Source of the DNA: Promethearchaeota archaeon | GTDB lineage: Archaea; Asgardarchaeota; Lokiarchaeia; Sigyniarchaeales; SOKP01 | Reading direction: 5' to 3' | Length of the DNA stretch: 64,000 nucleotides | Assembly: GCA_048938855.1 (NCBI GenBank) | Contig: JBHLLT010000004.1 | Coordinates: forward strand, 64,001 to 128,000 | In this document: one piece after another, positions 1-64,000 of the stretch | Position numbering within the stretch: position 1 is the first letter of the stretch | Layout of the letters: every line of letters starts with the position of its first letter | Notes under the pieces: generated by a model | Seen by the model: the letters and a program-made list of their open reading frames with translations, nothing else | What the model was told of the DNA's origin: nothing | Databases searched by the model: none | Program-made: the position numbers and the translations under genes

Positions 1-44
1 CATAAAATAATGTGTAATATACCGATTCTGAAAATATTAAAAAA

Positions 45-1334
45 ATGAAAATCTTATATCTTGATTTATTTTATTCCGGAATTTCGGGAGATATGTTTCT
101 TGCAGGTCTTTTAGGGTTAGTTCCAGAACCTAATCTTATTTTAAATAAGTTAACTGACTTGAAAGAGTTTTTACCTAATGTGAAAAAATTGAAAATTGAA
201 TTAATCAACATAGAGCGATTGGGAATTCAACTAAATCAATTAAAAATAGATATTGAAGAAACAAAGGATCATAGAACTGCTAAAACTTTAAAAGAATCAC
301 TAAATAATTATCTTTTAAATTCTGAACTTTCAGATTCCGCCAAAAGTTATGCTACTAAAGTTTTGAATACATTAATTCAAGCTGAAGCAGATGTCCATGG
401 AGATTTAACGGAAAGCATTCATTTACATGAACTGAGCTCAATTGATACGTTTATAGATATTATTGGAGTAGCAACAGTTCTTGATGAAATTAATGCTTTT
501 AATGAAGGAGTAAGGATTTCCTGCAGTAAAATACCTCTAGGTGGCGGTACAGTTAGTACAAATCATGGAATATTAGCCATACCCGCCCCAGCTACATTAA
601 AAATTTTAGAAAATTCAAATCTCATAATATTTGGAGGTCCAATAGATTCTGAACTAGTAACTCCTACAGGAGCTGCTTTGTTGGTAAACTTAGAGCCTAA
701 GTTTCATCAATATCCCGCAGAAATGAAATTATCTAAATCTGTTTTTAGCACGGGGCAAAAAAAATTTGATAATTTCTTGAATACTTTGAGAATATTTTAT
801 GGAGAAGCTGAAGGATCAAATTTGAATAGTACAAGAGACTATCTAAAAAAATATAGTGAGCAAATTTCTGTAATAGAAACCAATATCGATGATCTTTCAG
901 GTGAAATTCTCGGAAATTTTATTACTGTTCTTGATAATGAAGAAATTTTAGATATTCAAATATTCCCAACTATAACAAAAAAAAATAGACCTGGCCATAT
1001 TATAAAGGTTCTTTGCCAACCACAGCACACTTTTAAGTTAATTGAGAAAATTATAAATGAGTTAGGAACGCTGGGAGTAAGATTCAATGTTATAAACAGA
1101 ATTTGCATTAACAGAAAATTTGAAAAGAGAAGGATTAAAATAAATGATACTACTTATGACATTGATTATAAGATTGCATTTATTGAATCTGATAAAGGGT
1201 TAGAGATCGTTAACATTAAACCGGAGTATGAAGATCTTAAGAATATAAGTAGAGACACTGGATTAACATTAAAAAAAATTCAATTATTAGTAAATGCTGA
1301 AATAAAAAATATCTATAATAGCTACTATAAATAA
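45..1334 (+). CDS. larC: Nickel-pincer cofactor nickel insertion protein LarC
   Basis: SGISGDMFL, HLHELSSIDT, PAPATL, ELVTPTGAA, ETNIDDL and KPEYED motifs. Confidence 0.93.
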   Translation: MKILYLDLFYSGISGDMFLAGLLGLVPEPNLILNKLTDLKEFLPNVKKLKIELINIERLGIQLNQLKIDIEETKDHRTAKTLKESLNNYLLNSELSDSAKSYATKVLNTLIQAEADVHGDLTESIHLHELSSIDTFIDIIGVATVLDEINAFNEGVRISCSKIPLGGGTVSTNHGILAIPAPATLKILENSNLIIFGGPIDSELVTPTGAALLVNLEPKFHQYPAEMKLSKSVFSTGQKKFDNFLNTLRIFYGEAEGSNLNSTRDYLKKYSEQISVIETNIDDLSGEILGNFITVLDNEEILDIQIFPTITKKNRPGHIIKVLCQPQHTFKLIEKIINELGTLGVRFNVINRICINRKFEKRRIKINDTTYDIDYKIAFIESDKGLEIVNIKPEYEDLKNISRDTGLTLKKIQLLVNAEIKNIYNSYYK

Positions 1335-1388
1335 TGTAATTTTATAAAATAAAAATAAGAAAAAAAAATAGTTGGAAAATGAGTTCTC

Positions 1389-1931
1389 TTAGTATTTATC
1401 AACATTAAACTTATGCAGCAAAAATTCATCGTCTAACATTTCTTTTGAAAATTCTTGTAATCTCGAAATTTCTCTCTTAATATCTTTAACCTTTCTTAAT
1501 TTACCTAATTCCTGAAAAACTTCTACGGCTTCTTGGAATGCTTCGATACTTTTATCAAAATTACCGGATACTTCAAGATCTTCAGCAAAAAATATTAATC
1601 CTTCAGCTGTTTCTAATTTTTTACCAAGTTTTTTTTGAATTTTTAGTGATTGATAATGAAATTTCATGCTTTCAGGATATTGTTTAAAAAGAGAGTAAGT
1701 TCTTCCTAACGATCTAAGAACTAATGCTTCTTCTTCCGTTAAGTTGTGCTCCCTACAATGATTTAGGATTGACTCTAAAAATTGTAAATATTCTTGTTTA
1801 TTCTTTAATTGTGAACGATCTATTCGTTCCATTGCTTTATCATAGTTTTCTAAAGTATTCTTGATGTCACCATCTTCAAATAACTTTTTAGATTTCTCAA
1901 AAAGTTCAATATGATCAATAGATGCGACCAT
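1389..1931 (-). CDS. TPR-repeat protein
   Basis: Helical repeats with TPR-like pattern (LGRTY...A..F.Q.L). Confidence 0.75.
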   Translation of the reverse strand: MVASIDHIELFEKSKKLFEDGDIKNTLENYDKAMERIDRSQLKNKQEYLQFLESILNHCREHNLTEEEALVLRSLGRTYSLFKQYPESMKFHYQSLKIQKKLGKKLETAEGLIFFAEDLEVSGNFDKSIEAFQEAVEVFQELGKLRKVKDIKREISRLQEFSKEMLDDEFLLHKFNVDKY

Positions 1932-2216
1932 CGGGGTCTCAACTACTTCTTCTTGGAATTTTTATAAATTTTTTTTTTTATGATTAATTCAAAAATAAGT
2001 TCAATATTAATTATATTAATAAACCTTTTTATACTTATCTATCTTGAAATTGTGAATTTTCAAGATACTGACACAGCTTATTTCTCAATTTTGAAAAGGG
2101 ATAAATCCTTGAATAATATAATCCTTCACTTTAAGTAAAAAAATTCATTAAACGTTTAGATATTTAATTAAAGATTTGTTTAATTAAAATAATAGAAAAA
2201 AAAGGAATTATTTATT

Positions 2217-2888
2217 TCAAAATTTTATTATTCCTGCGATTCCTAAAGGCAGAAAGATACAAAGTAGTCCAATACCTATGCCATAGATTATCCCTACAAA
2301 TTTTATTTTTGATTTTCTCTCTGGTAGATCATATACATAAAAAGCTCCTACAAAGAAATAAAGATATCCTATTAGAAATAGTAGAATTGGATTATACCAA
2401 TTCCACCAAGGATATGCCCAAATTAAATACCCTCCAAGATTCAAGAATATTTCTACAATTACACAAAATAGAGAAAAACCAATTGCCATAGCCCATCGAT
2501 TAGGAAGTCCTAGTATTTTCTTATTCTTATCTTCTGGTAAAAACTTAGCAAAAACAATACCAGCAATAGAAAACATAAAAGCAATTTCGATATTCCATCC
2601 AACTAAAATTATATAAGCACTTGCTCCTGGTGTAGTCCAAAAAGCTGAGTAATCGGTAATAACAAGAACTAGTCCATTCCATATTTCATTAATGAGATCC
2701 AAACCTAATACAGTTAATCCTGCATAAACAGTATTCCAATTTCCAGTTTCTCTTGCGTTTTTAATTTCTACCGCATAAATATACAGCACAATAGCTAGGA
2801 GTGGAATAATATACCACCCGAATTCCGAATTTAATATACGAAGATTGTCCAGAGCAGTTTGTGAGTCTGGTGTTACCACAATTTTCAC
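2217..2888 (-). CDS. Hypothetical multi-pass membrane protein
   Basis: About 6-7 hydrophobic segments, Trp-rich. Confidence 0.7.
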   Translation of the reverse strand: MKIVVTPDSQTALDNLRILNSEFGWYIIPLLAIVLYIYAVEIKNARETGNWNTVYAGLTVLGLDLINEIWNGLVLVITDYSAFWTTPGASAYIILVGWNIEIAFMFSIAGIVFAKFLPEDKNKKILGLPNRWAMAIGFSLFCVIVEIFLNLGGYLIWAYPWWNWYNPILLFLIGYLYFFVGAFYVYDLPERKSKIKFVGIIYGIGIGLLCIFLPLGIAGIIKF

Positions 2889-3031
2889 TTATTATATTGT
2901 TGAATTTATAATTAATTAAATGCAATTAAACCCGAATATTTATATAATTTTACTAAGTGAATTTAGACTAAAATGAGAAGTATACTTAGTATTTTCGCTA
3001 AACTAATACTATTTTCAATTAGATTAAAATA

Positions 3032-3811
3032 TTAATCTGCTATTTTATTCGCAATTATTGCTGCAGAAGCTCCTGCACCAAATCCATTATCGATATTCAC
3101 AACTAATAACCCAGGAGAACAGGATTGTAGCATAGTGATAAGTGCTCCTTTGCCTTTTTCACCTAAACCATAACCACTGGAAATTGGTACTCCTATTACA
3201 GGAACATCCACTAGAGCTGCAACCACCCCTGGGAGAGTTCCTTCCATTCCCGCACAAACGATAATTACATGCACTCCACTTTTTATCATGTTACTTAATG
3301 GAGAAAAAATTCGATGTATACCGGCTATCCCTACATCATAACTGGAGATGACTTTACAACCCATAGCTTTAGCAATTATCTCAGCTTCAACTGCTATCGG
3401 GATATCAGAACTTCCAGCAGTTATAATTCCAACAATTCCTCCTTTATTTTCAAAGCTATAAGTAGATTCTTTAATAACTATGATTTTTCCTAACTCATGG
3501 ATATCAACAATGTAATCTTTATTATTACCAAACTTCTCAAGAACAGAGATCTTTTGTTCATTATTATAACGAGAAATTATCGCAAATTTTTTACTTTTAA
3601 GAAATTGAAGAGAAATTTCAATTAAAAGGGGAGATGTTTTGTTTTGAGCAAAAATTACTTCTGGTGTCCCAGTTCTTGTTTTACGAAAAATATCTAATTT
3701 CGCTAAATCGCCTACTTCTTCAATTAAATTTGCCTTTAATAATTTCTCAGCATCATCTAAAGAAATTTCCTTTTCAAGTAATTTTAAAAGAATAGTCTTA
3801 ATTTCACTCAT
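3032..3811 (-). CDS. larB: Nickel-pincer cofactor biosynthesis protein LarB (PurE-like)
   Basis: RTGTPEVIFA, AGSSDIPIA, DVGIAGIHR, AGMEGTLP, VVNIDNGFGA. Confidence 0.93.
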   Translation of the reverse strand: MSEIKTILLKLLEKEISLDDAEKLLKANLIEEVGDLAKLDIFRKTRTGTPEVIFAQNKTSPLLIEISLQFLKSKKFAIISRYNNEQKISVLEKFGNNKDYIVDIHELGKIIVIKESTYSFENKGGIVGIITAGSSDIPIAVEAEIIAKAMGCKVISSYDVGIAGIHRIFSPLSNMIKSGVHVIIVCAGMEGTLPGVVAALVDVPVIGVPISSGYGLGEKGKGALITMLQSCSPGLLVVNIDNGFGAGASAAIIANKIAD

Positions 3812-3954
3812 TAGGTATAACCTTTGCTAAATTCTGATTCTATTAAAATCAATAAATTATCATAAATTTTGTAGTTTTCTAAATTTAGAAAAAAATTATA
3901 ATTACTCACAATATTATAAATTACAACTCATTCAATTTTAAATCCTAAATTAAA

Positions 3955-5193
3955 GTGAGGAAACATATGAAAATTGACTATACATCTTTTAAAGATGTTA
4001 AATTAAAAGGTAAAAAGATCTTAATGCGTGTTGATATTAATTCCAACATAGATTTAGATAAAATGGAAATTAGAGATTCACCTCGAATACGTGCTCTTGT
4101 ACCAGCTCTTAATGAATATTTTAATAAGAGTGCAGTGATAATATTAGCACATCAATCTCGTCCTGGAGAGAAAGATTTTACTGATTTAGACATCCATGCT
4201 AAAGAGATCGAAAAACATCTTGGTCGTCCAGTAAAATTTGTAAAAGACATATTTGGTCCACAGGCGGTTCAAGCAATAAAAGATCTTAAACCGGGAGAAG
4301 TTCTAGTTCTTGACAACGTTCGAAAATTTGAAGGTGAAATGAAAAACTATAAGGACTTTTCTGACGCGGAAAATACTGATATGATTAAAACTTTATTTCC
4401 CTTAGTTGATTACGTAATTGTTGATGCTTTTGGAGCTGCCCATCGCGCTCATGCTTCTATCGTAGGTTGGCCAAAAATGATGGCAGGACCAATAACCGAC
4501 AAAGAATTAGATGCTTTGAAGAAAATAATGCATGAACCTGAAAAACCAATGGCTATGCTTATTGGTGGAGCAAAAGCATTAGATAAATTTAAAGCAATGA
4601 AATTTAATTTTGATAATGAAAAGTTGGATTATGCTCTTTGCTCAGGACTTACTGCTATCCTTATCTTTGAAGCTCTAGGTAAAAACATGGGAGAACCAAA
4701 CCATAAAATAATAGCTGAAGATTTAGAAGCAAATAAGAATATGATCATTGACACCTTTAATAAATATAAGGATAAAATTATCCTCCCAGAAGACTTAATT
4801 ATAGATGACAATGGTAATAGAAAGACGATTGGTATTGATGAAGCGGGAAGTTATAACACAACAACAGGAGATATAGGCCAAGCGACTGTAGATAAATTTA
4901 ATGAAATTCTAATGAAGTGCAAAACTATTGTTGCAAATGGTCCTCCAGGAATATTTGAAAAAGAAGTGTTCAGAAAATCAACAAATGAAATCATAGATAC
5001 TATGGTAGCCGCCACAAAGAAAAATAAAGCTCTTACAATAATAGGTGGCGGTGAAATGGGAGCCGCAGCTTCAATGGCAGGAAAAGTAGATGATGTGTCT
5101 TTTATATCAACAGCAGGAGGAGCCATGTTAGAAATTCTTTCTGGAAATGATTTACCTATGATTAGAGCATTACGTGAAAAAAAATATAAATAG
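3955..5193 (+). CDS. pgk: Phosphoglycerate kinase
   Basis: RVDIN, HQSRPG, DAFGAAHR, NGPPGIFE, STAGGAML; likely start ATG 3967. Confidence 0.95.
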   Translation: MRKHMKIDYTSFKDVKLKGKKILMRVDINSNIDLDKMEIRDSPRIRALVPALNEYFNKSAVIILAHQSRPGEKDFTDLDIHAKEIEKHLGRPVKFVKDIFGPQAVQAIKDLKPGEVLVLDNVRKFEGEMKNYKDFSDAENTDMIKTLFPLVDYVIVDAFGAAHRAHASIVGWPKMMAGPITDKELDALKKIMHEPEKPMAMLIGGAKALDKFKAMKFNFDNEKLDYALCSGLTAILIFEALGKNMGEPNHKIIAEDLEANKNMIIDTFNKYKDKIILPEDLIIDDNGNRKTIGIDEAGSYNTTTGDIGQATVDKFNEILMKCKTIVANGPPGIFEKEVFRKSTNEIIDTMVAATKKNKALTIIGGGEMGAAASMAGKVDDVSFISTAGGAMLEILSGNDLPMIRALREKKYK

Positions 5194-5496
5194 TAATTAT
5201 ATCTATTTTTTTATTTATTTATTGTACATTTTTTAAGTTGGTTTAGTAATAAATTATTATTTACCTCTAAAAATAGCTTTACCAGGTTTATTTTTCTTAA
5301 ACGACTCAATACCAATCTTTATATCCTCAGTTTCAAACATTTTTTAAAAATAAGGTTGATAAAACATTTTTGTAAATAAGTTGGTTAAGAAAAATATCAT
5401 TATTTTATTAAAGTCCACAAGAAAACTAATAAAATATTTATTTTTTAATATTATAAATTACATACGAGTAATTACATTATTCAAAAAAATAAATAT

Positions 5497-5570
5497 GGGC
5501 CCGTGGTCTAGCTCGGTATGACGTCCGCTTGACGTGCGGAAGGTCGTGCGTTCAAATCGCGCCGGGCCCA
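5497..5570 (+). tRNA. tRNA-Val(GAC)
   Basis: Acceptor GGGCCCG/CGGGCCC+A; anticodon arm TCCGC-TTGACGT-GCGGA; T-loop TTCAAAT. Confidence 0.95.
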
Positions 5571-5588
5571 TATTGACTTCTAAAAAAA

Positions 5589-6068
5589 ATGCCGATACGA
5601 ATTCGTTGGACTTCAAAGGAATATTTTGGTTCCCTCCTACTCTTATTAGGAATTAGTGGAATATCCCAATTATATTTTATTTATATAGGTCAATATTTCT
5701 TAGCCCTTGGAAATCATATAGTGGCAATATTAATTCCAATTGGAATCTGGGTAGCCTTTTTCTATGCTACACTTATTATCTTTGAAAGTTATGCCCAAGT
5801 TGAGAGAAGAGAAAAATTGAGAAGTAGATTTCGAAAAACAATTAGTAGAAGTTCAAAATTGAAGAGATTTTTAGATTTTCCCATTACAAAACCCTTGTTG
5901 ATAGTTTTTATACTCTTCAATATTTTCTTTTTTATCACCTTCTTTATCTCTGTATTATTCTTGGATCATTCTATGGCATTTCTAACGGCAGAAGTAATTA
6001 GCGCAATATTTATTCTACTTGTTGCGAATTTAATAGAGAGAAATTATGGTCGAGTAAGAAGAATATAA
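5589..6068 (+). CDS. Hypothetical 4-TM membrane protein
   Basis: Four hydrophobic segments with a basic central loop. Confidence 0.7.
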   Translation: MPIRIRWTSKEYFGSLLLLLGISGISQLYFIYIGQYFLALGNHIVAILIPIGIWVAFFYATLIIFESYAQVERREKLRSRFRKTISRSSKLKRFLDFPITKPLLIVFILFNIFFFITFFISVLFLDHSMAFLTAEVISAIFILLVANLIERNYGRVRRI

Positions 6069-6217
6069 AATTAAGACAAGCTCACCATTTACTGCATTTT
6101 GAAACAAATTTATTAAGCGGTAATACAACAATTATTATAGAAAGAGAAAGTTGTAATATAACGATTATTATTAAGGTATAGATTTTATATTCAATTATTT
6201 TTATTTCTTGAAATATA

Positions 6218-7066
6218 ATGGCGAGAATTGAAATTCGGTGTCCTCTCTGCTCGAAATGGGATCATATTGAGATTTCAGATGATGCTACAAAAAATGCTTC
6301 GAAAGGACTCCTTGCAATCAATATAGCTGCTGGAATGATATGTGAACATTCATTTATCGCATATGTAGATAAAAATTTAATTGTAAGAGACTGTTTAGTT
6401 GCAGATTTTAAGATTGAGCTTCTGGAGGGAGAGGAAACTGGCAAAAGTGAAGAAATAATTACTCCCGAAACAGAAACTATAAAATTAGACTTAATTAAAT
6501 TAAATATACCTCATATTTTAATGACATATATATTTAGAACTATTTTTCTTGGAAAGAAAACTTTAATCCTCTTAGATCAAGAGTTTCTCTATAATCCTTT
6601 AATAAATTTCTTTAAATATATCACTCAGAATTCATTTAATTTTGAATTAAAAATAATGTCTGAACTAGATTATAGAAATAAGAAAAATGAATTTGAAGAT
6701 TATATTATCTTAAATAACCTTAAAGTTATCAGAGATAAGGATAAGATAATTAATCCAAAAAAATTAGAAATTGAGCAATCTATTGTCCAAAAATTCTTCA
6801 AGGAGTATGATCTAATGGCAGGTCTTATTATCTTAAGAAATGAAATAAATAAAGCCTATGAATTCTCTAATTCTATTGTAGATTTTGCTCAAAATCAAAA
6901 AGATAAACTATTAACATCAAAAATAATAATAAATTATCTCTCAGATAAACATAATGAAAAAATATCAATGCCATATTTAACATTTTTAATTGAAATTGTT
7001 CATTATTATTTTAAAGTCGATATGCCTAAAATTGGAGGCGTTTCTGATCTATTAGGATTATTATAA
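6218..7066 (+). CDS. Hypothetical protein with N-terminal Zn-binding motif (CxxC...CxH)
   Basis: CPLC...CEH pattern; long ORF. Confidence 0.65.
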   Translation: MARIEIRCPLCSKWDHIEISDDATKNASKGLLAINIAAGMICEHSFIAYVDKNLIVRDCLVADFKIELLEGEETGKSEEIITPETETIKLDLIKLNIPHILMTYIFRTIFLGKKTLILLDQEFLYNPLINFFKYITQNSFNFELKIMSELDYRNKKNEFEDYIILNNLKVIRDKDKIINPKKLEIEQSIVQKFFKEYDLMAGLIILRNEINKAYEFSNSIVDFAQNQKDKLLTSKIIINYLSDKHNEKISMPYLTFLIEIVHYYFKVDMPKIGGVSDLLGLL

Positions 7067-7159
7067 TATGGATATGTGTAATAAAATCCTGTTATATTTT
7101 AAAAAAATTATAAATTTATTACATATTTAACTATAGTTGAATTCTCTATTTTTATAATT

Positions 7160-7181
7160 TCGTGAAACAGACCTTTCACGA
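7160..7181. promoter_or_regulatory. Inverted repeat, possible operator upstream of the enoyl-CoA hydratase gene
   Basis: TCGTGAAA-N6-TTTCACGA perfect 8-bp inverted repeat in the intergenic region. Confidence 0.3.
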
Positions 7182-7303
7182 TAATTCATACATACCAAGG
7201 GAATTCCTAAATATTATTTTTCACTTTGGGTATTCTAAACCTAATTTAGAAATCTCAAGTGATAAAATAAAAATTTAATAATAATATTATTGAAACTTAA
7301 TTT

Positions 7304-8137
7304 ATGGAATTTAAACAACTAATATTTGAAGAGAAAGAAAAAGTAGCTTGGATTACTCTTAATAGACCGGAAGTATTAAATGCCTTAAGTATGCAACTCT
7401 CAAACGAGCTTGTAGATGCTATTGAAAAATTACGCCAATCAACAAGGGTAAAATTTCTTGTCATAAGAGGTAACGGTGATAATTTCTGTGTCGGAGATGA
7501 TATAAACGAAATGTTAAAATGGGGAAATGCAAATGATATAACCCGCCGTGTTCGCTATTATCAAAATATGGCAAATCAATTAGAAGAATTAGATAAAATT
7601 ACCATATCTGCTGTCGATGGGTTTGCTGTTGGTGGAGGACTTGAAATTACAATGGCATGTGATTTTGTAATTGCTACTGAGAGAGCAAAATGGGGTATGC
7701 CCGAAGTTGATGTCGGAATTACTCCTGGTTGGGGGGGCACTACACGTTTAGCACGATTAATAGGAAGACGGAGAGCTAAGGAAATAAATTTAATAGGCGC
7801 TTTACATCCGGCAAAAAGAGCTGTTGAGTGGAATTTATGGAATCGTGTTGTTCCCAATGATCAGCTTATATCAGAAGTTGAAAAATTACTAGAGGTTTTA
7901 AGTTCAAAGAACCAGCAAGGTATAAGACAATTAAAGTTTATAATTAATCGCGGAGTTGAGTGTGATTTATATACTGCACAAGGATTTGAAGTACTCTCAG
8001 GTGCATTAACTGGAGCCGTTAGTGGAATGTGGCAAATAAATGATGCAGACAAAGGAGCAGGAATAATCGGTTTTTCTGGAAAAAATGAACTTTGGAAAAG
8101 AAGACGTAATCTGGCAAAAAATTTTTGGACAGATTAA
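7304..8137 (+). CDS. Enoyl-CoA hydratase/isomerase family protein
   Basis: LNRPEVLNAL, GFAVGGGLE, PEVDVGITPGWGGT. Confidence 0.92.
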   Translation: MEFKQLIFEEKEKVAWITLNRPEVLNALSMQLSNELVDAIEKLRQSTRVKFLVIRGNGDNFCVGDDINEMLKWGNANDITRRVRYYQNMANQLEELDKITISAVDGFAVGGGLEITMACDFVIATERAKWGMPEVDVGITPGWGGTTRLARLIGRRRAKEINLIGALHPAKRAVEWNLWNRVVPNDQLISEVEKLLEVLSSKNQQGIRQLKFIINRGVECDLYTAQGFEVLSGALTGAVSGMWQINDADKGAGIIGFSGKNELWKRRRNLAKNFWTD

Positions 8138-8299
8138 CTTGGTCACTGAATTTGGGAGTTTAGTAATTTTAACATTTTTTTTTTATAAAAAGATTAATTG
8201 AAAAAGATGTGCGTCTTTAAACCATTTTGGAAGGTTTTTTTGAAATTTTGGATCATCAAAAATAGTTATTTAAAAAAAAATATATAAAAAAAAAGGGGT

Positions 8300-9391
8300 T
8301 TAAGTACTAGAACCATCAACATTAATATTTCCTGTGCCTGTATCCAAGTTTAAGTCATAATTATATGTCGTTGGGAAATCAAGTGAATTAAATGGATTAG
8401 AACCCGGAATAAATCCTAATGTATTTACACGATTAAAGCTACCGGTCCCTGTACTTCCAAAAAAACTAGCACCCACACTAGAACTCGTATCTATATATTG
8501 CAGATTGATAGTTCCGGTTCCAGTATTTATATTTCCCGTGACATTTGCACCCATAAGACCATGTTGGTTGATACCAACAAATATTCCACCTGTCCCAGCA
8601 GATATTGCCCAATTACAATTCTGAGTATATTCTGTATGATATATTCTAAAATCTATACTTCCAGTACCTGAGGATAAACCAATATTACCACCGATGACAC
8701 TATTGCTGAGATTTGCTATTATTGATCCTGTACCAGCATCAAGTAATAAACCATTTGTAAAGTTTGTGTTTTTTCCATATAACGATATGCTACCAGTTCC
8801 AGCATCCAAATTTACTTTGTCTTGGATAGTAGTATTTTCTGAAACACTCATGTAAATACTTCCAGTACCAGAGCCAAGATCGACATCATCTAAAATCACA
8901 TTACTAGGAGTAACTAATCTAATTGATCCAGTGCCTGATCCTGCATTGATGTTATATATAACGTCATTTCTAAGAGTAACATTTATTTCAATATGAGCCA
9001 ACTTGAACCATGACGCAGGATTAAGCCAAAGATGTGGTAATTGCCTTAACCTAAATAAAATTGGTGGGAAAGTTCCATTTTGCCACCAACTTGTGGGGGG
9101 TCCGAAAAAATCAGCATATCCCATACCTGACATGAATAATCCTGACAATCTCATATCAACATCTATTCTGACGATATAAGGAGTATTTGAAGTGTTATAT
9201 CTAATATCAATTGCTCCGATACCAATATCTAAATTTAGTTCTTCTATTGATGAAGGGACCGCTTGATAGTGGAAAGTGAAAGATTCATCAATTGTACCTA
9301 AGGTTGCAAATCCAACTATGAAAAATACACCTGTACCCCCACCAATCAATAAAGCAAGAACTATAATCAATATTTTTGGAGTTTTTCTCAA
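8300..9391 (-). CDS. Membrane-anchored beta-strand repeat protein (DUF4097/adhesin-like)
   Basis: N-terminal TM followed by repeated (A/S)GTGSI motifs. Confidence 0.7.
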   Translation of the reverse strand: MRKTPKILIIVLALLIGGGTGVFFIVGFATLGTIDESFTFHYQAVPSSIEELNLDIGIGAIDIRYNTSNTPYIVRIDVDMRLSGLFMSGMGYADFFGPPTSWWQNGTFPPILFRLRQLPHLWLNPASWFKLAHIEINVTLRNDVIYNINAGSGTGSIRLVTPSNVILDDVDLGSGTGSIYMSVSENTTIQDKVNLDAGTGSISLYGKNTNFTNGLLLDAGTGSIIANLSNSVIGGNIGLSSGTGSIDFRIYHTEYTQNCNWAISAGTGGIFVGINQHGLMGANVTGNINTGTGTINLQYIDTSSSVGASFFGSTGTGSFNRVNTLGFIPGSNPFNSLDFPTTYNYDLNLDTGTGNINVDGSST

Positions 9392-9567
9392 AAATTCTCA
9401 CATCTGTTTGTGATAAATTATAAGCAAAGATATTAAACGGTGGTATTTAAATAAATTGTAATCTAATTATAAATGAAATTTAGTTTCAAAAAGGCCAAAT
9501 GTGTGAGAAGTTTTTTAAAATATTTCAATCCAAATTGTAAATGCTATTTAAAAAAATCTAAAAAAAA

Positions 9568-9670
9568 TGCGCCCTCCGGGGATTGAACCCGGGTCGCCAG
9601 GATCACCTTAATGTTTTCTTATAAACAAAAAATTGGCAACCTGGCATACTTACCACTATACTAAGAGCGC
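9568..9670 (-). tRNA. tRNA-Gly(GCC) with a 31-nt intron in the anticodon loop
   Basis: Acceptor GCGCTCT/AGGGCGC+A; CCAGG-TTGCCA[insert]-CCTGG; T-arm CCGGG-TTCAATC-CCCGG; insert at about 9602/9603-9632/9633. Confidence 0.92.
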
Positions 9671-9754
9671 CTTGTTCTAATAATAATAAAAAGATTTTTT
9701 AAAATTAAAATTTAATTGTTCTATAAAAGTAAAGAGAATAAAAAAGAAAAGGTT

Positions 9755-10639
9755 TTAAACTTTTTTCCTCAGATCGATTGAAACATCCATAGTATCGATA
9801 ATTCCAATATTTCTCGCCTTTCTTAAAACAAAACTAGTTCGTTTCTGTTTAATTTTATCCAATATTATTAAAGCAGGAATTGAAGGAATTATCATTATGA
9901 ATGGAAATGGGATAAATATTATCAGCAAGATAATAAAAAGTGGAAGGTCACCACTAGTTACAGGGAAAAAGATCGTAATAAATTCCACATAAGATAATAA
10001 AACGGATACACCGGCATATCCTTTTAAGAATTGCTCATACCATCTACCTATAGATCTAATTTCAAGAGGTTTATTTGTTTCACTTAAATTCAATTTATTT
10101 GAATATAATATCCCCGAATCCATTAAAAACCAAGTTGGAGAGAAAAGTAAGTTAGTGAATGTAAATGTAAAGATTAATAAAACGACAAACGAAACCGTAT
10201 AATTATCAGGTAATAAATTTTCTAAGGATACACCAAGATTTCCAGTAATAAAACGAACAATATCTGGATTTAATAAAAGTAATGAGATATTTATTGCCAT
10301 TAATGATGCAAATAAACCTTGTGATGCAAATTTAAATTTATTATAATCTGGTTTCGTATATATTCCATACTGATATCGGTTTCTAAAGATTTTTGTATGT
10401 GCAAATAGGAATAATGGAGTAAACATGTAGCCTCCTATTAATGTACCTATTATTGATGCTAAAGGTATAAACAAAATAGAAATGAATCCAATTTCTAACC
10501 CAGCATCTGTAAAAGGAATGATTGGTGATAGATTTCTGCTAGAACCTAACATTCTTGACATTGCAATAGAGATTCCAACCCAGAATAAGCAATAGACACA
10601 AAAAATAATAATTGATTTTGTGTATTTCGATTTTTTCAT
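9755..10639 (-). CDS. Hypothetical multi-pass membrane protein
   Basis: About 6 TM segments. Confidence 0.7.
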   Translation of the reverse strand: MKKSKYTKSIIIFCVYCLFWVGISIAMSRMLGSSRNLSPIIPFTDAGLEIGFISILFIPLASIIGTLIGGYMFTPLFLFAHTKIFRNRYQYGIYTKPDYNKFKFASQGLFASLMAINISLLLLNPDIVRFITGNLGVSLENLLPDNYTVSFVVLLIFTFTFTNLLFSPTWFLMDSGILYSNKLNLSETNKPLEIRSIGRWYEQFLKGYAGVSVLLSYVEFITIFFPVTSGDLPLFIILLIIFIPFPFIMIIPSIPALIILDKIKQKRTSFVLRKARNIGIIDTMDVSIDLRKKV

Positions 10640-10672
10640 AATAAGCTACCATCTTTCTTCTATTTTTATTTT

Positions 10673-11695
10673 TTAAATAATTTCCGAAATAACTTGTTTA
10701 ATTGTATTAACATCTACAAAAGTTTCAAGTTCTTGTAAACTATTAGGTAATCCTTCTCTTACACCAACTTCTCTGCATTCTAGGAAACTCATTGCAGTTG
10801 CCATTTTTGATGTTTTTTCGAGAGAAAAGTTATTTAATCGAGACATTAAAATGCCTGCTAGAAAGGCGTCACCTGCTCCAGTTGAATCCTCAATTTTACC
10901 AGCAGAATAAACTCCACTATTTATAATCGTTTTACCATCAGAAATAATTGATCCATTGGGACCATCAGTTATAGAAATTAGTTTTATGCCCATATCTAAG
11001 AAATCTTTAATCATAAGTGTTTTCTTCATTTCACCTGTGAACTCTTGTGCTTCCTCTAAATTCATGGATACGACATCTGAATTGGAAATTAAAATTTTTG
11101 CCCAATTTGGTGCATTTTTAATAATTGACATACTTGGAGCAGCAAAAACTATACCTCCCTTACCTTTAGTAATCATAATTGCTTTTTCTATAGCTTTACA
11201 AGCATCATCGTTGGTTAAGGATGTCCAAGCAAAAGCTTTAATATTATCGAAATATTCACTATTTACATCTGAAGGTTTTAAGAGATTATTAGCACCCTTA
11301 TAGGCTAAAATACTCCGATCTTTCCCCCATGGAGTTTTTAATATGACTGATAATGCGGTTGTATCTTTATCTGTCTGAATTACTTGAGATAAATCTACTC
11401 CTCGTTTCTTCATATCTGTTAAACAGATTTCTGCCGAAAAATCGTTTCCCATTACCCCAATGTAAGCAGTTCTTAATCCTAACATAGAACAATTTGCCGC
11501 AATATTAGCACCTGAACCTCCTGGTACAAATTTAATACCTTTAACATTCAATTTGCGAGAATATTCGATTGCGGTATACTTTTTTATGATATCTTTATCA
11601 AATAATTCAAATCGTAAGATATCGTCAATTTCAATCATGATATCTAAGGTATTACTTCCGATTGTAATTAATTCTGGAAGAACCATAATTCTCAC
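10673..11695 (-). CDS. PfkB/ribokinase-family carbohydrate kinase
   Basis: PGGSGANIA and DSTGAGDAF signatures. Confidence 0.92.
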   Translation of the reverse strand: MRIMVLPELITIGSNTLDIMIEIDDILRFELFDKDIIKKYTAIEYSRKLNVKGIKFVPGGSGANIAANCSMLGLRTAYIGVMGNDFSAEICLTDMKKRGVDLSQVIQTDKDTTALSVILKTPWGKDRSILAYKGANNLLKPSDVNSEYFDNIKAFAWTSLTNDDACKAIEKAIMITKGKGGIVFAAPSMSIIKNAPNWAKILISNSDVVSMNLEEAQEFTGEMKKTLMIKDFLDMGIKLISITDGPNGSIISDGKTIINSGVYSAGKIEDSTGAGDAFLAGILMSRLNNFSLEKTSKMATAMSFLECREVGVREGLPNSLQELETFVDVNTIKQVISEII

Positions 11696-11825
11696 TTAAT
11701 TTATTCATAAATTGATATATAGAATAAGTTTAAAATAGGCAATAGTCTTTTAATAATTTTTGCTATGAATTCGATTGTTTAAAAGAAAAAGTGCAGATTT
11801 TGATAATAATCCTGACTATTTTTTT

Positions 11826-12380
11826 TTAAAGAGTATCTTTATTACTATCAATTATTTTTCTCATTCTCTCTACCATTCGAAGTGTTAGTTCTTTAAAAGC
11901 TTTTTCAACATTTTCTCCAGTTTTAGCTGAAGTTTCAATATAGATAGACCTATGATTTTCTAAATATTCTTCTAATTCATTTTTATCAATCACTTGGCCA
12001 ATGTCAGATATCAAATCTGATTTATTCCCGATTATAACTTTAGGTATATCCTCAGTTAAAATATTATGCATTTCTGAAATCCATGTTTTCATTCCTGAAA
12101 ATGTTTGTTGTCTGGAAAGATCAAACACAACTAATGCACCAAATGCTCCTTCATAAAAACTACGATGTAAAAATTTAAACCTTTCTTGAGCTCCTATATC
12201 CCATATTTGGAGTCTAGCTATATTTGATGGTTCATATTCTAAAGTCTTGGTTAAGAAGTCTACTCCAATAGTCAGTTTATAACTTAAATCAAATTCATTA
12301 TGCACAAATCTATTTAGGAGACTTGTTTTACCTACGGCTGGTGGTCCAATTAATATTACTTTGAAAGAGTATTCTGGCAT
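11826..12380 (-). CDS. Rab-like small GTPase (Ras superfamily)
   Basis: GPPAVGKT, TIGVDF, WDIGAQERF, NKSD, ETSAK. Confidence 0.93.
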   Translation of the reverse strand: MPEYSFKVILIGPPAVGKTSLLNRFVHNEFDLSYKLTIGVDFLTKTLEYEPSNIARLQIWDIGAQERFKFLHRSFYEGAFGALVVFDLSRQQTFSGMKTWISEMHNILTEDIPKVIIGNKSDLISDIGQVIDKNELEEYLENHRSIYIETSAKTGENVEKAFKELTLRMVERMRKIIDSNKDTL

Positions 12381-12528
12381 TTTACTGTTAATCTTTTTAG
12401 AATTAGAATAATAATGATTTATTTAATTTTTAAATTTAATCCAAAAATAAATTCTTTTTTAAATCAATATTATAATTAAAAAGAGAAAATGTCAGAAATA
12501 ATAATTTAGAACGCTTTGAATTGCTGTT

Positions 12529-13164
12529 TTATTCATCTGATTTAAGACGATTTAATTCTTTTTCTAACTCAGCTATTTTTTCATCAGACCCAGCACTAGG
12601 TAATGCCACACCCATTTCTACTTGGATTTCAGCATCGATTTCGCCTAAAACCTCCTTGACATCATTATCGGTAACTGCTGTGTCAACCATTATATCGTCA
12701 ATTCCATCAGATGTAATTTCCTCAGTGACAGCAAAATCTTCCATATCTACTCCAATTGAAGTCATTAATTCTGTGAGTTGAGGAATCGAAAGTTGGCTTT
12801 TTAATGCTCCTAAGCTTGCAGCAATTCCCTTCATAATTTCAGCTACGTCTTTTACAGCGTTAGCTTGTTCTAATTTGAATACCATTCCTTCAAGGTTAGT
12901 TCTGAAGAGATCAATAGCTCTAGATTGTTTTTTTACTTGGAGATAATTTCTCGCATGAAATTCTGAACCTTGCATATCACCTTGCTTTCTTAGATTAACA
13001 GCTTTATCTCGTGCTAGTTTTGCACTCATTTCCATTTTCTTAGTTTGTCTCATGAGACGTTTATTAAATACTTTCAATTTAACAGTAGCAGAGCGTACAT
13101 TGTCTTTCTTCTTGCCACCACTTAACCAACCAGATAGATCTTTTAGAAAACCCATATTCATCAA
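12529..13164 (-). CDS. ESCRT-III Vps2/24/46-like protein
   Basis: Basic N-terminal and acidic C-terminal coiled helices, C-terminal MIM1-like ELEKELNRLK; adjacent to Vps4. Confidence 0.85.
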   Translation of the reverse strand: MMNMGFLKDLSGWLSGGKKKDNVRSATVKLKVFNKRLMRQTKKMEMSAKLARDKAVNLRKQGDMQGSEFHARNYLQVKKQSRAIDLFRTNLEGMVFKLEQANAVKDVAEIMKGIAASLGALKSQLSIPQLTELMTSIGVDMEDFAVTEEITSDGIDDIMVDTAVTDNDVKEVLGEIDAEIQVEMGVALPSAGSDEKIAELEKELNRLKSDE

Positions 13165-13361
13165 AAATTGTAAATTATTATATATAATATATAAAACTTC
13201 GGTCTTATATAATTATTTTTGGAGACCAATAATTATTTAATATCTATTGAGATTATTCTCCTTGTTTAAACAGAAAATTTGATATATACTAATAAAATTA
13301 TTATTATTAATTATTAGACTAGATTAGCTATAAATAATATAATTATTTTAATATAGTTATT

Positions 13362-14576
13362 ATGTCATCAGTAGATTCAAAGCTTTATCAGTACGCTGTA
13401 CAAACCGCGAAAGAGGCAGTTGCTTTAGACAATCAGGGCAAATATAGACAAGCCATTAATAAATATCAACGTGCAGCTGAAATATTAATGCAATTTATGC
13501 AATATAATAAAAATCCTCAAATGAGGAATTTATGTAAAAAGAATATTGAAGAATATGTGGAGCGTGCGAAAATTTTAAAATCCCACTTAGGAGGTCCTCG
13601 AAGCGCTAGATATGCAGCAAAACCTAGTGTTACTCAAGACGAAGGTGGTGCCGACTCTGACTCTGGAGCAGTATCTTCGGAAGAACAAGAACTCATTGAT
13701 TCAATTTCAGGAACTATTGTTACTGAATCTCCTAATGTAAAATGGGATGATATAGCTGGGTTGGATAATGTTAAGCAAGCATTAAGAGAAGCTATAGTGT
13801 TACCCATAGCTAAACCACAACTATTTACAGGTGCGAGAAAACCATGGTCAGGGATTTTATTGTTTGGTCCCCCTGGGTGTGGTAAAACCTTATTAGCTAA
13901 AGCAGCGGCCACTGAATGCAAAGCAACATTTTTCAGTGCATCATCGGCGGATTTGTTAAGCAAATGGTTAGGAGAAAGTGAAAAATTAATAAGCTCCTTA
14001 TTTAAGGTTGCTCGTCTAAAAGCACCAAGTTTAATATTCATGGATGAGATAGATTCAATCGCAACTAAACGTGGAGAGGGATCCGAAAGTGGCGGTGAAA
14101 GAAGAGTTAAAACACAACTTTTGAGTGAAATACAAGGATTAAAATCAACTCATGACAAACCATTACTGGTTTTAGGAGCAACAAATCGTCCTTGGGATAT
14201 TGATAATGCTATGCTAAGTAGATTTGAGAAAAGAGTGCACGTTCCTCTTCCTGATTTGAAAGCAAGAGCAGGTATTTTTAATATTCATACTGAGGGCGTA
14301 AACACTGCATTGACAGACGAAGATTTTATCGAACTAGCAGTTAGAACAGACGGATATTCTGGTAGGGATATTGCAAACATTTGTCGTGAAGTTATAATGT
14401 TACCTGTTCGTGAGTTAGATATGAGTGGTCTTCTTGAAGATTCTGACAAGGAAGTTAATGTGAGAGATATTGAATTAAAAGATTTTAAGAAAACTCTCAA
14501 AAAAGTTAAACCAATGACAAATAAAGTTTTATTAAAACAATATAACGATTGGGCAGAAGAATTCGGAGAAATATAA
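13362..14576 (+). CDS. vps4: Vps4 AAA ATPase with MIT domain
   Basis: N-terminal MIT-like helices; PNVKWDDIAGL, GPPGCGKT, SKWLGESEK, DEID, ATNRPW. Confidence 0.92.
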   Translation: MSSVDSKLYQYAVQTAKEAVALDNQGKYRQAINKYQRAAEILMQFMQYNKNPQMRNLCKKNIEEYVERAKILKSHLGGPRSARYAAKPSVTQDEGGADSDSGAVSSEEQELIDSISGTIVTESPNVKWDDIAGLDNVKQALREAIVLPIAKPQLFTGARKPWSGILLFGPPGCGKTLLAKAAATECKATFFSASSADLLSKWLGESEKLISSLFKVARLKAPSLIFMDEIDSIATKRGEGSESGGERRVKTQLLSEIQGLKSTHDKPLLVLGATNRPWDIDNAMLSRFEKRVHVPLPDLKARAGIFNIHTEGVNTALTDEDFIELAVRTDGYSGRDIANICREVIMLPVRELDMSGLLEDSDKEVNVRDIELKDFKKTLKKVKPMTNKVLLKQYNDWAEEFGEI

Positions 14577-14584
14577 AAATTTCA

Positions 14585-15487
14585 ATGGTTAATATGGAAA
14601 AACAAAGAGAAAAACCTACAGAAATCCCAAAGGAAGTCAAAGAAAAAGCTGAAAAGGAGTTAGAAGAATTAAGGAAAGAGCTTACTAGATTAAGAAAACT
14701 AAAGAAAGAAAAAGAACAATTGGAAGTTGAAGCTACTGAAAAACATATTATTAAAGAAGAAGATATTAAATCTACTGAATTGAATTACATTGAAGAAGAA
14801 TTTGATAAATTGGAAAATATTTTATCTTCTAAATTGGGTGAAATAGATGAAAAGTTATACCGCCAACATGCTGAACAAGTCGAAGCAGAATTACAAACTC
14901 TTGAAGAAGAAATTCTCGGAGAAAAAGGCTTAATACAAAAGAAATTAACTGTTTATGAAAATTTATTGAAGGCTTATCCTTGGCTTGAAGAAGAACGTAA
15001 AAAATTCATGTATTCAATGCCAGATAAAAAGCAAAATAAAACTGATTACATTTCTTGGAAAGTAGAATGGGCTAAAGTTCTATTTGATTATGCTAGATTT
15101 GCTGTTCTTCATATTATTTATATTAGAGAGGTAAGTTCAGAAAAACCATTCTTGAATTTCACTAAAAGAGAGGAGTATGTAAAAGAAATTGCAGAAGAAT
15201 TAATTAGCCAAAATCAAGCTGAATGGCTCTCAAAAGAGAAAGATAAATTGAGAGTATATTGGAAGACTCTTGAAGCTTGGTCAGACGATATATACAATTG
15301 GTGTTATGAGAATGGAAAGATTGAACCTGTAATGATTTATGAACTAAGAGAAGCAACACAAGAGGATTTTAGTTCACTTCCACTTGAGGATTTAGAAGAA
15401 ATTTTTAAAATTATGGCAAAAAATAGAAAAGCAGTTATCCTAAAACTAGAAAACGGTCAAAAGGCATTTAAAATAAAATTCGAATAG
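14585..15487 (+). CDS. ESCRT-II Vps25-like protein with N-terminal coiled coil
   Basis: C-terminal tandem winged-helix pattern (W...L, YWKTLEAWSDDIYNW, IYEL); ESCRT context; start moved to ATG 14585 (or 14594). Confidence 0.8.
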   Translation: MVNMEKQREKPTEIPKEVKEKAEKELEELRKELTRLRKLKKEKEQLEVEATEKHIIKEEDIKSTELNYIEEEFDKLENILSSKLGEIDEKLYRQHAEQVEAELQTLEEEILGEKGLIQKKLTVYENLLKAYPWLEEERKKFMYSMPDKKQNKTDYISWKVEWAKVLFDYARFAVLHIIYIREVSSEKPFLNFTKREEYVKEIAEELISQNQAEWLSKEKDKLRVYWKTLEAWSDDIYNWCYENGKIEPVMIYELREATQEDFSSLPLEDLEEIFKIMAKNRKAVILKLENGQKAFKIKFE

Positions 15488-15501
15488 TAATTCATTCTCT
15501 T

Positions 15502-16215
15502 TTATAAAGATGGAAAATACCATTGTTTCCCAGTTAAAATATTTTCCCTATATTTAGCAATACCTGTATTTTCCAAAGATTCTAAAGCTCTTAATGCACG
15601 TTCTTGGCTCCATTCCAAACTAGCACAAACATCCTCTAACGTAAGGACACCTTTTTCTTTCGCTAATTCTACAACTTTAGACTCATCGCCAGTGTATTGA
15701 ATTGGAAAAAATCTTACCATTAATGTCCCTGTATCTAATTGAGTAATATCCTCTATCACTTTTGTCTTTTTCAAAAGCCTTAACGCTTTTTCAACGTCTT
15801 TGACTTCTACATTTCCTTTCAAAATTCCCGTATTTACTAACTCAAATACTTCGGATAATGGAATAATACCACCAGTTTCTTCCTTACTCATCAAAACTCT
15901 TTGATATGCCAACATACCTAATTTTTGATGGTCAATTTTTGAAAATTTTCTCAGTACATCATGTTCAGATATTTGTTCGGTAATAATTTTTGATGAGGGA
16001 ATATTAAATTTCTTTTGTAATTCTTTTACCTCTTCTCGTAATTCTGGAGTTAGTGCTAACAAAACACCATGTTTTTTAGCTAGATCCCGCAGTTTATCTT
16101 TGGTAAATTTATCAACAGAAGCTTTTGATTGCATTTCTTTCATTTTAAGTTCGGTTGCCTTTTTCTTCATCGCTTCCTTTAAATCAATTTCATCCTCTAT
16201 CTTTCTAATGCCTAA
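15502..16215 (-). CDS. ESCRT-II Vps22/36 (EAP30)-like protein
   Basis: TGGIIPLSEV, WSQERALRALESL, WYFPSL; the open frame extends 15 codons upstream of ATG 16170 to a TTA behind an SD-like motif. Confidence 0.82.
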   Translation of the reverse strand, partial: LGIRKIEDEIDLKEAMKKKATELKMKEMQSKASVDKFTKDKLRDLAKKHGVLLALTPELREEVKELQKKFNIPSSKIITEQISEHDVLRKFSKIDHQKLGMLAYQRVLMSKEETGGIIPLSEVFELVNTGILKGNVEVKDVEKALRLLKKTKVIEDITQLDTGTLMVRFFPIQYTGDESKVVELAKEKGVLTLEDVCASLEWSQERALRALESLENTGIAKYRENILTGKQWYFPSL

Positions 16216-16414
16216 GATATTGCACCCCCATTATGATATTCTTGTATAGGTTAATTTTTCCTATTTTTTTAGACTCGTACAAAATTAAATCCTTCTTTCT
16301 TCTATAATCAAAAATTTTAATGAAAATATTATATGTTTTCTATGACACTATTTTTTAATATCTTTATTGATTAATAATAATAAAACTTCTTAATTCTTTT
16401 TATTTTCATCAATA

Positions 16415-16996
16415 ATGAAAGATTTTGAAAAAATTCGCTCCATAAATCAAATTGAAACCGATATAATTAAAGATTCCAATTCAATATTATCTTCTAATTT
16501 TGTTTCCCTTTTGGAAGATTTAAGAAAGAAGTTATACGTTATTTTCAAAGGAAAAAAAGAATATAATACTTTTCCTAAAATTTATCTATTTTCTAAAGAA
16601 TTACAAGAACTCTTAAATAATCTAAAGCTCAAAGACAGAATTAGCTCAGGAGGATTGTACTTTGGTTTTATAAAAAAAGGAAAATTCTATATTAGTATAG
16701 AGGGAGCAGAGTTTTTATTCAAAAATAATTTAATAGCTACAGATTTGCAATTAAATGTAAACTGGAATGGAGAAAAGTCGATTCTATATGGAAATAATAT
16801 TTCAAAAAATATGCTTCTAAAAGAATTTTATAATTTTAAACTAGGGGATATTTTAATCATACTTAATGTGGAGCAAGAGATAATCGCAATTAGTAAAGCA
16901 GTTGTAGAAGGTAATCAAGTTCAAAATCTCAAACCAGAGGATCTTATCGCAATTAACCTTAGTGATAAGGGTATTTATCTAAGAGAAAAACAATAG
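16415..16996 (+). CDS. NIP7-like PUA-domain ribosome biogenesis protein
   Basis: GLYFG, GEKSILYGNNI, DKGIYLR. Confidence 0.75.
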   Translation: MKDFEKIRSINQIETDIIKDSNSILSSNFVSLLEDLRKKLYVIFKGKKEYNTFPKIYLFSKELQELLNNLKLKDRISSGGLYFGFIKKGKFYISIEGAEFLFKNNLIATDLQLNVNWNGEKSILYGNNISKNMLLKEFYNFKLGDILIILNVEQEIIAISKAVVEGNQVQNLKPEDLIAINLSDKGIYLREKQ

Positions 16997-17003
16997 AAAA
17001 TAT

Positions 17004-17975
17004 TTATTCTCCTTCTCTTTTAATTAAACACAAAAAAAATCCAATCGTATCATGAATATGGGGATATAATCTTTTTGATCGCTTTAAACCATCTTTTAAT
17101 AGTCTATCATATATTCTAGTAAGTCCTTTAACACCATAAGAAGGATTAATTTCCGAAATTGAGAAGTTTGATTCCTGCTCTAAGATATCATTTATAACTA
17201 ACTCATTTTCTTCGGGTGCAATAGAACATGTACTATAAAGAAGTTCACCTGATGGTTTTAGTGCATGTAACCCTGCTTTAAGTAATTTTTTTTGAATATC
17301 CGCCATTTTATTAATATCCCTTAGACTTTTACTCTTCTTTCTTTGGTGATCTTGTCTGATTAGCCCTTCTCCAGTACATGGGGCATCTAATAAAATTTTA
17401 TCTGCTTTGATTTTTAATTCATGAAGATTAATTGAATCAAAGTTTAATATAAAGGAATTTATTATTCCTAATCTACGTAAATTTACATCCAGAGCAGGAA
17501 TTCGTTTTTTGTATTTATCTATTAGGATTAATTTACCTTTATTATCCATTAATTGAGCTATATGCGTTGCTTTGCTTCCAGGAGCAGCACACATATCGAT
17601 AACTATATCACTAGATTTGGGATTTAAGACAATTGCAGGAAGCATTGAAGCTATATTTTGTAAATAATAATATCCCTGCAGAAATTCATGCGAAGATCCC
17701 AAATTATAAGGTGCTTTTAATACTTTGAAAGCATATGGAACCCAAGCAATTGGTTCTAACTCAAATCCTTTTTTTTCTAGTTTTATTTTTAAAGCTGAGG
17801 GGGATATTTTAAGTGTATTGGTTCGAATTGACGGTGTTAATGGGAGTTCATTTGCTTCTAGATAATTAATTGTCTGTTCTAAACCTAAGAATTGAATATA
17901 TCTTTCAATCATATAGGGGAGGTAACCATATTTTTCAGCAAGTTCTTTAGCATCTTGGTGTAGTTGAGAAATCAA
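17004..17975 (-). CDS. RsmB/NOP2-family RNA m5C methyltransferase
   Basis: DMCAAPGSK, ILLDAPCTG, YSTCS, ENE. Confidence 0.93.
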   Translation of the reverse strand: MISQLHQDAKELAEKYGYLPYMIERYIQFLGLEQTINYLEANELPLTPSIRTNTLKISPSALKIKLEKKGFELEPIAWVPYAFKVLKAPYNLGSSHEFLQGYYYLQNIASMLPAIVLNPKSSDIVIDMCAAPGSKATHIAQLMDNKGKLILIDKYKKRIPALDVNLRRLGIINSFILNFDSINLHELKIKADKILLDAPCTGEGLIRQDHQRKKSKSLRDINKMADIQKKLLKAGLHALKPSGELLYSTCSIAPEENELVINDILEQESNFSISEINPSYGVKGLTRIYDRLLKDGLKRSKRLYPHIHDTIGFFLCLIKREGE

Positions 17976-18054
17976 TCTATCATCTCAATTTCATAGTATT
18001 AATACTAATAAAAAATAATGAATTATAATTCTTATCAGACAGAAAAATAATTTC

Positions 18055-18663
18055 ATGATCGAAGTCGAAATAAAAGTTGAGATTACAAATATAGACCTAA
18101 TTTTAGAAAAATTCAAAGAATACAATGGAACCTATAAGCTTTCGCTACTTCACGAGGATATATATTATAATATGCCTAAAGGCTTAAGGAATTTTAAAGA
18201 AACTGATGAGGCTCTGAGATTAAGGAAATCTGTTGAGTTTCATAAAATTGCTAATAAAACAAAGCGAGTTATTAATCACTTTATTACCTATAAGGGTAAA
18301 AAAATGGATCTTTTTACAAAAACTCGGAAAGAGATTGATATTAAAATAGATGATACGCAAAAAATGAAGTCAATCCTGGAAGAATTGGGATTTCAAAAAA
18401 TCTTAACTGTTAAAAAACAAAGAGAGTTGTATGAATTCCAATTTAAAAAATATTATATTGAAGTTTTATTAGATTATTTACCTATTTTAAACCAGCATTT
18501 CCTAGAAGTTGAATTTTTATTAGATTCTGATGAAAATCTCGAAGAAACAAGAAAAATTCTTTTTGATTTTTTAAGTAAGCTAGGCATTAAGAAAGAAGAA
18601 TCTATAAGAAAATCATATTTAGAGTTGATTACTGAAAAACTTAATAGAGATTTAAAGAGTTAA
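18055..18663 (+). CDS. cyaB: CYTH-domain protein (class IV adenylate cyclase CyaB-like)
   Basis: EVEIK, ALRLR, TYKG, FLEVE, KSYLEL. Confidence 0.85.
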   Translation: MIEVEIKVEITNIDLILEKFKEYNGTYKLSLLHEDIYYNMPKGLRNFKETDEALRLRKSVEFHKIANKTKRVINHFITYKGKKMDLFTKTRKEIDIKIDDTQKMKSILEELGFQKILTVKKQRELYEFQFKKYYIEVLLDYLPILNQHFLEVEFLLDSDENLEETRKILFDFLSKLGIKKEESIRKSYLELITEKLNRDLKS

Positions 18664-18721
18664 AGAGTATATTCGTAAGAATATACCCAATATGGAAATG
18701 GAAATGGTGTGAACCTGATTT

Positions 18722-18910
18722 TTATTTAATTATTAATTTGTCTAGAAATGCTATTTTCTTGTCGATATCATTTTTTACTTTATGGATGTCATAATTCTCA
18801 TAAATGGTTTTTATAAGCCTTTCTTGAATAGATACTGAATTTTTGGATATTTCTTGAACTAAGTCCAAAAATTCATAATAACTTGTATCTATTCTCATTT
18901 TAGCCTCCAT
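18722..18910 (-). CDS. Small hypothetical protein
   Basis: 62-aa ORF with an ATG start, in a convergent gap. Confidence 0.5.
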   Translation of the reverse strand: MEAKMRIDTSYYEFLDLVQEISKNSVSIQERLIKTIYENYDIHKVKNDIDKKIAFLDKLIIK

Positions 18911-19079
18911 AAGTTCTCACATCTTTCTACTAAATAATGTAAGAATTAGAAATAATAAAAATAAATTGGAGTCCAATTTCTAAAATTAAAATTCTCTATA
19001 AATTCAACAAGTAGAAAATAGAGTTAAATAAAGATGGATATAAGTTTATATCATTTTTTATTTTTTGAGAATATCTTGT

Positions 19080-19358
19080 TTACTTCTTTAAATCTTTATA
19101 TTCTCCGTCTAAGATTTGTGCGATATAACGTCTTCCTTTAATAATCCACATAATTTTATGACCTTCTCTCGCCTTTTTACCCCATTCTGATTTTTTATTA
19201 CGATTTTGTTCAATATACCGATACCCAAAAAGATCTACATATTTTACGCCACTTGAGAATTTTTTAATAGAGTATTCAATCTCATCAATCTCAACACTTT
19301 TTTTCCGATCAAATATCGCGTTATAAATCTTCAATCCATTTTCTTTTAAATCTTCCAT
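19080..19358 (-). CDS. Hypothetical protein
   Basis: 92-aa ORF with SD GAGGTGA. Confidence 0.7.
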   Translation of the reverse strand: MEDLKENGLKIYNAIFDRKKSVEIDEIEYSIKKFSSGVKYVDLFGYRYIEQNRNKKSEWGKKAREGHKIMWIIKGRRYIAQILDGEYKDLKK

Positions 19359-19372
19359 ATTTCAAATTCACC

Positions 19373-20812
19373 TCAAATTATTATAGTATGTTGTGCAAGA
19401 ATATTTTGTTTTTTTTTCTTATCTAATTTCATAATTTCTATATCTTGAAGATTAATAGTAGTTTTTGGAAACAACTCTCCGCTATTTAGTCTTCCAAATG
19501 ATTTTGTCTTATCATTTGAATATAATTTGAAATTAAATTCCATTAGGTCTTTAGCTTGTTGATTTTTAAATTGCATTAGCCAAACAAACTCATCCAAATT
19601 TAGCAGAAGATCATCTAATAATGTAACTTTTTCTAATTCAGTTGTAAAATAAGTATCACGTATTTGAATTGGAATAGGTCGTCCCCATTCTTGCAACTCA
19701 TCTATTAGCATTAAAAAGAAGGCTAAGGGTTGCTCTTCAAAGACATAATCTTTAAGTTGGGCTCTAAAATTGTGTAATGCTATCGCTCTCGCTGCTAAAA
19801 CATACCCATCAAAATCATCACTATTTTTAATTTCTTGCGGAGTTCCTATTCCTTTCAAAAGAGAAAGCGCAGAAATAACTCCATGATCTAAATCTATAGG
19901 GGTTTTGTATTGGAATTCAGGATGCCCTCCTGGCTGAGTTAAGAAAATTTGAGTATCTTGAGAAGAAATTTTCTTATTTGTGAATCCAGCACCTTTTCTT
20001 ATTAAAGTACGTGCTTCTTTTGAAAGTCCTTCCTCTAAAATCTCCAAATATTCTTCTTGTTTTCCCTTCCAAGCTAAATTAATTTCAAATGGAATGAATT
20101 CTAAATCAATTGTGGGATAACATTTTAAAAGCTGATTTACAAGTGAATAATTAACAGCTGTAGTCATTTTTCCAAGTGGATACCCAATATCATGAATTAA
20201 GCCTGTTATCCACCAAAATTTTTCCTTTAATAGTTTTTTATCTAATTCTGTTAAGTCAGAAATTATACTATGTAGAGTTCCTTGCCCAATATCTTGTTCT
20301 AATAAAAAATCTCCTAATACTGCTACACGAAGCGCATGTTCAGTATGATCTCGATAGTATTTCTTTACACTTGTACTATAAAGAAAAGCTTCAAGATCTG
20401 GTAACGCTCGTATTAAATATAATAATCCTTCTGATTCAATCCCCCTCTCTTTAGACACATCATAAAGGGCTGTTGATAAATCTTTACGCTTACCAGTGAT
20501 AAAGTCTAACTCAGGAATTGAATTTTGAATTGAACGTTTAATCTCTTGTTCAAGTTTCATTCCAAAACCTGAAAATATTTTGCCAATTCCTCTTAAATTT
20601 GACAATTCTTTTTGTACTGAAGCTAATTCTTTATCTAAATCTTTTAAGTCAAGTTCCTTAGTTTTTTTAAATTGCTCAATGACTACGGGAGGAGTGTTTT
20701 CTAAAGACTCTTCAACCGTATCAAATAGATTGCTCATCCATTGGTCAAAACTAGTGCTTTGAGAAGAGATTCGATTTAAGATCCAATCATCATTTATACG
20801 AAGATCTGGCAA
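19373..20812 (-). CDS. HD-domain metal-dependent phosphohydrolase-like protein
   Basis: RDHTEHALRV, IHDIGYP, DHG, AIALH, DELQEWGRP. Confidence 0.75.
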   Translation of the reverse strand: MPDLRINDDWILNRISSQSTSFDQWMSNLFDTVEESLENTPPVVIEQFKKTKELDLKDLDKELASVQKELSNLRGIGKIFSGFGMKLEQEIKRSIQNSIPELDFITGKRKDLSTALYDVSKERGIESEGLLYLIRALPDLEAFLYSTSVKKYYRDHTEHALRVAVLGDFLLEQDIGQGTLHSIISDLTELDKKLLKEKFWWITGLIHDIGYPLGKMTTAVNYSLVNQLLKCYPTIDLEFIPFEINLAWKGKQEEYLEILEEGLSKEARTLIRKGAGFTNKKISSQDTQIFLTQPGGHPEFQYKTPIDLDHGVISALSLLKGIGTPQEIKNSDDFDGYVLAARAIALHNFRAQLKDYVFEEQPLAFFLMLIDELQEWGRPIPIQIRDTYFTTELEKVTLLDDLLLNLDEFVWLMQFKNQQAKDLMEFNFKLYSNDKTKSFGRLNSGELFPKTTINLQDIEIMKLDKKKKQNILAQHTIII

Positions 20813-21074
20813 ATTTATACATCAACACTATTTATCTATTTATTTTATTAGCATTAATTTTTTTGAGTTTTTAAATTTAAGTTTAAATCTGAATCCATTG
20901 ATATTCATGAATAGATAAGATTTTCGTATTATTACTTTATAATCAGTTTTTATCCTAAAAATTTAAATGTTCGTTAATTCATGTTAATCCAAATAAGATT
21001 TGAAGTTGATATTCCCATAAAGCCTGAATAAATTCATTTTTTTAAAATTAATTCATCTAAATGCAGGTTTTTTC

Positions 21075-22448
21075 ATGGTATTTTTCGAGATTGACCATTT
21101 AGGATTTAATTGCGGTAAAATTGAAGAAAAGTGTTCAAAATATCCTAAATTCTGTATGACTTGTATTAAGAATAAATTAAAACAACTAGGGTTTGAAATT
21201 GATTCCAATCTTGAAGTATATGAAGTAGATTCATATGAAAAACGGGTTCAGATGGAACGGGAGCTGATATGGAAGAAATTCTTAGATGTTCTAAATATAA
21301 GACATATTATAATTATGGATAATGAATCTGGTTTAACATTATTAAATTATCCCGTATCAGGAGAAGAAACAAATGCTGATTTATTGAGCGGTTTTATTCA
21401 AGCTAATATTACTTTTTCAGAATCCCATACTAGTTCTTATGAGAACTCAAATTCACCGAGCATTCATAACTTCTATGAATTTCAATATCAAAATTTCAAT
21501 ATATTATTAAGAGATGGAGAAGTGATACGACTCTGTTTAATGCTTGATCATAAAGCTTCTGAAAATATGAAAAATCAAGTTACCCAATTCATTCTCGAGT
21601 TCGAAGAAATATTTAGTAAAGAGTTATTTAATTTCAGAACTGCTGGAATGTTTTATTCAAAGAATATGATTGACTTCACAGTTGATTCGTTTGAAATTAA
21701 ATTGGTTTTTCCTATGACAATGACACATTCAATTCCTCCGAATGTTCTAAACAGTATAGAAAAAAATCAGATTCAAAATGCTATTGTTAATATTGCGAAA
21801 GAATTACTGACTACAAAACAATTCATTTTCATAAATAATTTGCTAAATAAAGTTAAAAAGATTGTTGATATAGAAGCAAATGAAATTTTATATCAAATAT
21901 ATCAATTAGTTGAAAACAATGTATTTAGTCCTACAACTTTAGAAGCAGCATTGAACAATATTGAAATGACTCAAGAAGCTCACGAGGAAAAGGTCGCTAA
22001 ATACAAACCTATATCTTCTATATTAATCACTAATTCTGATTTTGATAAATTAAAGGAACAAGCTAAAGAGATGGATGAAAATGCAGCATATATAATGATT
22101 AAAGAATTAATAAAGAAAGGAAAGGTTGCTGAAAAATCTCTTGCATATAAAGTAGCAGAGGATGAGTATAAAATGGCTTTATTTCTAGCAAAGGAATTTA
22201 ATTTTAAACAGGATATTGACAAAATCTCAAAATTTTTATTGGAATTAGATAAAGAGGTCAAGCAAATAGAACTAGATTTTAACCTAGAAGCAGCTGAGAA
22301 TACTGAAAAAAATGGTGATTTCATTAATAGCATCCAGTATTATCAAAAAGCATTGAAAATTCTTGAGAGTTTTCTAATATATAATGTTTCTGATTCTCGA
22401 ATTAAAAAGTTGAAGAAAAAAATCATAAAACTACGTGAAGAAATTTAA
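21075..22448 (+). CDS. Longin-like domain protein with C-terminal TPR-like helices
   Basis: SGLTLL...DLLSGFIQA longin-like pattern; helical C-terminus. Confidence 0.6.
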   Translation: MVFFEIDHLGFNCGKIEEKCSKYPKFCMTCIKNKLKQLGFEIDSNLEVYEVDSYEKRVQMERELIWKKFLDVLNIRHIIIMDNESGLTLLNYPVSGEETNADLLSGFIQANITFSESHTSSYENSNSPSIHNFYEFQYQNFNILLRDGEVIRLCLMLDHKASENMKNQVTQFILEFEEIFSKELFNFRTAGMFYSKNMIDFTVDSFEIKLVFPMTMTHSIPPNVLNSIEKNQIQNAIVNIAKELLTTKQFIFINNLLNKVKKIVDIEANEILYQIYQLVENNVFSPTTLEAALNNIEMTQEAHEEKVAKYKPISSILITNSDFDKLKEQAKEMDENAAYIMIKELIKKGKVAEKSLAYKVAEDEYKMALFLAKEFNFKQDIDKISKFLLELDKEVKQIELDFNLEAAENTEKNGDFINSIQYYQKALKILESFLIYNVSDSRIKKLKKKIIKLREEI

Positions 22449-22456
22449 AATTCTCC

Positions 22457-23593
22457 TTAAAATACATCTAAACTTACTACATCATGGTGGCAAACTGTAA
22501 GAGAAGAATTAGAAGGAGCAATTAATTTTACATTATCTAACACTTCTACAAAGGACGCTAGAATTACAAGATTATGATTATTTCCTTTTAATTGAACTCG
22601 ATTATGAAGGAAACAATTATCTGAAATTATGCTTTTTTCACATTTATTATTCTCTGAAATATATGTTTTGTTATATATCAATGCATCCTTAATTTCCGTA
22701 TTTGCCCCAATATACACATTATCACCAATAATTACATTTGGTCCTATTCGACAGTTTTTTCTAATTACGACATCTTTTCCGATGGTAACAGGAGGATATA
22801 TTAATGCTTTTCCTTCAATATTCAAACTCTCGTCAATTAGATTTTGATGCTTTTCTTCCAGGTTTTTGATTATCTCATTCATTAATTGAATATTTCCTTC
22901 TAATAATTCTTCTGGTTTGCCAATATCTTTCCAAATGCCTGAAATTGGGTGAAAATACAATTTACCTTCTTTAGCGAGAATTGGAAATATCTCCTTTTCC
23001 ATTGAAACTTTTTTATTTGGTTTAATATATTGAAAAATTTCTGGTTCCAAAAGATACGCACCTGCATTAATAGGCATGGGTTTATTTATTCCTTCTGGAG
23101 GTTTATACTCAGATTTTTCGAGAAATTTTAAGATTTTATTAGATTTTTCTTCTGTAATAATAACTCCATATCTTGAAGGATCTTCAACAATTTTACTAGC
23201 GATTAAACCAATACACTTTTGATATTTATGAGCTTTAAGCATCTCATTAAAGTCAAAATTAAAAATGACATCTCCATTTAACATGAAAAAATTATCATCA
23301 CTTAGATGATCTTCCGCTATTTTAATCGCCCCTGCAGTTCCTAATGGGCTTTTTTCATCCGTATAAACAACCTCTATTCCTAACTTCTCTCCATTTCCTA
23401 TATGCTTTTCTACAACATCTGCCATATAACTAACTGCGAGAACAATTTTACGAACTCCTGCTAACTTTAATAAAGATATTTGATGCTCAATAACAGGTTT
23501 ATTAACAACTGGCATTAGAGATTTTGGGATTAAACAGCTCAATGGCCTAAGCCTTCGTGCAAACCCCCCACTAAGAATTATCCCTTTAGTCAT
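22457..23593 (-). CDS. NDP-sugar pyrophosphorylase (mannose-1-phosphate guanylyltransferase-like)
   Basis: ILSGGFARRLRPL, PLGTAGA, NGD, WKDIG; hexapeptide tail. Confidence 0.9.
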   Translation of the reverse strand: MTKGIILSGGFARRLRPLSCLIPKSLMPVVNKPVIEHQISLLKLAGVRKIVLAVSYMADVVEKHIGNGEKLGIEVVYTDEKSPLGTAGAIKIAEDHLSDDNFFMLNGDVIFNFDFNEMLKAHKYQKCIGLIASKIVEDPSRYGVIITEEKSNKILKFLEKSEYKPPEGINKPMPINAGAYLLEPEIFQYIKPNKKVSMEKEIFPILAKEGKLYFHPISGIWKDIGKPEELLEGNIQLMNEIIKNLEEKHQNLIDESLNIEGKALIYPPVTIGKDVVIRKNCRIGPNVIIGDNVYIGANTEIKDALIYNKTYISENNKCEKSIISDNCFLHNRVQLKGNNHNLVILASFVEVLDNVKLIAPSNSSLTVCHHDVVSLDVF

Positions 23594-23681
23594 TGTGAGG
23601 ATTAATTATATAATATTATTATTTTTATGGAATTAAACTAGAAATTAATATTTATTTAATCAGTATTGAAATTGATGAAAT

Positions 23682-24995
23682 TTAGCTTATTTCAATTTGT
23701 TCTGGTCTTAATCCTAATTGTTCTTGTTCTTTGATCATTTCTTGCTCAGATTCTCTTTTTATTATATTTTTCAGATCAGTAAAATACCAAGTAATTACAA
23801 TCGCTACAAATTGTAAATATATCGCAAAAATGAAAAGTAATTGAATTCCAACAAGATCTGCAATTGGTCCAGAAATTAGCATTCCGAGGGGAGTCACAGC
23901 TGCGGCAATACTTGCCACAATTGAGAATACTCTACCTTGGGTTTCTGCAGGGATTTTAGTCTGAAGAATAGTAAGAAACATTGTGTTTGCTATAGGAATC
24001 ATAGACCCCTGAATTAATGACCCTATTGCCATCATAATAAAATATCCTTTTGGTGCTATAGTTAAAATTGAGAACCCAGTAATTCCAATAAAACATGAAT
24101 ATAAAATTATTATTTCTTTGTGTTTCCAATTTTTTTTAACCATAGCTATAATCGCACCTATAACAAAACCAATTTGGAACATTGCGATTAGTAGAGAATA
24201 ATTTAACACTGTACCTGAATGATTTATTAGAACAAATAGTAGCAATTGGGTTGAAAAAGGCATATTTAAAAGATTAATAAAAGAGATAAAAATAATTAAT
24301 ATAAGAAAACTTTTTACAGACTTCAATACATTCAGACCAAATTTGAAATCTTTTATAAACGCTACTTTCTTAGGTTTCCCCGAATTTGAAATAACTGAAG
24401 GAATAGATATTGCTAATAATGGGATAAGTGCAATACCAAATGTAATTATATCAATCCAAAGAATATGTTCTATTTTAATTGCAGGATTAATTTCAACAAA
24501 AGTGAAGAAGATTCCTCCTATTATAGGCCCAATTATCTGAATACCTCCAGTAAATAAATAATTAATTGCATTCATCCGACTTAGATGTTTTTTAGGGATC
24601 ATAATTGGAATTATAGCATTTACAGTAGGAAAATGTATTGCTTGACAAATTGCTCGCACAACATTCAGAGAGATTATAAGCCAGTAATTAGCTATGTTGG
24701 TCATAAAAAATATAATCATTATGAACGTTGTGAAAGCTTGAAGTGAATCGGCTACTATTATTGTAATTTTTCTATTCCACCTATCAATATAGACGCCAAT
24801 GAGAGGTGGGATGATTACCATTGGAAGTGCTGACAAAAAAAATGCAATAGAAAGGAAGGTTGGGCTTAATGTTTCTGCACCTATCCATGTAATTATGACA
24901 AAACGAGTGACTGAGGAGCCTAACATTGAAATTAATTGCCCAATCCAAAAGAATAGATAATGGGTGAATGTTTGGGTAGAGGGCTTTGGCTCCAT
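23682..24995 (-). CDS. MFS transporter (MefA/DHA3-like)
   Basis: 12 TM; GQLISMLGS, DRWNRK, QGRVFS. Confidence 0.9.
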   Translation of the reverse strand: MEPKPSTQTFTHYLFFWIGQLISMLGSSVTRFVIITWIGAETLSPTFLSIAFFLSALPMVIIPPLIGVYIDRWNRKITIIVADSLQAFTTFIMIIFFMTNIANYWLIISLNVVRAICQAIHFPTVNAIIPIMIPKKHLSRMNAINYLFTGGIQIIGPIIGGIFFTFVEINPAIKIEHILWIDIITFGIALIPLLAISIPSVISNSGKPKKVAFIKDFKFGLNVLKSVKSFLILIIFISFINLLNMPFSTQLLLFVLINHSGTVLNYSLLIAMFQIGFVIGAIIAMVKKNWKHKEIIILYSCFIGITGFSILTIAPKGYFIMMAIGSLIQGSMIPIANTMFLTILQTKIPAETQGRVFSIVASIAAAVTPLGMLISGPIADLVGIQLLFIFAIYLQFVAIVITWYFTDLKNIIKRESEQEMIKEQEQLGLRPEQIEIS

Positions 24996-25106
24996 GGAAA
25001 AAAAAATTAATGATTATATCAAAAGTTTATGAATTTGAAAATTATCTAATCATGATATCATAACATATTGATTAGAATTAAAATTAGAAAAAGTAAAAAA
25101 AATAGA

Positions 25107-26873
25107 TTATTTTTTATATAAAGGGTCAGCTTCTTGTAAAGTACGTCTTTCAACCTTCCCCATGACACTTTTAGGCACTTCGTCAATTATTTCAATCATA
25201 GCGGGGCATTTCCATTTAGTCATATTCTTTTCTGTCCAGGCTATTAACTCTTCTCCAGTAATTTTACCCTCGTATCCCGGTTTCAATGAAACCCATGCTT
25301 TTGTGATTTCACCTACCTTTCCAGCAGGATCAGGTAAACCCGCAACAGCAGCTTCCGAAACAGCTTCATGGCTCATAAGCATAGTTTCAACTTCTGCTGG
25401 AAATACTGAATGCCCAGCTACCTTGATTAATTGTTTCTTCCGATCTCTTATTGATATTGTACCATCTTCGTTCATAAATCCAATATCACCAGTTAAAAGC
25501 CAAGTACGACCATCCCATTTTTTTAATGTATCACCAGTTTCTTCTGGTTGATTCAAATATCCTGCCATCACTTGAGGTCCACAAACGCATATTTCTCCAG
25601 TAAAATCTTCTCCATATTTAGAACCAGGCAAACCAGTTGCAAGAGGACCTTTTTCAAAATCTTCTGTATCAAAAATTCCCCAATCCGTCCCAGGAAATGG
25701 CATACCAATCGTCCCAACTGGGCTTTCTCCAAAAAGATTTCCAGCACTCACGACTGGACTTGCTTCTGAGAGCCCATACCCTTCTACTATTCTTCCATTA
25801 GTATTTTCTTGAAATGCTTTCTGAACAGGCGCATGTAAAGGCCCTGCACCTGAAATACAGAGTCTTAACCTACCCATTAAAGTTGGAAACTTTTCTAAAT
25901 TTGGAAAGTCTGCTATCCTTTTGAATAGTATTTCCGCACCTGCATAAAAAAGACCTTTCGGAGCATCAATATGGGTAATTTCTTTTAAGAAATCGCCTGT
26001 TTGTGGTGGTCTTGGAAAAAGCATCATCCAACCTCCTAAAGCTATAGCTACATTCATAACTGCAGTCATTGCAAAAGAATGGTACAGAGGAAGTGCCCCT
26101 ATAACACCTACTCCAGGGTCTTCACCACCTACCCATAACATACATTGAGTAGCGTTAGATACTATGTTGAAATGCGTTAAAATAGTTGCTTTAGGCACTC
26201 CAGTAGTTCCACCAGTCATAATATAAGTAGCTGTTTGTTCCATTGGATCAAATTCTACTTTTGGAAGATCAGGTTCAACATTAAGAAGATCCAAAAAGTT
26301 AATGGCACTTGGAAATCTCACTTTTCCTTTTGGTAATTTGCCAAGAAATTTTCCTAAAGATTTTTTCCATCCTGGTAATCCTGAGGCTAAATCAGCTATG
26401 TTTGTATAAATCACCATTTCAATATTAGACTTATTGATGATAGGTTCTGCTAATTCTACGTATAATGCATCCATGGTTATTAAAATCTTCGCATTGGTCA
26501 TTTTAAGTTGATGTAATACCTCTAAAGGCTTGTAGGTTGGATTTATTCCTGTCGCAATTGCTCCCAATTTTGTTGATGCATAGAAACTAATCACATATTG
26601 AAAACAATTTGGCAATAAAAAGGCAATAACATCACCTTTTTTCACTCCTAATTTGTGGAGTGAAGTAGCTAAAGCATCTATAAATTTACCTGCTTCCTCG
26701 TATGTCATAAATGTTTCTATAAACCACATCATATTATCATTAGCATATTTTTTACGTTGGCTTTCAAAAAATTCTCCTAATGAAACTTTTTCGAATTTAT
26801 AGTTCTTAGGTGTTTTTTCAGGCCACCATTTCTTAAACCATGCTTTGTTTTCGTCTACTTGATATTCAGACAT
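25107..26873 (-). CDS. Long-chain fatty acid-CoA ligase
   Basis: TGGTTGVPK, EGYGLSE, TGD, DRKK. Confidence 0.92.
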   Translation of the reverse strand: MSEYQVDENKAWFKKWWPEKTPKNYKFEKVSLGEFFESQRKKYANDNMMWFIETFMTYEEAGKFIDALATSLHKLGVKKGDVIAFLLPNCFQYVISFYASTKLGAIATGINPTYKPLEVLHQLKMTNAKILITMDALYVELAEPIINKSNIEMVIYTNIADLASGLPGWKKSLGKFLGKLPKGKVRFPSAINFLDLLNVEPDLPKVEFDPMEQTATYIMTGGTTGVPKATILTHFNIVSNATQCMLWVGGEDPGVGVIGALPLYHSFAMTAVMNVAIALGGWMMLFPRPPQTGDFLKEITHIDAPKGLFYAGAEILFKRIADFPNLEKFPTLMGRLRLCISGAGPLHAPVQKAFQENTNGRIVEGYGLSEASPVVSAGNLFGESPVGTIGMPFPGTDWGIFDTEDFEKGPLATGLPGSKYGEDFTGEICVCGPQVMAGYLNQPEETGDTLKKWDGRTWLLTGDIGFMNEDGTISIRDRKKQLIKVAGHSVFPAEVETMLMSHEAVSEAAVAGLPDPAGKVGEITKAWVSLKPGYEGKITGEELIAWTEKNMTKWKCPAMIEIIDEVPKSVMGKVERRTLQEADPLYKK

Positions 26874-27115
26874 TATTTTTCACATTATAATTGTTTTTAT
26901 TGGATAATATAAAAAAATTTTACATTAGAACACTAAGTAAAATTAGCTTAAATTTATAAAGTTTTTAAAAAATAACGATGATTTCAATATATTATGTAAA
27001 TTTAATCATAATTCTAAAGAGAAACCATAATTATTAAGAATTTATAATAAAAAAGATTAAAAGATAATAATAATTCGAAATACTAAGAACTTGAATAATT
27101 TATCATAGAAGAAAT

Positions 27116-27478
27116 ATGACTTGTATCCATGGATTAGATGAAATAAATTGCCCTACTTGTCGGATTTTGAAATCATCATTGCCATTAAATGGGGTAAGTT
27201 CAAAAAAATCGATATTGCCAACTTTTAACACGTTATTATCTAGAAAAAAGATTAATCATGAAAAAGAATTAATTGATGAACTCACCCCTTTAAAGAAAAA
27301 TATGCATCCTCCCAATTTCATCACAAAACCCAGTTTCATTAATGAGATTCCTAATTTTAAAAATAAATTATTCTTAGAAAGATCTAAAGAACTCGATATT
27401 TCTAAAGAGGATAATTATGGGATCACCAAAAAAATTCCTCTCGAAAGCTCAGAATGGAAATTTGAAGAGGAAGAATAA
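27116..27478 (+). CDS. Hypothetical protein with N-terminal Zn-binding motif
   Basis: CIHG....CPTC. Confidence 0.65.
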   Translation: MTCIHGLDEINCPTCRILKSSLPLNGVSSKKSILPTFNTLLSRKKINHEKELIDELTPLKKNMHPPNFITKPSFINEIPNFKNKLFLERSKELDISKEDNYGITKKIPLESSEWKFEEEE

Positions 27479-27772
27479 ATTTTCATCCTTAAAATTTCAT
27501 AACTCATCGCTATTTTTTTAGAATTTATGCTCTTGATATAATTTTTCTATGAAGGAATAATTAAAAAGAATTTTAAGGTAAATATAGAAGAACATATTTT
27601 AGACTGCTGAAATTATTGGATTGTATGAAAAGTAGTCTTAGTCAATGACATAAACATGGAAAAATATTAGTAAATATATGAATTTCTATATAAAATATAT
27701 TTTTTTAATATCCTATCTTAAATCATAATTAAATACTAATTTTCAAAATTAAATAATTAAGAGGTGAAACTA

Positions 27773-28453
27773 ATGGCACAAATGGAAATCACTTGGCTTG
27801 GGCATGCTGCCTTTAAAGTAAAAACACATAGTGGAAGAATTATATATCTGGATCCCTATCAAATTAAAAAAGGAGAAGAAAAAGCCGATATTATTATTTC
27901 CACGCATTCTCATGGGGATCATTTTGATTCAAGTAGCATTAAAAAACTTATAAAGGAAGATACAATTGTTATCGGTCCTGAAAGTATTGCTGATAGCTTA
28001 AAGAAATTTGATGGAACTGCTTTGAAACTAGGTGAATCATTTGACTATAAAGATCTCTCAATAGAGTTAATTCCCGCTTATAATATTAAAAAACCAAACC
28101 ATCCAAAAAGGAATGAATGGGCGGGAATAATAGTGACATCCGAAGATAAAAGTGTATACCATGCAGGAGATACTGAAAGAATCCCCGAAATGAAAGATTT
28201 AGCAAATCGAAATATAACTGTTGCTATGATGCCTTGTGGTGGAACATATACCATGGATTTTGATGAAGCTACAGATTCAATTGTTGATGTGAAGCCTAAA
28301 ATTGCAATTCCAATGCATAATTTACACGTAATTAATGTGTAAAGGCAAAATTGGAGCAAAGATCTCAGCAAATTCAGGGAATTACTCAACGAAAAGGATC
28401 CAAGCATAAAGGTAGAAATATTAGAAGAAGGCGGTAAACCTTTAATAATTTAA
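27773..28453 (+). CDS. MBL-fold metallo-hydrolase, interrupted by a putative 30-nt intron (join 27773-28319, 28350-28453; 216 aa)
   Basis: WLGHA, THSHGDH, YHAGDT, PMH; the frame continues after the internal TAA as WSKDLSKFRELL...LII*; SD GAGGTGA. Confidence 0.85.
28320..28349 (+). other. Putative BHB-type mRNA intron
   Basis: TCCAA/TTGGA outer helix, 3-nt bulges TAA and AAA, TGCA/GGCA central helix (3 of 4 paired), TTTACAC/GTGTAAA inner helix; removal restores P-M-H-N-W. Confidence 0.7.
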
Positions 28454-28993
28454 ATAATTCTTTTTTTTTTTTAATCTTGTTAATTATAACCTGAAGTGCA
28501 TCGCTCCTAAATTCTGATTTTTTAGCTATATTAAAGACAAGTTTATTGGTATTATTTCGATTATGATAAATTTTCAAAATTAACCACTAAGGTTCTTAAT
28601 AATAAATTAAACAAGTCTGAATGTGAGATGATTATTAAAGATTTTGACTTTTTAATAGAAAAGTTAAAATTAATTCCTTAAAATGAAAACGTTCTTTTCA
28701 ATTTCCCTCATCTTTCTAATTCAAATGTCTAAAATCCCTCACAAACGTAAAGAGATAATCAGTAGATTTAAACATAGTATTATAATTATTTTTAAAAAAA
28801 TGTTTTTGAGCCTAAATGAATTAAAGTTGAATTTTGAAGATTTTTTATGCAATCTTGTATTAAATTGAAACTATCCTCGATTCCATTGTTTACTTTTACC
28901 GTATAAAAGAAAGATTTATATATTTGCAACAGAAATTATATCACACTTAAATAGGAATTCAAGGTGATTAAAAAAAAGTAACTATTTAAGGCA

Positions 28994-29707
28994 ATGGAAA
29001 TAGAGAGCAACAATGAAAGATATTATCTCATTATTGCTGGGATTCTGGTCTTTACTGTATTATCTATTTTTGTTGTACTTGTATTGGGATTTGGGGGCCA
29101 TCTTATGTCTAATTTGAATATCATTCCTTCAAATAATGGCGTTTTTCCTTTAGACTCAAAAGATGATTTTTCTAATAATGCCGGAACTATTGAAATCGGG
29201 TCAGTACCAGAAAAAGGCGTTTTCGGACCTTTTGACACCAAACCCGGTGAGATGAAAATCTTTGATCAATATCTTCCTGTAGATCCACTACCATTAAAAA
29301 TCACTGATGACTATCTAAATGATTATTGGGTAGTTGTGGGCACATATGGTGGTTATTCATGGATAAATGGATACATTAAGGTTATGCAAACCAAATCAGA
29401 TGAAAATCTTTGGTCTAATTTAGTAGGTTATATTAAAATAACCGCTACAGAAATTGAAGGTCCACATGGCTGGACTACTTACAATCTCACATTTTCAATT
29501 GATGGCGATCATCCTATCATTCTAGACAGTAACCATCCCCCAGTCTCTCCTCTTGGAGACTTCTGGGTCAATGGACCAGACAATCTAGATAAATGGGTAT
29601 GGTTAAAGGTTGATACCACATGGGAAGGCTGTCCATTACCCGAACAACAATTTATGGTAATACTGACACAAAAAGTAATTTTTCCGGAGTCCCCAACTCC
29701 AAAATAG
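28994..29707 (+). CDS. Hypothetical membrane-anchored extracellular protein
   Basis: N-terminal TM followed by a Trp/Pro/Gly-rich beta domain. Confidence 0.65.
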   Translation: MEIESNNERYYLIIAGILVFTVLSIFVVLVLGFGGHLMSNLNIIPSNNGVFPLDSKDDFSNNAGTIEIGSVPEKGVFGPFDTKPGEMKIFDQYLPVDPLPLKITDDYLNDYWVVVGTYGGYSWINGYIKVMQTKSDENLWSNLVGYIKITATEIEGPHGWTTYNLTFSIDGDHPIILDSNHPPVSPLGDFWVNGPDNLDKWVWLKVDTTWEGCPLPEQQFMVILTQKVIFPESPTPK

Positions 29708-29990
29708 TGAATTCTATTCACTTCTTGAGTGCAATAATATTTAATATGCTTTTAAGCTGCTGTGATCGAATTTACTCTTTACCAACGATGAGATCGACCT
29801 TATTCAAATGATTAACCTCGATCTGTATAAGAAAAATCTCGATCCACAGTTTCAATATCACCTTTCTTTTTTTTTTTGTTTTAAATATTGTAAAAAAAAA
29901 CTTATGAACTAATAATTAATTCTTTGTATCGTTGTCTCATTTTTAAAAATACATAAAAATAAATAGCCTAAACTAGATTATTAAGTTGGT

Positions 29991-30626
29991 TTGAGGACAA
30001 ATATCATATCTCAGAAATATGGTTGGTATTTAGCAAGAATTAATGCGAGTATTGAAAAATTTGCGAATATAGTCGCTACTAGTTTTAAAACTATAGGAAA
30101 ATACAATCTAAAACCTGGTCAATATATAAAAATCAGAAATTTCAATAACGTACACTCTGAGATTGAATATTTGGATAAATTCATCTTATTACCTTATTTT
30201 AAAGAATTTATTGAGAATTATTTAGTATTACACGACGTCATTCAATCAATCACAAAAACAACATATCATTACGTCGATAAGGAATATTTTAATGTGGTTA
30301 CTAAATTACTAAACACCTTTTTTCAAGAACGAAATAATAAAAGGGGGGTAGTGATAAAAGAATTCCTCGAATTTGATAACCAAGAGACATCCCAAATGGA
30401 TATCGCCATGCCTGAATCATGGTTAAATGAAAATAGCGTAGATTTAGGAGATATTGTGCTCCTAAGAAATGATGTGGCTTCTCCCGTTATTTATTAGTTT
30501 GATCAGAGTCAGCCTCTTCCTCCAGGATCTTCCCTACAGATACCTAACTAAAAAATATTTCCAGCAACCATTGAAGATGTGACAACTACAAGGCATTATA
30601 TTATGAAAAAATTTTCACCTACCTAG
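29991..30626 (+). pseudogene. Probable degraded gene
   Basis: Coding-like sequence continues in frame past TAG 30495-30497 and TAA 30549-30551. Confidence 0.45.
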
Positions 30627-30767
30627 TAATAGTTAGTAATTTCTTCAATTTTGACTTGATATTTAATTGTCTATTATAATAGGGCTATCTTAAGCAAATG
30701 TCAAATAATTCAAATGGTGCATTGAATTAATTATAACTTTATAAATAGTTGCAACCTATTAAAATAC

Positions 30768-32039
30768 ATGTCGAAAGTAGACGCATTTATTAAAAAAAAA
30801 GATGAAGAATACGAGGAAAAAACTCTAAGATCTAAACGATACCAATGGTACATAGTTATTTTCATGGGATTAGTAGGTTTTCTTGATAACAACCTAAATT
30901 TAATGGAAGGTCAAGTTCTACCTTTTATACTTGATGAATTAATTCCTTGGATAGCTGATGATACTGCCCAAAGATTTTTCTTTGGTATATGGCAAGGAAT
31001 TTTTGGGATAGCAACATTTTCGGTCTTCATATTATCTTGGTTTACAGATGCGTTTGGAAGAAAAAAAGGAACATTCGTATTATTGCTTTTAATGGGAATT
31101 CCAGCAATTTTGATAGTTCTCTTAACACCAACCATTTGGAGTTTTTACGTTTTATATACTATCCTTATAACCGGTACAGTAAGTAATTTATGGGAGATAC
31201 CTGTAAGTGAGGAATCACCTGCTAAGAAAAGAGCTTTATATGGAGGTATTGCAACCTTAATAAGCCTTATTCCGATTGCTGCTCTTATAGGAGATGACAT
31301 TGCAGATGCATTAGGTTGGAGATGGAGTTATGGTATATTCTTTTTTGTTATGATAGTACTATTAATTATGCTATATTTCATGAAAGAACCTAAGAGATGG
31401 GTTGATGCTAAAGAAAAAGGTAAAGGCTATCTTAAAATGAAACAAGCGTTAAAATCATTCAATAAAAAAGATTGGACATATGCCTTAATGTCATTTGTAG
31501 TTTATGGTATATGGGCAATTGGTTTAAAAATAGGAAACACATGGGCACGCGAATACTATATTGCCATTGCGTCTCCCTGGGTAGCTCAATGGAGTATGAT
31601 TATCATGATCGCAGGTTTTATGCTTTTATTAGGTGCCATAGTATCTGGTATTGTTATGGAGAGGGTATCAAGAAAAGTGACTCTGATTTTTAGTACTATC
31701 GGTTCATCATTGGGATTTATTATATTTGGACTTACTAGCCATCCTGCTTTCTTGTGGTTAGCCTACTTCTCGATGACAGTTTTATTTACCTGGATTATGG
31801 TTTATTTTACTGAGGTATTTCGAACAGAAATTAGAACTACTGGAATGGGTATAGCTTCATTAGGTACAAGAATTTCTTATGTAACTGGTCCATTAATTGC
31901 TGCAGCATTATTATTAACAAATTGGATAATGTTCTGGGTTATTCCAGGATTACTATTATTAATTCCTCTTTTGATATTAATATTAAAACCATATGAAACA
32001 AAGGGTAAAACTTTAGAGCAAATCCAAGAAGAGAGATAA
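30768..32039 (+). CDS. MFS transporter
   Basis: DAFGRK, EVFRTEIR, ETKGKTLE. Confidence 0.9.
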   Translation: MSKVDAFIKKKDEEYEEKTLRSKRYQWYIVIFMGLVGFLDNNLNLMEGQVLPFILDELIPWIADDTAQRFFFGIWQGIFGIATFSVFILSWFTDAFGRKKGTFVLLLLMGIPAILIVLLTPTIWSFYVLYTILITGTVSNLWEIPVSEESPAKKRALYGGIATLISLIPIAALIGDDIADALGWRWSYGIFFFVMIVLLIMLYFMKEPKRWVDAKEKGKGYLKMKQALKSFNKKDWTYALMSFVVYGIWAIGLKIGNTWAREYYIAIASPWVAQWSMIIMIAGFMLLLGAIVSGIVMERVSRKVTLIFSTIGSSLGFIIFGLTSHPAFLWLAYFSMTVLFTWIMVYFTEVFRTEIRTTGMGIASLGTRISYVTGPLIAAALLLTNWIMFWVIPGLLLLIPLLILILKPYETKGKTLEQIQEER

Positions 32040-32243
32040 TTTAAAAAGGTCTCAAAAATAAATCAAATATAATTTTTTTTAATTATTTTTCTCAATTTTT
32101 AAATATTTTTACTTGTTTCTAGGAAAAATGCGTGTTTAATTTTTTTATAGGATAAGATTTTAAGCTATGGTTTTTAGAAGTATTATATAAAAATCTAAAA
32201 TATCAATAATTTTAGTAAAAACTAAAGCAATGTGTGAAGACAA

Positions 32244-33962
32244 ATGGAAATCGATGAAGATTTAATGTCAAATACTCGCGTAGCATATATTTCCATGGAG
32301 ATTGCTGTCGATTCTAATATTCCTACATATAGTGGAGGCTTAGGCGTATTATCTGGAGACACAGTACGATCTGCTGCAGATTTAGAAATACCTATGGTAG
32401 GAATTTGTTTATGTTATAGTTCTGGATATTTTTATCAGTTTTTCAATGAATTTGGAGAACAAAAAGAAAAAGAAATCGCATGGAATTTTTATTATGAGTT
32501 TGAGAAAGTAGAAAAGCCAATTACTTTGAAAATTGAGAATAAGGATGTTCATGTTAGTGCATGGTTATACCGTGTAATAGGACAATCAGGTCATGTGCTT
32601 CCAATTTACCTATTAACTACTGATGTAGAGGGAAATGAGGATTGGATGAAAAGGATGACTGGTTCTTTATATGATAGTACAAGTCGATGGAATAGAATAG
32701 TCCAAGAGATGATTCTAGGAATAGGAGGAGTAAAACTTTTAAAGTCATTGGGATACAATAATATTGAAACCTACCATCTAAATGAAGGTCATGGGTCATT
32801 TTCTACCATAGAATTATATAAGGAATTAGGGAGTATTGAAAAAGTTAAAGAAAAAGTAGCCTTTACAACCCATACACCTGTACCAGCTGGACATGATCGA
32901 TTCAGCCAAGATTTAATTGATAAAGTCTTTGAAAATAGAATGCCAAAAGAAATACGAAAGCTTGCGGATGACAACGGAGAATTTAATATGACATTCTTAG
33001 GTATGGCTTTATCAAGATATAGAAATGCAGTAGCAAGGAAACATGGAGATATCTCACGAAAAATGTTCCCTCAATATGAAATTGATTATATTACTAACGG
33101 AATTCACTTACCTTTTTGGGTTTCTAAACCATTCCGGAAGATATTCAGTAGAAAATGGCCTAATTGGAGAGCTAACCCATCTGTCCTTGAAAATGCTGTT
33201 GAATTAGATCCACTTGATATTTTTGATGCACACATCGAAAATAAATTCAATCTTATTAATTATCAAAAAGGACATTCTTGGAACCTATTGGATGAAGAAT
33301 TAACAACTATTGGTTTTGCGCGACGTTTTGCTACATATAAACGGGCAGTATTAATTTTTCATGATATAGATAGGCTAGGTAAGATAGCACAAGATCATCT
33401 TCAATTTATTTTTGCAGGGAAAGCTCATCCAAAAGATGTAGAAGGAAAGCAATATATTAAGAAGATTCATCAAGCGGGAGAATATTTGTATAATAATTAT
33501 GGTGTGAAAGTGGTAATGATGGAAAATTATAATATGGATCTTTCTCATTTACTTGTTTCTGGTGTGGATATTTGGCTTAATACACCCAATAGGTATCGTG
33601 AAGCAAGTGGAACAAGTGGGATGAAAGCGGCTCTCAATGGTGTATTGAATTTATCAGTTCAAGATGGATGGTGGTTAGAAGGCTATAAAATGAATAAATT
33701 AGCAGGTTGGGCAATTGGACCTAATGATTCTAATCCAGAAGACTCAGGAGTCTCGAATGACTGGGACATTGATTCAAATGCTCTTTATGAAATCCTCGAA
33801 AATGAAGTAATACCAACTTATCTGAACCATGATGAGTGGATCTTTAGACAACAAAATGCACTATCCCTTGCAGCCTATTTTAATACACATAGAATGATTC
33901 TCGATTATGCAGAGAAAGCTTATCGGTTAAAAAGGCAGAATAGATGGAAATATGTTAAATAA
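32244..33962 (+). CDS. glgP: Alpha-glucan phosphorylase
   Basis: YSGGLGVLSGD, HLNEGH, ARRFATYKR, EASGTSGMKA. Confidence 0.95.
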   Translation: MEIDEDLMSNTRVAYISMEIAVDSNIPTYSGGLGVLSGDTVRSAADLEIPMVGICLCYSSGYFYQFFNEFGEQKEKEIAWNFYYEFEKVEKPITLKIENKDVHVSAWLYRVIGQSGHVLPIYLLTTDVEGNEDWMKRMTGSLYDSTSRWNRIVQEMILGIGGVKLLKSLGYNNIETYHLNEGHGSFSTIELYKELGSIEKVKEKVAFTTHTPVPAGHDRFSQDLIDKVFENRMPKEIRKLADDNGEFNMTFLGMALSRYRNAVARKHGDISRKMFPQYEIDYITNGIHLPFWVSKPFRKIFSRKWPNWRANPSVLENAVELDPLDIFDAHIENKFNLINYQKGHSWNLLDEELTTIGFARRFATYKRAVLIFHDIDRLGKIAQDHLQFIFAGKAHPKDVEGKQYIKKIHQAGEYLYNNYGVKVVMMENYNMDLSHLLVSGVDIWLNTPNRYREASGTSGMKAALNGVLNLSVQDGWWLEGYKMNKLAGWAIGPNDSNPEDSGVSNDWDIDSNALYEILENEVIPTYLNHDEWIFRQQNALSLAAYFNTHRMILDYAEKAYRLKRQNRWKYVK

Positions 33963-34004
33963 GATATCCAATACTGCTAATTTTCTTTTTTATCAATCTA
34001 TTTC

Positions 34005-34520
34005 CTAAGTACTTATTAATTCAAATGGACGAATTTTAATATATTCATCAAAATTCTTTTGATCCAAATAGTCCTCAAAAGTTTGTTTTAAAACTGATTC
34101 TAAAGTGGAAACGCCAGAGACTAATCCGTTTAGGTCTTTTGATAAAAGGAGAATATATTCTGAACTTGCTTTAAGATAAAAAGACTCAGGATTTAATTCA
34201 TGATTTAATTGCTTCTCAATGATTTCATTTGTTTTTTTAACAATCCCTGGGGTTGTGAATATTACAATTAAGAATTTATCAGAATATTCCTGTTTTAAGT
34301 AGGAATCTCTTATCCCCGCAGCGTGTAATGCTATTTTTGTGTATGATTTAATTAGATACTGAAGACGAGTCAATTCTTTTCTAAATTTGCTCTTGTTATG
34401 GAAAAAGATGAATTCACTATTTAATTCTAAGGGATCTTCATTAAAATAAGTAATTTTTATTGGAGCTTTTTTAAATTTAAATTCTTTGAGGAATGTCGAC
34501 ATTTTAATTACCATTCTCAA
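34005..34520 (-). CDS. Hypothetical protein with GH20 domain-2 (zincin-like) resemblance
   Basis: ESFYL...I......GL..GVSTL pattern. Confidence 0.5.
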   Translation of the reverse strand: MRMVIKMSTFLKEFKFKKAPIKITYFNEDPLELNSEFIFFHNKSKFRKELTRLQYLIKSYTKIALHAAGIRDSYLKQEYSDKFLIVIFTTPGIVKKTNEIIEKQLNHELNPESFYLKASSEYILLLSKDLNGLVSGVSTLESVLKQTFEDYLDQKNFDEYIKIRPFELIST

Positions 34521-34608
34521 TAGATTTATTTAATTATAGTAAATTTCATTTAATAAAAAACTTCATCATTATAGCTTGTAAAGTAATTGAGAATTAATTA
34601 TATAAATT

Positions 34609-35598
34609 ATGAAATTCGGTAAACTAAATTTAGAAAATAGGTATATGCTGGCACCTATGCTAAATGTTACAACAGCACCATATCGGAGATTTTGTAGAAA
34701 AATTCAAAAAATTGGTTTAGTATTTGTGCCAATGCTTTACACTAAAAAAATCGAAAAGAATCCTAAAAATATTGAGAAAGATCTGTTTAAAATTGAAGAA
34801 GAACGCCCTATTGGGGTTCAATTAATAGGTTCTGATCCTAAAGCACTTAAAAATACCATCGATTATCTTGATAGTTTTGGATTTGATTTGTTAGATTTAA
34901 ATGCCGGATGTCCCTCAAAGAGAGCTATCAAAGCCCAAGAAGGGGGATATTTGATGAAGGATTTAGATAAATTAGAGATTCTAATTAATACTGCAGTAAA
35001 ATATTCTTCTAGGCCTGTTTCACTAAAAATAAGAACAGGTTTTGAGAAACCTGTTGATATCGGAAAGTTAACAGACATAGTAAATAATTCTGGAATTAAC
35101 CTACTAATTGTTCATGCTAGAACTGTTTTAAGTAAGTTTAACGATGAAACATTAGATTTAGATACAATTAAAACAATGAAGGAAAATATTTTGGTACCGG
35201 TTGTTGGAAATGGCAACATTATCAATCCTGTCACTGCTAAACGCTTTATAGACTATACTCATGTTGATGCGTTTATGATCGGTAGAGAATCGATGGGAAA
35301 TCCAGAGATTTTTAATCAAATCCATGAATATCTAATAAATAATCAGCTTGTTTTCTTCAAAAATAACAAGAAAATTATGGAAAAATATGTTAATATGTAT
35401 GAAAAATGTATAGATGAGTTCCTTTATGAGATTAATCACCCCATAGATAATAAACTCATAAAATTTATAGAATTAAAAAGAAATTCGATATGGCTATCTA
35501 AAAATATCAATAGATCGACAGAAATTAGAAATAAATTAAGTAAGGCTAAAAATATAGTTCAATTAAAAGAGATTTTGAATAATTACTTTAATAAATAA
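34609..35598 (+). CDS. dus: tRNA-dihydrouridine synthase
   Basis: LAPM, DLNAGCP, KIRTG, VHART, GNG. Confidence 0.9.
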   Translation: MKFGKLNLENRYMLAPMLNVTTAPYRRFCRKIQKIGLVFVPMLYTKKIEKNPKNIEKDLFKIEEERPIGVQLIGSDPKALKNTIDYLDSFGFDLLDLNAGCPSKRAIKAQEGGYLMKDLDKLEILINTAVKYSSRPVSLKIRTGFEKPVDIGKLTDIVNNSGINLLIVHARTVLSKFNDETLDLDTIKTMKENILVPVVGNGNIINPVTAKRFIDYTHVDAFMIGRESMGNPEIFNQIHEYLINNQLVFFKNNKKIMEKYVNMYEKCIDEFLYEINHPIDNKLIKFIELKRNSIWLSKNINRSTEIRNKLSKAKNIVQLKEILNNYFNK

Positions 35599-35626
35599 TC
35601 GCAAAAATTGCAAATGTTGAAGTTGT

Positions 35627-35845
35627 TCAGAGTTTCTTGATAAAAAATAGAGCAATCAATAAACAGGCAAGTATTCCACTAATAATAGAGATAATGATTA
35701 ATATTAAACTAATTATTTCAATAGCAAACAAAAATGAAGGACTTCCAGAATTTGCTACAGCTGAAATGATAATGAAAATTACCAGACATAATACTGTTAA
35801 TACAGCAAGAAGTATCCCAACTTGAAGAAATTTTTTCCGTTCCAT
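35627..35845 (-). CDS. Small 2-TM membrane protein
   Basis: Two hydrophobic helices with basic termini. Confidence 0.6.
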   Translation of the reverse strand: MERKKFLQVGILLAVLTVLCLVIFIIISAVANSGSPSFLFAIEIISLILIIISIISGILACLLIALFFIKKL

Positions 35846-35889
35846 AATATAAACCTTGAAAATTATGTATAAAAAATAAATTAAAATGA

Positions 35890-36910
35890 TTATTTATATT
35901 TTTTTAAAAGCTCCTCTGGTGAAAATACTCCATCCTCAGTAATTATACCAGTTACTAATCTAAAAGGCGTAATATCAAAAGCGTAATTTAAACACTCCAC
36001 ACCATCTGGAATTATTTGCACTTTTCCTAATACATTGCTTACTTCTGTACAATCTCGTTGTTCAATTTTTACATCATCAATTGTTTCCTGAAGAGATAAA
36101 GTGGATGTTGGAGCAGCTACATAAAATGGTATGTTATTATCTTTCGCAGCAAGAGCAACTAAGTATGTGCCTATTTTATTGAATACAGCATCAGAAGTTA
36201 CTCTGTCAGTTCCGACAATAACTTTATTTATTTTCCCAAGTCTCATTATTAATCCAGATGAAGTATCAGATATTACTTTTACCGGAATTTTATCATAATG
36301 CAATTCATATGCTGTTAATCTAGCCCCTTGTAATCTAGGTCTAGTTTCATCCGCGATCACGCTGATTTTTTTCCCATCTTCAATTGCGGCTCTAATAGGT
36401 GCTAATGCTGTTCCATACTGAACCGTTGCCAGTGAACCAGCATTGCAATGAGTTAAAATTACATCCCCATCATCCAATAGAGCTGAACCATTCTTACCAA
36501 TACTTTTATTAACATTGATATCTTCTTGAGCCATTAATTTTGCTTCTTCAATAACTAATTCAGAAATGCTTGGAGGATTATCTGGATAAGTACTGATGAT
36601 CTCCCATATTCTGTTAACAGCCCAAAACAGATTTGAAGCGGTTGGTCGTGTATTTCTTATAATATTAGCAGCTTCTTCCATTTTTTTTAGAAATTCAGTC
36701 TTAGGAAGGTTTTTATATTCAATCGTTGCTAGGGCCATTCCCATGGCTGCCGCAACTCCGATTGCTGGAGCCCCACGTATATTCATTACCTTAATTGATT
36801 TTGCCACATCTCTAAAATCCTCAAACTCGAGAAATTCAAGTTTGTGAGGAAGGATCGTTTGGTCAATCATCTTTACTTTATTATCAATCCATTCAATTGA
36901 AGGAATCATA
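35890..36910 (-). CDS. mtnA: Methylthioribose-1-phosphate isomerase (eIF2B family)
   Basis: IDQT.LP, RGAPAIG, RPTA.NL, THCNAG.LAT, ETRP, NKIGT; start MIPSIEW. Confidence 0.92.
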
Positions 36911-37018
36911 AATATTATGAATTTGTGGCAATTTATATGCTTAATTAATATAAAAAGAACTTTTTTAGGTTGTTTCAAAATATATCTTGAATCTTAAAAA
37001 TTATTAAGTTAATCTAAT

Positions 37019-37891
37019 TTGATGAATGAAATAAAAGTATCCCCTATTATCTCTTGTAGCAGAAGAACTGATATTCCTGCATTTTTAATGGATTGGGTTA
37101 TTCAACAAATAGAAAAGGGGTATGTAGATGTTGCTAATCCGTTTAATCGAAATCAAATTTCCCGTATATCTTTAAATCCTAAAGACGTCAAATGTTGGGT
37201 TTGGTGGTCTAAGAATTTTGAAAATTGGATTAAAAAATTTAAGGAAAAAATGCACATATTCAATAGATATAAGGGACATTCATTTCAATTTACAATTAAT
37301 TCTCCTTCTGAATTAGAAAATAATGTAAAAATTTCTTTAGAGAAAAGGTTTCAACAATTAGAATGGTTAATAAATGAATTTGGTTTAATTGCGATAAATT
37401 ACAGATTTGATCCAATTATCCTATATAAAAAGTATAGTTCTAATAAAGTTGAAAGTAATTTAGAAAAATTCGAGTATATTATTGAAAATGTTTCCGCTCT
37501 TGGGTTAAAACAAATGATTTTTTCTTTTGCAACGATTTATGATAAAGTTAAAACTCGTATGAATGCTAGGGGTTATATGCCAATTGATCTTCCTATTGAA
37601 AAGAAAAAAGAAATTCTCCATAACATGGTAGACGTATGTGCAAAGAACAATATTAAGATGTATGCTTGTTGTCAACCGGATTTATATGATATAGAGGGAG
37701 TTGAGCAAGCACATTGTATCGATGCGTATAAAATAGAAAAAATTGTTGGAGAAAATATACCTAAAATAAGAGATACAGGTCAAAGAAGAGATTGTGGATG
37801 CTTTAAATCGAAAGATATTGGAGGCTATTCTGGAATTTTTCGCTGTAAACATAATTGTAGTTATTGTTATGCCTCACCAGCAAAGAGATAA
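37019..37891 (+). CDS. DUF1848 family protein
   Basis: IISCSRRTDIPAF, RFDPI, DIG.Y..C.H.C.YCYA. Confidence 0.88.
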   Translation: MMNEIKVSPIISCSRRTDIPAFLMDWVIQQIEKGYVDVANPFNRNQISRISLNPKDVKCWVWWSKNFENWIKKFKEKMHIFNRYKGHSFQFTINSPSELENNVKISLEKRFQQLEWLINEFGLIAINYRFDPIILYKKYSSNKVESNLEKFEYIIENVSALGLKQMIFSFATIYDKVKTRMNARGYMPIDLPIEKKKEILHNMVDVCAKNNIKMYACCQPDLYDIEGVEQAHCIDAYKIEKIVGENIPKIRDTGQRRDCGCFKSKDIGGYSGIFRCKHNCSYCYASPAKR

Positions 37892-37900
37892 GAAATAATT

Positions 37901-38356
37901 CTATTTGTTATTTCTAGAAAACTGTTTAGATAATTCCCAGAATGGTGGAACAAGTCCAAGGTCATATAATATATCATAAAAGCAAAAAGCACCCCATTGA
38001 TCTATAATTTTGCCATTTGAATTTATATATAAAATCGTAGCTCCTTCAAAAGAAACACTTTTTCCTGAAGGATCAAAACCCCATCCTTTACCTAGATGTG
38101 TTCCATGCCCTTCGTAGCGAATCCAAACTTTATTTTCTTCCCCTTTTATTTCAATAACTTTATATATTAAATCTGGAAAGATAGTTCGAAAATGATTAAT
38201 TTCGTGTTTTATTTGGGCAGGTCCAATTTTATCTATTTGAATCCAACTTGGATTATAATTAGGATCAATAATCTCATCAGCAATATTAAGATCCGGTTTA
38301 CTCCACATCTCTTCAAAAAACAATCTACCTATTTTTTCAGTTTCTTCAATTTTCAT
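37901..38356 (-). CDS. SnoaL-like ester cyclase
   Basis: FPDL, GTHLG, GKI pattern. Confidence 0.85.
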   Translation of the reverse strand: MKIEETEKIGRLFFEEMWSKPDLNIADEIIDPNYNPSWIQIDKIGPAQIKHEINHFRTIFPDLIYKVIEIKGEENKVWIRYEGHGTHLGKGWGFDPSGKSVSFEGATILYINSNGKIIDQWGAFCFYDILYDLGLVPPFWELSKQFSRNNK

Positions 38357-38523
38357 TTTATAAGAGTATATTTCAACTTTTTAAATTATAAATACAATTA
38401 TATTAAATACAATTTTATTGAATATTAAGGAAAAACCGAAATTAATACAAATAAAAAACGATTCAGTATTTATACTATATATAACATTATTGTTGAGGTT
38501 TTTATCAATATAGAGGTAATTTT

Positions 38524-39408
38524 ATGCCGAAATGTAAATTTTTTATAGTCGATGTATTTGCTGAAAGAAGATTTGAAGGAAATCAACTTGCTGTTTTTAT
38601 TTGTGAGGAAGTACTTTTTGAAGCTGAAATGCAAAAAATAGCTAAAGAGATGAACTATTCAGAGACAACGTTTATTACTTCGAAAGAGAATTATAATGTT
38701 CGTATTTTTACTCCAGAAGTCGAATTGCCTTTTGCAGGACATCCTACAATTGGAACTGCTTTTATAATTCAACAAGAACTAATTAAGGGAAATATAAAGA
38801 CAATTCTACTTAACCTTAAAATTGGACCAATCCCAGTTTTGTTTAAATACAAATCTGGAAAACCTGATTTAATTTGGATGGAACAAAATCCTCCATCTTT
38901 TGGTAAATTTTTTGATACAGAAACAATTTCTGAGATCTTAAGACTTGAGGAACATGATATTGATGATAGATTTCCAATTCAAGAAGTTTCTACTGGTGGA
39001 CCTTTCATTATAGTTCCTTTAAAGACATTAGATGCTTTGAAGCGAACAAAAGTTGATATAGATAAGTGTTTTGATCTATTGGAAAAGACTGAAGCAAAAT
39101 CAATTCTAATTTTCTGCCCTGAAACAAGAAAAAAGGGAACTGATTTAAGTGTACGCGTTTTTGCTCATTATCATGGTATTCCCGAAGATCCTGCCACAGG
39201 AAGCGGTAATGGATGCTTAGCTGCCTATTTAGTGAAACACGATTATTTCAATAAAAAGCGTATAGATATTAAAGTTGAACAGGGGTATGAAGTAGGAAGA
39301 CCTTCATTACTTTACTTAAGAGCAGAAGAAAACGATGAAGGGCAAATTAGTGTATCTGTAGGAGGAAAAGTCATCCTTACTGCAACTGGTGAATTAATAG
39401 ATAATTAA
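38524..39408 (+). CDS. PhzF family isomerase
   Basis: DVF...GNQLAV, SETTF, ELPFAGHPT, EDPATGSG. Confidence 0.93.
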   Translation: MPKCKFFIVDVFAERRFEGNQLAVFICEEVLFEAEMQKIAKEMNYSETTFITSKENYNVRIFTPEVELPFAGHPTIGTAFIIQQELIKGNIKTILLNLKIGPIPVLFKYKSGKPDLIWMEQNPPSFGKFFDTETISEILRLEEHDIDDRFPIQEVSTGGPFIIVPLKTLDALKRTKVDIDKCFDLLEKTEAKSILIFCPETRKKGTDLSVRVFAHYHGIPEDPATGSGNGCLAAYLVKHDYFNKKRIDIKVEQGYEVGRPSLLYLRAEENDEGQISVSVGGKVILTATGELIDN

Positions 39409-39430
39409 AAAAATAAATTATTTTAAGTTT

Positions 39431-40549
39431 TTAAACACTCGTTCTATATGCTTTGACTTTTTTTATTAAGGCATTTACTTCCGCTGGATGTGAAAATAAC
39501 GCACACGGAGATCCATTAGTTTCTAATAAATGCTCACTTTCCCTAATTACCTTAAACAATTGACTATTCAAGCCTTCTCTTAGTGAATTTTTAGTAAGGT
39601 TATGAGTTGCAATATTAGAAACGGGGCATGGTGTTAAATCTCCTAATGGGGTAATATGAGCAAATCCCCTCCCTGCTGAGACACAACCCCCCATATATTC
39701 TTCATCTCCAGGTGAATGTAAAAGAAATATTTCTTTATTTTCTCGATAATCTAAAATTTTTTCTCTAAATTTCTTACTTTCCTCACTAGTAAGCATTAAT
39801 TCTGTGTCATTATCTACTGGTATATATTCAAGAAGGAAAGCTAGTCGTATCCCCTTAGAAATTAATTCGTCAATATGTTTGGAATCCATCCAAAACTTGA
39901 AGTTCTTTCGATTAATTGTTACCGAAATTCCGCTAATAATTCCTTTATCATCTAACTCGTTAATAGTATTAATAGCTTTTTCATAAACTCCCGAACCTCT
40001 TCGTTTATCTGTCAAATCTTGATCCCCTTCAATACTGACCATAATTATTGTATTTCTTAACCGCTTAAGTTTTTCAAAATCTTGATTATTTAGCATTGTT
40101 CCATTTGTAAAAATTAAGAATAATCTATCTTTGAATTCTTCACTAATTTTTAGTAGGTTGGGGAGCAGGAAAGGTTCACCACCTGCTATTATAAAAGCAA
40201 ACACACCCAATTCTTTTGCCTGGTTTATTATTTCAATCCACTGCTCTAAATCTAAAGTTTTTTTAGAATTTTGCTTGCATAATGTACCTGTTGCTGCCGC
40301 ATAGCAACCTGCACATTTGAGATTACAATTTGAAGTTATACTTAAAATTAGGAAGGGAGGAACTTTAAGACCTTTAATTAGCTCTTCCCCTCTTATTTTA
40401 CGCGACTTTTTATAGGCTTTAGCCAATTTCACCATAATGTACATACTTTTTGGATGCTTTAAAATCCAGGGCATAAAGATTTTTGCCATTGAGGGATCGA
40501 CTTTCTTCAAGGTACGGTTGATATAATTTGCGTTTATTTCATCCATCAT
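39431..40549 (-). CDS. Radical SAM protein with SPASM/twitch domain
   Basis: CNLKCAGC, GGEP, C-terminal Cys cluster. Confidence 0.9.
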   Translation of the reverse strand: MMDEINANYINRTLKKVDPSMAKIFMPWILKHPKSMYIMVKLAKAYKKSRKIRGEELIKGLKVPPFLILSITSNCNLKCAGCYAAATGTLCKQNSKKTLDLEQWIEIINQAKELGVFAFIIAGGEPFLLPNLLKISEEFKDRLFLIFTNGTMLNNQDFEKLKRLRNTIIMVSIEGDQDLTDKRRGSGVYEKAINTINELDDKGIISGISVTINRKNFKFWMDSKHIDELISKGIRLAFLLEYIPVDNDTELMLTSEESKKFREKILDYRENKEIFLLHSPGDEEYMGGCVSAGRGFAHITPLGDLTPCPVSNIATHNLTKNSLREGLNSQLFKVIRESEHLLETNGSPCALFSHPAEVNALIKKVKAYRTSV

Positions 40550-40787
40550 ATATTCAATATTTATTCTGTTCTTAGATTAAAATTAATATGAGTTTTGATT
40601 TTATTATTAAAAAAATTATGCTTAACTTATAATTTCAGTAGTCCAATTTTTACCGAACTAAAAAAAAGATTTCCACATAAGTGTCTAATGATTATTGCTA
40701 AAGATAACATATAAAAAGGAAGAACCTGAAGTCTTATGAAATATGATAAAAAAATAAATAAATCTTCTAATTTTAAAATTTTATAAA

Positions 40788-41318
40788 TTGCATGAGGAAT
40801 ATAAATTGAATAATCATACTAATGAAAAAACTAAAGAAAAACTTCCTCTGGTAGGTATTGGTCCTAAATTACTTATAGTTATGTGTCCACTTTTCGTTTT
40901 ATTAGGCATTTTGAATTCAATTTATTATCCTTTTTTTCAAATTACAATATATTATTATTTACTGGTTATTATTGGAGCTGGATTAGTAACAATGGGTATG
41001 ATAGTATTTATTTATTCTGAGAGAATGTTAAGTGTAGCACATGATTCATCAGATTTAGTTATCACAAAATTCTATGCATATGTTAGACATCCTATGTATG
41101 CTTCTTGGGGATTAGGAGTACTTCCTGGTATATTTTTCTTGATTAATAGTTGGTTATTCTTTTTAACTCTAATTATATATTATATATCTGTTAGAATCTT
41201 TATAAAAAAAGAAGAAAAATATTTAATGGAAAAATTTGGCAAAAAATATTTGCATTATAAAAAAAATGTAAATTTATTCTTTCCTAATGTGAAAAAATAT
41301 AAACCCGAACAACAATAA
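40788..41318 (+). CDS. Isoprenylcysteine carboxyl methyltransferase (ICMT/PEMT) family protein
   Basis: YAYVRHPMY, EEKYL..KFG..Y..Y. Confidence 0.85.
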   Translation: MHEEYKLNNHTNEKTKEKLPLVGIGPKLLIVMCPLFVLLGILNSIYYPFFQITIYYYLLVIIGAGLVTMGMIVFIYSERMLSVAHDSSDLVITKFYAYVRHPMYASWGLGVLPGIFFLINSWLFFLTLIIYYISVRIFIKKEEKYLMEKFGKKYLHYKKNVNLFFPNVKKYKPEQQ

Positions 41319-41330
41319 ACAACATTAGAT

Positions 41331-42770
41331 ATGAATATAAAGTTAAAATTTGCTGTATTAACCCTTTTTGTGGTTTTATTTCAGTCAGCTTTAAAAGTAA
41401 TTGGAGTCTTGATTACAGGTAGTCTAACTTTTTTATCTGAAACCGTTGATACTCTAACTGATATTTTATTTGTTTCTATAACATTATATTCACTTTATTA
41501 CAGTCAGAAACCAGCGGATTATGAGCATATGTATGGACATATGAAAGCTGATGCAATATCTGGATTGATTCAGGGTATACTTTTAATTAATATTTATGTT
41601 GTTTTGATTTATAATGCCATTCAAACAATCATCACATCTAATTTCCAAGTCGTTAATCCCGAATTTGGCTTAGTATTATTAATAATTTCATTTTTTGTAA
41701 ATTTGATTTTCTCAAGAGTTTTAATATCAAAAGGTAAGTCCCATAAAAGTATAACTTTAGAAATACAAGGTCTTAATTTATTTCAAGATTCGATGAGAGC
41801 TATTATTGTCTTTGTAAGTTTCATTTTTGCCTATTTTAATATCTTTTTTATCGATCCAATACTAAGTATTGTTCTTTCTGGTTGGATTATAATAGGAGCA
41901 TTCAGTTTAGCTAAAAAAGGGGTAAAAGAACTTACAGATACTAACCCCATTAGCACAATCATAACTGAAGAATTACGACAGAAAATATTTGGTTTAGAGC
42001 ACGTAATTGCTGTAAATGATGTAAAAATAAGGACAAGCGGTAAGACTTTATTTTTAGAAGTACATTTATCCGTTGAAGATCATATCTCAATTGTTCATGC
42101 AAATGAAAATATTATGTCTATAAGAAGCTTAAGTAAGAAATTATTTCCTTTATATGAAGTAGAATGTATAGTTGAAATGAACCCTATTGCCAGTGAAAAT
42201 TCTATAGGTGAAGGTTTGATTAATTTAATCTTTTCTATGAGGTCTGAATACCCAAAAGTCATTGATTTTAAGGATCTTAACATTTTTAGCATTGAAGATC
42301 AATATTTTATATCATTAACTGTTATTGTAGATGATAACCTCACTCTATCAGAAGCTCATCAAATCTGCTCACATTTTGAGGAAGAAATAATGAAACAAGC
42401 GCCGCGTATTTCTAGAGTTATAACTCATATAGAAGGGCAACCCTATAGTAGAGATTTAATACCAGGACAAATAAAATGTGCTGATGTCGGACCAGAAATG
42501 ATAAAGCAAATAAGTGAATCTGTTGAAAATGTGCTAAAGAAGCATCATAAAGTTAAAGGATATCATAGAATAGAATTTTGGGCAACTCTAGAATATTGTA
42601 TATTAGAAGCTCATATATTTTTCGATGGTTCATTAAATATTTCAGAAATACATAATTATATTTCTGAATTAGAAAATAACATTAGAGAAGAATTAGGTAT
42701 TGATAATTTAGACACAATATTTCTTCATTCAGAGCCAATAGAAGATCAGCAGGAAGGTATAATTTTCTAA
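41331..42770 (+). CDS. Cation diffusion facilitator transporter with repeated C-terminal domains
   Basis: KPAD..H.YGH, 6 TM, three ZT-dimer-like repeats. Confidence 0.88.
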   Translation: MNIKLKFAVLTLFVVLFQSALKVIGVLITGSLTFLSETVDTLTDILFVSITLYSLYYSQKPADYEHMYGHMKADAISGLIQGILLINIYVVLIYNAIQTIITSNFQVVNPEFGLVLLIISFFVNLIFSRVLISKGKSHKSITLEIQGLNLFQDSMRAIIVFVSFIFAYFNIFFIDPILSIVLSGWIIIGAFSLAKKGVKELTDTNPISTIITEELRQKIFGLEHVIAVNDVKIRTSGKTLFLEVHLSVEDHISIVHANENIMSIRSLSKKLFPLYEVECIVEMNPIASENSIGEGLINLIFSMRSEYPKVIDFKDLNIFSIEDQYFISLTVIVDDNLTLSEAHQICSHFEEEIMKQAPRISRVITHIEGQPYSRDLIPGQIKCADVGPEMIKQISESVENVLKKHHKVKGYHRIEFWATLEYCILEAHIFFDGSLNISEIHNYISELENNIREELGIDNLDTIFLHSEPIEDQQEGIIF

Positions 42771-42781
42771 TAAAAAGAGGT

Positions 42782-43933
42782 TTAAAATGGAAAATTATAT
42801 TTTTCTAAGTTTAATTCTTTTTGTATGGTTTTAATATCTTTTTGCAAGCTTTTATTTAGTGGAATACCATTTTTTTTTCTTTCCATTTCCTTATAGTATT
42901 CTTTTTCTCCAGCAGTGTAAATTCTGTCAGTTTCTGATGCTTTTTTAGAACCTCTTAATTCTCTCATTATATTCCCAGTTATTTTTTTAAACCTTCCCAA
43001 CGGTATAAAGTTCTGTACATTAATTGCTAAGAAGAAATGTCCTACTTTCAGTTTTTTTTGACCATTTTCAGTAATACCAGCTGTATCTTTAAGATAGACT
43101 CCATCCTGTAATGCAGAAGATAAAATTTCAGCAAAAGTAGCGTAACCGTAACCTTTATGCCCTGATGTGTCTTCACCTTTACCACCCAAAGGTAATAATG
43201 CCGCAGAACGATTAACTAATTTATTTAAGACAATGTCAGGATCATTTTTGGAATTTCCATTTGAAGAAATAATCAATCCATCTGGGAGTTGTTTATGTAA
43301 TCTATTATATACCTCAAGTTTCCCTCGTTGTATAATGGATGTTGCACAATCAATTAAAAAAGGAAAATCTTCATCAGTAGGGGCACCATAAGTTAAAGGA
43401 TTTGTGCCTAACATTGGCTCAATTCCAAAAGTAGGGGGTACAGATGGGCGGGTATTTGTAGTAACGAATCCTATCATTCCTTCTTTTATTGCCATTGATG
43501 AATAATATCCAGCTATACCAAAGTGAGTAGAATTTCTAACTGCTACTGCTCCAAGACCATATTTTTTTGCTTTTTCGATTGCCAATCTCATCGCCAAATA
43601 TGCAATAACATGCCCCATTCCGCAACCTCCGTCGAGAACTGCTGTAGTTTTATCATCTCTAATGATTTTTATCTTCGTTTTTGGATTATATATACCTTCC
43701 TTAATCCTATCATAATACATTTTTAATCTTTGAACACCATGTGAGTCAATCCCCTTTAAATCAGAAGAAATAAGAACTTCAGCAATAATTTCAGCGTGTC
43801 CTTCTGGAACATCTAATTTAATAAAAACATCACGAATAAAGCTTTTAAGCGTACTTACATCTATATAAACAGTATCATCTGATGGTGTTAAGTTAGTTTC
43901 CTTTAGGGCATTTTCTACCATTTTCGCAAACAT
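42782..43933 (-). CDS. Ldh_2-family (malate/L-lactate) oxidoreductase
   Basis: GIDSHG, STHFG, GTNP, HKGYG. Confidence 0.9.
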   Translation of the reverse strand: MFAKMVENALKETNLTPSDDTVYIDVSTLKSFIRDVFIKLDVPEGHAEIIAEVLISSDLKGIDSHGVQRLKMYYDRIKEGIYNPKTKIKIIRDDKTTAVLDGGCGMGHVIAYLAMRLAIEKAKKYGLGAVAVRNSTHFGIAGYYSSMAIKEGMIGFVTTNTRPSVPPTFGIEPMLGTNPLTYGAPTDEDFPFLIDCATSIIQRGKLEVYNRLHKQLPDGLIISSNGNSKNDPDIVLNKLVNRSAALLPLGGKGEDTSGHKGYGYATFAEILSSALQDGVYLKDTAGITENGQKKLKVGHFFLAINVQNFIPLGRFKKITGNIMRELRGSKKASETDRIYTAGEKEYYKEMERKKNGIPLNKSLQKDIKTIQKELNLEKYNFPF

Positions 43934-44107
43934 CCAAAAAAAGTAATAGGAATTAATTAGGAAACTTTCTATTTAATTAAAATCCTATTTATTAGAATGT
44001 CAAAGTTCTGATTAACATGTCTAATCGCTAACTATAATATTTATATTTCTTAACTGGTTTATATGTTATAAGTAGAAATATTCATCAAAAGACATGAACC
44101 TTAAAAT

Positions 44108-44230
44108 GTGGCTCCTGTCAACCCCTGGATTTTTGTCTTTTGGTTGTGTAATTACTTACACATAGGAATAACCTACTCTGCCTTTTGTAAATTTTGGGCC
44201 TTATTTTGAGGCTTTCTTGGCAGGAGCCGC
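44108..44230 (+). ncRNA. Putative structured ncRNA or MITE-like element
   Basis: 13-bp terminal stem GTGGCTCCTGTCA/TGGCAGGAGCCGC (with G-U pairs) enclosing several short hairpins. Confidence 0.4.
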
Positions 44231-44293
44231 CTTTAATAGATTCTAAATGATAAATATGGAAAAATTGAGTTTCTTTTTTATAAAATACTATGA

Positions 44294-45139
44294 TTATAGG
44301 AGTAGAAAATTTTTTAATAAGAATAGATCTAATTTTAAATCTTTTAATAATCTCATATTGTTAAAAAGATATGCATAAATGTTTTCTTCACTAAAATATT
44401 TGAAACAATAGTTTTTACTTTTTGTTTCCTTCAAAATATTTACAATACCAGAAACAAGTGACTTTAGATTTTTAATAACTAAATCTTTATCAGCCTTAAT
44501 TAGATTTATATCGATTAAATTGAACCAAGATTCCTTAGTGAAAGTAATATTCTTAAGTACAGGAGAATTCTTAAAATCTTTTTTAGTAGTAAGTGTATTG
44601 TACATTTCTTCTACTTTATTTAGTATTGTAATTTTTGATTTACTATACATTTTATTCTCAATCACATTCCTTAACATAATTAGAATTTTTTGAAATACTC
44701 CTAATATATCAAAGAAATCCGCCGTTTTTGCTAGGACTTCGACTTCTTCCCATTGATCATGATAATCTTCGATTTCATTAAGAAAAGGAAGAAAAATATT
44801 AATATCTCCATCCCAATTATGTCCTCTTTTCTCCCAAATGGAGTCAAACTGTTTTATAAATGCATTTTTAATTACATTAAGCCTTGCAAGGATGAACTCA
44901 GTTTTAGTATCTTTTGTATCAGCAGCGACAAAGAGTAGTTTATAATTGTCTTCTAATATATAAACCCATCTTAATCCCCCCATTTCTATAGAATCCAGTG
45001 ATTCTTGAAACTCTATCATAGAAAAATGGTAAAAAGCCGTTAAAAATCCAGAAACAATATCTTCATCTGCACTGGTTTTCAAAAATGATTTGTAAAGTAA
45101 TTTTGTTCCTGATTCAGAATCTAATACCCATATATTCAT
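44294..45139 (-). CDS. Longin-like domain protein
   Basis: SG..LL....D..IVSGFLTA N-terminal pattern. Confidence 0.6.
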   Translation of the reverse strand: MNIWVLDSESGTKLLYKSFLKTSADEDIVSGFLTAFYHFSMIEFQESLDSIEMGGLRWVYILEDNYKLLFVAADTKDTKTEFILARLNVIKNAFIKQFDSIWEKRGHNWDGDINIFLPFLNEIEDYHDQWEEVEVLAKTADFFDILGVFQKILIMLRNVIENKMYSKSKITILNKVEEMYNTLTTKKDFKNSPVLKNITFTKESWFNLIDINLIKADKDLVIKNLKSLVSGIVNILKETKSKNYCFKYFSEENIYAYLFNNMRLLKDLKLDLFLLKNFLLL

Positions 45140-45306
45140 ATCAATAGAAAATAAATTGGCTTCTTTTAGGGAAAATAAAAATCCGAATCTTTTAAATTAT
45201 TTCCCAATAAATTTTAGAAATAATCTTAAGGTTCCAAAACTCGAAAACTTCAAAACTTGTTGCCAATATCTCTAATAATATGTTTTAATTTTGTATCTCC
45301 AATATC

Positions 45307-47025
45307 TTAATCCAAGTAATTACATATAATTTTAATATCTTGTTGGGTAAATTTGGGATTTTTAAGGTATTTTTTCATTAAAATATCTTTAATTTTAGAA
45401 TTATTTGAGTAATTATAGGATTTAGCTAAGAAATATACTTGAGTTTGGATTAAATAAGCTAAAAAGTGAAGAAAAGTGGAATTTATTCTTGTTTCATTAT
45501 TTTTTAAAGCTATTGTTATTTGCTCACGAGTCATTTTGCTATGAGCAATTTTATTTCTAATATTATTAAACCAAAAGAGCTCTCTCTCGAGTTTTAAAGG
45601 GAATTGAAACTTTTTTATTTTAGTTGGCATTCTAATGTCTTTTGAATCACCAATTCTAAACACTTTATCATAAAAATTAGAAAATTGTCTGAAGAAATCA
45701 ACTATGAAATCTCTTTTATTTTCAACTTCATAAAGCTCCACCCAATCTCCAATTCTCATTTTTGGCATTCCAGCCATAATTTCTTCCTTTATTTTTTCTG
45801 GGATATTCTCATCCTCCTGAGAGTCTTTCGAAATTTCATAATTCTTATCTGAATCAAGTAAATCGTATAATTCAGAGATTTCATTAAAAAAATAGGAAAA
45901 TTCTTTAGAGCTATTATTAACTGATTGACTCAACTGTTCTAAATAATCTAAATGAGCTTTTAACCATATTTTATATGCAATCCAATCCTTTTTGGGTAAT
46001 GGTATTTCTGGTTCTGAAATTTTATCTTCAATATCTTCTAATTTCACATCAGATATATTCATGTTCGGGTTATTTGTTACTAAGCCTAGTTTCTTTTCTA
46101 TTGTTTCAATATCTATTTGATCTGATTCAGATAATTTATAGTTTGAGATATTCATCTGATGCCATTCATCGATAAACTCATTTGGAATCCCCTCCTTCCA
46201 ATGATGGTTTCTTAAATAATTATAAAGTTTCTGGGGGTTGTATAATTCATCTAATTCTAAATGAGCAGGATTCACCTTCCTACTTCTGTATTCATGTAAT
46301 AATTGGATGAATTCCTTACCAAGAGCGTGATTTGTTGAAATAAGAACTTCATATTCCCTTGAAAAATCTTTTAAATTCTTACGAGGTTCAAATTTTATTT
46401 CAGAAATTTCTGGAATATTGATATCATAATAACGACTTGTGAAATCTAAGATTGAATTCCAGTATCTTTTATCATATTCCTTAAGGATATCATATAAATT
46501 ATCTAAAGTATTTGACTGATTTAGTTCTTTGAAGATCCGAGTTGCTACTATCTTGATCTTTTGAATATTTTCTTGTAATATAATCTCATCTTGAGAACTG
46601 GAAATAAGTAAATTTTCAAATTCTAACTCATCATCAGTAAGGTTGTAGTTTAAAAACTGATTATTTTTTTTATTGTAGAAAATGAATTTGCTTCCATTTG
46701 CTAAATTACTTATATTCTCATTTGAATTGATGACACATCGAATTCCATCCAATTCCATAATCTCTTTCACTTTTTCTTTATCAACATTATAAATAAAATA
46801 AAGTGTTGGAGTCTGTGAATATGAGTTAGTGCTTTCAAATTCTAAAATCTCTTTAAGATTGTGAAGAGCTGTGGTTTCAAGATCAATTACATTATATCCA
46901 ACAGTAAATTTTTCTAAGGCATGTAAATGTTTTAAGTCAACATAGGGGAAAATCACTAAATTCTTCTGCTGAAAAAAAATTATATTGAGAAATTCTGGTT
47001 TTATAAAATCTGAGCCTGTATCCAT
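45307..47025 (-). CDS. Hypothetical protein with possible C-terminal HEPN domain
   Basis: Long ORF; RNKIAH (RxxxxH) near the C-terminus. Confidence 0.55.
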   Translation of the reverse strand: MDTGSDFIKPEFLNIIFFQQKNLVIFPYVDLKHLHALEKFTVGYNVIDLETTALHNLKEILEFESTNSYSQTPTLYFIYNVDKEKVKEIMELDGIRCVINSNENISNLANGSKFIFYNKKNNQFLNYNLTDDELEFENLLISSSQDEIILQENIQKIKIVATRIFKELNQSNTLDNLYDILKEYDKRYWNSILDFTSRYYDINIPEISEIKFEPRKNLKDFSREYEVLISTNHALGKEFIQLLHEYRSRKVNPAHLELDELYNPQKLYNYLRNHHWKEGIPNEFIDEWHQMNISNYKLSESDQIDIETIEKKLGLVTNNPNMNISDVKLEDIEDKISEPEIPLPKKDWIAYKIWLKAHLDYLEQLSQSVNNSSKEFSYFFNEISELYDLLDSDKNYEISKDSQEDENIPEKIKEEIMAGMPKMRIGDWVELYEVENKRDFIVDFFRQFSNFYDKVFRIGDSKDIRMPTKIKKFQFPLKLERELFWFNNIRNKIAHSKMTREQITIALKNNETRINSTFLHFLAYLIQTQVYFLAKSYNYSNNSKIKDILMKKYLKNPKFTQQDIKIICNYLD

Positions 47026-47060
47026 GAGATCTCCTCAATTTTTAAGAATTTATAATGAAC

Positions 47061-47732
47061 TTATTCTTTAAAGTAATTAAAAATAATTTGAACTATTAAA
47101 TCCTTAAAACACTCTATTACATTTTTACCTTTTAGGGCTTCTGCGGGGTATACAACTAGTGTTCCATCGGGATATGATTCTTGAAGCGGTAACCCCAAAT
47201 GAAGTTTAAAGTTTTTAACAGGAAGAGCATTTTCTAAATCACGTTTATTCAGTTGAATTAGATAGGGTATCTTTTTAGGTTTGGCGAAACTAACCAATTC
47301 TCGAAAGCTTCTTTTATTTTGCTCTATCTTTTCAGGATCTGAATCTCCTATGAATATTATACCATCAGCACCATCTAAAACGTATTCACGTGTAGATAGG
47401 AATCTTTCTTGTCCTGTACAAGTCACTACATGACAAATAATATTGAATTTAATATCGTATAAAGTGAATTTAAATAATAAATAGAGAGAGTCTTCCCATA
47501 AAGTTCTTCCTTCAGTAGTTTCTATTGAATAGCCACGAGTTAATTTGATCAAATCGAATTTTTCACGTAATCTAAAGAAATTTGTAGTCTTTCCACTTTC
47601 TCCTGGCCCCCAATATACGATTTTGAATTGAATCATATTTTCTGAATCATTAAAATCAAAATCTTCACTTACTTCTACTTTTACTTTTCCTAAATTTCTG
47701 TGCTCTAATTCCATACGATCACCTGAGCTCAT
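47061..47732 (-). CDS. MglA-like small GTPase
   Basis: KIVYWGPGESGKTTN, GRTL, GQ, ADG, NKRD. Confidence 0.85.
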   Translation of the reverse strand: MSSGDRMELEHRNLGKVKVEVSEDFDFNDSENMIQFKIVYWGPGESGKTTNFFRLREKFDLIKLTRGYSIETTEGRTLWEDSLYLLFKFTLYDIKFNIICHVVTCTGQERFLSTREYVLDGADGIIFIGDSDPEKIEQNKRSFRELVSFAKPKKIPYLIQLNKRDLENALPVKNFKLHLGLPLQESYPDGTLVVYPAEALKGKNVIECFKDLIVQIIFNYFKE

Positions 47733-47737
47733 GAATA

Positions 47738-48289
47738 TTAGGAAATTGTGCCAATCTTATCTTTGAATATCTGTTTTTTCAATTCCTTGATATGTTCTTT
47801 GATATCTTTTTCTGGCATCTTTAAGACATTCTTCATATGTTCATTTTTCTCAATTTCTTCTTTAATAGCCTGGGCAAATTTACTCATCTGTAGGATCATA
47901 ACACCTAGATTTACTTCATTATCAGTTAGAAGCACAATAAGAATATCTCGTTTACCTTTTTTCTGAAGTTCTATATTTCCAATGGACTTTACAAATAATC
48001 TCATATCGCTATAAATTATTGTAGCACGTTCTAATGCTTCAGTTTCAAAGAAATCCTGTCCTTGCCGTGCGACTCCATATAAGGCGGCACCTATAGAACT
48101 TAAATCCCAATAGTTAAGTTTTCGATCGAATCTTGAGTCGATTGCGATAATTTTTGCATCCTGATCAATGGCTATTAGTCCATAGATGTACCCTTTTCGA
48201 GTTAATTTACCATAATTATATCTAATATCGTCCAACACTTCAGTTATTTTATTTTGGTATAATACCTTGGGTATATGAGTTAATGTCAT
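47738..48289 (-). CDS. Roadblock/MglB-like protein
   Basis: Roadblock-like fold pattern (LSSIGAAL..., VNLG) adjacent to the MglA-like GTPase; likely start MTLTHIP. Confidence 0.65.
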   Translation of the reverse strand: MTLTHIPKVLYQNKITEVLDDIRYNYGKLTRKGYIYGLIAIDQDAKIIAIDSRFDRKLNYWDLSSIGAALYGVARQGQDFFETEALERATIIYSDMRLFVKSIGNIELQKKGKRDILIVLLTDNEVNLGVMILQMSKFAQAIKEEIEKNEHMKNVLKMPEKDIKEHIKELKKQIFKDKIGTIS

Positions 48290-48419
48290 ATTTTTTCTTT
48301 TAAATTGTAATTTTGTTTGAAGAAGATAATAAAAGGTATATTTAAAGAAAAAAATAAGATAACCAACCAAAAAATATAGGATTTACAGATTTTATTTTGA
48401 ATTTCTTTTTTTCAGATAA

Positions 48420-49712
48420 CTAAGAATCTCCATTATGCTCTGATTCAATATTGAGATCATACCCGCAATTAGAGCAAAACTTTTGGGTACCTCGAAAGAA
48501 TTGTTTTCCACAATTTGGACAAACTCCTATATTTTGAGAATATAGATGAGGTGTAAATAAAGGAATACTCTGTGAATTGTAAAATGTAGTCTCCTGTTCA
48601 ATTGGTTTTGCTACTTCTAATTTACGACGAGATCTTCTTGATGCTATTATAATACTAAGAACTATTACTGTAAGTCCAACAACAGCTATGATAACAATAA
48701 TGATAGTAATATCTAAACCCCCAGGATTACTAGGAGGTGTATCTGCTCCTAACCATATATTTAATTGATCAAATTTGTCCTGATTTAATCGTGTCCCAAA
48801 ATTAGCATCCGTTCCATTTTCATATTCATAGGCATTAATTGTCAAAATATAATAGCTTCCATTCACTTCTTCCCATACTGGACTCCCACTTTGTCCTCCA
48901 GCAGTATCCATCCAATACCAATGATTAAAATTATCAGCACGGTCACCCACGTTTGAATTATAATACATATATTCCCCATTATCTAAATCTCCCGGATATC
49001 CTGCAGTATAGAGAGTTCCTGTATAGATAGGATCTGTTGGTAACGCAGTTTTTCTTCCCATCCATCCTGTTTGATTGCCAATAGTGCGATCAAGAGTGAT
49101 TAATGCCCAATCATGTTGGGGTGCTGCACTTTGAATCCATTCATTATATGTTCGGTAATTTGTAGCGAAGGCAATTCCGAATGGTCTTGCTGGACCTGCT
49201 TTCCCGGGAATTACTCTCACTTGGCTAACCCACCCTCCATGATCATGTATATATACACAATGTCCACATGTTAAAACGTGATATGAATCTACAATCATTC
49301 CAGAACCTATAAACAATGATTGATCTTCAGCAGTTATTTCTAACTTACAAATTGAACTCCATGGATAAGAAGAAGTGTCAGTTATTCTCACCCTACCATC
49401 AGGAGGAAAAACATACGACATTTGAAGCCCTTCATTTTCAAATGTATTGTCGTGATTAGTATGATCACCTAAATATGGGGGAATAGTATTCTGAAAAGAA
49501 TCCTCATCACGAGTGTTAGTGAAATATTGTATTTCTTCTGAATGTGTGAGAACATTGTACCCAACTGTAGAACTAATATTATCTAAAGAAAAACTGGGGG
49601 AAATTGTGTTGTTTTGAGCGAAATTAGTGTGATCCATATTAGTTAACGTAAAAATAAAAGGACTAGCAAGGAAGAATCCAATTAATATACAAATTGAGTT
49701 ATATCTTTGCAA
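48420..49712 (-). CDS. Membrane-anchored trypsin-like serine protease (V8/glutamyl endopeptidase type) with C-terminal zinc ribbon
   Basis: LTCGHC, DWAL, GQSGSP; TM; CPNCG...FCSNCG. Confidence 0.88.
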   Translation of the reverse strand: MQRYNSICILIGFFLASPFIFTLTNMDHTNFAQNNTISPSFSLDNISSTVGYNVLTHSEEIQYFTNTRDEDSFQNTIPPYLGDHTNHDNTFENEGLQMSYVFPPDGRVRITDTSSYPWSSICKLEITAEDQSLFIGSGMIVDSYHVLTCGHCVYIHDHGGWVSQVRVIPGKAGPARPFGIAFATNYRTYNEWIQSAAPQHDWALITLDRTIGNQTGWMGRKTALPTDPIYTGTLYTAGYPGDLDNGEYMYYNSNVGDRADNFNHWYWMDTAGGQSGSPVWEEVNGSYYILTINAYEYENGTDANFGTRLNQDKFDQLNIWLGADTPPSNPGGLDITIIIVIIAVVGLTVIVLSIIIASRRSRRKLEVAKPIEQETTFYNSQSIPLFTPHLYSQNIGVCPNCGKQFFRGTQKFCSNCGYDLNIESEHNGDS

Positions 49713-49781
49713 GAAATAAATACCTTTTTTACTCTTACATTTAGAAATTAGAATTTATTTATAAAACTAGTAGTTATAAAT

Positions 49782-50729
49782 TTAAAGAAATTGGATGTCA
49801 GATTTTTTTGTAAAATTTAACTCTTTTTCATTTGAATATGCATTTTCTTTAATAAGGACATTTGAAAGTTTAACAGTAGCCCCCTCAGTTATTAATTTCA
49901 AACATTCGACAGCTCGAATTCCCCAGACATTTACTTTAATCGATGCTGACTCATCCGAAAGTATCAGTTTTAACAAAAAAGATTTATCACCATTCTTAAG
50001 TGTTAATTCCTTGAAAAAATCAACCTGTATTTCTCCAGTTATAAATCTTATAAATCCATCCTTTTCAAAAAGGTTTTGAATTGTCCATTTAGATTTCTTT
50101 TTTGAATTCTCTTTTAAAATCTCACTTGAATGTTCTGAAGGTTGATATTTTGCGTTTTTTGAATTTACAATTTCAGGGAGTTTAACATTTTCAGGCGCTA
50201 AAATAATATTACTTTGCCTTCCCAAATGGACTTCTAACTTCCCATCTCTTCCCTTATTTGAATATCCTCCAATTATTTGAATTATTTCTCCCTTCTTAAA
50301 AAGTTCATTTTCCAATATCTCCACATTCTCATTCCATAATACAACCTTAATACAATCAGAATTATCACAGATTTTAAATGAACCAACGCGCCCTGAAGTA
50401 CCATCTTTTTTAATAAAAGCACCAACTTGGAATACTGTTTCGACCATTCCAACAATTACAATATTTCTCATATTTTCCACAATCGAGGAGATAGTTATAG
50501 CAAAATCATTATAGTCTATGATTTCTTCAGTAATATGGTTTAAAATCTCCTTATTCTCTATGGAATCTATATTGACCCCCTGCTCCTTAGCAATTAAATA
50601 TAAAATTGCTGGTTTCGTCATGAATCCTTGAAATTCAGCCTCTTTCTCTGTTATATTTTCATTAATTTCTTGTTCACTTATCCCTGCATCCAATAGTGCC
50701 TGATAAATCTCTTCAGCTCTTTCGACCAT
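49782..50729 (-). CDS. Replication protein A / OB-fold ssDNA-binding protein
   Basis: Two OB folds (D....IKVVLW, DESASIKVNVW). Confidence 0.85.
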   Translation of the reverse strand: MVERAEEIYQALLDAGISEQEINENITEKEAEFQGFMTKPAILYLIAKEQGVNIDSIENKEILNHITEEIIDYNDFAITISSIVENMRNIVIVGMVETVFQVGAFIKKDGTSGRVGSFKICDNSDCIKVVLWNENVEILENELFKKGEIIQIIGGYSNKGRDGKLEVHLGRQSNIILAPENVKLPEIVNSKNAKYQPSEHSSEILKENSKKKSKWTIQNLFEKDGFIRFITGEIQVDFFKELTLKNGDKSFLLKLILSDESASIKVNVWGIRAVECLKLITEGATVKLSNVLIKENAYSNEKELNFTKKSDIQFL

Positions 50730-50749
50730 ATTTTTTCATACTCTTAATA

Positions 50750-50989
50750 TTATTCATAAATATATGGAAAATTTCTTTGCCTATTATTAACTTCAAAAGA
50801 AGAATTAAGATTTAGACTTAAAACTCTTGTAATTTCTTCATTGGAATTAACACAACAATTCCAATTATTCACGCTTCTATCATTATTAAGAACTATTCCA
50901 CATTTATTGGAATGGTGTAGACAGACATTAAATCCTCTTCTTCTGCTTGAAGTAATTTCTTCTAATGAAATTTTATTCATTTCTTCCAA
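50750..50989 (-). CDS. Small Cys/Asn-rich hypothetical protein
   Basis: 79-aa ORF between the shared promoter motif and RPA. Confidence 0.5.
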   Translation of the reverse strand: MEEMNKISLEEITSSRRRGFNVCLHHSNKCGIVLNNDRSVNNWNCCVNSNEEITRVLSLNLNSSFEVNNRQRNFPYIYE

Positions 50990-51073
50990 ATGATTATTTA
51001 ATTTTCTTTAGATAGAAGTTAATAGGGATTATATTTAAAGAAAAAAATGGAAAAATGAATTAGAACTCTAATT

Positions 51074-51694
51074 TTACTTATTATTTAATTTTTTAATGTA
51101 ATTTGCTGTTAGTCCTATTTTATTTCGGGTTCTGTGAAAAGCATATGCAGAGCAATTACAGAAAACCCTTAAATTAGATTGAATTATTTTATAATGAGCT
51201 TGGGCTAGCTCGTTGTCGAGAAGATCAGTTATGAAAATCACTACAGCAACCTGAGTCATGATCTGTGGTCTAAAACATAATTGACTTAATTTAATCTCTA
51301 ATCTTTTCGCATTTTCCCTTGCTCTTTTATAATCAAATACAGGAGCTAATCGATGAAGTTTATGCAAATATACTCGAACTTTATGAGTTTGATGCCGAGA
51401 ACAGAACAATTTTGCATTTATTCTGAAAAATCTCTTAATTCTAATCAAATCAATTAAAAAGCCTGAAATCATTCTATGAACTATTATTTTTGGGACATTA
51501 GTGGCTTCACTTATCTGATTATATTCAGAATCAGTAAGGGCTCGGACCTTTTCATTATTAGGAGCAAATGTAATGTTGCGAAATAAATAATTTAGTACTA
51601 CTTGACGAGAAGCACTTGAATTTTTAAAAAACTTTACATAATACTCATTTATATCATCTGCTTTAATAATTGGTTGTTTCAGAGTCTGACTCAT
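51074..51694 (-). CDS. Hypothetical protein, possible TFB/cyclin-fold C-terminus
   Basis: VAVVIFITD...IIQSNLRVFCNCSAYAFHR resembles the spacing of a TFIIB repeat; SD TGAGG. Confidence 0.5.
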   Translation of the reverse strand: MSQTLKQPIIKADDINEYYVKFFKNSSASRQVVLNYLFRNITFAPNNEKVRALTDSEYNQISEATNVPKIIVHRMISGFLIDLIRIKRFFRINAKLFCSRHQTHKVRVYLHKLHRLAPVFDYKRARENAKRLEIKLSQLCFRPQIMTQVAVVIFITDLLDNELAQAHYKIIQSNLRVFCNCSAYAFHRTRNKIGLTANYIKKLNNK

Positions 51695-51801
51695 GATTTC
51701 CTCACTACAGCAACTAAATATTAAGTTATCATATTAATGAGTCTATTTAAACAAAAAATAGGCTTTAACTTTCACGAGAATTCATATTTAAAAAAAAAAA
51801 A

Positions 51802-52896
51802 TTATAAAAGATTATCCAAAGTAATTTGGCGTTTTTTTGATTGTTGCTTTTGTTGGAAAAAATGATCTCTACATATCTCGTAATTTTTTTTTAATTTATC
51901 AAGATTTTTTTCCAGACGTTCCTTATTTAAATAGTGTTCTTCACACAATAAAGTGAATATTCTTGATTCATTGGGGGGATTCCACAACAAATTATCGATT
52001 TTTTCATTTACATCTGGGAATAAAAAAATTTTTCTCACTTCTTTAATAATGCTTGGATTTAGTCTACTAAAATCATACTTGTTATACTCTTTTAGAATAA
52101 CAGACTCTAGAGATTTGTACTTTCTAATTAGAGTTAATGCTTTCTTTGGACCAACTCCAGATACACCTACATTATAATCCGTACCGATAAGTATCCCGAT
52201 ATCAACTAATTGAAACAGTGAAATTCCCAAATTTGATAAATTTTTCTGCAAATCTATTATAGCAGGTTTTATCTTTTGATATTGCCATTTGCCTTGTACT
52301 TTTCTTTGCAATGATTTCGAAAGATTTTGGATTATATATGGACACCCTAATAATATAGAATCATAATCTTGTGAGTTAGAATAATGGGCAAACCCTTTCT
52401 TAACCAAATGAGTACACTGAGACTCTGCTGATGCCGGTGATTCTATGTAAGGAACACCTAATGCCCCAAGAAGTTGTTTAGATTCTCTTATAATATTTTT
52501 CCACATATATTCCCCGCTGAGTGCAATTTCTCTTGCTAAACCTTTATTATTCTCTCTAATTGCCTTTTCATACCATTTTTGAGTGAAAAGGAAGTCTTTT
52601 AATTGATCTTTTGTTATTAATTTTTTAAGAATTGAGACTTTTCCATCAAAACAGAAAATAGGAAAAATATTTTTTGAATAGTAAAAATTTACTCGATATA
52701 AAAGACCATATAGATGAGATATCGGTCTCTGTGTTCGATCTAATATAAGTTTTGTGTTAGAATTACCTGGATTCTTTAACGTGAAGTTAAATAATCCCAT
52801 TATTATATTTGGAGCATCAACTGCTATAATTTTCCCTCTTAAATCTTGAATATCAATTATCTTTGAGACAATTAAATTTTGTATTTTAACTCCCAT
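51802..52896 (-). CDS. fen: Flap endonuclease 1 family nuclease
   Basis: MGVK, AVDA, FDG, AESQ, SQDYD, GTDYN..GVGPK, C-terminal PIP box QITLDNL. Confidence 0.88.
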   Translation of the reverse strand: MGVKIQNLIVSKIIDIQDLRGKIIAVDAPNIIMGLFNFTLKNPGNSNTKLILDRTQRPISHLYGLLYRVNFYYSKNIFPIFCFDGKVSILKKLITKDQLKDFLFTQKWYEKAIRENNKGLAREIALSGEYMWKNIIRESKQLLGALGVPYIESPASAESQCTHLVKKGFAHYSNSQDYDSILLGCPYIIQNLSKSLQRKVQGKWQYQKIKPAIIDLQKNLSNLGISLFQLVDIGILIGTDYNVGVSGVGPKKALTLIRKYKSLESVILKEYNKYDFSRLNPSIIKEVRKIFLFPDVNEKIDNLLWNPPNESRIFTLLCEEHYLNKERLEKNLDKLKKNYEICRDHFFQQKQQSKKRQITLDNLL

Positions 52897-53078
52897 GTCT
52901 TATTATCAACAAAATAATTTAATAAAAAGAAAAAATGAAATTAATTTTTGTAGATCCAAAATGAAATTCACTTGTACTGTTTTTAGAGATATAATTTAAT
53001 TTAAGGTGAATGACACAAATCAAATGACGGTATTTCAGCAGAAGATTAACTTTTGAGAAAGAGGTTAGAATTAGTTGC

Positions 53079-53453
53079 TTACTCTTGAATATCCTTTAGA
53101 TCTTCATCAATTGATTTTAAAAATTTTTTTTGAGTCATTTCATCTTTGAAGTCATCTTCAAATGAATCTGCTAAAGCTTCTAAATCTTGATCTGACATGA
53201 GATTATCTTCATCAATTTCACTGTATAGAAATTCTTTAAAAAACTCAAAACCACAATCCCTACATTCAATCAGCTCTCCATAATCTATATATTCATTGGA
53301 TTGACAATTAGGACAGCGAAATTCTGAAGGCATTTTTGGATGAAATATCATAAGTAGATATGTAATAACTAATAATATGAACACTGAGAATATAAACCTA
53401 TCATCATAAATGTAAAAAATCATGCAAATAGGTAAAATTGCGGGAATATACAT
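53079..53453 (-). CDS. Small zinc-ribbon protein with acidic tail
   Basis: CPNC...CRDCG; alternative start ATG 53333. Confidence 0.65.
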   Translation of the reverse strand: MYIPAILPICMIFYIYDDRFIFSVFILLVITYLLMIFHPKMPSEFRCPNCQSNEYIDYGELIECRDCGFEFFKEFLYSEIDEDNLMSDQDLEALADSFEDDFKDEMTQKKFLKSIDEDLKDIQE

Positions 53454-53590
53454 TTCACCTTCTGTTTTCTAGCTTAGATTTATCTTTTCTTTTTAAATAA
53501 AAATAAGATCAAATATTTTCTGCTTTTTCCTTTAAATACAATCAATTAAATGTTTAATTAATATAAATAGTAAAAGGCAAAGTGATGTGA

Positions 53591-53974
53591 ATTTCGAAAA
53601 AACACGAATTTGATACTAGATATATCGTAAAACCGAAATATGAACCATCTCGAAGGATTATTGCTATATTCTTTTGTATTTTATTATTTGTTTTCGTATT
53701 TTTTCCAGTTTTTGGGTTAAATTGGAGATACCAAATTGGAGGTGCATTATCTAGTATTATTGATGGAATAGGTACATTTTCTATAGCAATTGGTGGACTT
53801 CTTACTTTAGTGGGTTTTGTGGGAATTTTTACAAGGAGTTCGCATTGGGCTAGAAATGTAATAATTGGGATAGCGTTATTATGGATTGGATGCTGGTGTA
53901 CTGGATCAGTAGTTGATTTCTTTGGTATATTAATAGGGGATTCCACCTCTTCGGGGGGTGGTGGATATCATTAA
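53591..53974 (+). CDS. Membrane protein missed by the ORF track (non-canonical start)
   Basis: 127-codon open frame ISKKHEF...GGYH with 3-4 hydrophobic helices; the annotated minus ORF 53554-53946 is its shadow. Confidence 0.7.
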   Translation: MSKKHEFDTRYIVKPKYEPSRRIIAIFFCILLFVFVFFPVFGLNWRYQIGGALSSIIDGIGTFSIAIGGLLTLVGFVGIFTRSSHWARNVIIGIALLWIGCWCTGSVVDFFGILIGDSTSSGGGGYH

Positions 53975-54117
53975 TAATTCTTTTGCGTGGAATCTTATTT
54001 CTGTTTTTTATCCTTAATTATGTTCGAAAGATTGAACACAATTATCTTAATAAGGTATTTTAACGGTATCATTATATGAAATTAAGGTTATATCTCTAAG
54101 AAATTTAAAGATTAAAA

Positions 54118-54768
54118 ATGAAAATAAGAAGAAACAAAGTCTTCAACCCATTGAAAAAAAGGAATATCCGAATTATCTTCTTTAATCCTTATTCACCTTT
54201 CATTAAATCAGTAGGATATTTAATTATCATATTTTCGTTTCAATTTCCTTGGTATTGTTCACATACTTATTATTTTAACAGACCTACTATTATTTATTAT
54301 CATGTCAGCCAAATTTTAAATGCTCCAAATGTTTATTTTTGCTTCATACTTTTAGGTGTTTTTGGTGGATTTTTATTAAATTGTTTATCTTTAGTTCGTA
54401 AACTAAACTTAGGATACATCCATTTAACATTGTTAGCTTTGTTAGAACTAATCTTAGTTATCCCAATGATGTGTTATCCAATTATCTGTGTAGAATTTTA
54501 TTATGGATATATTTGGTATCTCGAAGATATAAATAGGTATTTTATTCAATGTGGATATTATATTAACGTTTTTGGCAATCTAATATTATTACTAGATGTA
54601 ATAATTAAAAGGGGTCTCATTTCTCATTATTTTAGAAATTGGAAATATAATTCTCTTTTAATAAGAAAATTGGAAAATATTGACAATACAATTCAACATT
54701 TGCATGTTAAAAGAGTATCAGTAAATCCTAAAATACTTAATTCCTGTATGAACTCCACAAATAGCTAA
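54118..54768 (+). CDS. Hypothetical membrane protein (uncertain)
   Basis: Hydrophobic, Tyr/Cys-rich ORF overlapping the next gene's 3' end. Confidence 0.4.
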   Translation: MKIRRNKVFNPLKKRNIRIIFFNPYSPFIKSVGYLIIIFSFQFPWYCSHTYYFNRPTIIYYHVSQILNAPNVYFCFILLGVFGGFLLNCLSLVRKLNLGYIHLTLLALLELILVIPMMCYPIICVEFYYGYIWYLEDINRYFIQCGYYINVFGNLILLLDVIIKRGLISHYFRNWKYNSLLIRKLENIDNTIQHLHVKRVSVNPKILNSCMNSTNS

Positions 54769-54936
54769 TAATATAATAGAGACTATAATAACTCCCGTCA
54801 TCTTATGCTTCTGAAATTGACCCAAAAAGAGAAAACCTAATATTCCCACTATTAAACCAAGCATACCGATTATTGACCCTAATGCCATTAAAAATTCTAT
54901 CGCTTCTACAATACCATCAAAATAATCGAATATCAT
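54718..54936 (-). CDS. Small 2-TM membrane protein
   Basis: Two Gly-rich hydrophobic helices. Confidence 0.7.
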   Translation of the reverse strand: MIFDYFDGIVEAIEFLMALGSIIGMLGLIVGILGFLFLGQFQKHKMTGVIIVSIILLAICGVHTGIKYFRIY

Positions 54937-55042
54937 AGTAATTAATAATATTATCAGATCTTTATAAATAAAAAATTGAACTAACTACTTTTTTTCTTTA
55001 AATATTCGAGAATTACTTATATTCAATCATTATACAAATTCG

Positions 55043-55369
55043 ATGTTTATTATGAGAAAAATAGATGAGATTGGAATCTGTCCAAATTGCGATTGTACGA
55101 TTTCTATTTTCAAAACTCGGAATTACAAGCGATTTGCAAAATGTGAGATATGCGGTATGTCTTATGCATTACCAAAACGAGGCTCTATTAATAATTCTGC
55201 TTTACTTTGTCCAAGGAGTAAGTTTCCAATTTTAATTGTAGATAAAAAAGACCATAAAGCATATTTTTGGACTGACCAGCCTTGTTTTGGTTGTGTTTCA
55301 TTTGACAAGTGTGAACAAATAAAAGATCTAATCTCTGAATTTACTGAACTTAAGGTGTATGGATATTAA
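55043..55369 (+). CDS. Multi-zinc-ribbon protein (topoisomerase I C4 zinc-finger-like)
   Basis: IGICPNC...RFAKC..C..SYALP..G....CP....P. Confidence 0.7.
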   Translation: MFIMRKIDEIGICPNCDCTISIFKTRNYKRFAKCEICGMSYALPKRGSINNSALLCPRSKFPILIVDKKDHKAYFWTDQPCFGCVSFDKCEQIKDLISEFTELKVYGY

Positions 55370-56369
55370 TCGGTTTAAAGTTATCATATTTACCATTTTT
55401 ATAATTCTTTCAAGTATTTCAATGGGCTCAACGAATTTTTTTATCCTTTTTGTTAAAGCAAGTGAAAATGAAGCTCTTCACACAAATTCTATTGGCGATG
55501 TAATAACGGATAAGGTTTATAATTTTACAGTGGAGGAACCAATTTTAGTATTTAACGATGTCATTCTTTTCGAGAAATATTATTATTATGATATTATGGC
55601 TGTGGTGGTGACTCCTCATACCTGCGATTTGAATATAACTTTATTTGATCCAGAAGGCGATCCGTATGAAATTACTTATGAGTCAAATATGGTTCAGGAT
55701 GATTATAGAATTATTCCTTTTGGAACAGCACTCACAGGAAATTACACCATATTATTTGAGGCAATACTTATAGAAAATCTTAATATTCATATAAAAATTG
55801 AACGAGGGTTCAAATGTCTTTATGATGAAATAGCTGGTGATGAACTTCAAAAATTGAAATATTATGACGTGAGAAAGTTCAAAAATGGAACTAAAATTGT
55901 CTTTAACACAACCTTTAAAAGTGATTGGTATTATAAATTTTATTTTGAAAGAGTCTCTCCAATCTCTAAAAAATTGAGCTGTTATGTTGTAATGGAGCAC
56001 GACATTATAAGTTCTATTGGAATACCATATACAATTTATAGAAATGAATCTCTTGAATTTCAAATATCCTCTATATACAGATTTGGTACAGCTGTCGAAG
56101 GACTTTATATTATGAATTTAACGATATATTGTAATGTTCCCTGTGTAAACATCGCTTTTGCAGTTGTAGAAAGTTACAGGATTGCGGATGAGATCGATCC
56201 GAATGATGACGATCCACCCCCAGATATACCAGGAAATAACACTTCGGGAATGGATGTAATTATCCCAACTGCATGGACAGTAGGTATGATAGTGTTTGTA
56301 GGAAGCGCTGTAGCTATACCTATCTTAATCGTTGTCAGTCGAAAAAAGAAAAATCCAATAACGATTTAA
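55359..56369 (+). CDS. Secreted/surface protein with C-terminal membrane anchor
   Basis: Signal-like N-terminus, duplicated beta domain (FGTA..G.Y twice), D/P-rich linker, TM and basic tail. Confidence 0.7.
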   Translation: MDINRFKVIIFTIFIILSSISMGSTNFFILFVKASENEALHTNSIGDVITDKVYNFTVEEPILVFNDVILFEKYYYYDIMAVVVTPHTCDLNITLFDPEGDPYEITYESNMVQDDYRIIPFGTALTGNYTILFEAILIENLNIHIKIERGFKCLYDEIAGDELQKLKYYDVRKFKNGTKIVFNTTFKSDWYYKFYFERVSPISKKLSCYVVMEHDIISSIGIPYTIYRNESLEFQISSIYRFGTAVEGLYIMNLTIYCNVPCVNIAFAVVESYRIADEIDPNDDDPPPDIPGNNTSGMDVIIPTAWTVGMIVFVGSAVAIPILIVVSRKKKNPITI

Positions 56370-56382
56370 TTTTTTTATCTTT

Positions 56383-56850
56383 TTGATTTTAATGCTAAGA
56401 GTATATATTTCCAAAAGTCAAAGAATTATATTTTATTCTTCTATCGCTTTTAATATGGAACAACTCGAAAACATCTTTTTAGAAACAAAAAAAATTTTAG
56501 AAAAGAATTCAGAAACATTTCTTGTAAAGGATCAATATATTGGTTCTCAAGCTAAGCAGAAAAAGGCAGGATATCACTTGTACGGAAGTAAACGGATTAG
56601 TATATTTGGAAAAAAATCTCAACCTACATATATAGCCGGTGTAATTCAACAAAAAAGTTATATAAGCTTTTATTTCTCCCCAATTTATTCACACCCGGAA
56701 TTATTCTCAGATATCAGTCCAAATCTTAGAAAAGTGTTAAAGGGAAAATCCTGCTATAACATTAATAAAACTTCACCTCAACTTCTTATAGAAATTGAGA
56801 GTATATTAGAAAAAGGAATTAATAAATATAAAGAGATTGAATGGATTTAA
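56383..56850 (+). CDS. DUF1801/YdhG-like protein
   Basis: QKSYISFYF.PIY, L.GKSC; likely start MEQL at 56455. Confidence 0.7.
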   Translation: MILMLRVYISKSQRIIFYSSIAFNMEQLENIFLETKKILEKNSETFLVKDQYIGSQAKQKKAGYHLYGSKRISIFGKKSQPTYIAGVIQQKSYISFYFSPIYSHPELFSDISPNLRKVLKGKSCYNINKTSPQLLIEIESILEKGINKYKEIEWI

Positions 56851-56868
56851 CCCTTCAATATGGTTTTT

Positions 56869-57372
56869 TTATCTAACATTCCATTGCATTGCACATTCAC
56901 CAACTCCACCTTTCTGGACACCCTCAAACCGCATATTTCTAAAACCAAACTTGTTTTTTACTTTAGATAAGATCCCCATCATAACTTGAGGAAACATACA
57001 AGCAGGGCTCCCGTAATCATGGTATCTGTAATATGTATTAGCAAAACACATTTTACAGCTGTCTTGATAAGCGAGAACTTTAATAATATTTCCTTCTGTA
57101 TCTTTCTTTACATTAACCTTAGCATTATCGGTTATTGCCCATTCTCGCTCTAAAAATTCCTGTAATCTTTTCAAAAAATCTTCAATAGTCTCAATACCTT
57201 CCTCATTAAATTCTTTTCCAATAGTTCGTCCAATCTTTGTTAAAATTTCGTCTTTTTTATCTGCGGGAAGGGCTTTCTGTAAAGCATACCATAGCTTGAA
57301 AAAAGTACCGTAAGACACCGTATCAAATCGAGTTGGTAAATCATTTACTTCATCTTTTGTTAAAGTTGTCAT
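56869..57372 (-). CDS. V4R-like domain protein
   Basis: IGRTIG, C..C, C....GIL, G..EC. Confidence 0.55.
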   Translation of the reverse strand: MTTLTKDEVNDLPTRFDTVSYGTFFKLWYALQKALPADKKDEILTKIGRTIGKEFNEEGIETIEDFLKRLQEFLEREWAITDNAKVNVKKDTEGNIIKVLAYQDSCKMCFANTYYRYHDYGSPACMFPQVMMGILSKVKNKFGFRNMRFEGVQKGGVGECAMQWNVR

Positions 57373-57568
57373 TATTATTTTACACTAATAATTATTGTTA
57401 TATCTTATTTACACCAAAAGAAGTTCGTATCTTAAGGGTTTTGATTATCTAATATTAAAAATCATAGAATGTAGATTAAATAAAATATGTATAGTTAGCT
57501 AATTATTAATGTTTTAAAATTGAAGAATTAAGATAAATTTCACATTAAAAAGATAAAAAAATAAGAAT

Positions 57569-58798
57569 TTAAGTATTAATTAATACCTTAGCATTATTCT
57601 GCCAGTCTGTGACTGTTTTCACTGAAGCTCCAGATATACTTACTGAAAGTTCTTCAGGATTAGCCTCTAATAAATCTGAAATAGTTATGATTCCTTGATT
57701 TCGTAAATTCTCCACAGTTCCCTTTCCAATACCTTTCACTTGAAGTAATTCAATTTCTTTATTTTCAGAAGAAGTGTCACTATTTTCTGCATCAGTTTCT
57801 TCATATAATGTTTCAATTTCAAAATCCAATCCAGGTGATTCAGGGAGGTCAACCTTATCAGTGTCAGCCACTCCAGCTCCAGTTATATAAAATTCTGCTT
57901 CTTCTGGAGGAAGGTCTGGAGCATCTACTATAACTGCTCTTCGTTTTAGCGAGTTGTTTGAGGAAAAACCTTTTGTTTTAAACATTACTCTGAAATGACA
58001 CCCATGAGCAACAATGTTGCCTCCAATTGCGTCATCTGCTGAAAACAATCCCATCATTTTAGTAGCAACTTGATTAGTAAGTAACACAGCACAATTATAA
58101 GTTTCGGCAATACGAGATAATCCATGAATCATATTATTTAAAACTGCTTGTCTAGGTGCGAGTTTTCCAATTCCTATATATTCTGCCCTTAACAGTGCCA
58201 TTAGACTGTCAATAATAATCAAACGAACCCCACGAGTTTTACAGAGAGCTTCAGCTTTTTGAATCATCTGTTCTTGATGATCAGAAGAATAAATCCGAGC
58301 ATGAAAAATTTTAGAGAGGACATCTTTAGGACTGAGTTCAAATCTTTTTGCGATACGTTTGATTTTTTCTTTTGAAAAAGTATTTTCAGTATCAATATAA
58401 GCAACAGCGCTATTTATTCCTCCCCTTTTTTCAGGAAGTTGAACTGTTACTGAAATTGTATGCGCTAAGGCGGTCTTTCCAGACTTAAATGGGCCATAAA
58501 CTTCAGTGAGTTTTCCAGTTTGGAATCCACCTCCTAAGATACGATTTAATTCAGCTGAACCTGTAGTAAAATATTCAACATTGTCATCAATTTTTGCAGC
58601 TGGAGTAAAGTCAGTCATTCCTAACGCATTTCTCGCATTCCAGATTAACTTTTTTGCTGTCTTCTCTCCTAATCCATCAATATTAGCAACGATAGAATGA
58701 GGACTCATTGCTAATGCTTCAGCAGTACTTATTCCATTCTCTTGTAGTAGCTTTATTTGGCGTGAATTGATTCCCTTTACTTGATCTAAATCTGCCAT
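57569..58798 (-). CDS. radA: RadA-family recombinase paralog with extra C-terminal HhH domain
   Basis: N-terminal HhH; GPFKSGKT, YIDTENTF, IIIDS, TNQV, GGNIVAH; acidic linker then VKGIG HhH. Confidence 0.88.
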   Translation of the reverse strand: MADLDQVKGINSRQIKLLQENGISTAEALAMSPHSIVANIDGLGEKTAKKLIWNARNALGMTDFTPAAKIDDNVEYFTTGSAELNRILGGGFQTGKLTEVYGPFKSGKTALAHTISVTVQLPEKRGGINSAVAYIDTENTFSKEKIKRIAKRFELSPKDVLSKIFHARIYSSDHQEQMIQKAEALCKTRGVRLIIIDSLMALLRAEYIGIGKLAPRQAVLNNMIHGLSRIAETYNCAVLLTNQVATKMMGLFSADDAIGGNIVAHGCHFRVMFKTKGFSSNNSLKRRAVIVDAPDLPPEEAEFYITGAGVADTDKVDLPESPGLDFEIETLYEETDAENSDTSSENKEIELLQVKGIGKGTVENLRNQGIITISDLLEANPEELSVSISGASVKTVTDWQNNAKVLINT

Positions 58799-59014
58799 CC
58801 TTCTGGTATATCAACTCCATTTTTAAAAATTTTGTTGATATACACTTCTATTTAGTATATTTAAAGAAAAAAAGTAAAGAAAAAGAAGGATATACAACAA
58901 AAAGCTATATCAAAGAGAAAAAAATCCCAAATTTAGAAATTTATATTTCTTCTTTTTCTTGTTAAAAAAATAATTATATTAAAGCTATTTAAAGAAAAAA
59001 AAAAGGTAGATTAA

Positions 59015-59224
59015 TTATTCTTTTATTAAAAAATAACCAATTCCTCCTTGGGCTGATGTAACATTAATAACTTTAAATCCGGTTGAATCTATATGTTGTT
59101 CAATATATTGAAGAGCTTCTTGAAAGAAATCCTTCTTTTTGATTTTAATTTCTTTAGTTTCCATCGAACTATGGTGGAGTAATTGCTCAGTCATTCTGGA
59201 GAGAAAAATAATTTCAGTTTTCAT
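59015..59224 (-). CDS. Small hypothetical protein
   Basis: 69-aa ORF with an ATG start. Confidence 0.6.
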   Translation of the reverse strand: MKTEIIFLSRMTEQLLHHSSMETKEIKIKKKDFFQEALQYIEQHIDSTGFKVINVTSAQGGIGYFLIKE

Positions 59225-59317
59225 TCTTATCCCTTTTTTTTACAAAAATTTTACCTAAAATATCATCTAACAAATATTTATATCTATCTCATTCATAGCG
59301 AAGGTTTAAAAAAAAAA

Positions 59318-59381
59318 CTGAATCCCTCACAGGGATAATCATCCAATAACTACCATTTTTTTATTGGAATCATTTTTTCAA
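59318..59381 (-). promoter_or_regulatory. SECIS-like element 1
   Basis: ATGA-TTCCAATAA-AAAAA-TGGTAG-TTATTGGA-TGAT, then an ATCCC/GGGAT hairpin, directly 3' of a TGA-containing ORF. Confidence 0.85.
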
Positions 59382-59383
59382 GT

Positions 59384-59587
59384 TTAAGATAAATCTATTC
59401 TGTGAAAGAGGCTTACGTATAAAACGATCAAAACAATTGCAGTTAATAAAAAGATCACTGAAGCTATAAGATAATTAACATAAAAACCTCACGCCCCCGA
59501 TTCAAGATAACAAGCTATAGATGTTATTACTGATCCTATTATGGCTACAAGAATTATTGCTTTCTTTAAGTTTTCATTCAACAGCAT
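59384..59587 (-). CDS. Putative 2-TM selenoprotein (67 aa, Sec33)
   Basis: MLLNENLKKAIILVAIIGSVITSIACYLESGA-U-GFYVNYLIASVIFLLTAIVLIVLYVSLFHRIDLS; TGA at 59489-59491. Confidence 0.82.
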
Positions 59588-59700
59588 CACTTTTTTCTGT
59601 TTGAGAGTTTGTTTTAATCAAATATTAATTCGATTAAATATAAAAAATTTGACTATGAAATAATCGCAAGTAGAAATATTAAAAAGGAAAAATAAAAGTA

Positions 59701-60099
59701 TTATTCATTTAGAAGAATTTTTAATCCTTGAATAAGTTCTTGAGGAGTTACTCCATATAAAAGTGCCTGATGCATCATTTTAATGTTTATATCAATTAGA
59801 GAATCTAAGTCTTTTCCCGGTTGAAATTTCACCATTAGTTTCTTGATAATTTTATATACTGAGAATTTATTTTGCTTTAATTTCCCAAAATAGCCTCCAT
59901 ATGCCAAGAAGAGGTTTGCCATGAGTTCAAGGTCTTCTTGTGAGTTATTTTTATAACACTCTTCGCATACCACTCCAAAACTAAGTCCTTCCTGATATAT
60001 TGAAGCTCCTCGTTTGATTTCATTTCTACAAATCCCACATTTTATCACATCACGAGATAAATGGGTGGTCGGTTCTATATTAATTGAATTGATTTCCAT
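59701..60099 (-). CDS. Zn-finger hypothetical protein
   Basis: CGIC...CEEC. Confidence 0.7.
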   Translation of the reverse strand: MEINSINIEPTTHLSRDVIKCGICRNEIKRGASIYQEGLSFGVVCEECYKNNSQEDLELMANLFLAYGGYFGKLKQNKFSVYKIIKKLMVKFQPGKDLDSLIDINIKMMHQALLYGVTPQELIQGLKILLNE

Positions 60100-60233
60100 A
60101 ATATTCTTTAATACTAGGTATATTTAAAGAAAAAAGGGTAGAAAATAGTTTGATAAATGTATATAAAACCCGAACTATTTTCACATTTGATGTCTAAATA
60201 TTAAAATAAAATAATGATTTTAGCAAAATATTA

Positions 60234-60299
60234 CCAAAATCCTGGGCGAGGATAATCATCCAATAACTACCATTTTTTTATTGGAATCATTTTTCTTGG
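60234..60299 (-). promoter_or_regulatory. SECIS-like element 2
   Basis: Same ATGA...TGAT core as copy 1, with an ATCCT/AGGAT side hairpin. Confidence 0.85.
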
Positions 60300-60314
60300 A
60301 TTTAAACCTGAATT

Positions 60315-60530
60315 TTACTTATTCGATTTTCTTTTATCTTCTATGTATAACATTCTGATTACACCGAGTAACACACAAGCAATTATGAAACTAGCAAACA
60401 TCACATATGGAGGAAATAATAAATAACTACCTCAAGCTGAAAGCATCGACATCACTAACATGCTAATACCAAAAATTATGAAAATAAAAGAAACAACACC
60501 TAAAATTCCTTTAACTACTGCATTTGACAT
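60315..60530 (-). CDS. Putative 2-TM selenoprotein (71 aa, Sec33)
   Basis: MSNAVVKGILGVVSFIFIIFGISMLVMSMLSA-U-GSYLLFPPYVMFASFIIACVLLGVIRMLYIEDKRKSNK; TGA at 60432-60434. Confidence 0.82.
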
Positions 60531-60593
60531 AAAAATCATTCTATTTTGTTATTCACTTATCCTGAATTTTAAAATCGTTTAGATCTTTAATCT

Positions 60594-60803
60594 TTATTTA
60601 TTTTGTATTAATGGGAGCACAATATATATTACAATTGATACTATTGCAATGCTATCACTAATTATCGCGGGTATTGTGAGATATCTTATATTTCATGATA
60701 AAACAGGGTAATAGTACGGGGAAAGTATATGTAAAACGACACCGATAACACCAAATATACATATAAGACTCAATAGAATTGTCTTGATTTTTTTAGTTTT
60801 CAT
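60594..60803 (-). CDS. Putative 2-TM selenoprotein (69 aa, Sec37)
   Basis: MKTKKIKTILLSLICIFGVIGVVLHILSPYYYPVLS-U-NIRYLTIPAIISDSIAIVSIVIYIVLPLIQNK; TGA at 60693-60695. Confidence 0.75.
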
Positions 60804-60928
60804 CTGAAATCTTTATTTTCTGGCATTTATATTTATTTTTGTATATTATTTTCACTAATCACTATTTTAAGTTTATTATCAAAAGTTCTATAATTTTGTA
60901 TTAGTTGAAAGCTTACTTTGAATATTTC

Positions 60929-60993
60929 CCGAATCCCTCACAAGGATAATCATCCAATGACTATCATTTTTTCATTGGAATCATTTCTTTCGG
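60929..60993 (-). promoter_or_regulatory. SECIS-like element 3
   Basis: ATGA-TTCCAATGA-AAAAA-TGATAG-TCATTGGA-TGAT; compensatory A-U to G-C change relative to copies 1 and 2. Confidence 0.85.
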
Positions 60994-61011
60994 TTTAAAT
61001 TTGAGTAAGAT

Positions 61012-61236
61012 CTAGCCTCTTATATCTTCCACCACTAAAACTATTAATACAACAATATAGACCAATGCTAAAAAGAGGCCTATAATCACTGAATAAACTG
61101 GATTTACTGATATTGTCCATGTTGTCGATGGAGCTCAAACAACAGTCATCATTGAGTCGATTATTGCTCTAAAAATGAAAAATAATGCACACATTATTAG
61201 AACTACTTTGGTTGTCCACTTCAATTCAAATCTCAT
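61012..61236 (-). CDS. Putative 2-TM selenoprotein (74 aa, Sec34)
   Basis: MRFELKWTTKVVLIMCALFFIFRAIIDSMMTVV-U-APSTTWTISVNPVYSVIIGLFLALVYIVVLIVLVVEDIRG; TGA at 61135-61137. Confidence 0.8.
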
Positions 61237-61268
61237 TTTACTCACTCAACATATTAATCACAGAACAT

Positions 61269-61475
61269 TTATGTTCGTTTCGCTTTCCTAATATAAAGTA
61301 TATATGCCACAACCAAGATTCCCGCAATTGAGAAGCTAATAATTGCTGGGATGGGCGTCTCTACTAGCAGATGTCCTCAAGCTAATATGTTATATCCAAT
61401 TATTAATCCAACACCCATAACCAAGAAAACAACTATGAATGTGATTAAAAGCCCTTTAATTACATCCTTTCTCAT
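61269..61475 (-). CDS. Putative 2-TM selenoprotein (68 aa, Sec33)
   Basis: MRKDVIKGLLITFIVVFLVMGVGLIIGYNILA-U-GHLLVETPIPAIISFSIAGILVVAYILYIRKAKRT; TGA at 61377-61379. Confidence 0.8.
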
Positions 61476-61593
61476 TTTAATCATTAAATTTCTATTTAAT
61501 TTATGACGATGAAAAAGAAAAATCATTATATAAAACTTGTTTAATAAAAGTTTGAAAATTTGGATTTGGTAAAAGCTGAAATAATTTTTTTAA

Positions 61594-62328
61594 TCAAATT
61601 AGTACTATTCCATTATGCTTTAGAATAAATTGAAAGTTCCATTTCATATCATTGAATTGTATAAGTAAATCTTTTTTTTCAGTATTAATTACTTTTCTCA
61701 ACTCGATATCAATTGTCTGAATTCTATCATATAGCTTATAGAAGAAAGGTCTAAGCTTTTGGAGAGTTGGATTATAAGTAACTTCATGAATTATGAACAA
61801 GATAATACCATTCCTTTTACAAAATATAATAAAAGGCATAAGAATTGTGTCGTAAAAGCTATCTAATATATATGAAACATGCTGTGGCGTATTAAAATGA
61901 GTTATTTTATAACGTAAATGGTGGGATATATTATCAATAACCAAGTATTTAAGATATGGGGGTAAAATGAAATTTGAGTTTAATATTTTTTCTATAATTG
62001 AAGATTGTTCTTCATATGTGCAGATTGGTCCTTTTTGAGGGATTATATAAATATTATTTACTACATATTCTAATTTTTGGGGATTATTTTCAAAAATTTG
62101 TGATATCCGTTTTACTGGAAACCTTTCGCTTGCTTGAACCCAAATACATGAATCTTTATATGGTTCGTTTTCGGTTAAAAGGTTACCTATTAGCTGAAGT
62201 GCAAATGTAGTCTTACCGGTCCCAGATTCACCAGAGATAGAGAGTATATTATGATGAGAAAATAACTTTTCAATACCATGGAATAGGTTCAATTCTGTCT
62301 GCATGTTAATCTTCTTCAAGCAGTTCAA
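61594..62328 (-). CDS. RadB-like RecA-superfamily ATPase
   Basis: GESGTGKT, W....RFP..RI, LVIDNI; lacks the N-terminal HhH domain. Confidence 0.75.
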   Translation of the reverse strand: MNCLKKINMQTELNLFHGIEKLFSHHNILSISGESGTGKTTFALQLIGNLLTENEPYKDSCIWVQASERFPVKRISQIFENNPQKLEYVVNNIYIIPQKGPICTYEEQSSIIEKILNSNFILPPYLKYLVIDNISHHLRYKITHFNTPQHVSYILDSFYDTILMPFIIFCKRNGIILFIIHEVTYNPTLQKLRPFFYKLYDRIQTIDIELRKVINTEKKDLLIQFNDMKWNFQFILKHNGIVLI

Positions 62329-62650
62329 GTACTTCTTGTTTGATTTTATCTATTTGTTGATCCTTTTCTTTTTTTTTTTCATTATCTACTTGATTGTCAT
62401 TATTCTCTGAAGAAGAATTCATAAGCTGCTGTATCATCATTAACGTTATTAGGTCATCCATTCTACTGTCTTGCTGAGCATTTTTTCCACTAAAAAATCC
62501 AAATACCCCTCTATTCGAACCCGAAGATCTCGATTTGAAAAACAAATAGACAATTATAAACAATACAATAATAATAATGGCATACATTGGATTCTGTTGA
62601 TAGAAGATAAAAAATCCAAGTATTAACGCAATATAACAATATCCTTTCAT
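62306..62650 (-). CDS. Hypothetical membrane protein
   Basis: Two short N-terminal TMs and a charged tail; SD GAGGTG. Confidence 0.7.
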   Translation of the reverse strand: MKGYCYIALILGFFIFYQQNPMYAIIIIVLFIIVYLFFKSRSSGSNRGVFGFFSGKNAQQDSRMDDLITLMMIQQLMNSSSENNDNQVDNEKKKEKDQQIDKIKQEVLELLEED

Positions 62651-62671
62651 TCATTCCACCTCTTTTTTATG

Positions 62672-63415
62672 TTATTTTTCCTTCCATGGTTTTTTTGGTT
62701 TATAATGCTTACGAGAAAATTGCTTAAACTTGATCTTCTCTGGTTGTTTGAAATTTCTTGATTTTGCTTTAAATACGATTTTTCTAACCCCAATAAACGA
62801 AAATTTTAACAGTAGGTAAATAGCGGTAATAGCTATATAATAAAAAAAATCTAAAATAAAGTAGATTTGAGTGAAAATTAAAAATAACCATAAAATTAAA
62901 ACTGATAGACAAATTAAGAGAATTTGATACCAGGAATAAGCTGGATCCTTTCTAAAAGAATGAGTTATATATTGCAAATCACCTTTAGAAGGAGACGCAG
63001 TCAAAAGTAGGGAAATCAATATAAAGATTGCAATTATTTTCACTAAAGGATTAAAAGATGGAGTAAAAATTACTCCAAACCATAATAAAAAAATTAACCA
63101 CGTACTAATATAGAGGGGTGCGAAACTGATTATAATTGTTTGTAGAAAGCTTGGTGGTTTTTCAAGACTTATCGACCCATAAACGCCACCATTATTTTGT
63201 TCGGTTTTTTTCTGCCATTTGATATTAAAACTATATGGCATTTTGCCTACGACTAAACTCATTAAATAATGAGCAAGCTCATGGAAAAAGACGCCAAAAA
63301 TACAAATTCGCAGAGCAATAGGCCTTAAAACTCCAGATCTATCACTATTTATGAAACTTGACATTATTAGAGATATGAATAATATGCCAAGAAAGATCAA
63401 TGGTTCTTCAATCAT
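62672..63415 (-). CDS. Membrane zinc metalloprotease-like protein (M50B-like)
   Basis: HELAH (HExxH), APL, PS.GD within TM segments. Confidence 0.72.
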   Translation of the reverse strand: MIEEPLIFLGILFISLIMSSFINSDRSGVLRPIALRICIFGVFFHELAHYLMSLVVGKMPYSFNIKWQKKTEQNNGGVYGSISLEKPPSFLQTIIISFAPLYISTWLIFLLWFGVIFTPSFNPLVKIIAIFILISLLLTASPSKGDLQYITHSFRKDPAYSWYQILLICLSVLILWLFLIFTQIYFILDFFYYIAITAIYLLLKFSFIGVRKIVFKAKSRNFKQPEKIKFKQFSRKHYKPKKPWKEK

Positions 63416-63883
63416 GAATTATTATACCATTCATCAAATATAAAGGAAAAAATGTGGAATTTAAATATTCCAAATTAGACTTAAATATAGAAAATATCAC
63501 CTTATTTATTAAAGACAACAAATTCAGAAAGAGAGGCCATTAAATTCGTTGTTTTGATACTGTGATATTAGAAATGGTAAGATTTTACTATACTTATCTT
63601 CCAAATTTATATAAGAATCATTATAATTTTATATTTCCTTACGTTTATTGATAAGTTTTGGTTTAATCTCGTTTATTTCGAGCAATTTGCTTTCATTGAC
63701 AGAAATGTCAATGCAGAATAGAATTAAAAAAATCATAAAATTTTTGTAACTACCAAAAAACTACCCCTTGAAATTGAAGAGAAGAAAGCTTCTTTTCATC
63801 GATTAAATTTTGAAGAAAAGATTTAAAAACCAAACTCCTTCCTTATATTCTTTAGGTAAATAAAAAAAATAGTGATCAAAACA

Positions 63884-64000
63884 ATGGCAACTTATAAAGC
63901 ACTTCAAAATAGTCCGTTATCTATTATTAATTCTCACTTAGAATGTGATATTTGTGGTTCAGCAGATATTGTTGATACTTCAGAGGGATATGTATGTAGA
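63884..64000 (+). CDS. TFIIB-type zinc-ribbon protein, N-terminal part only (runs off the window)
   Basis: MATYKAL...ECDICGSADIVDTSEGYVCR. Confidence 0.6.
   Translation, partial: MATYKALQNSPLSIINSHLECDICGSADIVDTSEGYVCR

What the first reader, a model, noticed from the sequence alone, without database searches (positions are those of the whole stretch)
28309..28355. Bulge-helix-bulge intron in a protein-coding gene (MBL-fold hydrolase)
Seen: right after the metal-ligand motif PMH there is a 30-nt in-frame insert carrying a TAA stop, and the natural-looking C-terminus (WSKDLSKFRELLNEKDPSIKVEILEEGGKPLII) follows in the same frame. The junctions fold as TCCAA/TTGGA, bulge AAA, TGCA/GGCA (one A-G mismatch), bulge TAA, TTTACACGT/ATGTGTAAA. 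Established: the archaeal tRNA splicing endonuclease cuts after the second nucleotide of each 3-nt bulge. Applying that rule removes 28320-28349 exactly and gives CCA ATG CAT AAT TGG (PMHNW). Archaeal mRNA introns are rare, the cbf5 intron in Crenarchaeota being the classic case. Inference: EndA-spliced mRNA in an Asgard archaeon.
Basis: partly seen in the sequence, partly recalled or inferred. Interest (0 to 1): 0.85.

Follow-up and report, generated by a model that had tools for sequence, protein, structure and literature searches.

The report
Nuclease-spread mini-intron in Asgard hydrolase
A metal-dependent hydrolase gene of an Asgard archaeon is broken by a 30-base tRNA-type intron that very probably is cut out of the messenger RNA, and related genomes indicate it was spread by a neighbouring selfish DNA-cutting gene whose decayed tail still lies just downstream; no spliced RNA could be checked here.

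Summary
Observation confirmed. The bulge-helix-bulge (BHB) at 28309-28355 is real, with one A·G mismatch. Removing 28320-28349 restores PMHNW, the motif of intron-less orthologs. The host is Promethearchaeota and encodes an (αβ)2-type EndA with the broad-specificity loop, plus RtcB.

22 homologous inserts (29, 30 or 31 nt) sit at this site. Their stems covary, exon 2 is under purifying selection, and substitutions at the first and last intron base fix the junction at the EndA cut sites. This excludes readthrough, matched-codon hopping and decay.

It is intact beside an intron-bearing relative, and all 8 close homologs lie at this gene's 3' end, often with the old exon 2 displaced beyond them (WHO-like homing, ~0.8). 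Three of the 8 flank intron-less alleles, so immunity conferred by the intron is unproven (~0.5).

The papers I could search report BHB introns inside coding sequence only for cbf5. This scan noted the same intron, and nuclease-intron pairs, on other DNA before (unchecked AI notes).

The parts
27773..28319 (+). Exon 1 of an MBL-fold metal-dependent hydrolase (UPF0173/PRK00685-like), ending after the metal-ligand His of PMH plus one base
   Evidence: Pfam Lactamase_B_3 1e-27; PRK00685 matched below its cut-off; orthologs 70-92% identical
28320..28349 (+). 30-nt BHB intron with an in-frame TAA (28340-42), a 9-bp stem and a 5-nt loop
28309..28355 (+). Relaxed BHB motif: 5-bp exon helix, 4-nt central helix (3 pairs plus A·G), two 3-nt bulges. 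After splicing it leaves a 5-bp stem with a 7-nt loop, like an anticodon arm with CAU at 34-36 and the intron at 37/38
   Evidence: the anticodon-arm likeness is read directly from the sequence
28350..28456 (+). Exon 2 (33 codons after the split Asn codon, plus stop); encodes the last helix and C-terminal strands; has no start codon of its own
   Evidence: hhalign to the ortholog alignment, probability 98%, 85% identity; pN/pS 0.15; AlphaFold helix 189-198 in an intron-less ortholog
28464..28583 (-). Decayed C-terminal remnant (about 40 codons) of a convergent free-standing LAGLIDADG homing endonuclease
   Evidence: 40% identity to the intact G025 enzyme, score 79 against a null maximum of 45; pairwise E 3e-8 to homolog P0003

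Best explanation
(1) Splicing, inferred, ~0.93. The pre-mRNA folds into a relaxed BHB. The (αβ)2 EndA cuts after the second base of each bulge (28319|28320 and 28349|28350), RtcB joins the exons, and the mRNA encodes the full 216-aa hydrolase. Unspliced mRNA stops 7 codons after the His, without the last helix and strands. (2) Spread, inferred, ~0.8. The intron travelled in a homing cassette made of intron, replacement exon 2 and a convergent free-standing LAGLIDADG gene. The enzyme cut recipient alleles at or near the pseudo-palindromic PMH-NW site, and repair copied the cassette in and pushed the old 3' end beyond the nuclease gene, as WHO elements do at yeast FBA1. In this genome the nuclease has since decayed to a 40-codon tail. 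(3) The intron protects the donor allele from cutting: ~0.5. (4) The intron arose by tandem duplication of the palindromic target: ~0.35. Shown: anatomy, conservation, covariation, register, selection and gene order. Not shown: cleavage, ligation, nuclease activity. The confidence value refers to step 1.
For: 13 of 47 congeneric genomes with the gene carry a 30-nt insert at this site; the rest read PMHNW or PMHHW. Further copies occur in two other genera and five metagenome contigs. Covariation in 14 copies: 92.5% of cells paired, 6 pairs with changes on both sides, 0/500 shuffles, slid controls at most 56%. Across 22 copies there are 27 G·U against 4 A·C cells, as expected for a sense-strand RNA fold. 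Register: G031b allows only -1/0, G110 and G151 only 0 to +3, and L192 only 0, the EndA register. In all 22 copies the best-scoring BHB register gives P(M/C)HNW; this includes L191, whose flanks changed and whose BHB re-formed one base over. Copies of 29 and 31 nt shift the frame yet keep an intact exon 2. pN/pS in exon 2 is 0.15 in intron-bearing and 0.16 in intron-less copies. There are two EndA paralogs; the catalytic one aligns with A. pernix EndA over the specific loop, its Lys44 and the Tyr/His/Lys triad (role of the loop: PMC5829648). RtcB is present. Homing: an intact double-motif LAGLIDADG ORF lies convergent to the intron-bearing gene in G025. The nuclease or its remnant lies beside 7 of 17 intron-bearing copies and 0 of 41 intron-less copies above the null. 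All 8 close nuclease homologs lie at this gene's 3' end. Displaced old 3' fragments occur in 5 independent contigs and in G034, four starting at residues 183-186. The distribution is patchy (12 changes; one clade rejected, AU p = 0.0003), and there are 3'-sided mosaic tracts in G068 and G103.
Against: The central helix has a mismatch in most copies and is not the minimum-energy fold; a frameshifting 28-nt register competes. Related genomes are not independent, so the shuffle and Fisher values overstate. Three of 8 nuclease homologs flank intron-less alleles. L190 has a changed site (PCHSW), L194 has an unchanged PMHNW site, and P0009 was judged only from a 211-aa gene call. Ten of 17 intron-bearing copies show no nuclease remnant. 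Exon 2 is also more variable than exon 1 between some intron-less pairs.
Confidence: 0.9

Rival explanations
1. Translational recoding: the ribosome hops between matched AAT codons 30 nt apart, or reads through the stop.
For: AAT(T) is repeated at both junctions in this genome; there is a hairpin and a stop in between.
Against: The repeat is broken in G031b, G110, G151, L189 and L192. Copies of 29 and 31 nt cannot be read through. The stop is TAA or TAG and sits at another position in L191. Exon-exon pairing is conserved.
Confidence: 0.02
2. Inactivating DNA insertion or truncation: the protein ends at residue 189, or the gene is decaying, and exon 2 is a relic.
For: There is an in-frame stop, the distribution is patchy, many relatives lack the insert, and a distant paralog exists (34% identity).
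Against: Exon 2 is open and ends at the normal stop in all 22 copies, with pN/pS 0.15 like intron-less genes. It encodes a structured helix and strands. The insert shows compensatory changes.
Confidence: 0.02
3. DNA-level switch: the hairpin is excised from the DNA in part of the population (slippage between the AATT repeats), and only those cells make the enzyme.
For: A hairpin between short direct repeats favours precise deletion (own knowledge) and could explain some precise losses on the tree.
Against: Copies without the repeat persist. G·U pairs are tolerated and the 4-nt helix and 3-nt bulge spacing is conserved, which points to an RNA substrate.
Confidence: 0.04
4. Same splicing, different history: one ancient gain followed by many precise losses, with the nuclease only a coincidental neighbour that homes independently. 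This competes with step 2 only.
For: Intron distance correlates with exon distance (Mantel rho 0.47, p 0.03). The nuclease also sits beside intron-less alleles. cbf5 introns were lost independently in lineages (PMC2738675).
Against: The remnant is tied to intron-bearing copies (7/17 against 0/41). Identical or near-identical introns occur in genes 17-27% apart. Displaced fragments start at the intron site. No reverse transcriptase was found in this 97%-complete genome.
Confidence: 0.2

Closest known systems
cbf5 pre-mRNA BHB intron of Desulfurococcales and Sulfolobales (Watanabe 2002; Yokobori 2009, PMC2738675)
   Same: Short (16-44 nt there, 29-31 nt here), ORF-less, BHB-like intron in a coding sequence at an active-site motif; (αβ)2 EndA; lineage-specific presence.
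   Different: Different gene and phylum. cbf5 splicing was shown experimentally; this one is not. cbf5 was read as one gain plus losses; here the intron is patchy within a genus and linked to a homing nuclease.
Haloferax HVO_1309 5'-UTR BHB intron (PMC7714728)
   Same: EndA substrate in an mRNA.
   Different: It lies in the untranslated leader; here the insert breaks the reading frame.
WHO homing elements at yeast FBA1 (Coughlan 2020, PMC7282813)
   Same: A LAGLIDADG-type gene downstream of a conserved host gene; homing replaces the 3' end and pushes the old 3' end beyond the nuclease; elements then decay.
   Different: Archaeal; the nuclease is convergent with the host gene; the replacement end often begins with a tRNA-type intron; intein or zinc-finger architecture was not examined; cleavage untested.
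Collaborative homing in phages (free-standing endonuclease plus ORF-less group I intron; PMC3984707, PMC10448857)
   Same: A free-standing nuclease beside an ORF-less intron, apparently co-inherited.
   Different: The intron is protein-spliced (BHB), not a ribozyme; the locus is chromosomal; the nuclease also occurs with intron-less alleles.
Archaeal rRNA BHB introns encoding LAGLIDADG enzymes (e.g. I-ApeI, cited in PMC3984707)
   Same: A BHB intron mobilised by a LAGLIDADG enzyme.
   Different: There the enzyme is encoded inside the intron and the host is rRNA; here it lies outside and the host is an mRNA.

Membership tests
EndA-spliced (BHB) intron | Two 3-nt bulges on opposite strands around a 4-bp helix, flanked by exon and intron helices | tested here: met
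   Met in relaxed form: 3 of 4 central pairs here, 4 of 4 in G034, G151, L189 and L191; both flanking helices present
EndA-spliced (BHB) intron | Junctions after the second base of each bulge restore the conserved product | tested here: met
   Natural variants leave this as the only register among the PMH-type copies; all 22 copies give P(M/C)HNW
EndA-spliced (BHB) intron | Structure conserved by compensatory change | tested here: met
   6 pairs with changes on both sides, 0/500 shuffles
EndA-spliced (BHB) intron | Host encodes an EndA able to cut relaxed motifs, and a ligase | tested here: met
   Catalytic subunit with an A. pernix-like loop and Lys44 equivalent, a second paralog, and RtcB (PMC5829648)
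EndA-spliced (BHB) intron | Spliced RNA or excised circle observed; cleavage by EndA | not testable with these tools
WHO-like or collaborative homing element | Free-standing LAGLIDADG gene next to the target gene | tested here: met
   Intact in G025 and 8 metagenome homologs; only a remnant in the window
WHO-like or collaborative homing element | Old 3' end of the target gene displaced beyond the nuclease | tested here: met
   L187/188, L189, L190, L192, L194 and G034; none left in the window
WHO-like or collaborative homing element | The enzyme cuts the empty allele at the insertion site | not testable with these tools
   Indirect only: four displaced fragments start at residues 183-186
Collaborative homing (intron gives immunity) | The nuclease is found only with alleles whose site is disrupted | tested here: inconclusive
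   5 of 8 homologs lie beside an intron; L190 has a changed site; L194 has an unchanged PMHNW site; P0009 has no DNA
Group I/II intron or known ncRNA | Ribozyme core or Rfam match | tested here: not met
   30 nt only; no Rfam match up to E 1
UPF0173 metal-dependent hydrolase (PRK00685) | Score over the NCBIfam cut-off | tested here: inconclusive
   101 bits against a cut-off of 144, with exon 1 only; an intron-less ortholog model has TM 0.82-0.85 to 3x2z, 3kl7 and Igni18

The most novel reading that the evidence does not exclude
Free-standing LAGLIDADG cassettes create and spread protein-spliced micro-introns in Asgard mRNAs. Repair of a cut in a palindromic target duplicates it in tandem; this both destroys the nuclease site and builds a BHB that the tRNA machinery removes, and the cassette then homes with the intron as its shield. 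Support for the origin step: the consensus intron holds 9/10, 7/10 and 8/10 copies of the 10-base target at offsets 11, 22 and 30; a match of 9/10 arises in 0.2% of random BHB-compatible introns.
Probability: 0.3. Interest if true: 0.92.

Novelty: new variant of a known kind. Interest (0 to 1): 0.8.

Why it matters
In the papers I could search, EndA splicing inside a coding sequence is documented for one archaeal gene, cbf5 (PMC2738675, PMC7714728). A 2026 preprint on Asgard tRNA introns covers tRNA genes and found no general route by which the introns arrive (10.64898/2026.10.13.758758). This locus gives a second host-gene family, in the archaea closest to eukaryotes. It also gives a concrete vehicle: a WHO-like nuclease cassette seen intact, decaying and gone across relatives. 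Both steps can be tested in vitro with short substrates. In practice, annotation calls a truncated 182-191-aa protein at such loci, so Asgard proteomes contain falsely truncated genes.

Tried and rejected

Genome-wide scans: the strict BHB scans gave mostly operon junctions and chance hits, and the first filter dropped the true site. The relaxed scan ranks this site first, but lower ranks are no more frequent than in controls with a shifted cut, so it cannot count the introns of this genome.

Origin from a tRNA intron: no similar intron elsewhere in the genome by short-word blastn or by inspection of predicted tRNAs.

Other negatives: no reverse transcriptase and no intact LAGLIDADG_3 gene found in this genome (97% complete); no Rfam match; promoter scan at chance level; no displaced exon 2 in window 28470-32250.

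An apparent adjacency of two G031 contigs that would extend its nuclease remnant could not be proven. Fisher p = 0.009 for constrained flank codons (13/14 against 18/34) is not relied on, because kin are not independent.

Full report
Observation. The ORF from 27773 stops at TAA 28340-42, seven codons after the His of the PMH motif, and the same frame continues for 36 codons to 28456 without a start codon. Cutting after the second base of each bulge removes 28320-28349 and gives a 216-aa protein reading PMHNW. The region folds better than shuffles (z -3.2) and ranks first genome-wide among frame-breaking BHB hairpins. Two caveats apply. The central helix has 3 of 4 pairs and is not part of the minimum-energy fold. 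A one-step-slipped 28-nt register, about 2.3 kcal/mol worse, would frameshift.

Host and machinery. Close homologs come from Promethearchaeota MAGs. The genome has two EndA paralogs and RtcB. The catalytic paralog is closest to A. pernix EndA among solved structures (E 4e-34) and aligns over its specific loop, Lys44 and the catalytic Tyr, His and Lys. That loop allows cleavage of relaxed motifs and is reported across Asgard (PMC5829648). The genome also has many tRNA genes with introns of about 20-45 nt.

Host gene. It is an MBL-fold hydrolase. An intron-less ortholog folds with pLDDT 95.5; the part encoded by exon 2 forms helix 189-198 and terminal strands. The model matches T. maritima 3x2z, P. 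distasonis 3kl7 and Ignicoccus Igni18 at TM 0.82-0.85. The substrate is unknown.

Comparative test of the intron. Of 47 congeneric genomes with the gene, 13 carry a 30-nt insert at this position and the rest read PMHNW (two PMHHW). Across the class (127 genomes with a match) it also occurs in two other genera of the same family, one copy being 29 nt. Five metagenome contigs add four 30-nt copies and one 31-nt copy. On 14 copies the structure is 92.5% paired, with 6 pairs changed on both sides and 0/500 shuffles as high. G·U is tolerated and A·C is rare (27 against 4). Exon 2 is as constrained as in intron-less genes (pN/pS 0.15 against 0.16). The most discriminating result is the register. In this genome an AATT repeat makes five deletions equivalent. 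Relatives with a changed first or last intron base exclude all but the EndA register, and L192 does so alone. In L191 the exon flank changed to PCH and the BHB re-formed one base over, again giving the right product. All 20 in-frame copies hold a stop; the 29- and 31-nt copies frameshift. Readthrough, matched-codon hopping, decay and artefact are therefore rejected. Splicing is inferred with about 0.93 probability; no RNA could be examined.

How it spreads. The intron is scattered over the gene tree (12 changes, one clade rejected). In G025 an intact ORF of at least 896 aa with two LAGLIDADG motifs lies convergent directly after the intron-bearing gene. Its C-terminus is homologous to window 28464-28583 on the minus strand. 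The nuclease or such a remnant lies beside 7 of 17 intron-bearing copies and beside none of 41 intron-less copies above the null; G035 is borderline. All eight close homologs found by protein search lie at the 3' end of this same gene. Five independent contigs show exon 1, replacement 3' end, nuclease, then a displaced old 3' fragment; in four the fragment starts at residues 183-186, the intron site. G034 keeps a displaced fragment without the nuclease. This is the anatomy described for yeast WHO elements at FBA1 (PMC7282813), and pairing with an ORF-less intron recalls collaborative homing in phages (PMC3984707, PMC10448857). I infer, at about 0.8, that the intron of this window arrived in such a cassette and that the nuclease then decayed. 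Whether the intron is what protects the donor is open (about 0.5): three homologs flank intron-less alleles, one with an unchanged site. Some vertical descent with precise loss is also likely (Mantel rho 0.47).

Possible origin. The consensus intron resembles tandem copies of the palindromic 10-base target at offsets 11, 22 and 30. Duplication of a palindrome would by itself create the central helix and the intron stem, and the exon hairpin already exists in many intron-less alleles. This is a hypothesis (about 0.35); AT-richness and pairing constraints explain part of the match.

Other cases in this genome. Following leads from earlier scan notes, I confirmed at motif level that removing 30 nt at a relaxed BHB register restores the conserved motifs of AMP phosphorylase, UppS and RNase HII. 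For UppS, congeners split into full-length and 5'-broken matches. These were not tested as deeply.

Relation to what is known. It works like the cbf5 intron and meets every membership feature I could test, except direct observation of splicing. The papers I could search report no BHB intron in an Asgard coding sequence and no free-standing nuclease paired with a BHB intron; the library is incomplete. This scan has noted the same intron in other genomes, and nuclease-intron pairs at other genes. These are unchecked AI notes, used as leads only. I found the nuclease link at this gene from gene-neighbour comparison, after one note had mentioned such a link elsewhere; the WHO comparison came from a note and I checked it in the paper.

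Verdict: a real EndA-type mRNA intron (new host gene and phylum) carried by a WHO-like homing cassette. New variant of a known kind; interest 0.8.

Noticed in passing
G000 C74:52205 (-), C16:18887 (+), C81:88136 (+) (outside the window): 30-nt stop-containing hairpin inserts break the conserved motifs of AMP phosphorylase, UppS and RNase HII; removal at a relaxed BHB register restores them.
   Followed up: partly
G000 C49:57360-57470 (-) (outside the window): The N-terminus of ribosomal protein uL11 is in pieces separated by stop-containing inserts; the registers were not resolved here.
   Followed up: partly
G000 C6:135358 (-) (outside the window): A further 30-nt candidate with a perfect central helix that joins two coding frames; gene not identified.
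   Followed up: no
window 28590-30720: About 2.2 kb with two ORFs without Pfam or NCBIfam match (28994-29707, 29991-30497) lies between the hydrolase and the MFS gene, which are adjacent in several relatives. It is partly shared with G007.
   Followed up: partly
window 27116-27478: Conserved 120-aa ORF with an N-terminal Cys/His motif (possible zinc binder) directly upstream in nearly all relatives; no family match.
   Followed up: no
window 28355: A Gly-to-Ser change unique to this genome converts a U·G pair of the exon helix to U-A.
   Followed up: partly
L182-L186 (G070, G068, G063, G137): More distant LAGLIDADG relatives (30-35% identity) lie convergent to other genes, apparently a GTPase and an AAA ATPase; possibly the same kind of cassette at other targets.
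   Followed up: no
L073-L075, L160 (G012, G029, G063, G151): Tandem duplicates of the hydrolase gene; in G151 only the second copy carries the 29-nt intron.
   Followed up: partly
G000 contigs C11, C19, C29, C30, C37: Short contigs of about 65% G+C in a 30% G+C genome, probably contamination.
   Followed up: no
L067 (G031:C151): The second G031 copy is nearly identical to G068 around the junction and may be a contaminating contig; it still counts as a natural variant, but not as an independent genome.
   Followed up: partly

Follow-up and report, generated by a model that had tools for sequence, protein, structure and literature searches.

A candidate family of two-helix membrane selenoproteins encoded in tandem arrays in Lokiarchaeia

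Five small genes in the genome of a Promethearchaeota archaeon of the class Lokiarchaeia very probably encode paralogous two-helix membrane selenoproteins, in each of which a UGA codon in the loop between the helices would be read as selenocysteine (Sec) by means of a lokiSECIS element. They lie near one end of the window, by which we mean the whole stretch of 64,000 nucleotides that was analysed (contig JBHLLT010000004.1, positions 64,001 to 128,000). The recoding system is a known one; the selenoprotein family is new, and its architecture is undescribed in archaea.

Read with translation table 11, the interval yields a single 132-aa gene, and five further minus-strand frames open when TGA is taken as a sense codon. 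A preliminary description of this DNA had placed here five minus-strand ORFs of 67-74 aa, each with two hydrophobic helices and one in-frame TGA, and all five were recovered where it had put them (Table 1), as was the A-TGA-G context in three of the genes, read as Ala-TGA-Gly. Its characterization of the stretch as empty of ORFs was wrong, as the 132-aa gene is conserved. This gene has a T-rich promoter motif of its own, returned nothing over threshold in a Pfam scan and is not a member of the hairpin family; upstream of the array genes, the T-rich motif that marks promoters in the adjacent radA regulon was not found. Gene 2 is the most divergent of the five and uses TGG at codons 7 and 40, while the start codon of gene 5 is uncertain by one or two codons. 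A genome-wide filter (3.95 Mb) for ORFs with an ATG start, 55-95 aa and one TGA between two hydrophobic helices returned six candidates: the five array genes, each about 300 nt or less from a SECIS, and one other with no SECIS inside 400 nt. Because its settings were modelled on the array genes themselves, the filter gauges background only, which it puts at about one ORF per genome.

Table 1. Features of the hairpin gene array (window coordinates)
Feature	Position	Strand	Description
Gene 1	61269-61475	(-)	68 aa; TGA codon 33 (61377-61379), Ala-Sec-Gly if read as Sec; stop TAA
Gene 2	61012-61236	(-)	74 aa; TGA codon 34 (61135-61137); stop TAG
Gene 3	60594-60803	(-)	69 aa; TGA codon 37 (60693-60695), Ser-Sec-Asn subfamily if read as Sec; stop TAA
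Gene 4	60315-60530	(-)	71 aa; TGA codon 33 (60432-60434); stop TAA
Gene 5	59384-59587	(-)	67 aa; TGA codon 33 (59489-59491), Ala-Sec-Gly if read as Sec; stop TAA
TATA-like box	61527..61535	(-)	about 50 nt upstream of gene 1; seen in sequence
Putative zinc-finger gene	59701-60099	(-)	132 aa; CxxC...CxxC; conserved; between genes 4 and 5
SECIS 1	60926..61000	(-)	AUGA at 60981-60984
SECIS 2	60232..60306	(-)	AUGA at 60287-60290
SECIS 3	59315..59389	(-)	AUGA at 59370-59373; T run after element

The three near-identical hairpins that had been noticed 3′ of stop codons are real: they are 79-nt repeats, 76-80% identical, which follow genes 2, 4 and 5 with the AUGA 27, 24 and 10 nt past a stop codon. 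The lokiSECIS has been defined as an AUGA, a 9-bp stem, an 11-nt loop that opens with adenines and closes with AG, and then GA (PMC4989117), and all three elements match this definition to the base, so that calling them SECIS-like was justified. SECIS 1, for example, has 9-nt stem arms and an 11-nt A-rich loop that ends in AG and is followed by GA, along with a side hairpin and a lower stem; it carries a G-C pair where SECIS 2 and 3 have A-U. Across an alignment of 20 copies, 93.8% of cells were paired and eight pairs had changed on both sides, with none of 500 shuffles as high and all slid registers lower, in a test that is inflated by related sequences. The same alignment also backs the short side hairpin and the lower stem. 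The folding energy of single hairpins was not above that of shuffles (z 0.6 to -1.6), as expected for an element whose core pairs are non-canonical, and support for the hairpins comes from motif fit and covariation. No Rfam family reached its threshold. A covariance model built from family elements only matched the HdrA/MvhD SECIS of the same genome at 51-54 bits and had matches in 54 of 54 genomes of the genus, which argues that the array carries the SECIS normal for this lineage, in a subtype specific to the family. No viral contig matched this subtype.

The genome also carries the machinery for Sec synthesis and insertion. A 93-nt tRNA-Sec(UCA) adjoins SecS; EFSec, with an aSelB_III domain and a score under the TIGRFAM cut-off, lies 5 kb from this pair; a PSTK-like gene (E 2e-38) scores under its curated cut-off; and SelD is represented by two genes, both with an in-frame TGA. 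Several HdrA/MvhD genes combine a TGA, which we take from established motif knowledge to fall at Cys-type positions, with a 3′ hairpin much like the array elements.

Family searches at the DNA, profile and SECIS-first levels extended the set to other genomes. Our first count comprised 52 members, and the final census comprises 65 profile matches with an in-frame TGA, 63 of which have a SECIS between -13 and +521 nt from the stop codon; of the other two, one lies where the contig ends after 41 nt, and the second is weak and doubtful as a match. By our tally the family occurs in 25 species genomes (21 of the genus, four of a sister genus) and on metagenome contigs, and no convincing member was found outside this one taxonomic family (two genera) among 400 Asgard genomes, many of them incomplete. 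The preliminary description had held that the position of the TGA is kept despite divergence, and had pointed to conserved TGA or Cys in Asgard homologs as the sign to look for. This is what we observe: in one column of the aligned loops, 46 of the first 52 members have TGA, two TGT and none TGG. The position is not strictly invariant, with Gly, Ser, Ala or Pro in a few homologs.

Paralogs are only 15-40% identical, and in pairwise comparison clear likeness is confined to genes 1 and 3 and genes 1 and 4. On a leave-out profile, built without close orthologs of the window genes, the five genes nevertheless scored 52, 40, 35, 27 and 16 bits (26.9 for gene 5 and 16.4 for gene 2), all above the best of 575 hydrophobic decoys (9.6), and their earlier description as a paralogous family thus holds. 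A widespread 131-aa four-helix protein (L115, L196) with a weak profile score has neither TGA nor SECIS, and we dismissed it as a false match due to hydrophobicity. Orthologs of gene 1 in G007 (85%) and G017 (60%) keep the TGA, as does the closest relative of gene 2 in G007, and relatives of gene 3 with TGA were seen in G007, G011, G065 and metagenome contigs. The array is flanked by a RadB-like operon and a RadA paralog, at a locus that varies from none to nine genes; other members lie beside a parvulin gene downstream of a tRNA gene, or at scattered sites. The sole member beside redox genes, in G026, has a CoA-disulfide-reductase-like/rhodanese gene on one side and genes for rubrerythrin and desulfoferrodoxin on the other; it is a single case and the one contextual pointer to a redox role. 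A prepilin-like cleavage motif is present in some members and is not conserved.

Reading through all stops, we found that each of the 52 internal stops in family matches is TGA. Selection after the TGA is purifying and as strong as before it, with a pooled dN/dS of 0.30 after and 0.36 before, in statistics that overstate independence because ortholog pairs share sequences; the coding conservation downstream of the TGA that the preliminary description would expect is therefore present. Values after the TGA were 0.05 (versus G007) and 0.18 (versus G017) for gene 1, 0.05 (versus G007) and 0.16 for gene 4, 0.43 (versus G007) for gene 2, and 0.43 (versus G007) and 0.38 for gene 3, and two ortholog pairs were near or above 1. 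For gene 5 we found no close ortholog, and hence no dN/dS can be given. Some decay is visible in the family, in the form of a frameshifted copy in G065 and a number of orphan SECIS elements, as would be seen if the genes were pseudogenes or sequencing errors; this explanation is hardly credible for a codon and site that are the same in 25 species genomes and independent metagenomes, under purifying selection and with a covarying RNA element. The earlier view that these are not pseudogenes is borne out for the family by conservation, gene 5 alone being without an ortholog test.

It could also be that the UGA mostly ends translation, so that the usual product is a one-helix peptide of 32 residues, and that readthrough serves only as a selenium-dependent switch. 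UGA does terminate genes in this genome (302 of 2291 stops of long ORFs, or 13%), and Sec insertion competes with termination. The loop site is never TAA or TAG, however, and the codon that ends the neighbouring RadB-like gene varies over eleven orthologs (TAA in seven, TGA in three, TAG in one). As the sequence is equally constrained on both sides of the TGA, and homologs without TGA are full-length hairpins, we regard a switch as very unlikely, and as improbable even if Sec is inserted, though a partial switch is conceivable. Terminal stops point to the SECIS as well: by our tally, family genes end in TGA only at 21 nt or less from a SECIS, and all 41 that are further away end in TAA or TAG. 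This is in line with the minimal UGA-SECIS distance model, which predicts UGA stops only near the SECIS (PMC4989117).

Tryptophan is a serious rival because an all-protein search gave eight database homologs with Trp at the site, and near-cognate readthrough could insert it or another standard residue. Membrane loops often have a Trp at the interface, and in three members the loop contains three TGAs whose contexts look Trp-like. All eight homologs, however, prove to be TGA codons on short contigs that gene callers had translated under a TGA=W code, and seven of the eight have a SECIS where the contig is long enough. The family has 28 TGG codons, none of them at the Sec site, a second site alternates between TGA and Cys and is never Trp, TGA is a normal stop in the genome, and the sole UCA-anticodon tRNA found, in an incomplete tRNA set, is of the Sec type. 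A standard residue at the UGA is in our view highly improbable. The conclusion of the preliminary description that TGA is not Trp is thus supported by the missing TGG and the exchange of Cys and TGA; the use of TGG in one gene, on which it had relied, is a weak argument alone.

The second site lies in helix 2, where TGA is found in G007, L174, L200 and L201 and Cys in L209 and in gene 4 (Cys52, TGT at 60375-60377), which in sequence terms is a direct Sec/Cys pair. A Ser/Cys position in helix 2 has Cys in 8 of 52 members, and one clade has a Cys in the loop whose alignment to the Sec column is uncertain. At the main site, TGA-free members have Gly (twice), Ser, Ala or Pro, which outnumber Cys, and several of them keep the SECIS. 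In all, we consider translation of the UGA as Sec highly likely. The replacements at the main site suggest that Sec may not be a classical catalytic residue, as do the members with three loop TGAs.

AlphaFold2 predicts gene 1 as a helical hairpin with helices at 3-31 and 42-67 (pLDDT 74, loop 56). Lys and Arg average 2.3 in the N-terminal segment, 0.7 in the loop and 2.7 in the C-terminal segment, and with basic residues at both termini the positive-inside rule suggests a loop that faces outward. The termini would then be cytoplasmic and the Sec on the outer face of the membrane. The Sec would follow helix 1 by two residues, in a turn of the form small-Sec-Gly: the preceding residue is Ala, Ser, Gly or Thr, and in 30 of 46 members Gly comes next. 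No Cys is conserved among members, near the Sec or elsewhere, and no CxxU or UxxC motif is present.

These features can be joined into a possible mechanism. The array would be transcribed as probably three units (genes 1 and 2, genes 3 and 4, and gene 5, with putative boundaries), and the TATA-like box ahead of gene 1 may be the array promoter, distinct from the upstream RadB-like operon; the same motif also precedes the first array genes in G007, G017 and L174. Through the lokiSECIS in each 3′-UTR, EFSec and Sec-tRNA(UCA) would insert selenocysteine at the UGA of the loop. A SECIS adjoins only genes 2, 4 and 5; gene 1 lies 284 nt and gene 3 303 nt upstream of one, and one element may serve the upstream cistron too, SECIS 1 acting on gene 1 and SECIS 2 on gene 3. 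In L174 and L200, three cistrons with gaps down to 8 nt stand ahead of one SECIS and are presumably co-transcribed. The product would be a membrane helical hairpin with Sec just past helix 1 on the outer face.

What the Sec does there is a matter of degree of belief. Our speculative best guess, which we hold at somewhat less than even confidence provided that Sec is inserted, is a redox role for an outward-facing lone Sec. A lone surface selenol is the most likely form because there is no conserved resolving Cys, and a diselenide between subunits or the thiol of a partner might recycle it. More tentatively, the family as a whole may consist of lineage-specific, rapidly duplicating, outward-facing membrane selenoproteins of Lokiarchaeia that carry out thiol/selenol chemistry at the cell surface, with one 3′ SECIS recoding three cistrons. 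Such a surface role, if true, has been described for no archaeal selenoprotein and would be analogous to that of eukaryotic ER-membrane selenoproteins.

There are other possible explanations for a Sec in this position. The proteins could be membrane proteins of a surface or immunity-like kind with fast turnover, where the SECIS on the mRNA has made UGA an ordinary sense codon and the inserted Sec is non-catalytic, as suggested by loci of zero to nine genes with such dissimilar paralogs, by orphan SECIS elements and one site beside a tRNA gene, and by the Gly/Ser/Ala/Pro replacements and the members with two or three TGAs. Yet one TGA position is kept across lineages that differ at more than 70% of residues, even though a single-base change in TGA would give a Leu, Ser, Gly, Arg, Trp or Cys codon, which argues that Sec is selected here; nor is there a substantial match to defence families. 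We consider a non-catalytic Sec unlikely, though with an appreciable chance of being right, and a little more probable if insertion is granted.

Selenolate binds soft metals with affinity, and the hairpins might instead be a surface sink for Hg, Cu or Ag, or a selenium store. An exposed Sec without a resolving Cys would suit this role, and the seven members with two or three TGAs could be higher-capacity forms. Most members, however, have one Sec and no second ligand, no metal-transport neighbours were seen in the loci examined, and nothing matched MerT-type or other listed families. A sink or store is doubtful, only slightly less so on the assumption that Sec is inserted, and surface redox chemistry is the reading that we prefer.

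Gene callers drop the hairpin genes or mistranslate their UGA as Trp, and one array adds five selenoproteins to a genome, which implies that Asgard selenoproteomes are undercounted. The family offers a natural test of the SBP2-free Asgard SECIS with respect to cross-cistron sharing, minimal UGA-SECIS distance, multi-UGA loops, and the gain and loss of Sec. It also bears on a pre-eukaryotic origin of small membrane selenoproteins, with no homology to SELENOK or SELENOS found. Its general importance is limited by its narrow range, namely two genera of one family among 400 Asgard genomes, and the Lokiarchaeia in culture may not have it.

We found no description of the hairpin family in the openly searchable literature. 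Seven Asgard selenoprotein families have been reported, found by homology to known selenoproteins (Huang et al. 2024, PMC11227280), and a review of May 2026 counts eleven archaeal and 119 prokaryotic families with no two-helix archaeal micro-protein among them (PMC13188914). Surveys have been built mostly on such homology. The listed Asgard and archaeal families are soluble enzymes or thioredoxin-like, whereas the hairpins are predicted integral membrane micro-proteins in tandem arrays. No member matches any listed family and no listed family is a membrane hairpin, in agreement with the earlier statement that they are unlike known archaeal selenoproteins (PMC11227280, PMC13188914). Both the homology and the Sec motif (UxxK, UxxC, CxxU) of SelD, FrhA/VhuU, HdrA, FrhD/VhuD and PrxL are absent from the family, as are those of AhpF-N-like, DsbA-like, FdhA, FwdB and HesB-like proteins. 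In Pfam and NCBIfam, no family was matched by more than two of 50 members and none over its cut-off; sequence searches of Pfam, NCBIfam, PADLOC and PDB gave scattered weak hydrophobic matches only. Among structure-based searches, Foldseek against PDB returned nothing significant, VIA-align generic helical hairpins only, and the ESM Atlas, queried with the database homolog P0014, only matches under 0.9. We considered VirB2/CedA1-like hairpin pilins or holins as possible relatives; the PDB fold search gave nothing significant, and a two-helix hairpin carries so little information that such kinship could escape notice.

Closer likenesses are found among other small selenoproteins. One-helix Lokiarchaeal micro-selenoprotein candidates (G000:C66, L122-L124, L138, L232) share a basic N-terminus, a helix, a putative Sec some 10-20 residues on and a lokiSECIS, in L124 and L232 of the same subtype as in the hairpin family, but they have no clear second helix, and the context is Gly-rich or CxxU. 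With 1.6-11.1 bits on the hairpin profile they stay around the level of the decoys (9.6), so that homology between the two groups is not shown. Bacterial transporter families with Sec in an integral membrane protein are larger, have different motifs and are matched by no hairpin member. SELENOK and SELENOS resemble the hairpins as small membrane selenoproteins without CxxU, and the intermolecular diselenide of SELENOK offers a model for a lone Sec (PMC9344019). Those proteins are single-pass with Sec near the cytosolic C-terminus (PMC9344019), whereas the hairpins have a second helix and carry, in mid-chain, a Sec that is predicted to lie on the outside, and with Pfam scans giving no family match the likeness is one of functional analogy only. 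With the lokiSECIS genes (HdrA-VhuD, VhuU and PrxL) the hairpin family shares an RNA element close to the stop, also termed the Asgard type I eSECIS-like element, the machinery, one SECIS for neighbouring genes, and UGA stops only near the SECIS (PMC4989117, PMC11227280). It differs from them in the three closely packed cistrons that precede one SECIS in L174 and L200.

The nine-gene array of the hairpin family (two-helix membrane micro-proteins whose in-frame TGA, in the inter-helix loop, is read as candidate Sec) at locus L033 of genome G007 contains four SECIS elements, one of which has AGGA in place of AUGA, and includes two Cys-only members and one Ser member. An orphan SECIS is also found at L033:3673, the position corresponding to gene 5 of the window. 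At the parvulin locus, where further SECIS elements are found (table below), an intron-bearing tRNA gene lies upstream at L147, L041 and L047. In the members with three TGAs (L113, L043 and L203), all three lie within 6–10 loop codons. Each of the tandem selD genes has its own SECIS, which is longer and type II-like.

Features identified in the window and in related loci
Feature	Location	Strand	Remarks
Nine-gene hairpin-family array	L033:6457-9242 (G007:C17)
Two tandem selD genes	L021 / L022 (G000:C34:253-256 kb)		TGA at codon 18 in both
Member with three in-frame TGAs	L113:1504-1719		SECIS 20-29 nt downstream
Member with three in-frame TGAs	L043:4671-4877		SECIS 20-29 nt downstream
Member with three in-frame TGAs	L203:22-219		SECIS 20-29 nt downstream
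SECIS, parvulin locus	L147:3599-3633		no intact family gene upstream in view
SECIS, parvulin locus	L041:4640-4674		no intact family gene upstream in view
SECIS, parvulin locus	L180:8836-8870		little upstream sequence read
Sec-free member	L070:1465-1680		terminal TGA = AUGA of drifting SECIS remnant
Sec-free member (G062)	L144:3383-3712		terminal TGA = AUGA of truncated SECIS remnant
Unannotated 70-aa membrane gene	L052:5746-5958 (G000:C66)	minus	Cys-Gly-TGA-Gly; SECIS 12 nt past stop
T-rich promoter-like motif	window 60120-60135, 58857-58872, ~58985-59000		T6C then TTTAAATA
Same motif, further copies	window ~54990, ~51030, ~48340
RadA paralog	window 57569-58798	minus	variant Walker A
HExxH membrane protein, 114-aa membrane protein, RadB-like ATPase	window 61594-63415	minus	tightly packed
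Soluble 69-aa ORF	window 59015-59224	minus	between gene 5 and RadA paralog

The 70-aa gene at L052 gave no hairpin-family match by profile (1.6 bits). One-helix micro-selenoprotein candidates, each with its own lokiSECIS, were also observed at L122, L123, L124, L132, L138 and L232; their tails are CxxU or Gly-rich, and those at L124 and L232 share the SECIS subtype of the hairpin family.

Within the window, the promoter-like motif stands upstream of a set of genes that includes the RadA paralog and the zinc-finger-like gene, with 9 of its 11 genome matches falling on the window's contig. The RadA paralog continues into an acidic linker and a second, C-terminal helix-hairpin-helix domain. The HExxH-to-RadB-like group is kept in all relatives read. 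Pfam gives no match for the 69-aa ORF.

Family genes enter public protein sets only from short contigs on which gene callers translated TGA as Trp, so that the stored selenoproteins carry Trp instead of Sec. Such are the database homologs P0004–P0009, P0013, P0015, P0016 and P0018 (miscalling checked for eight), among which P0005 and P0006 correspond to TGA genes in L200 and L178.
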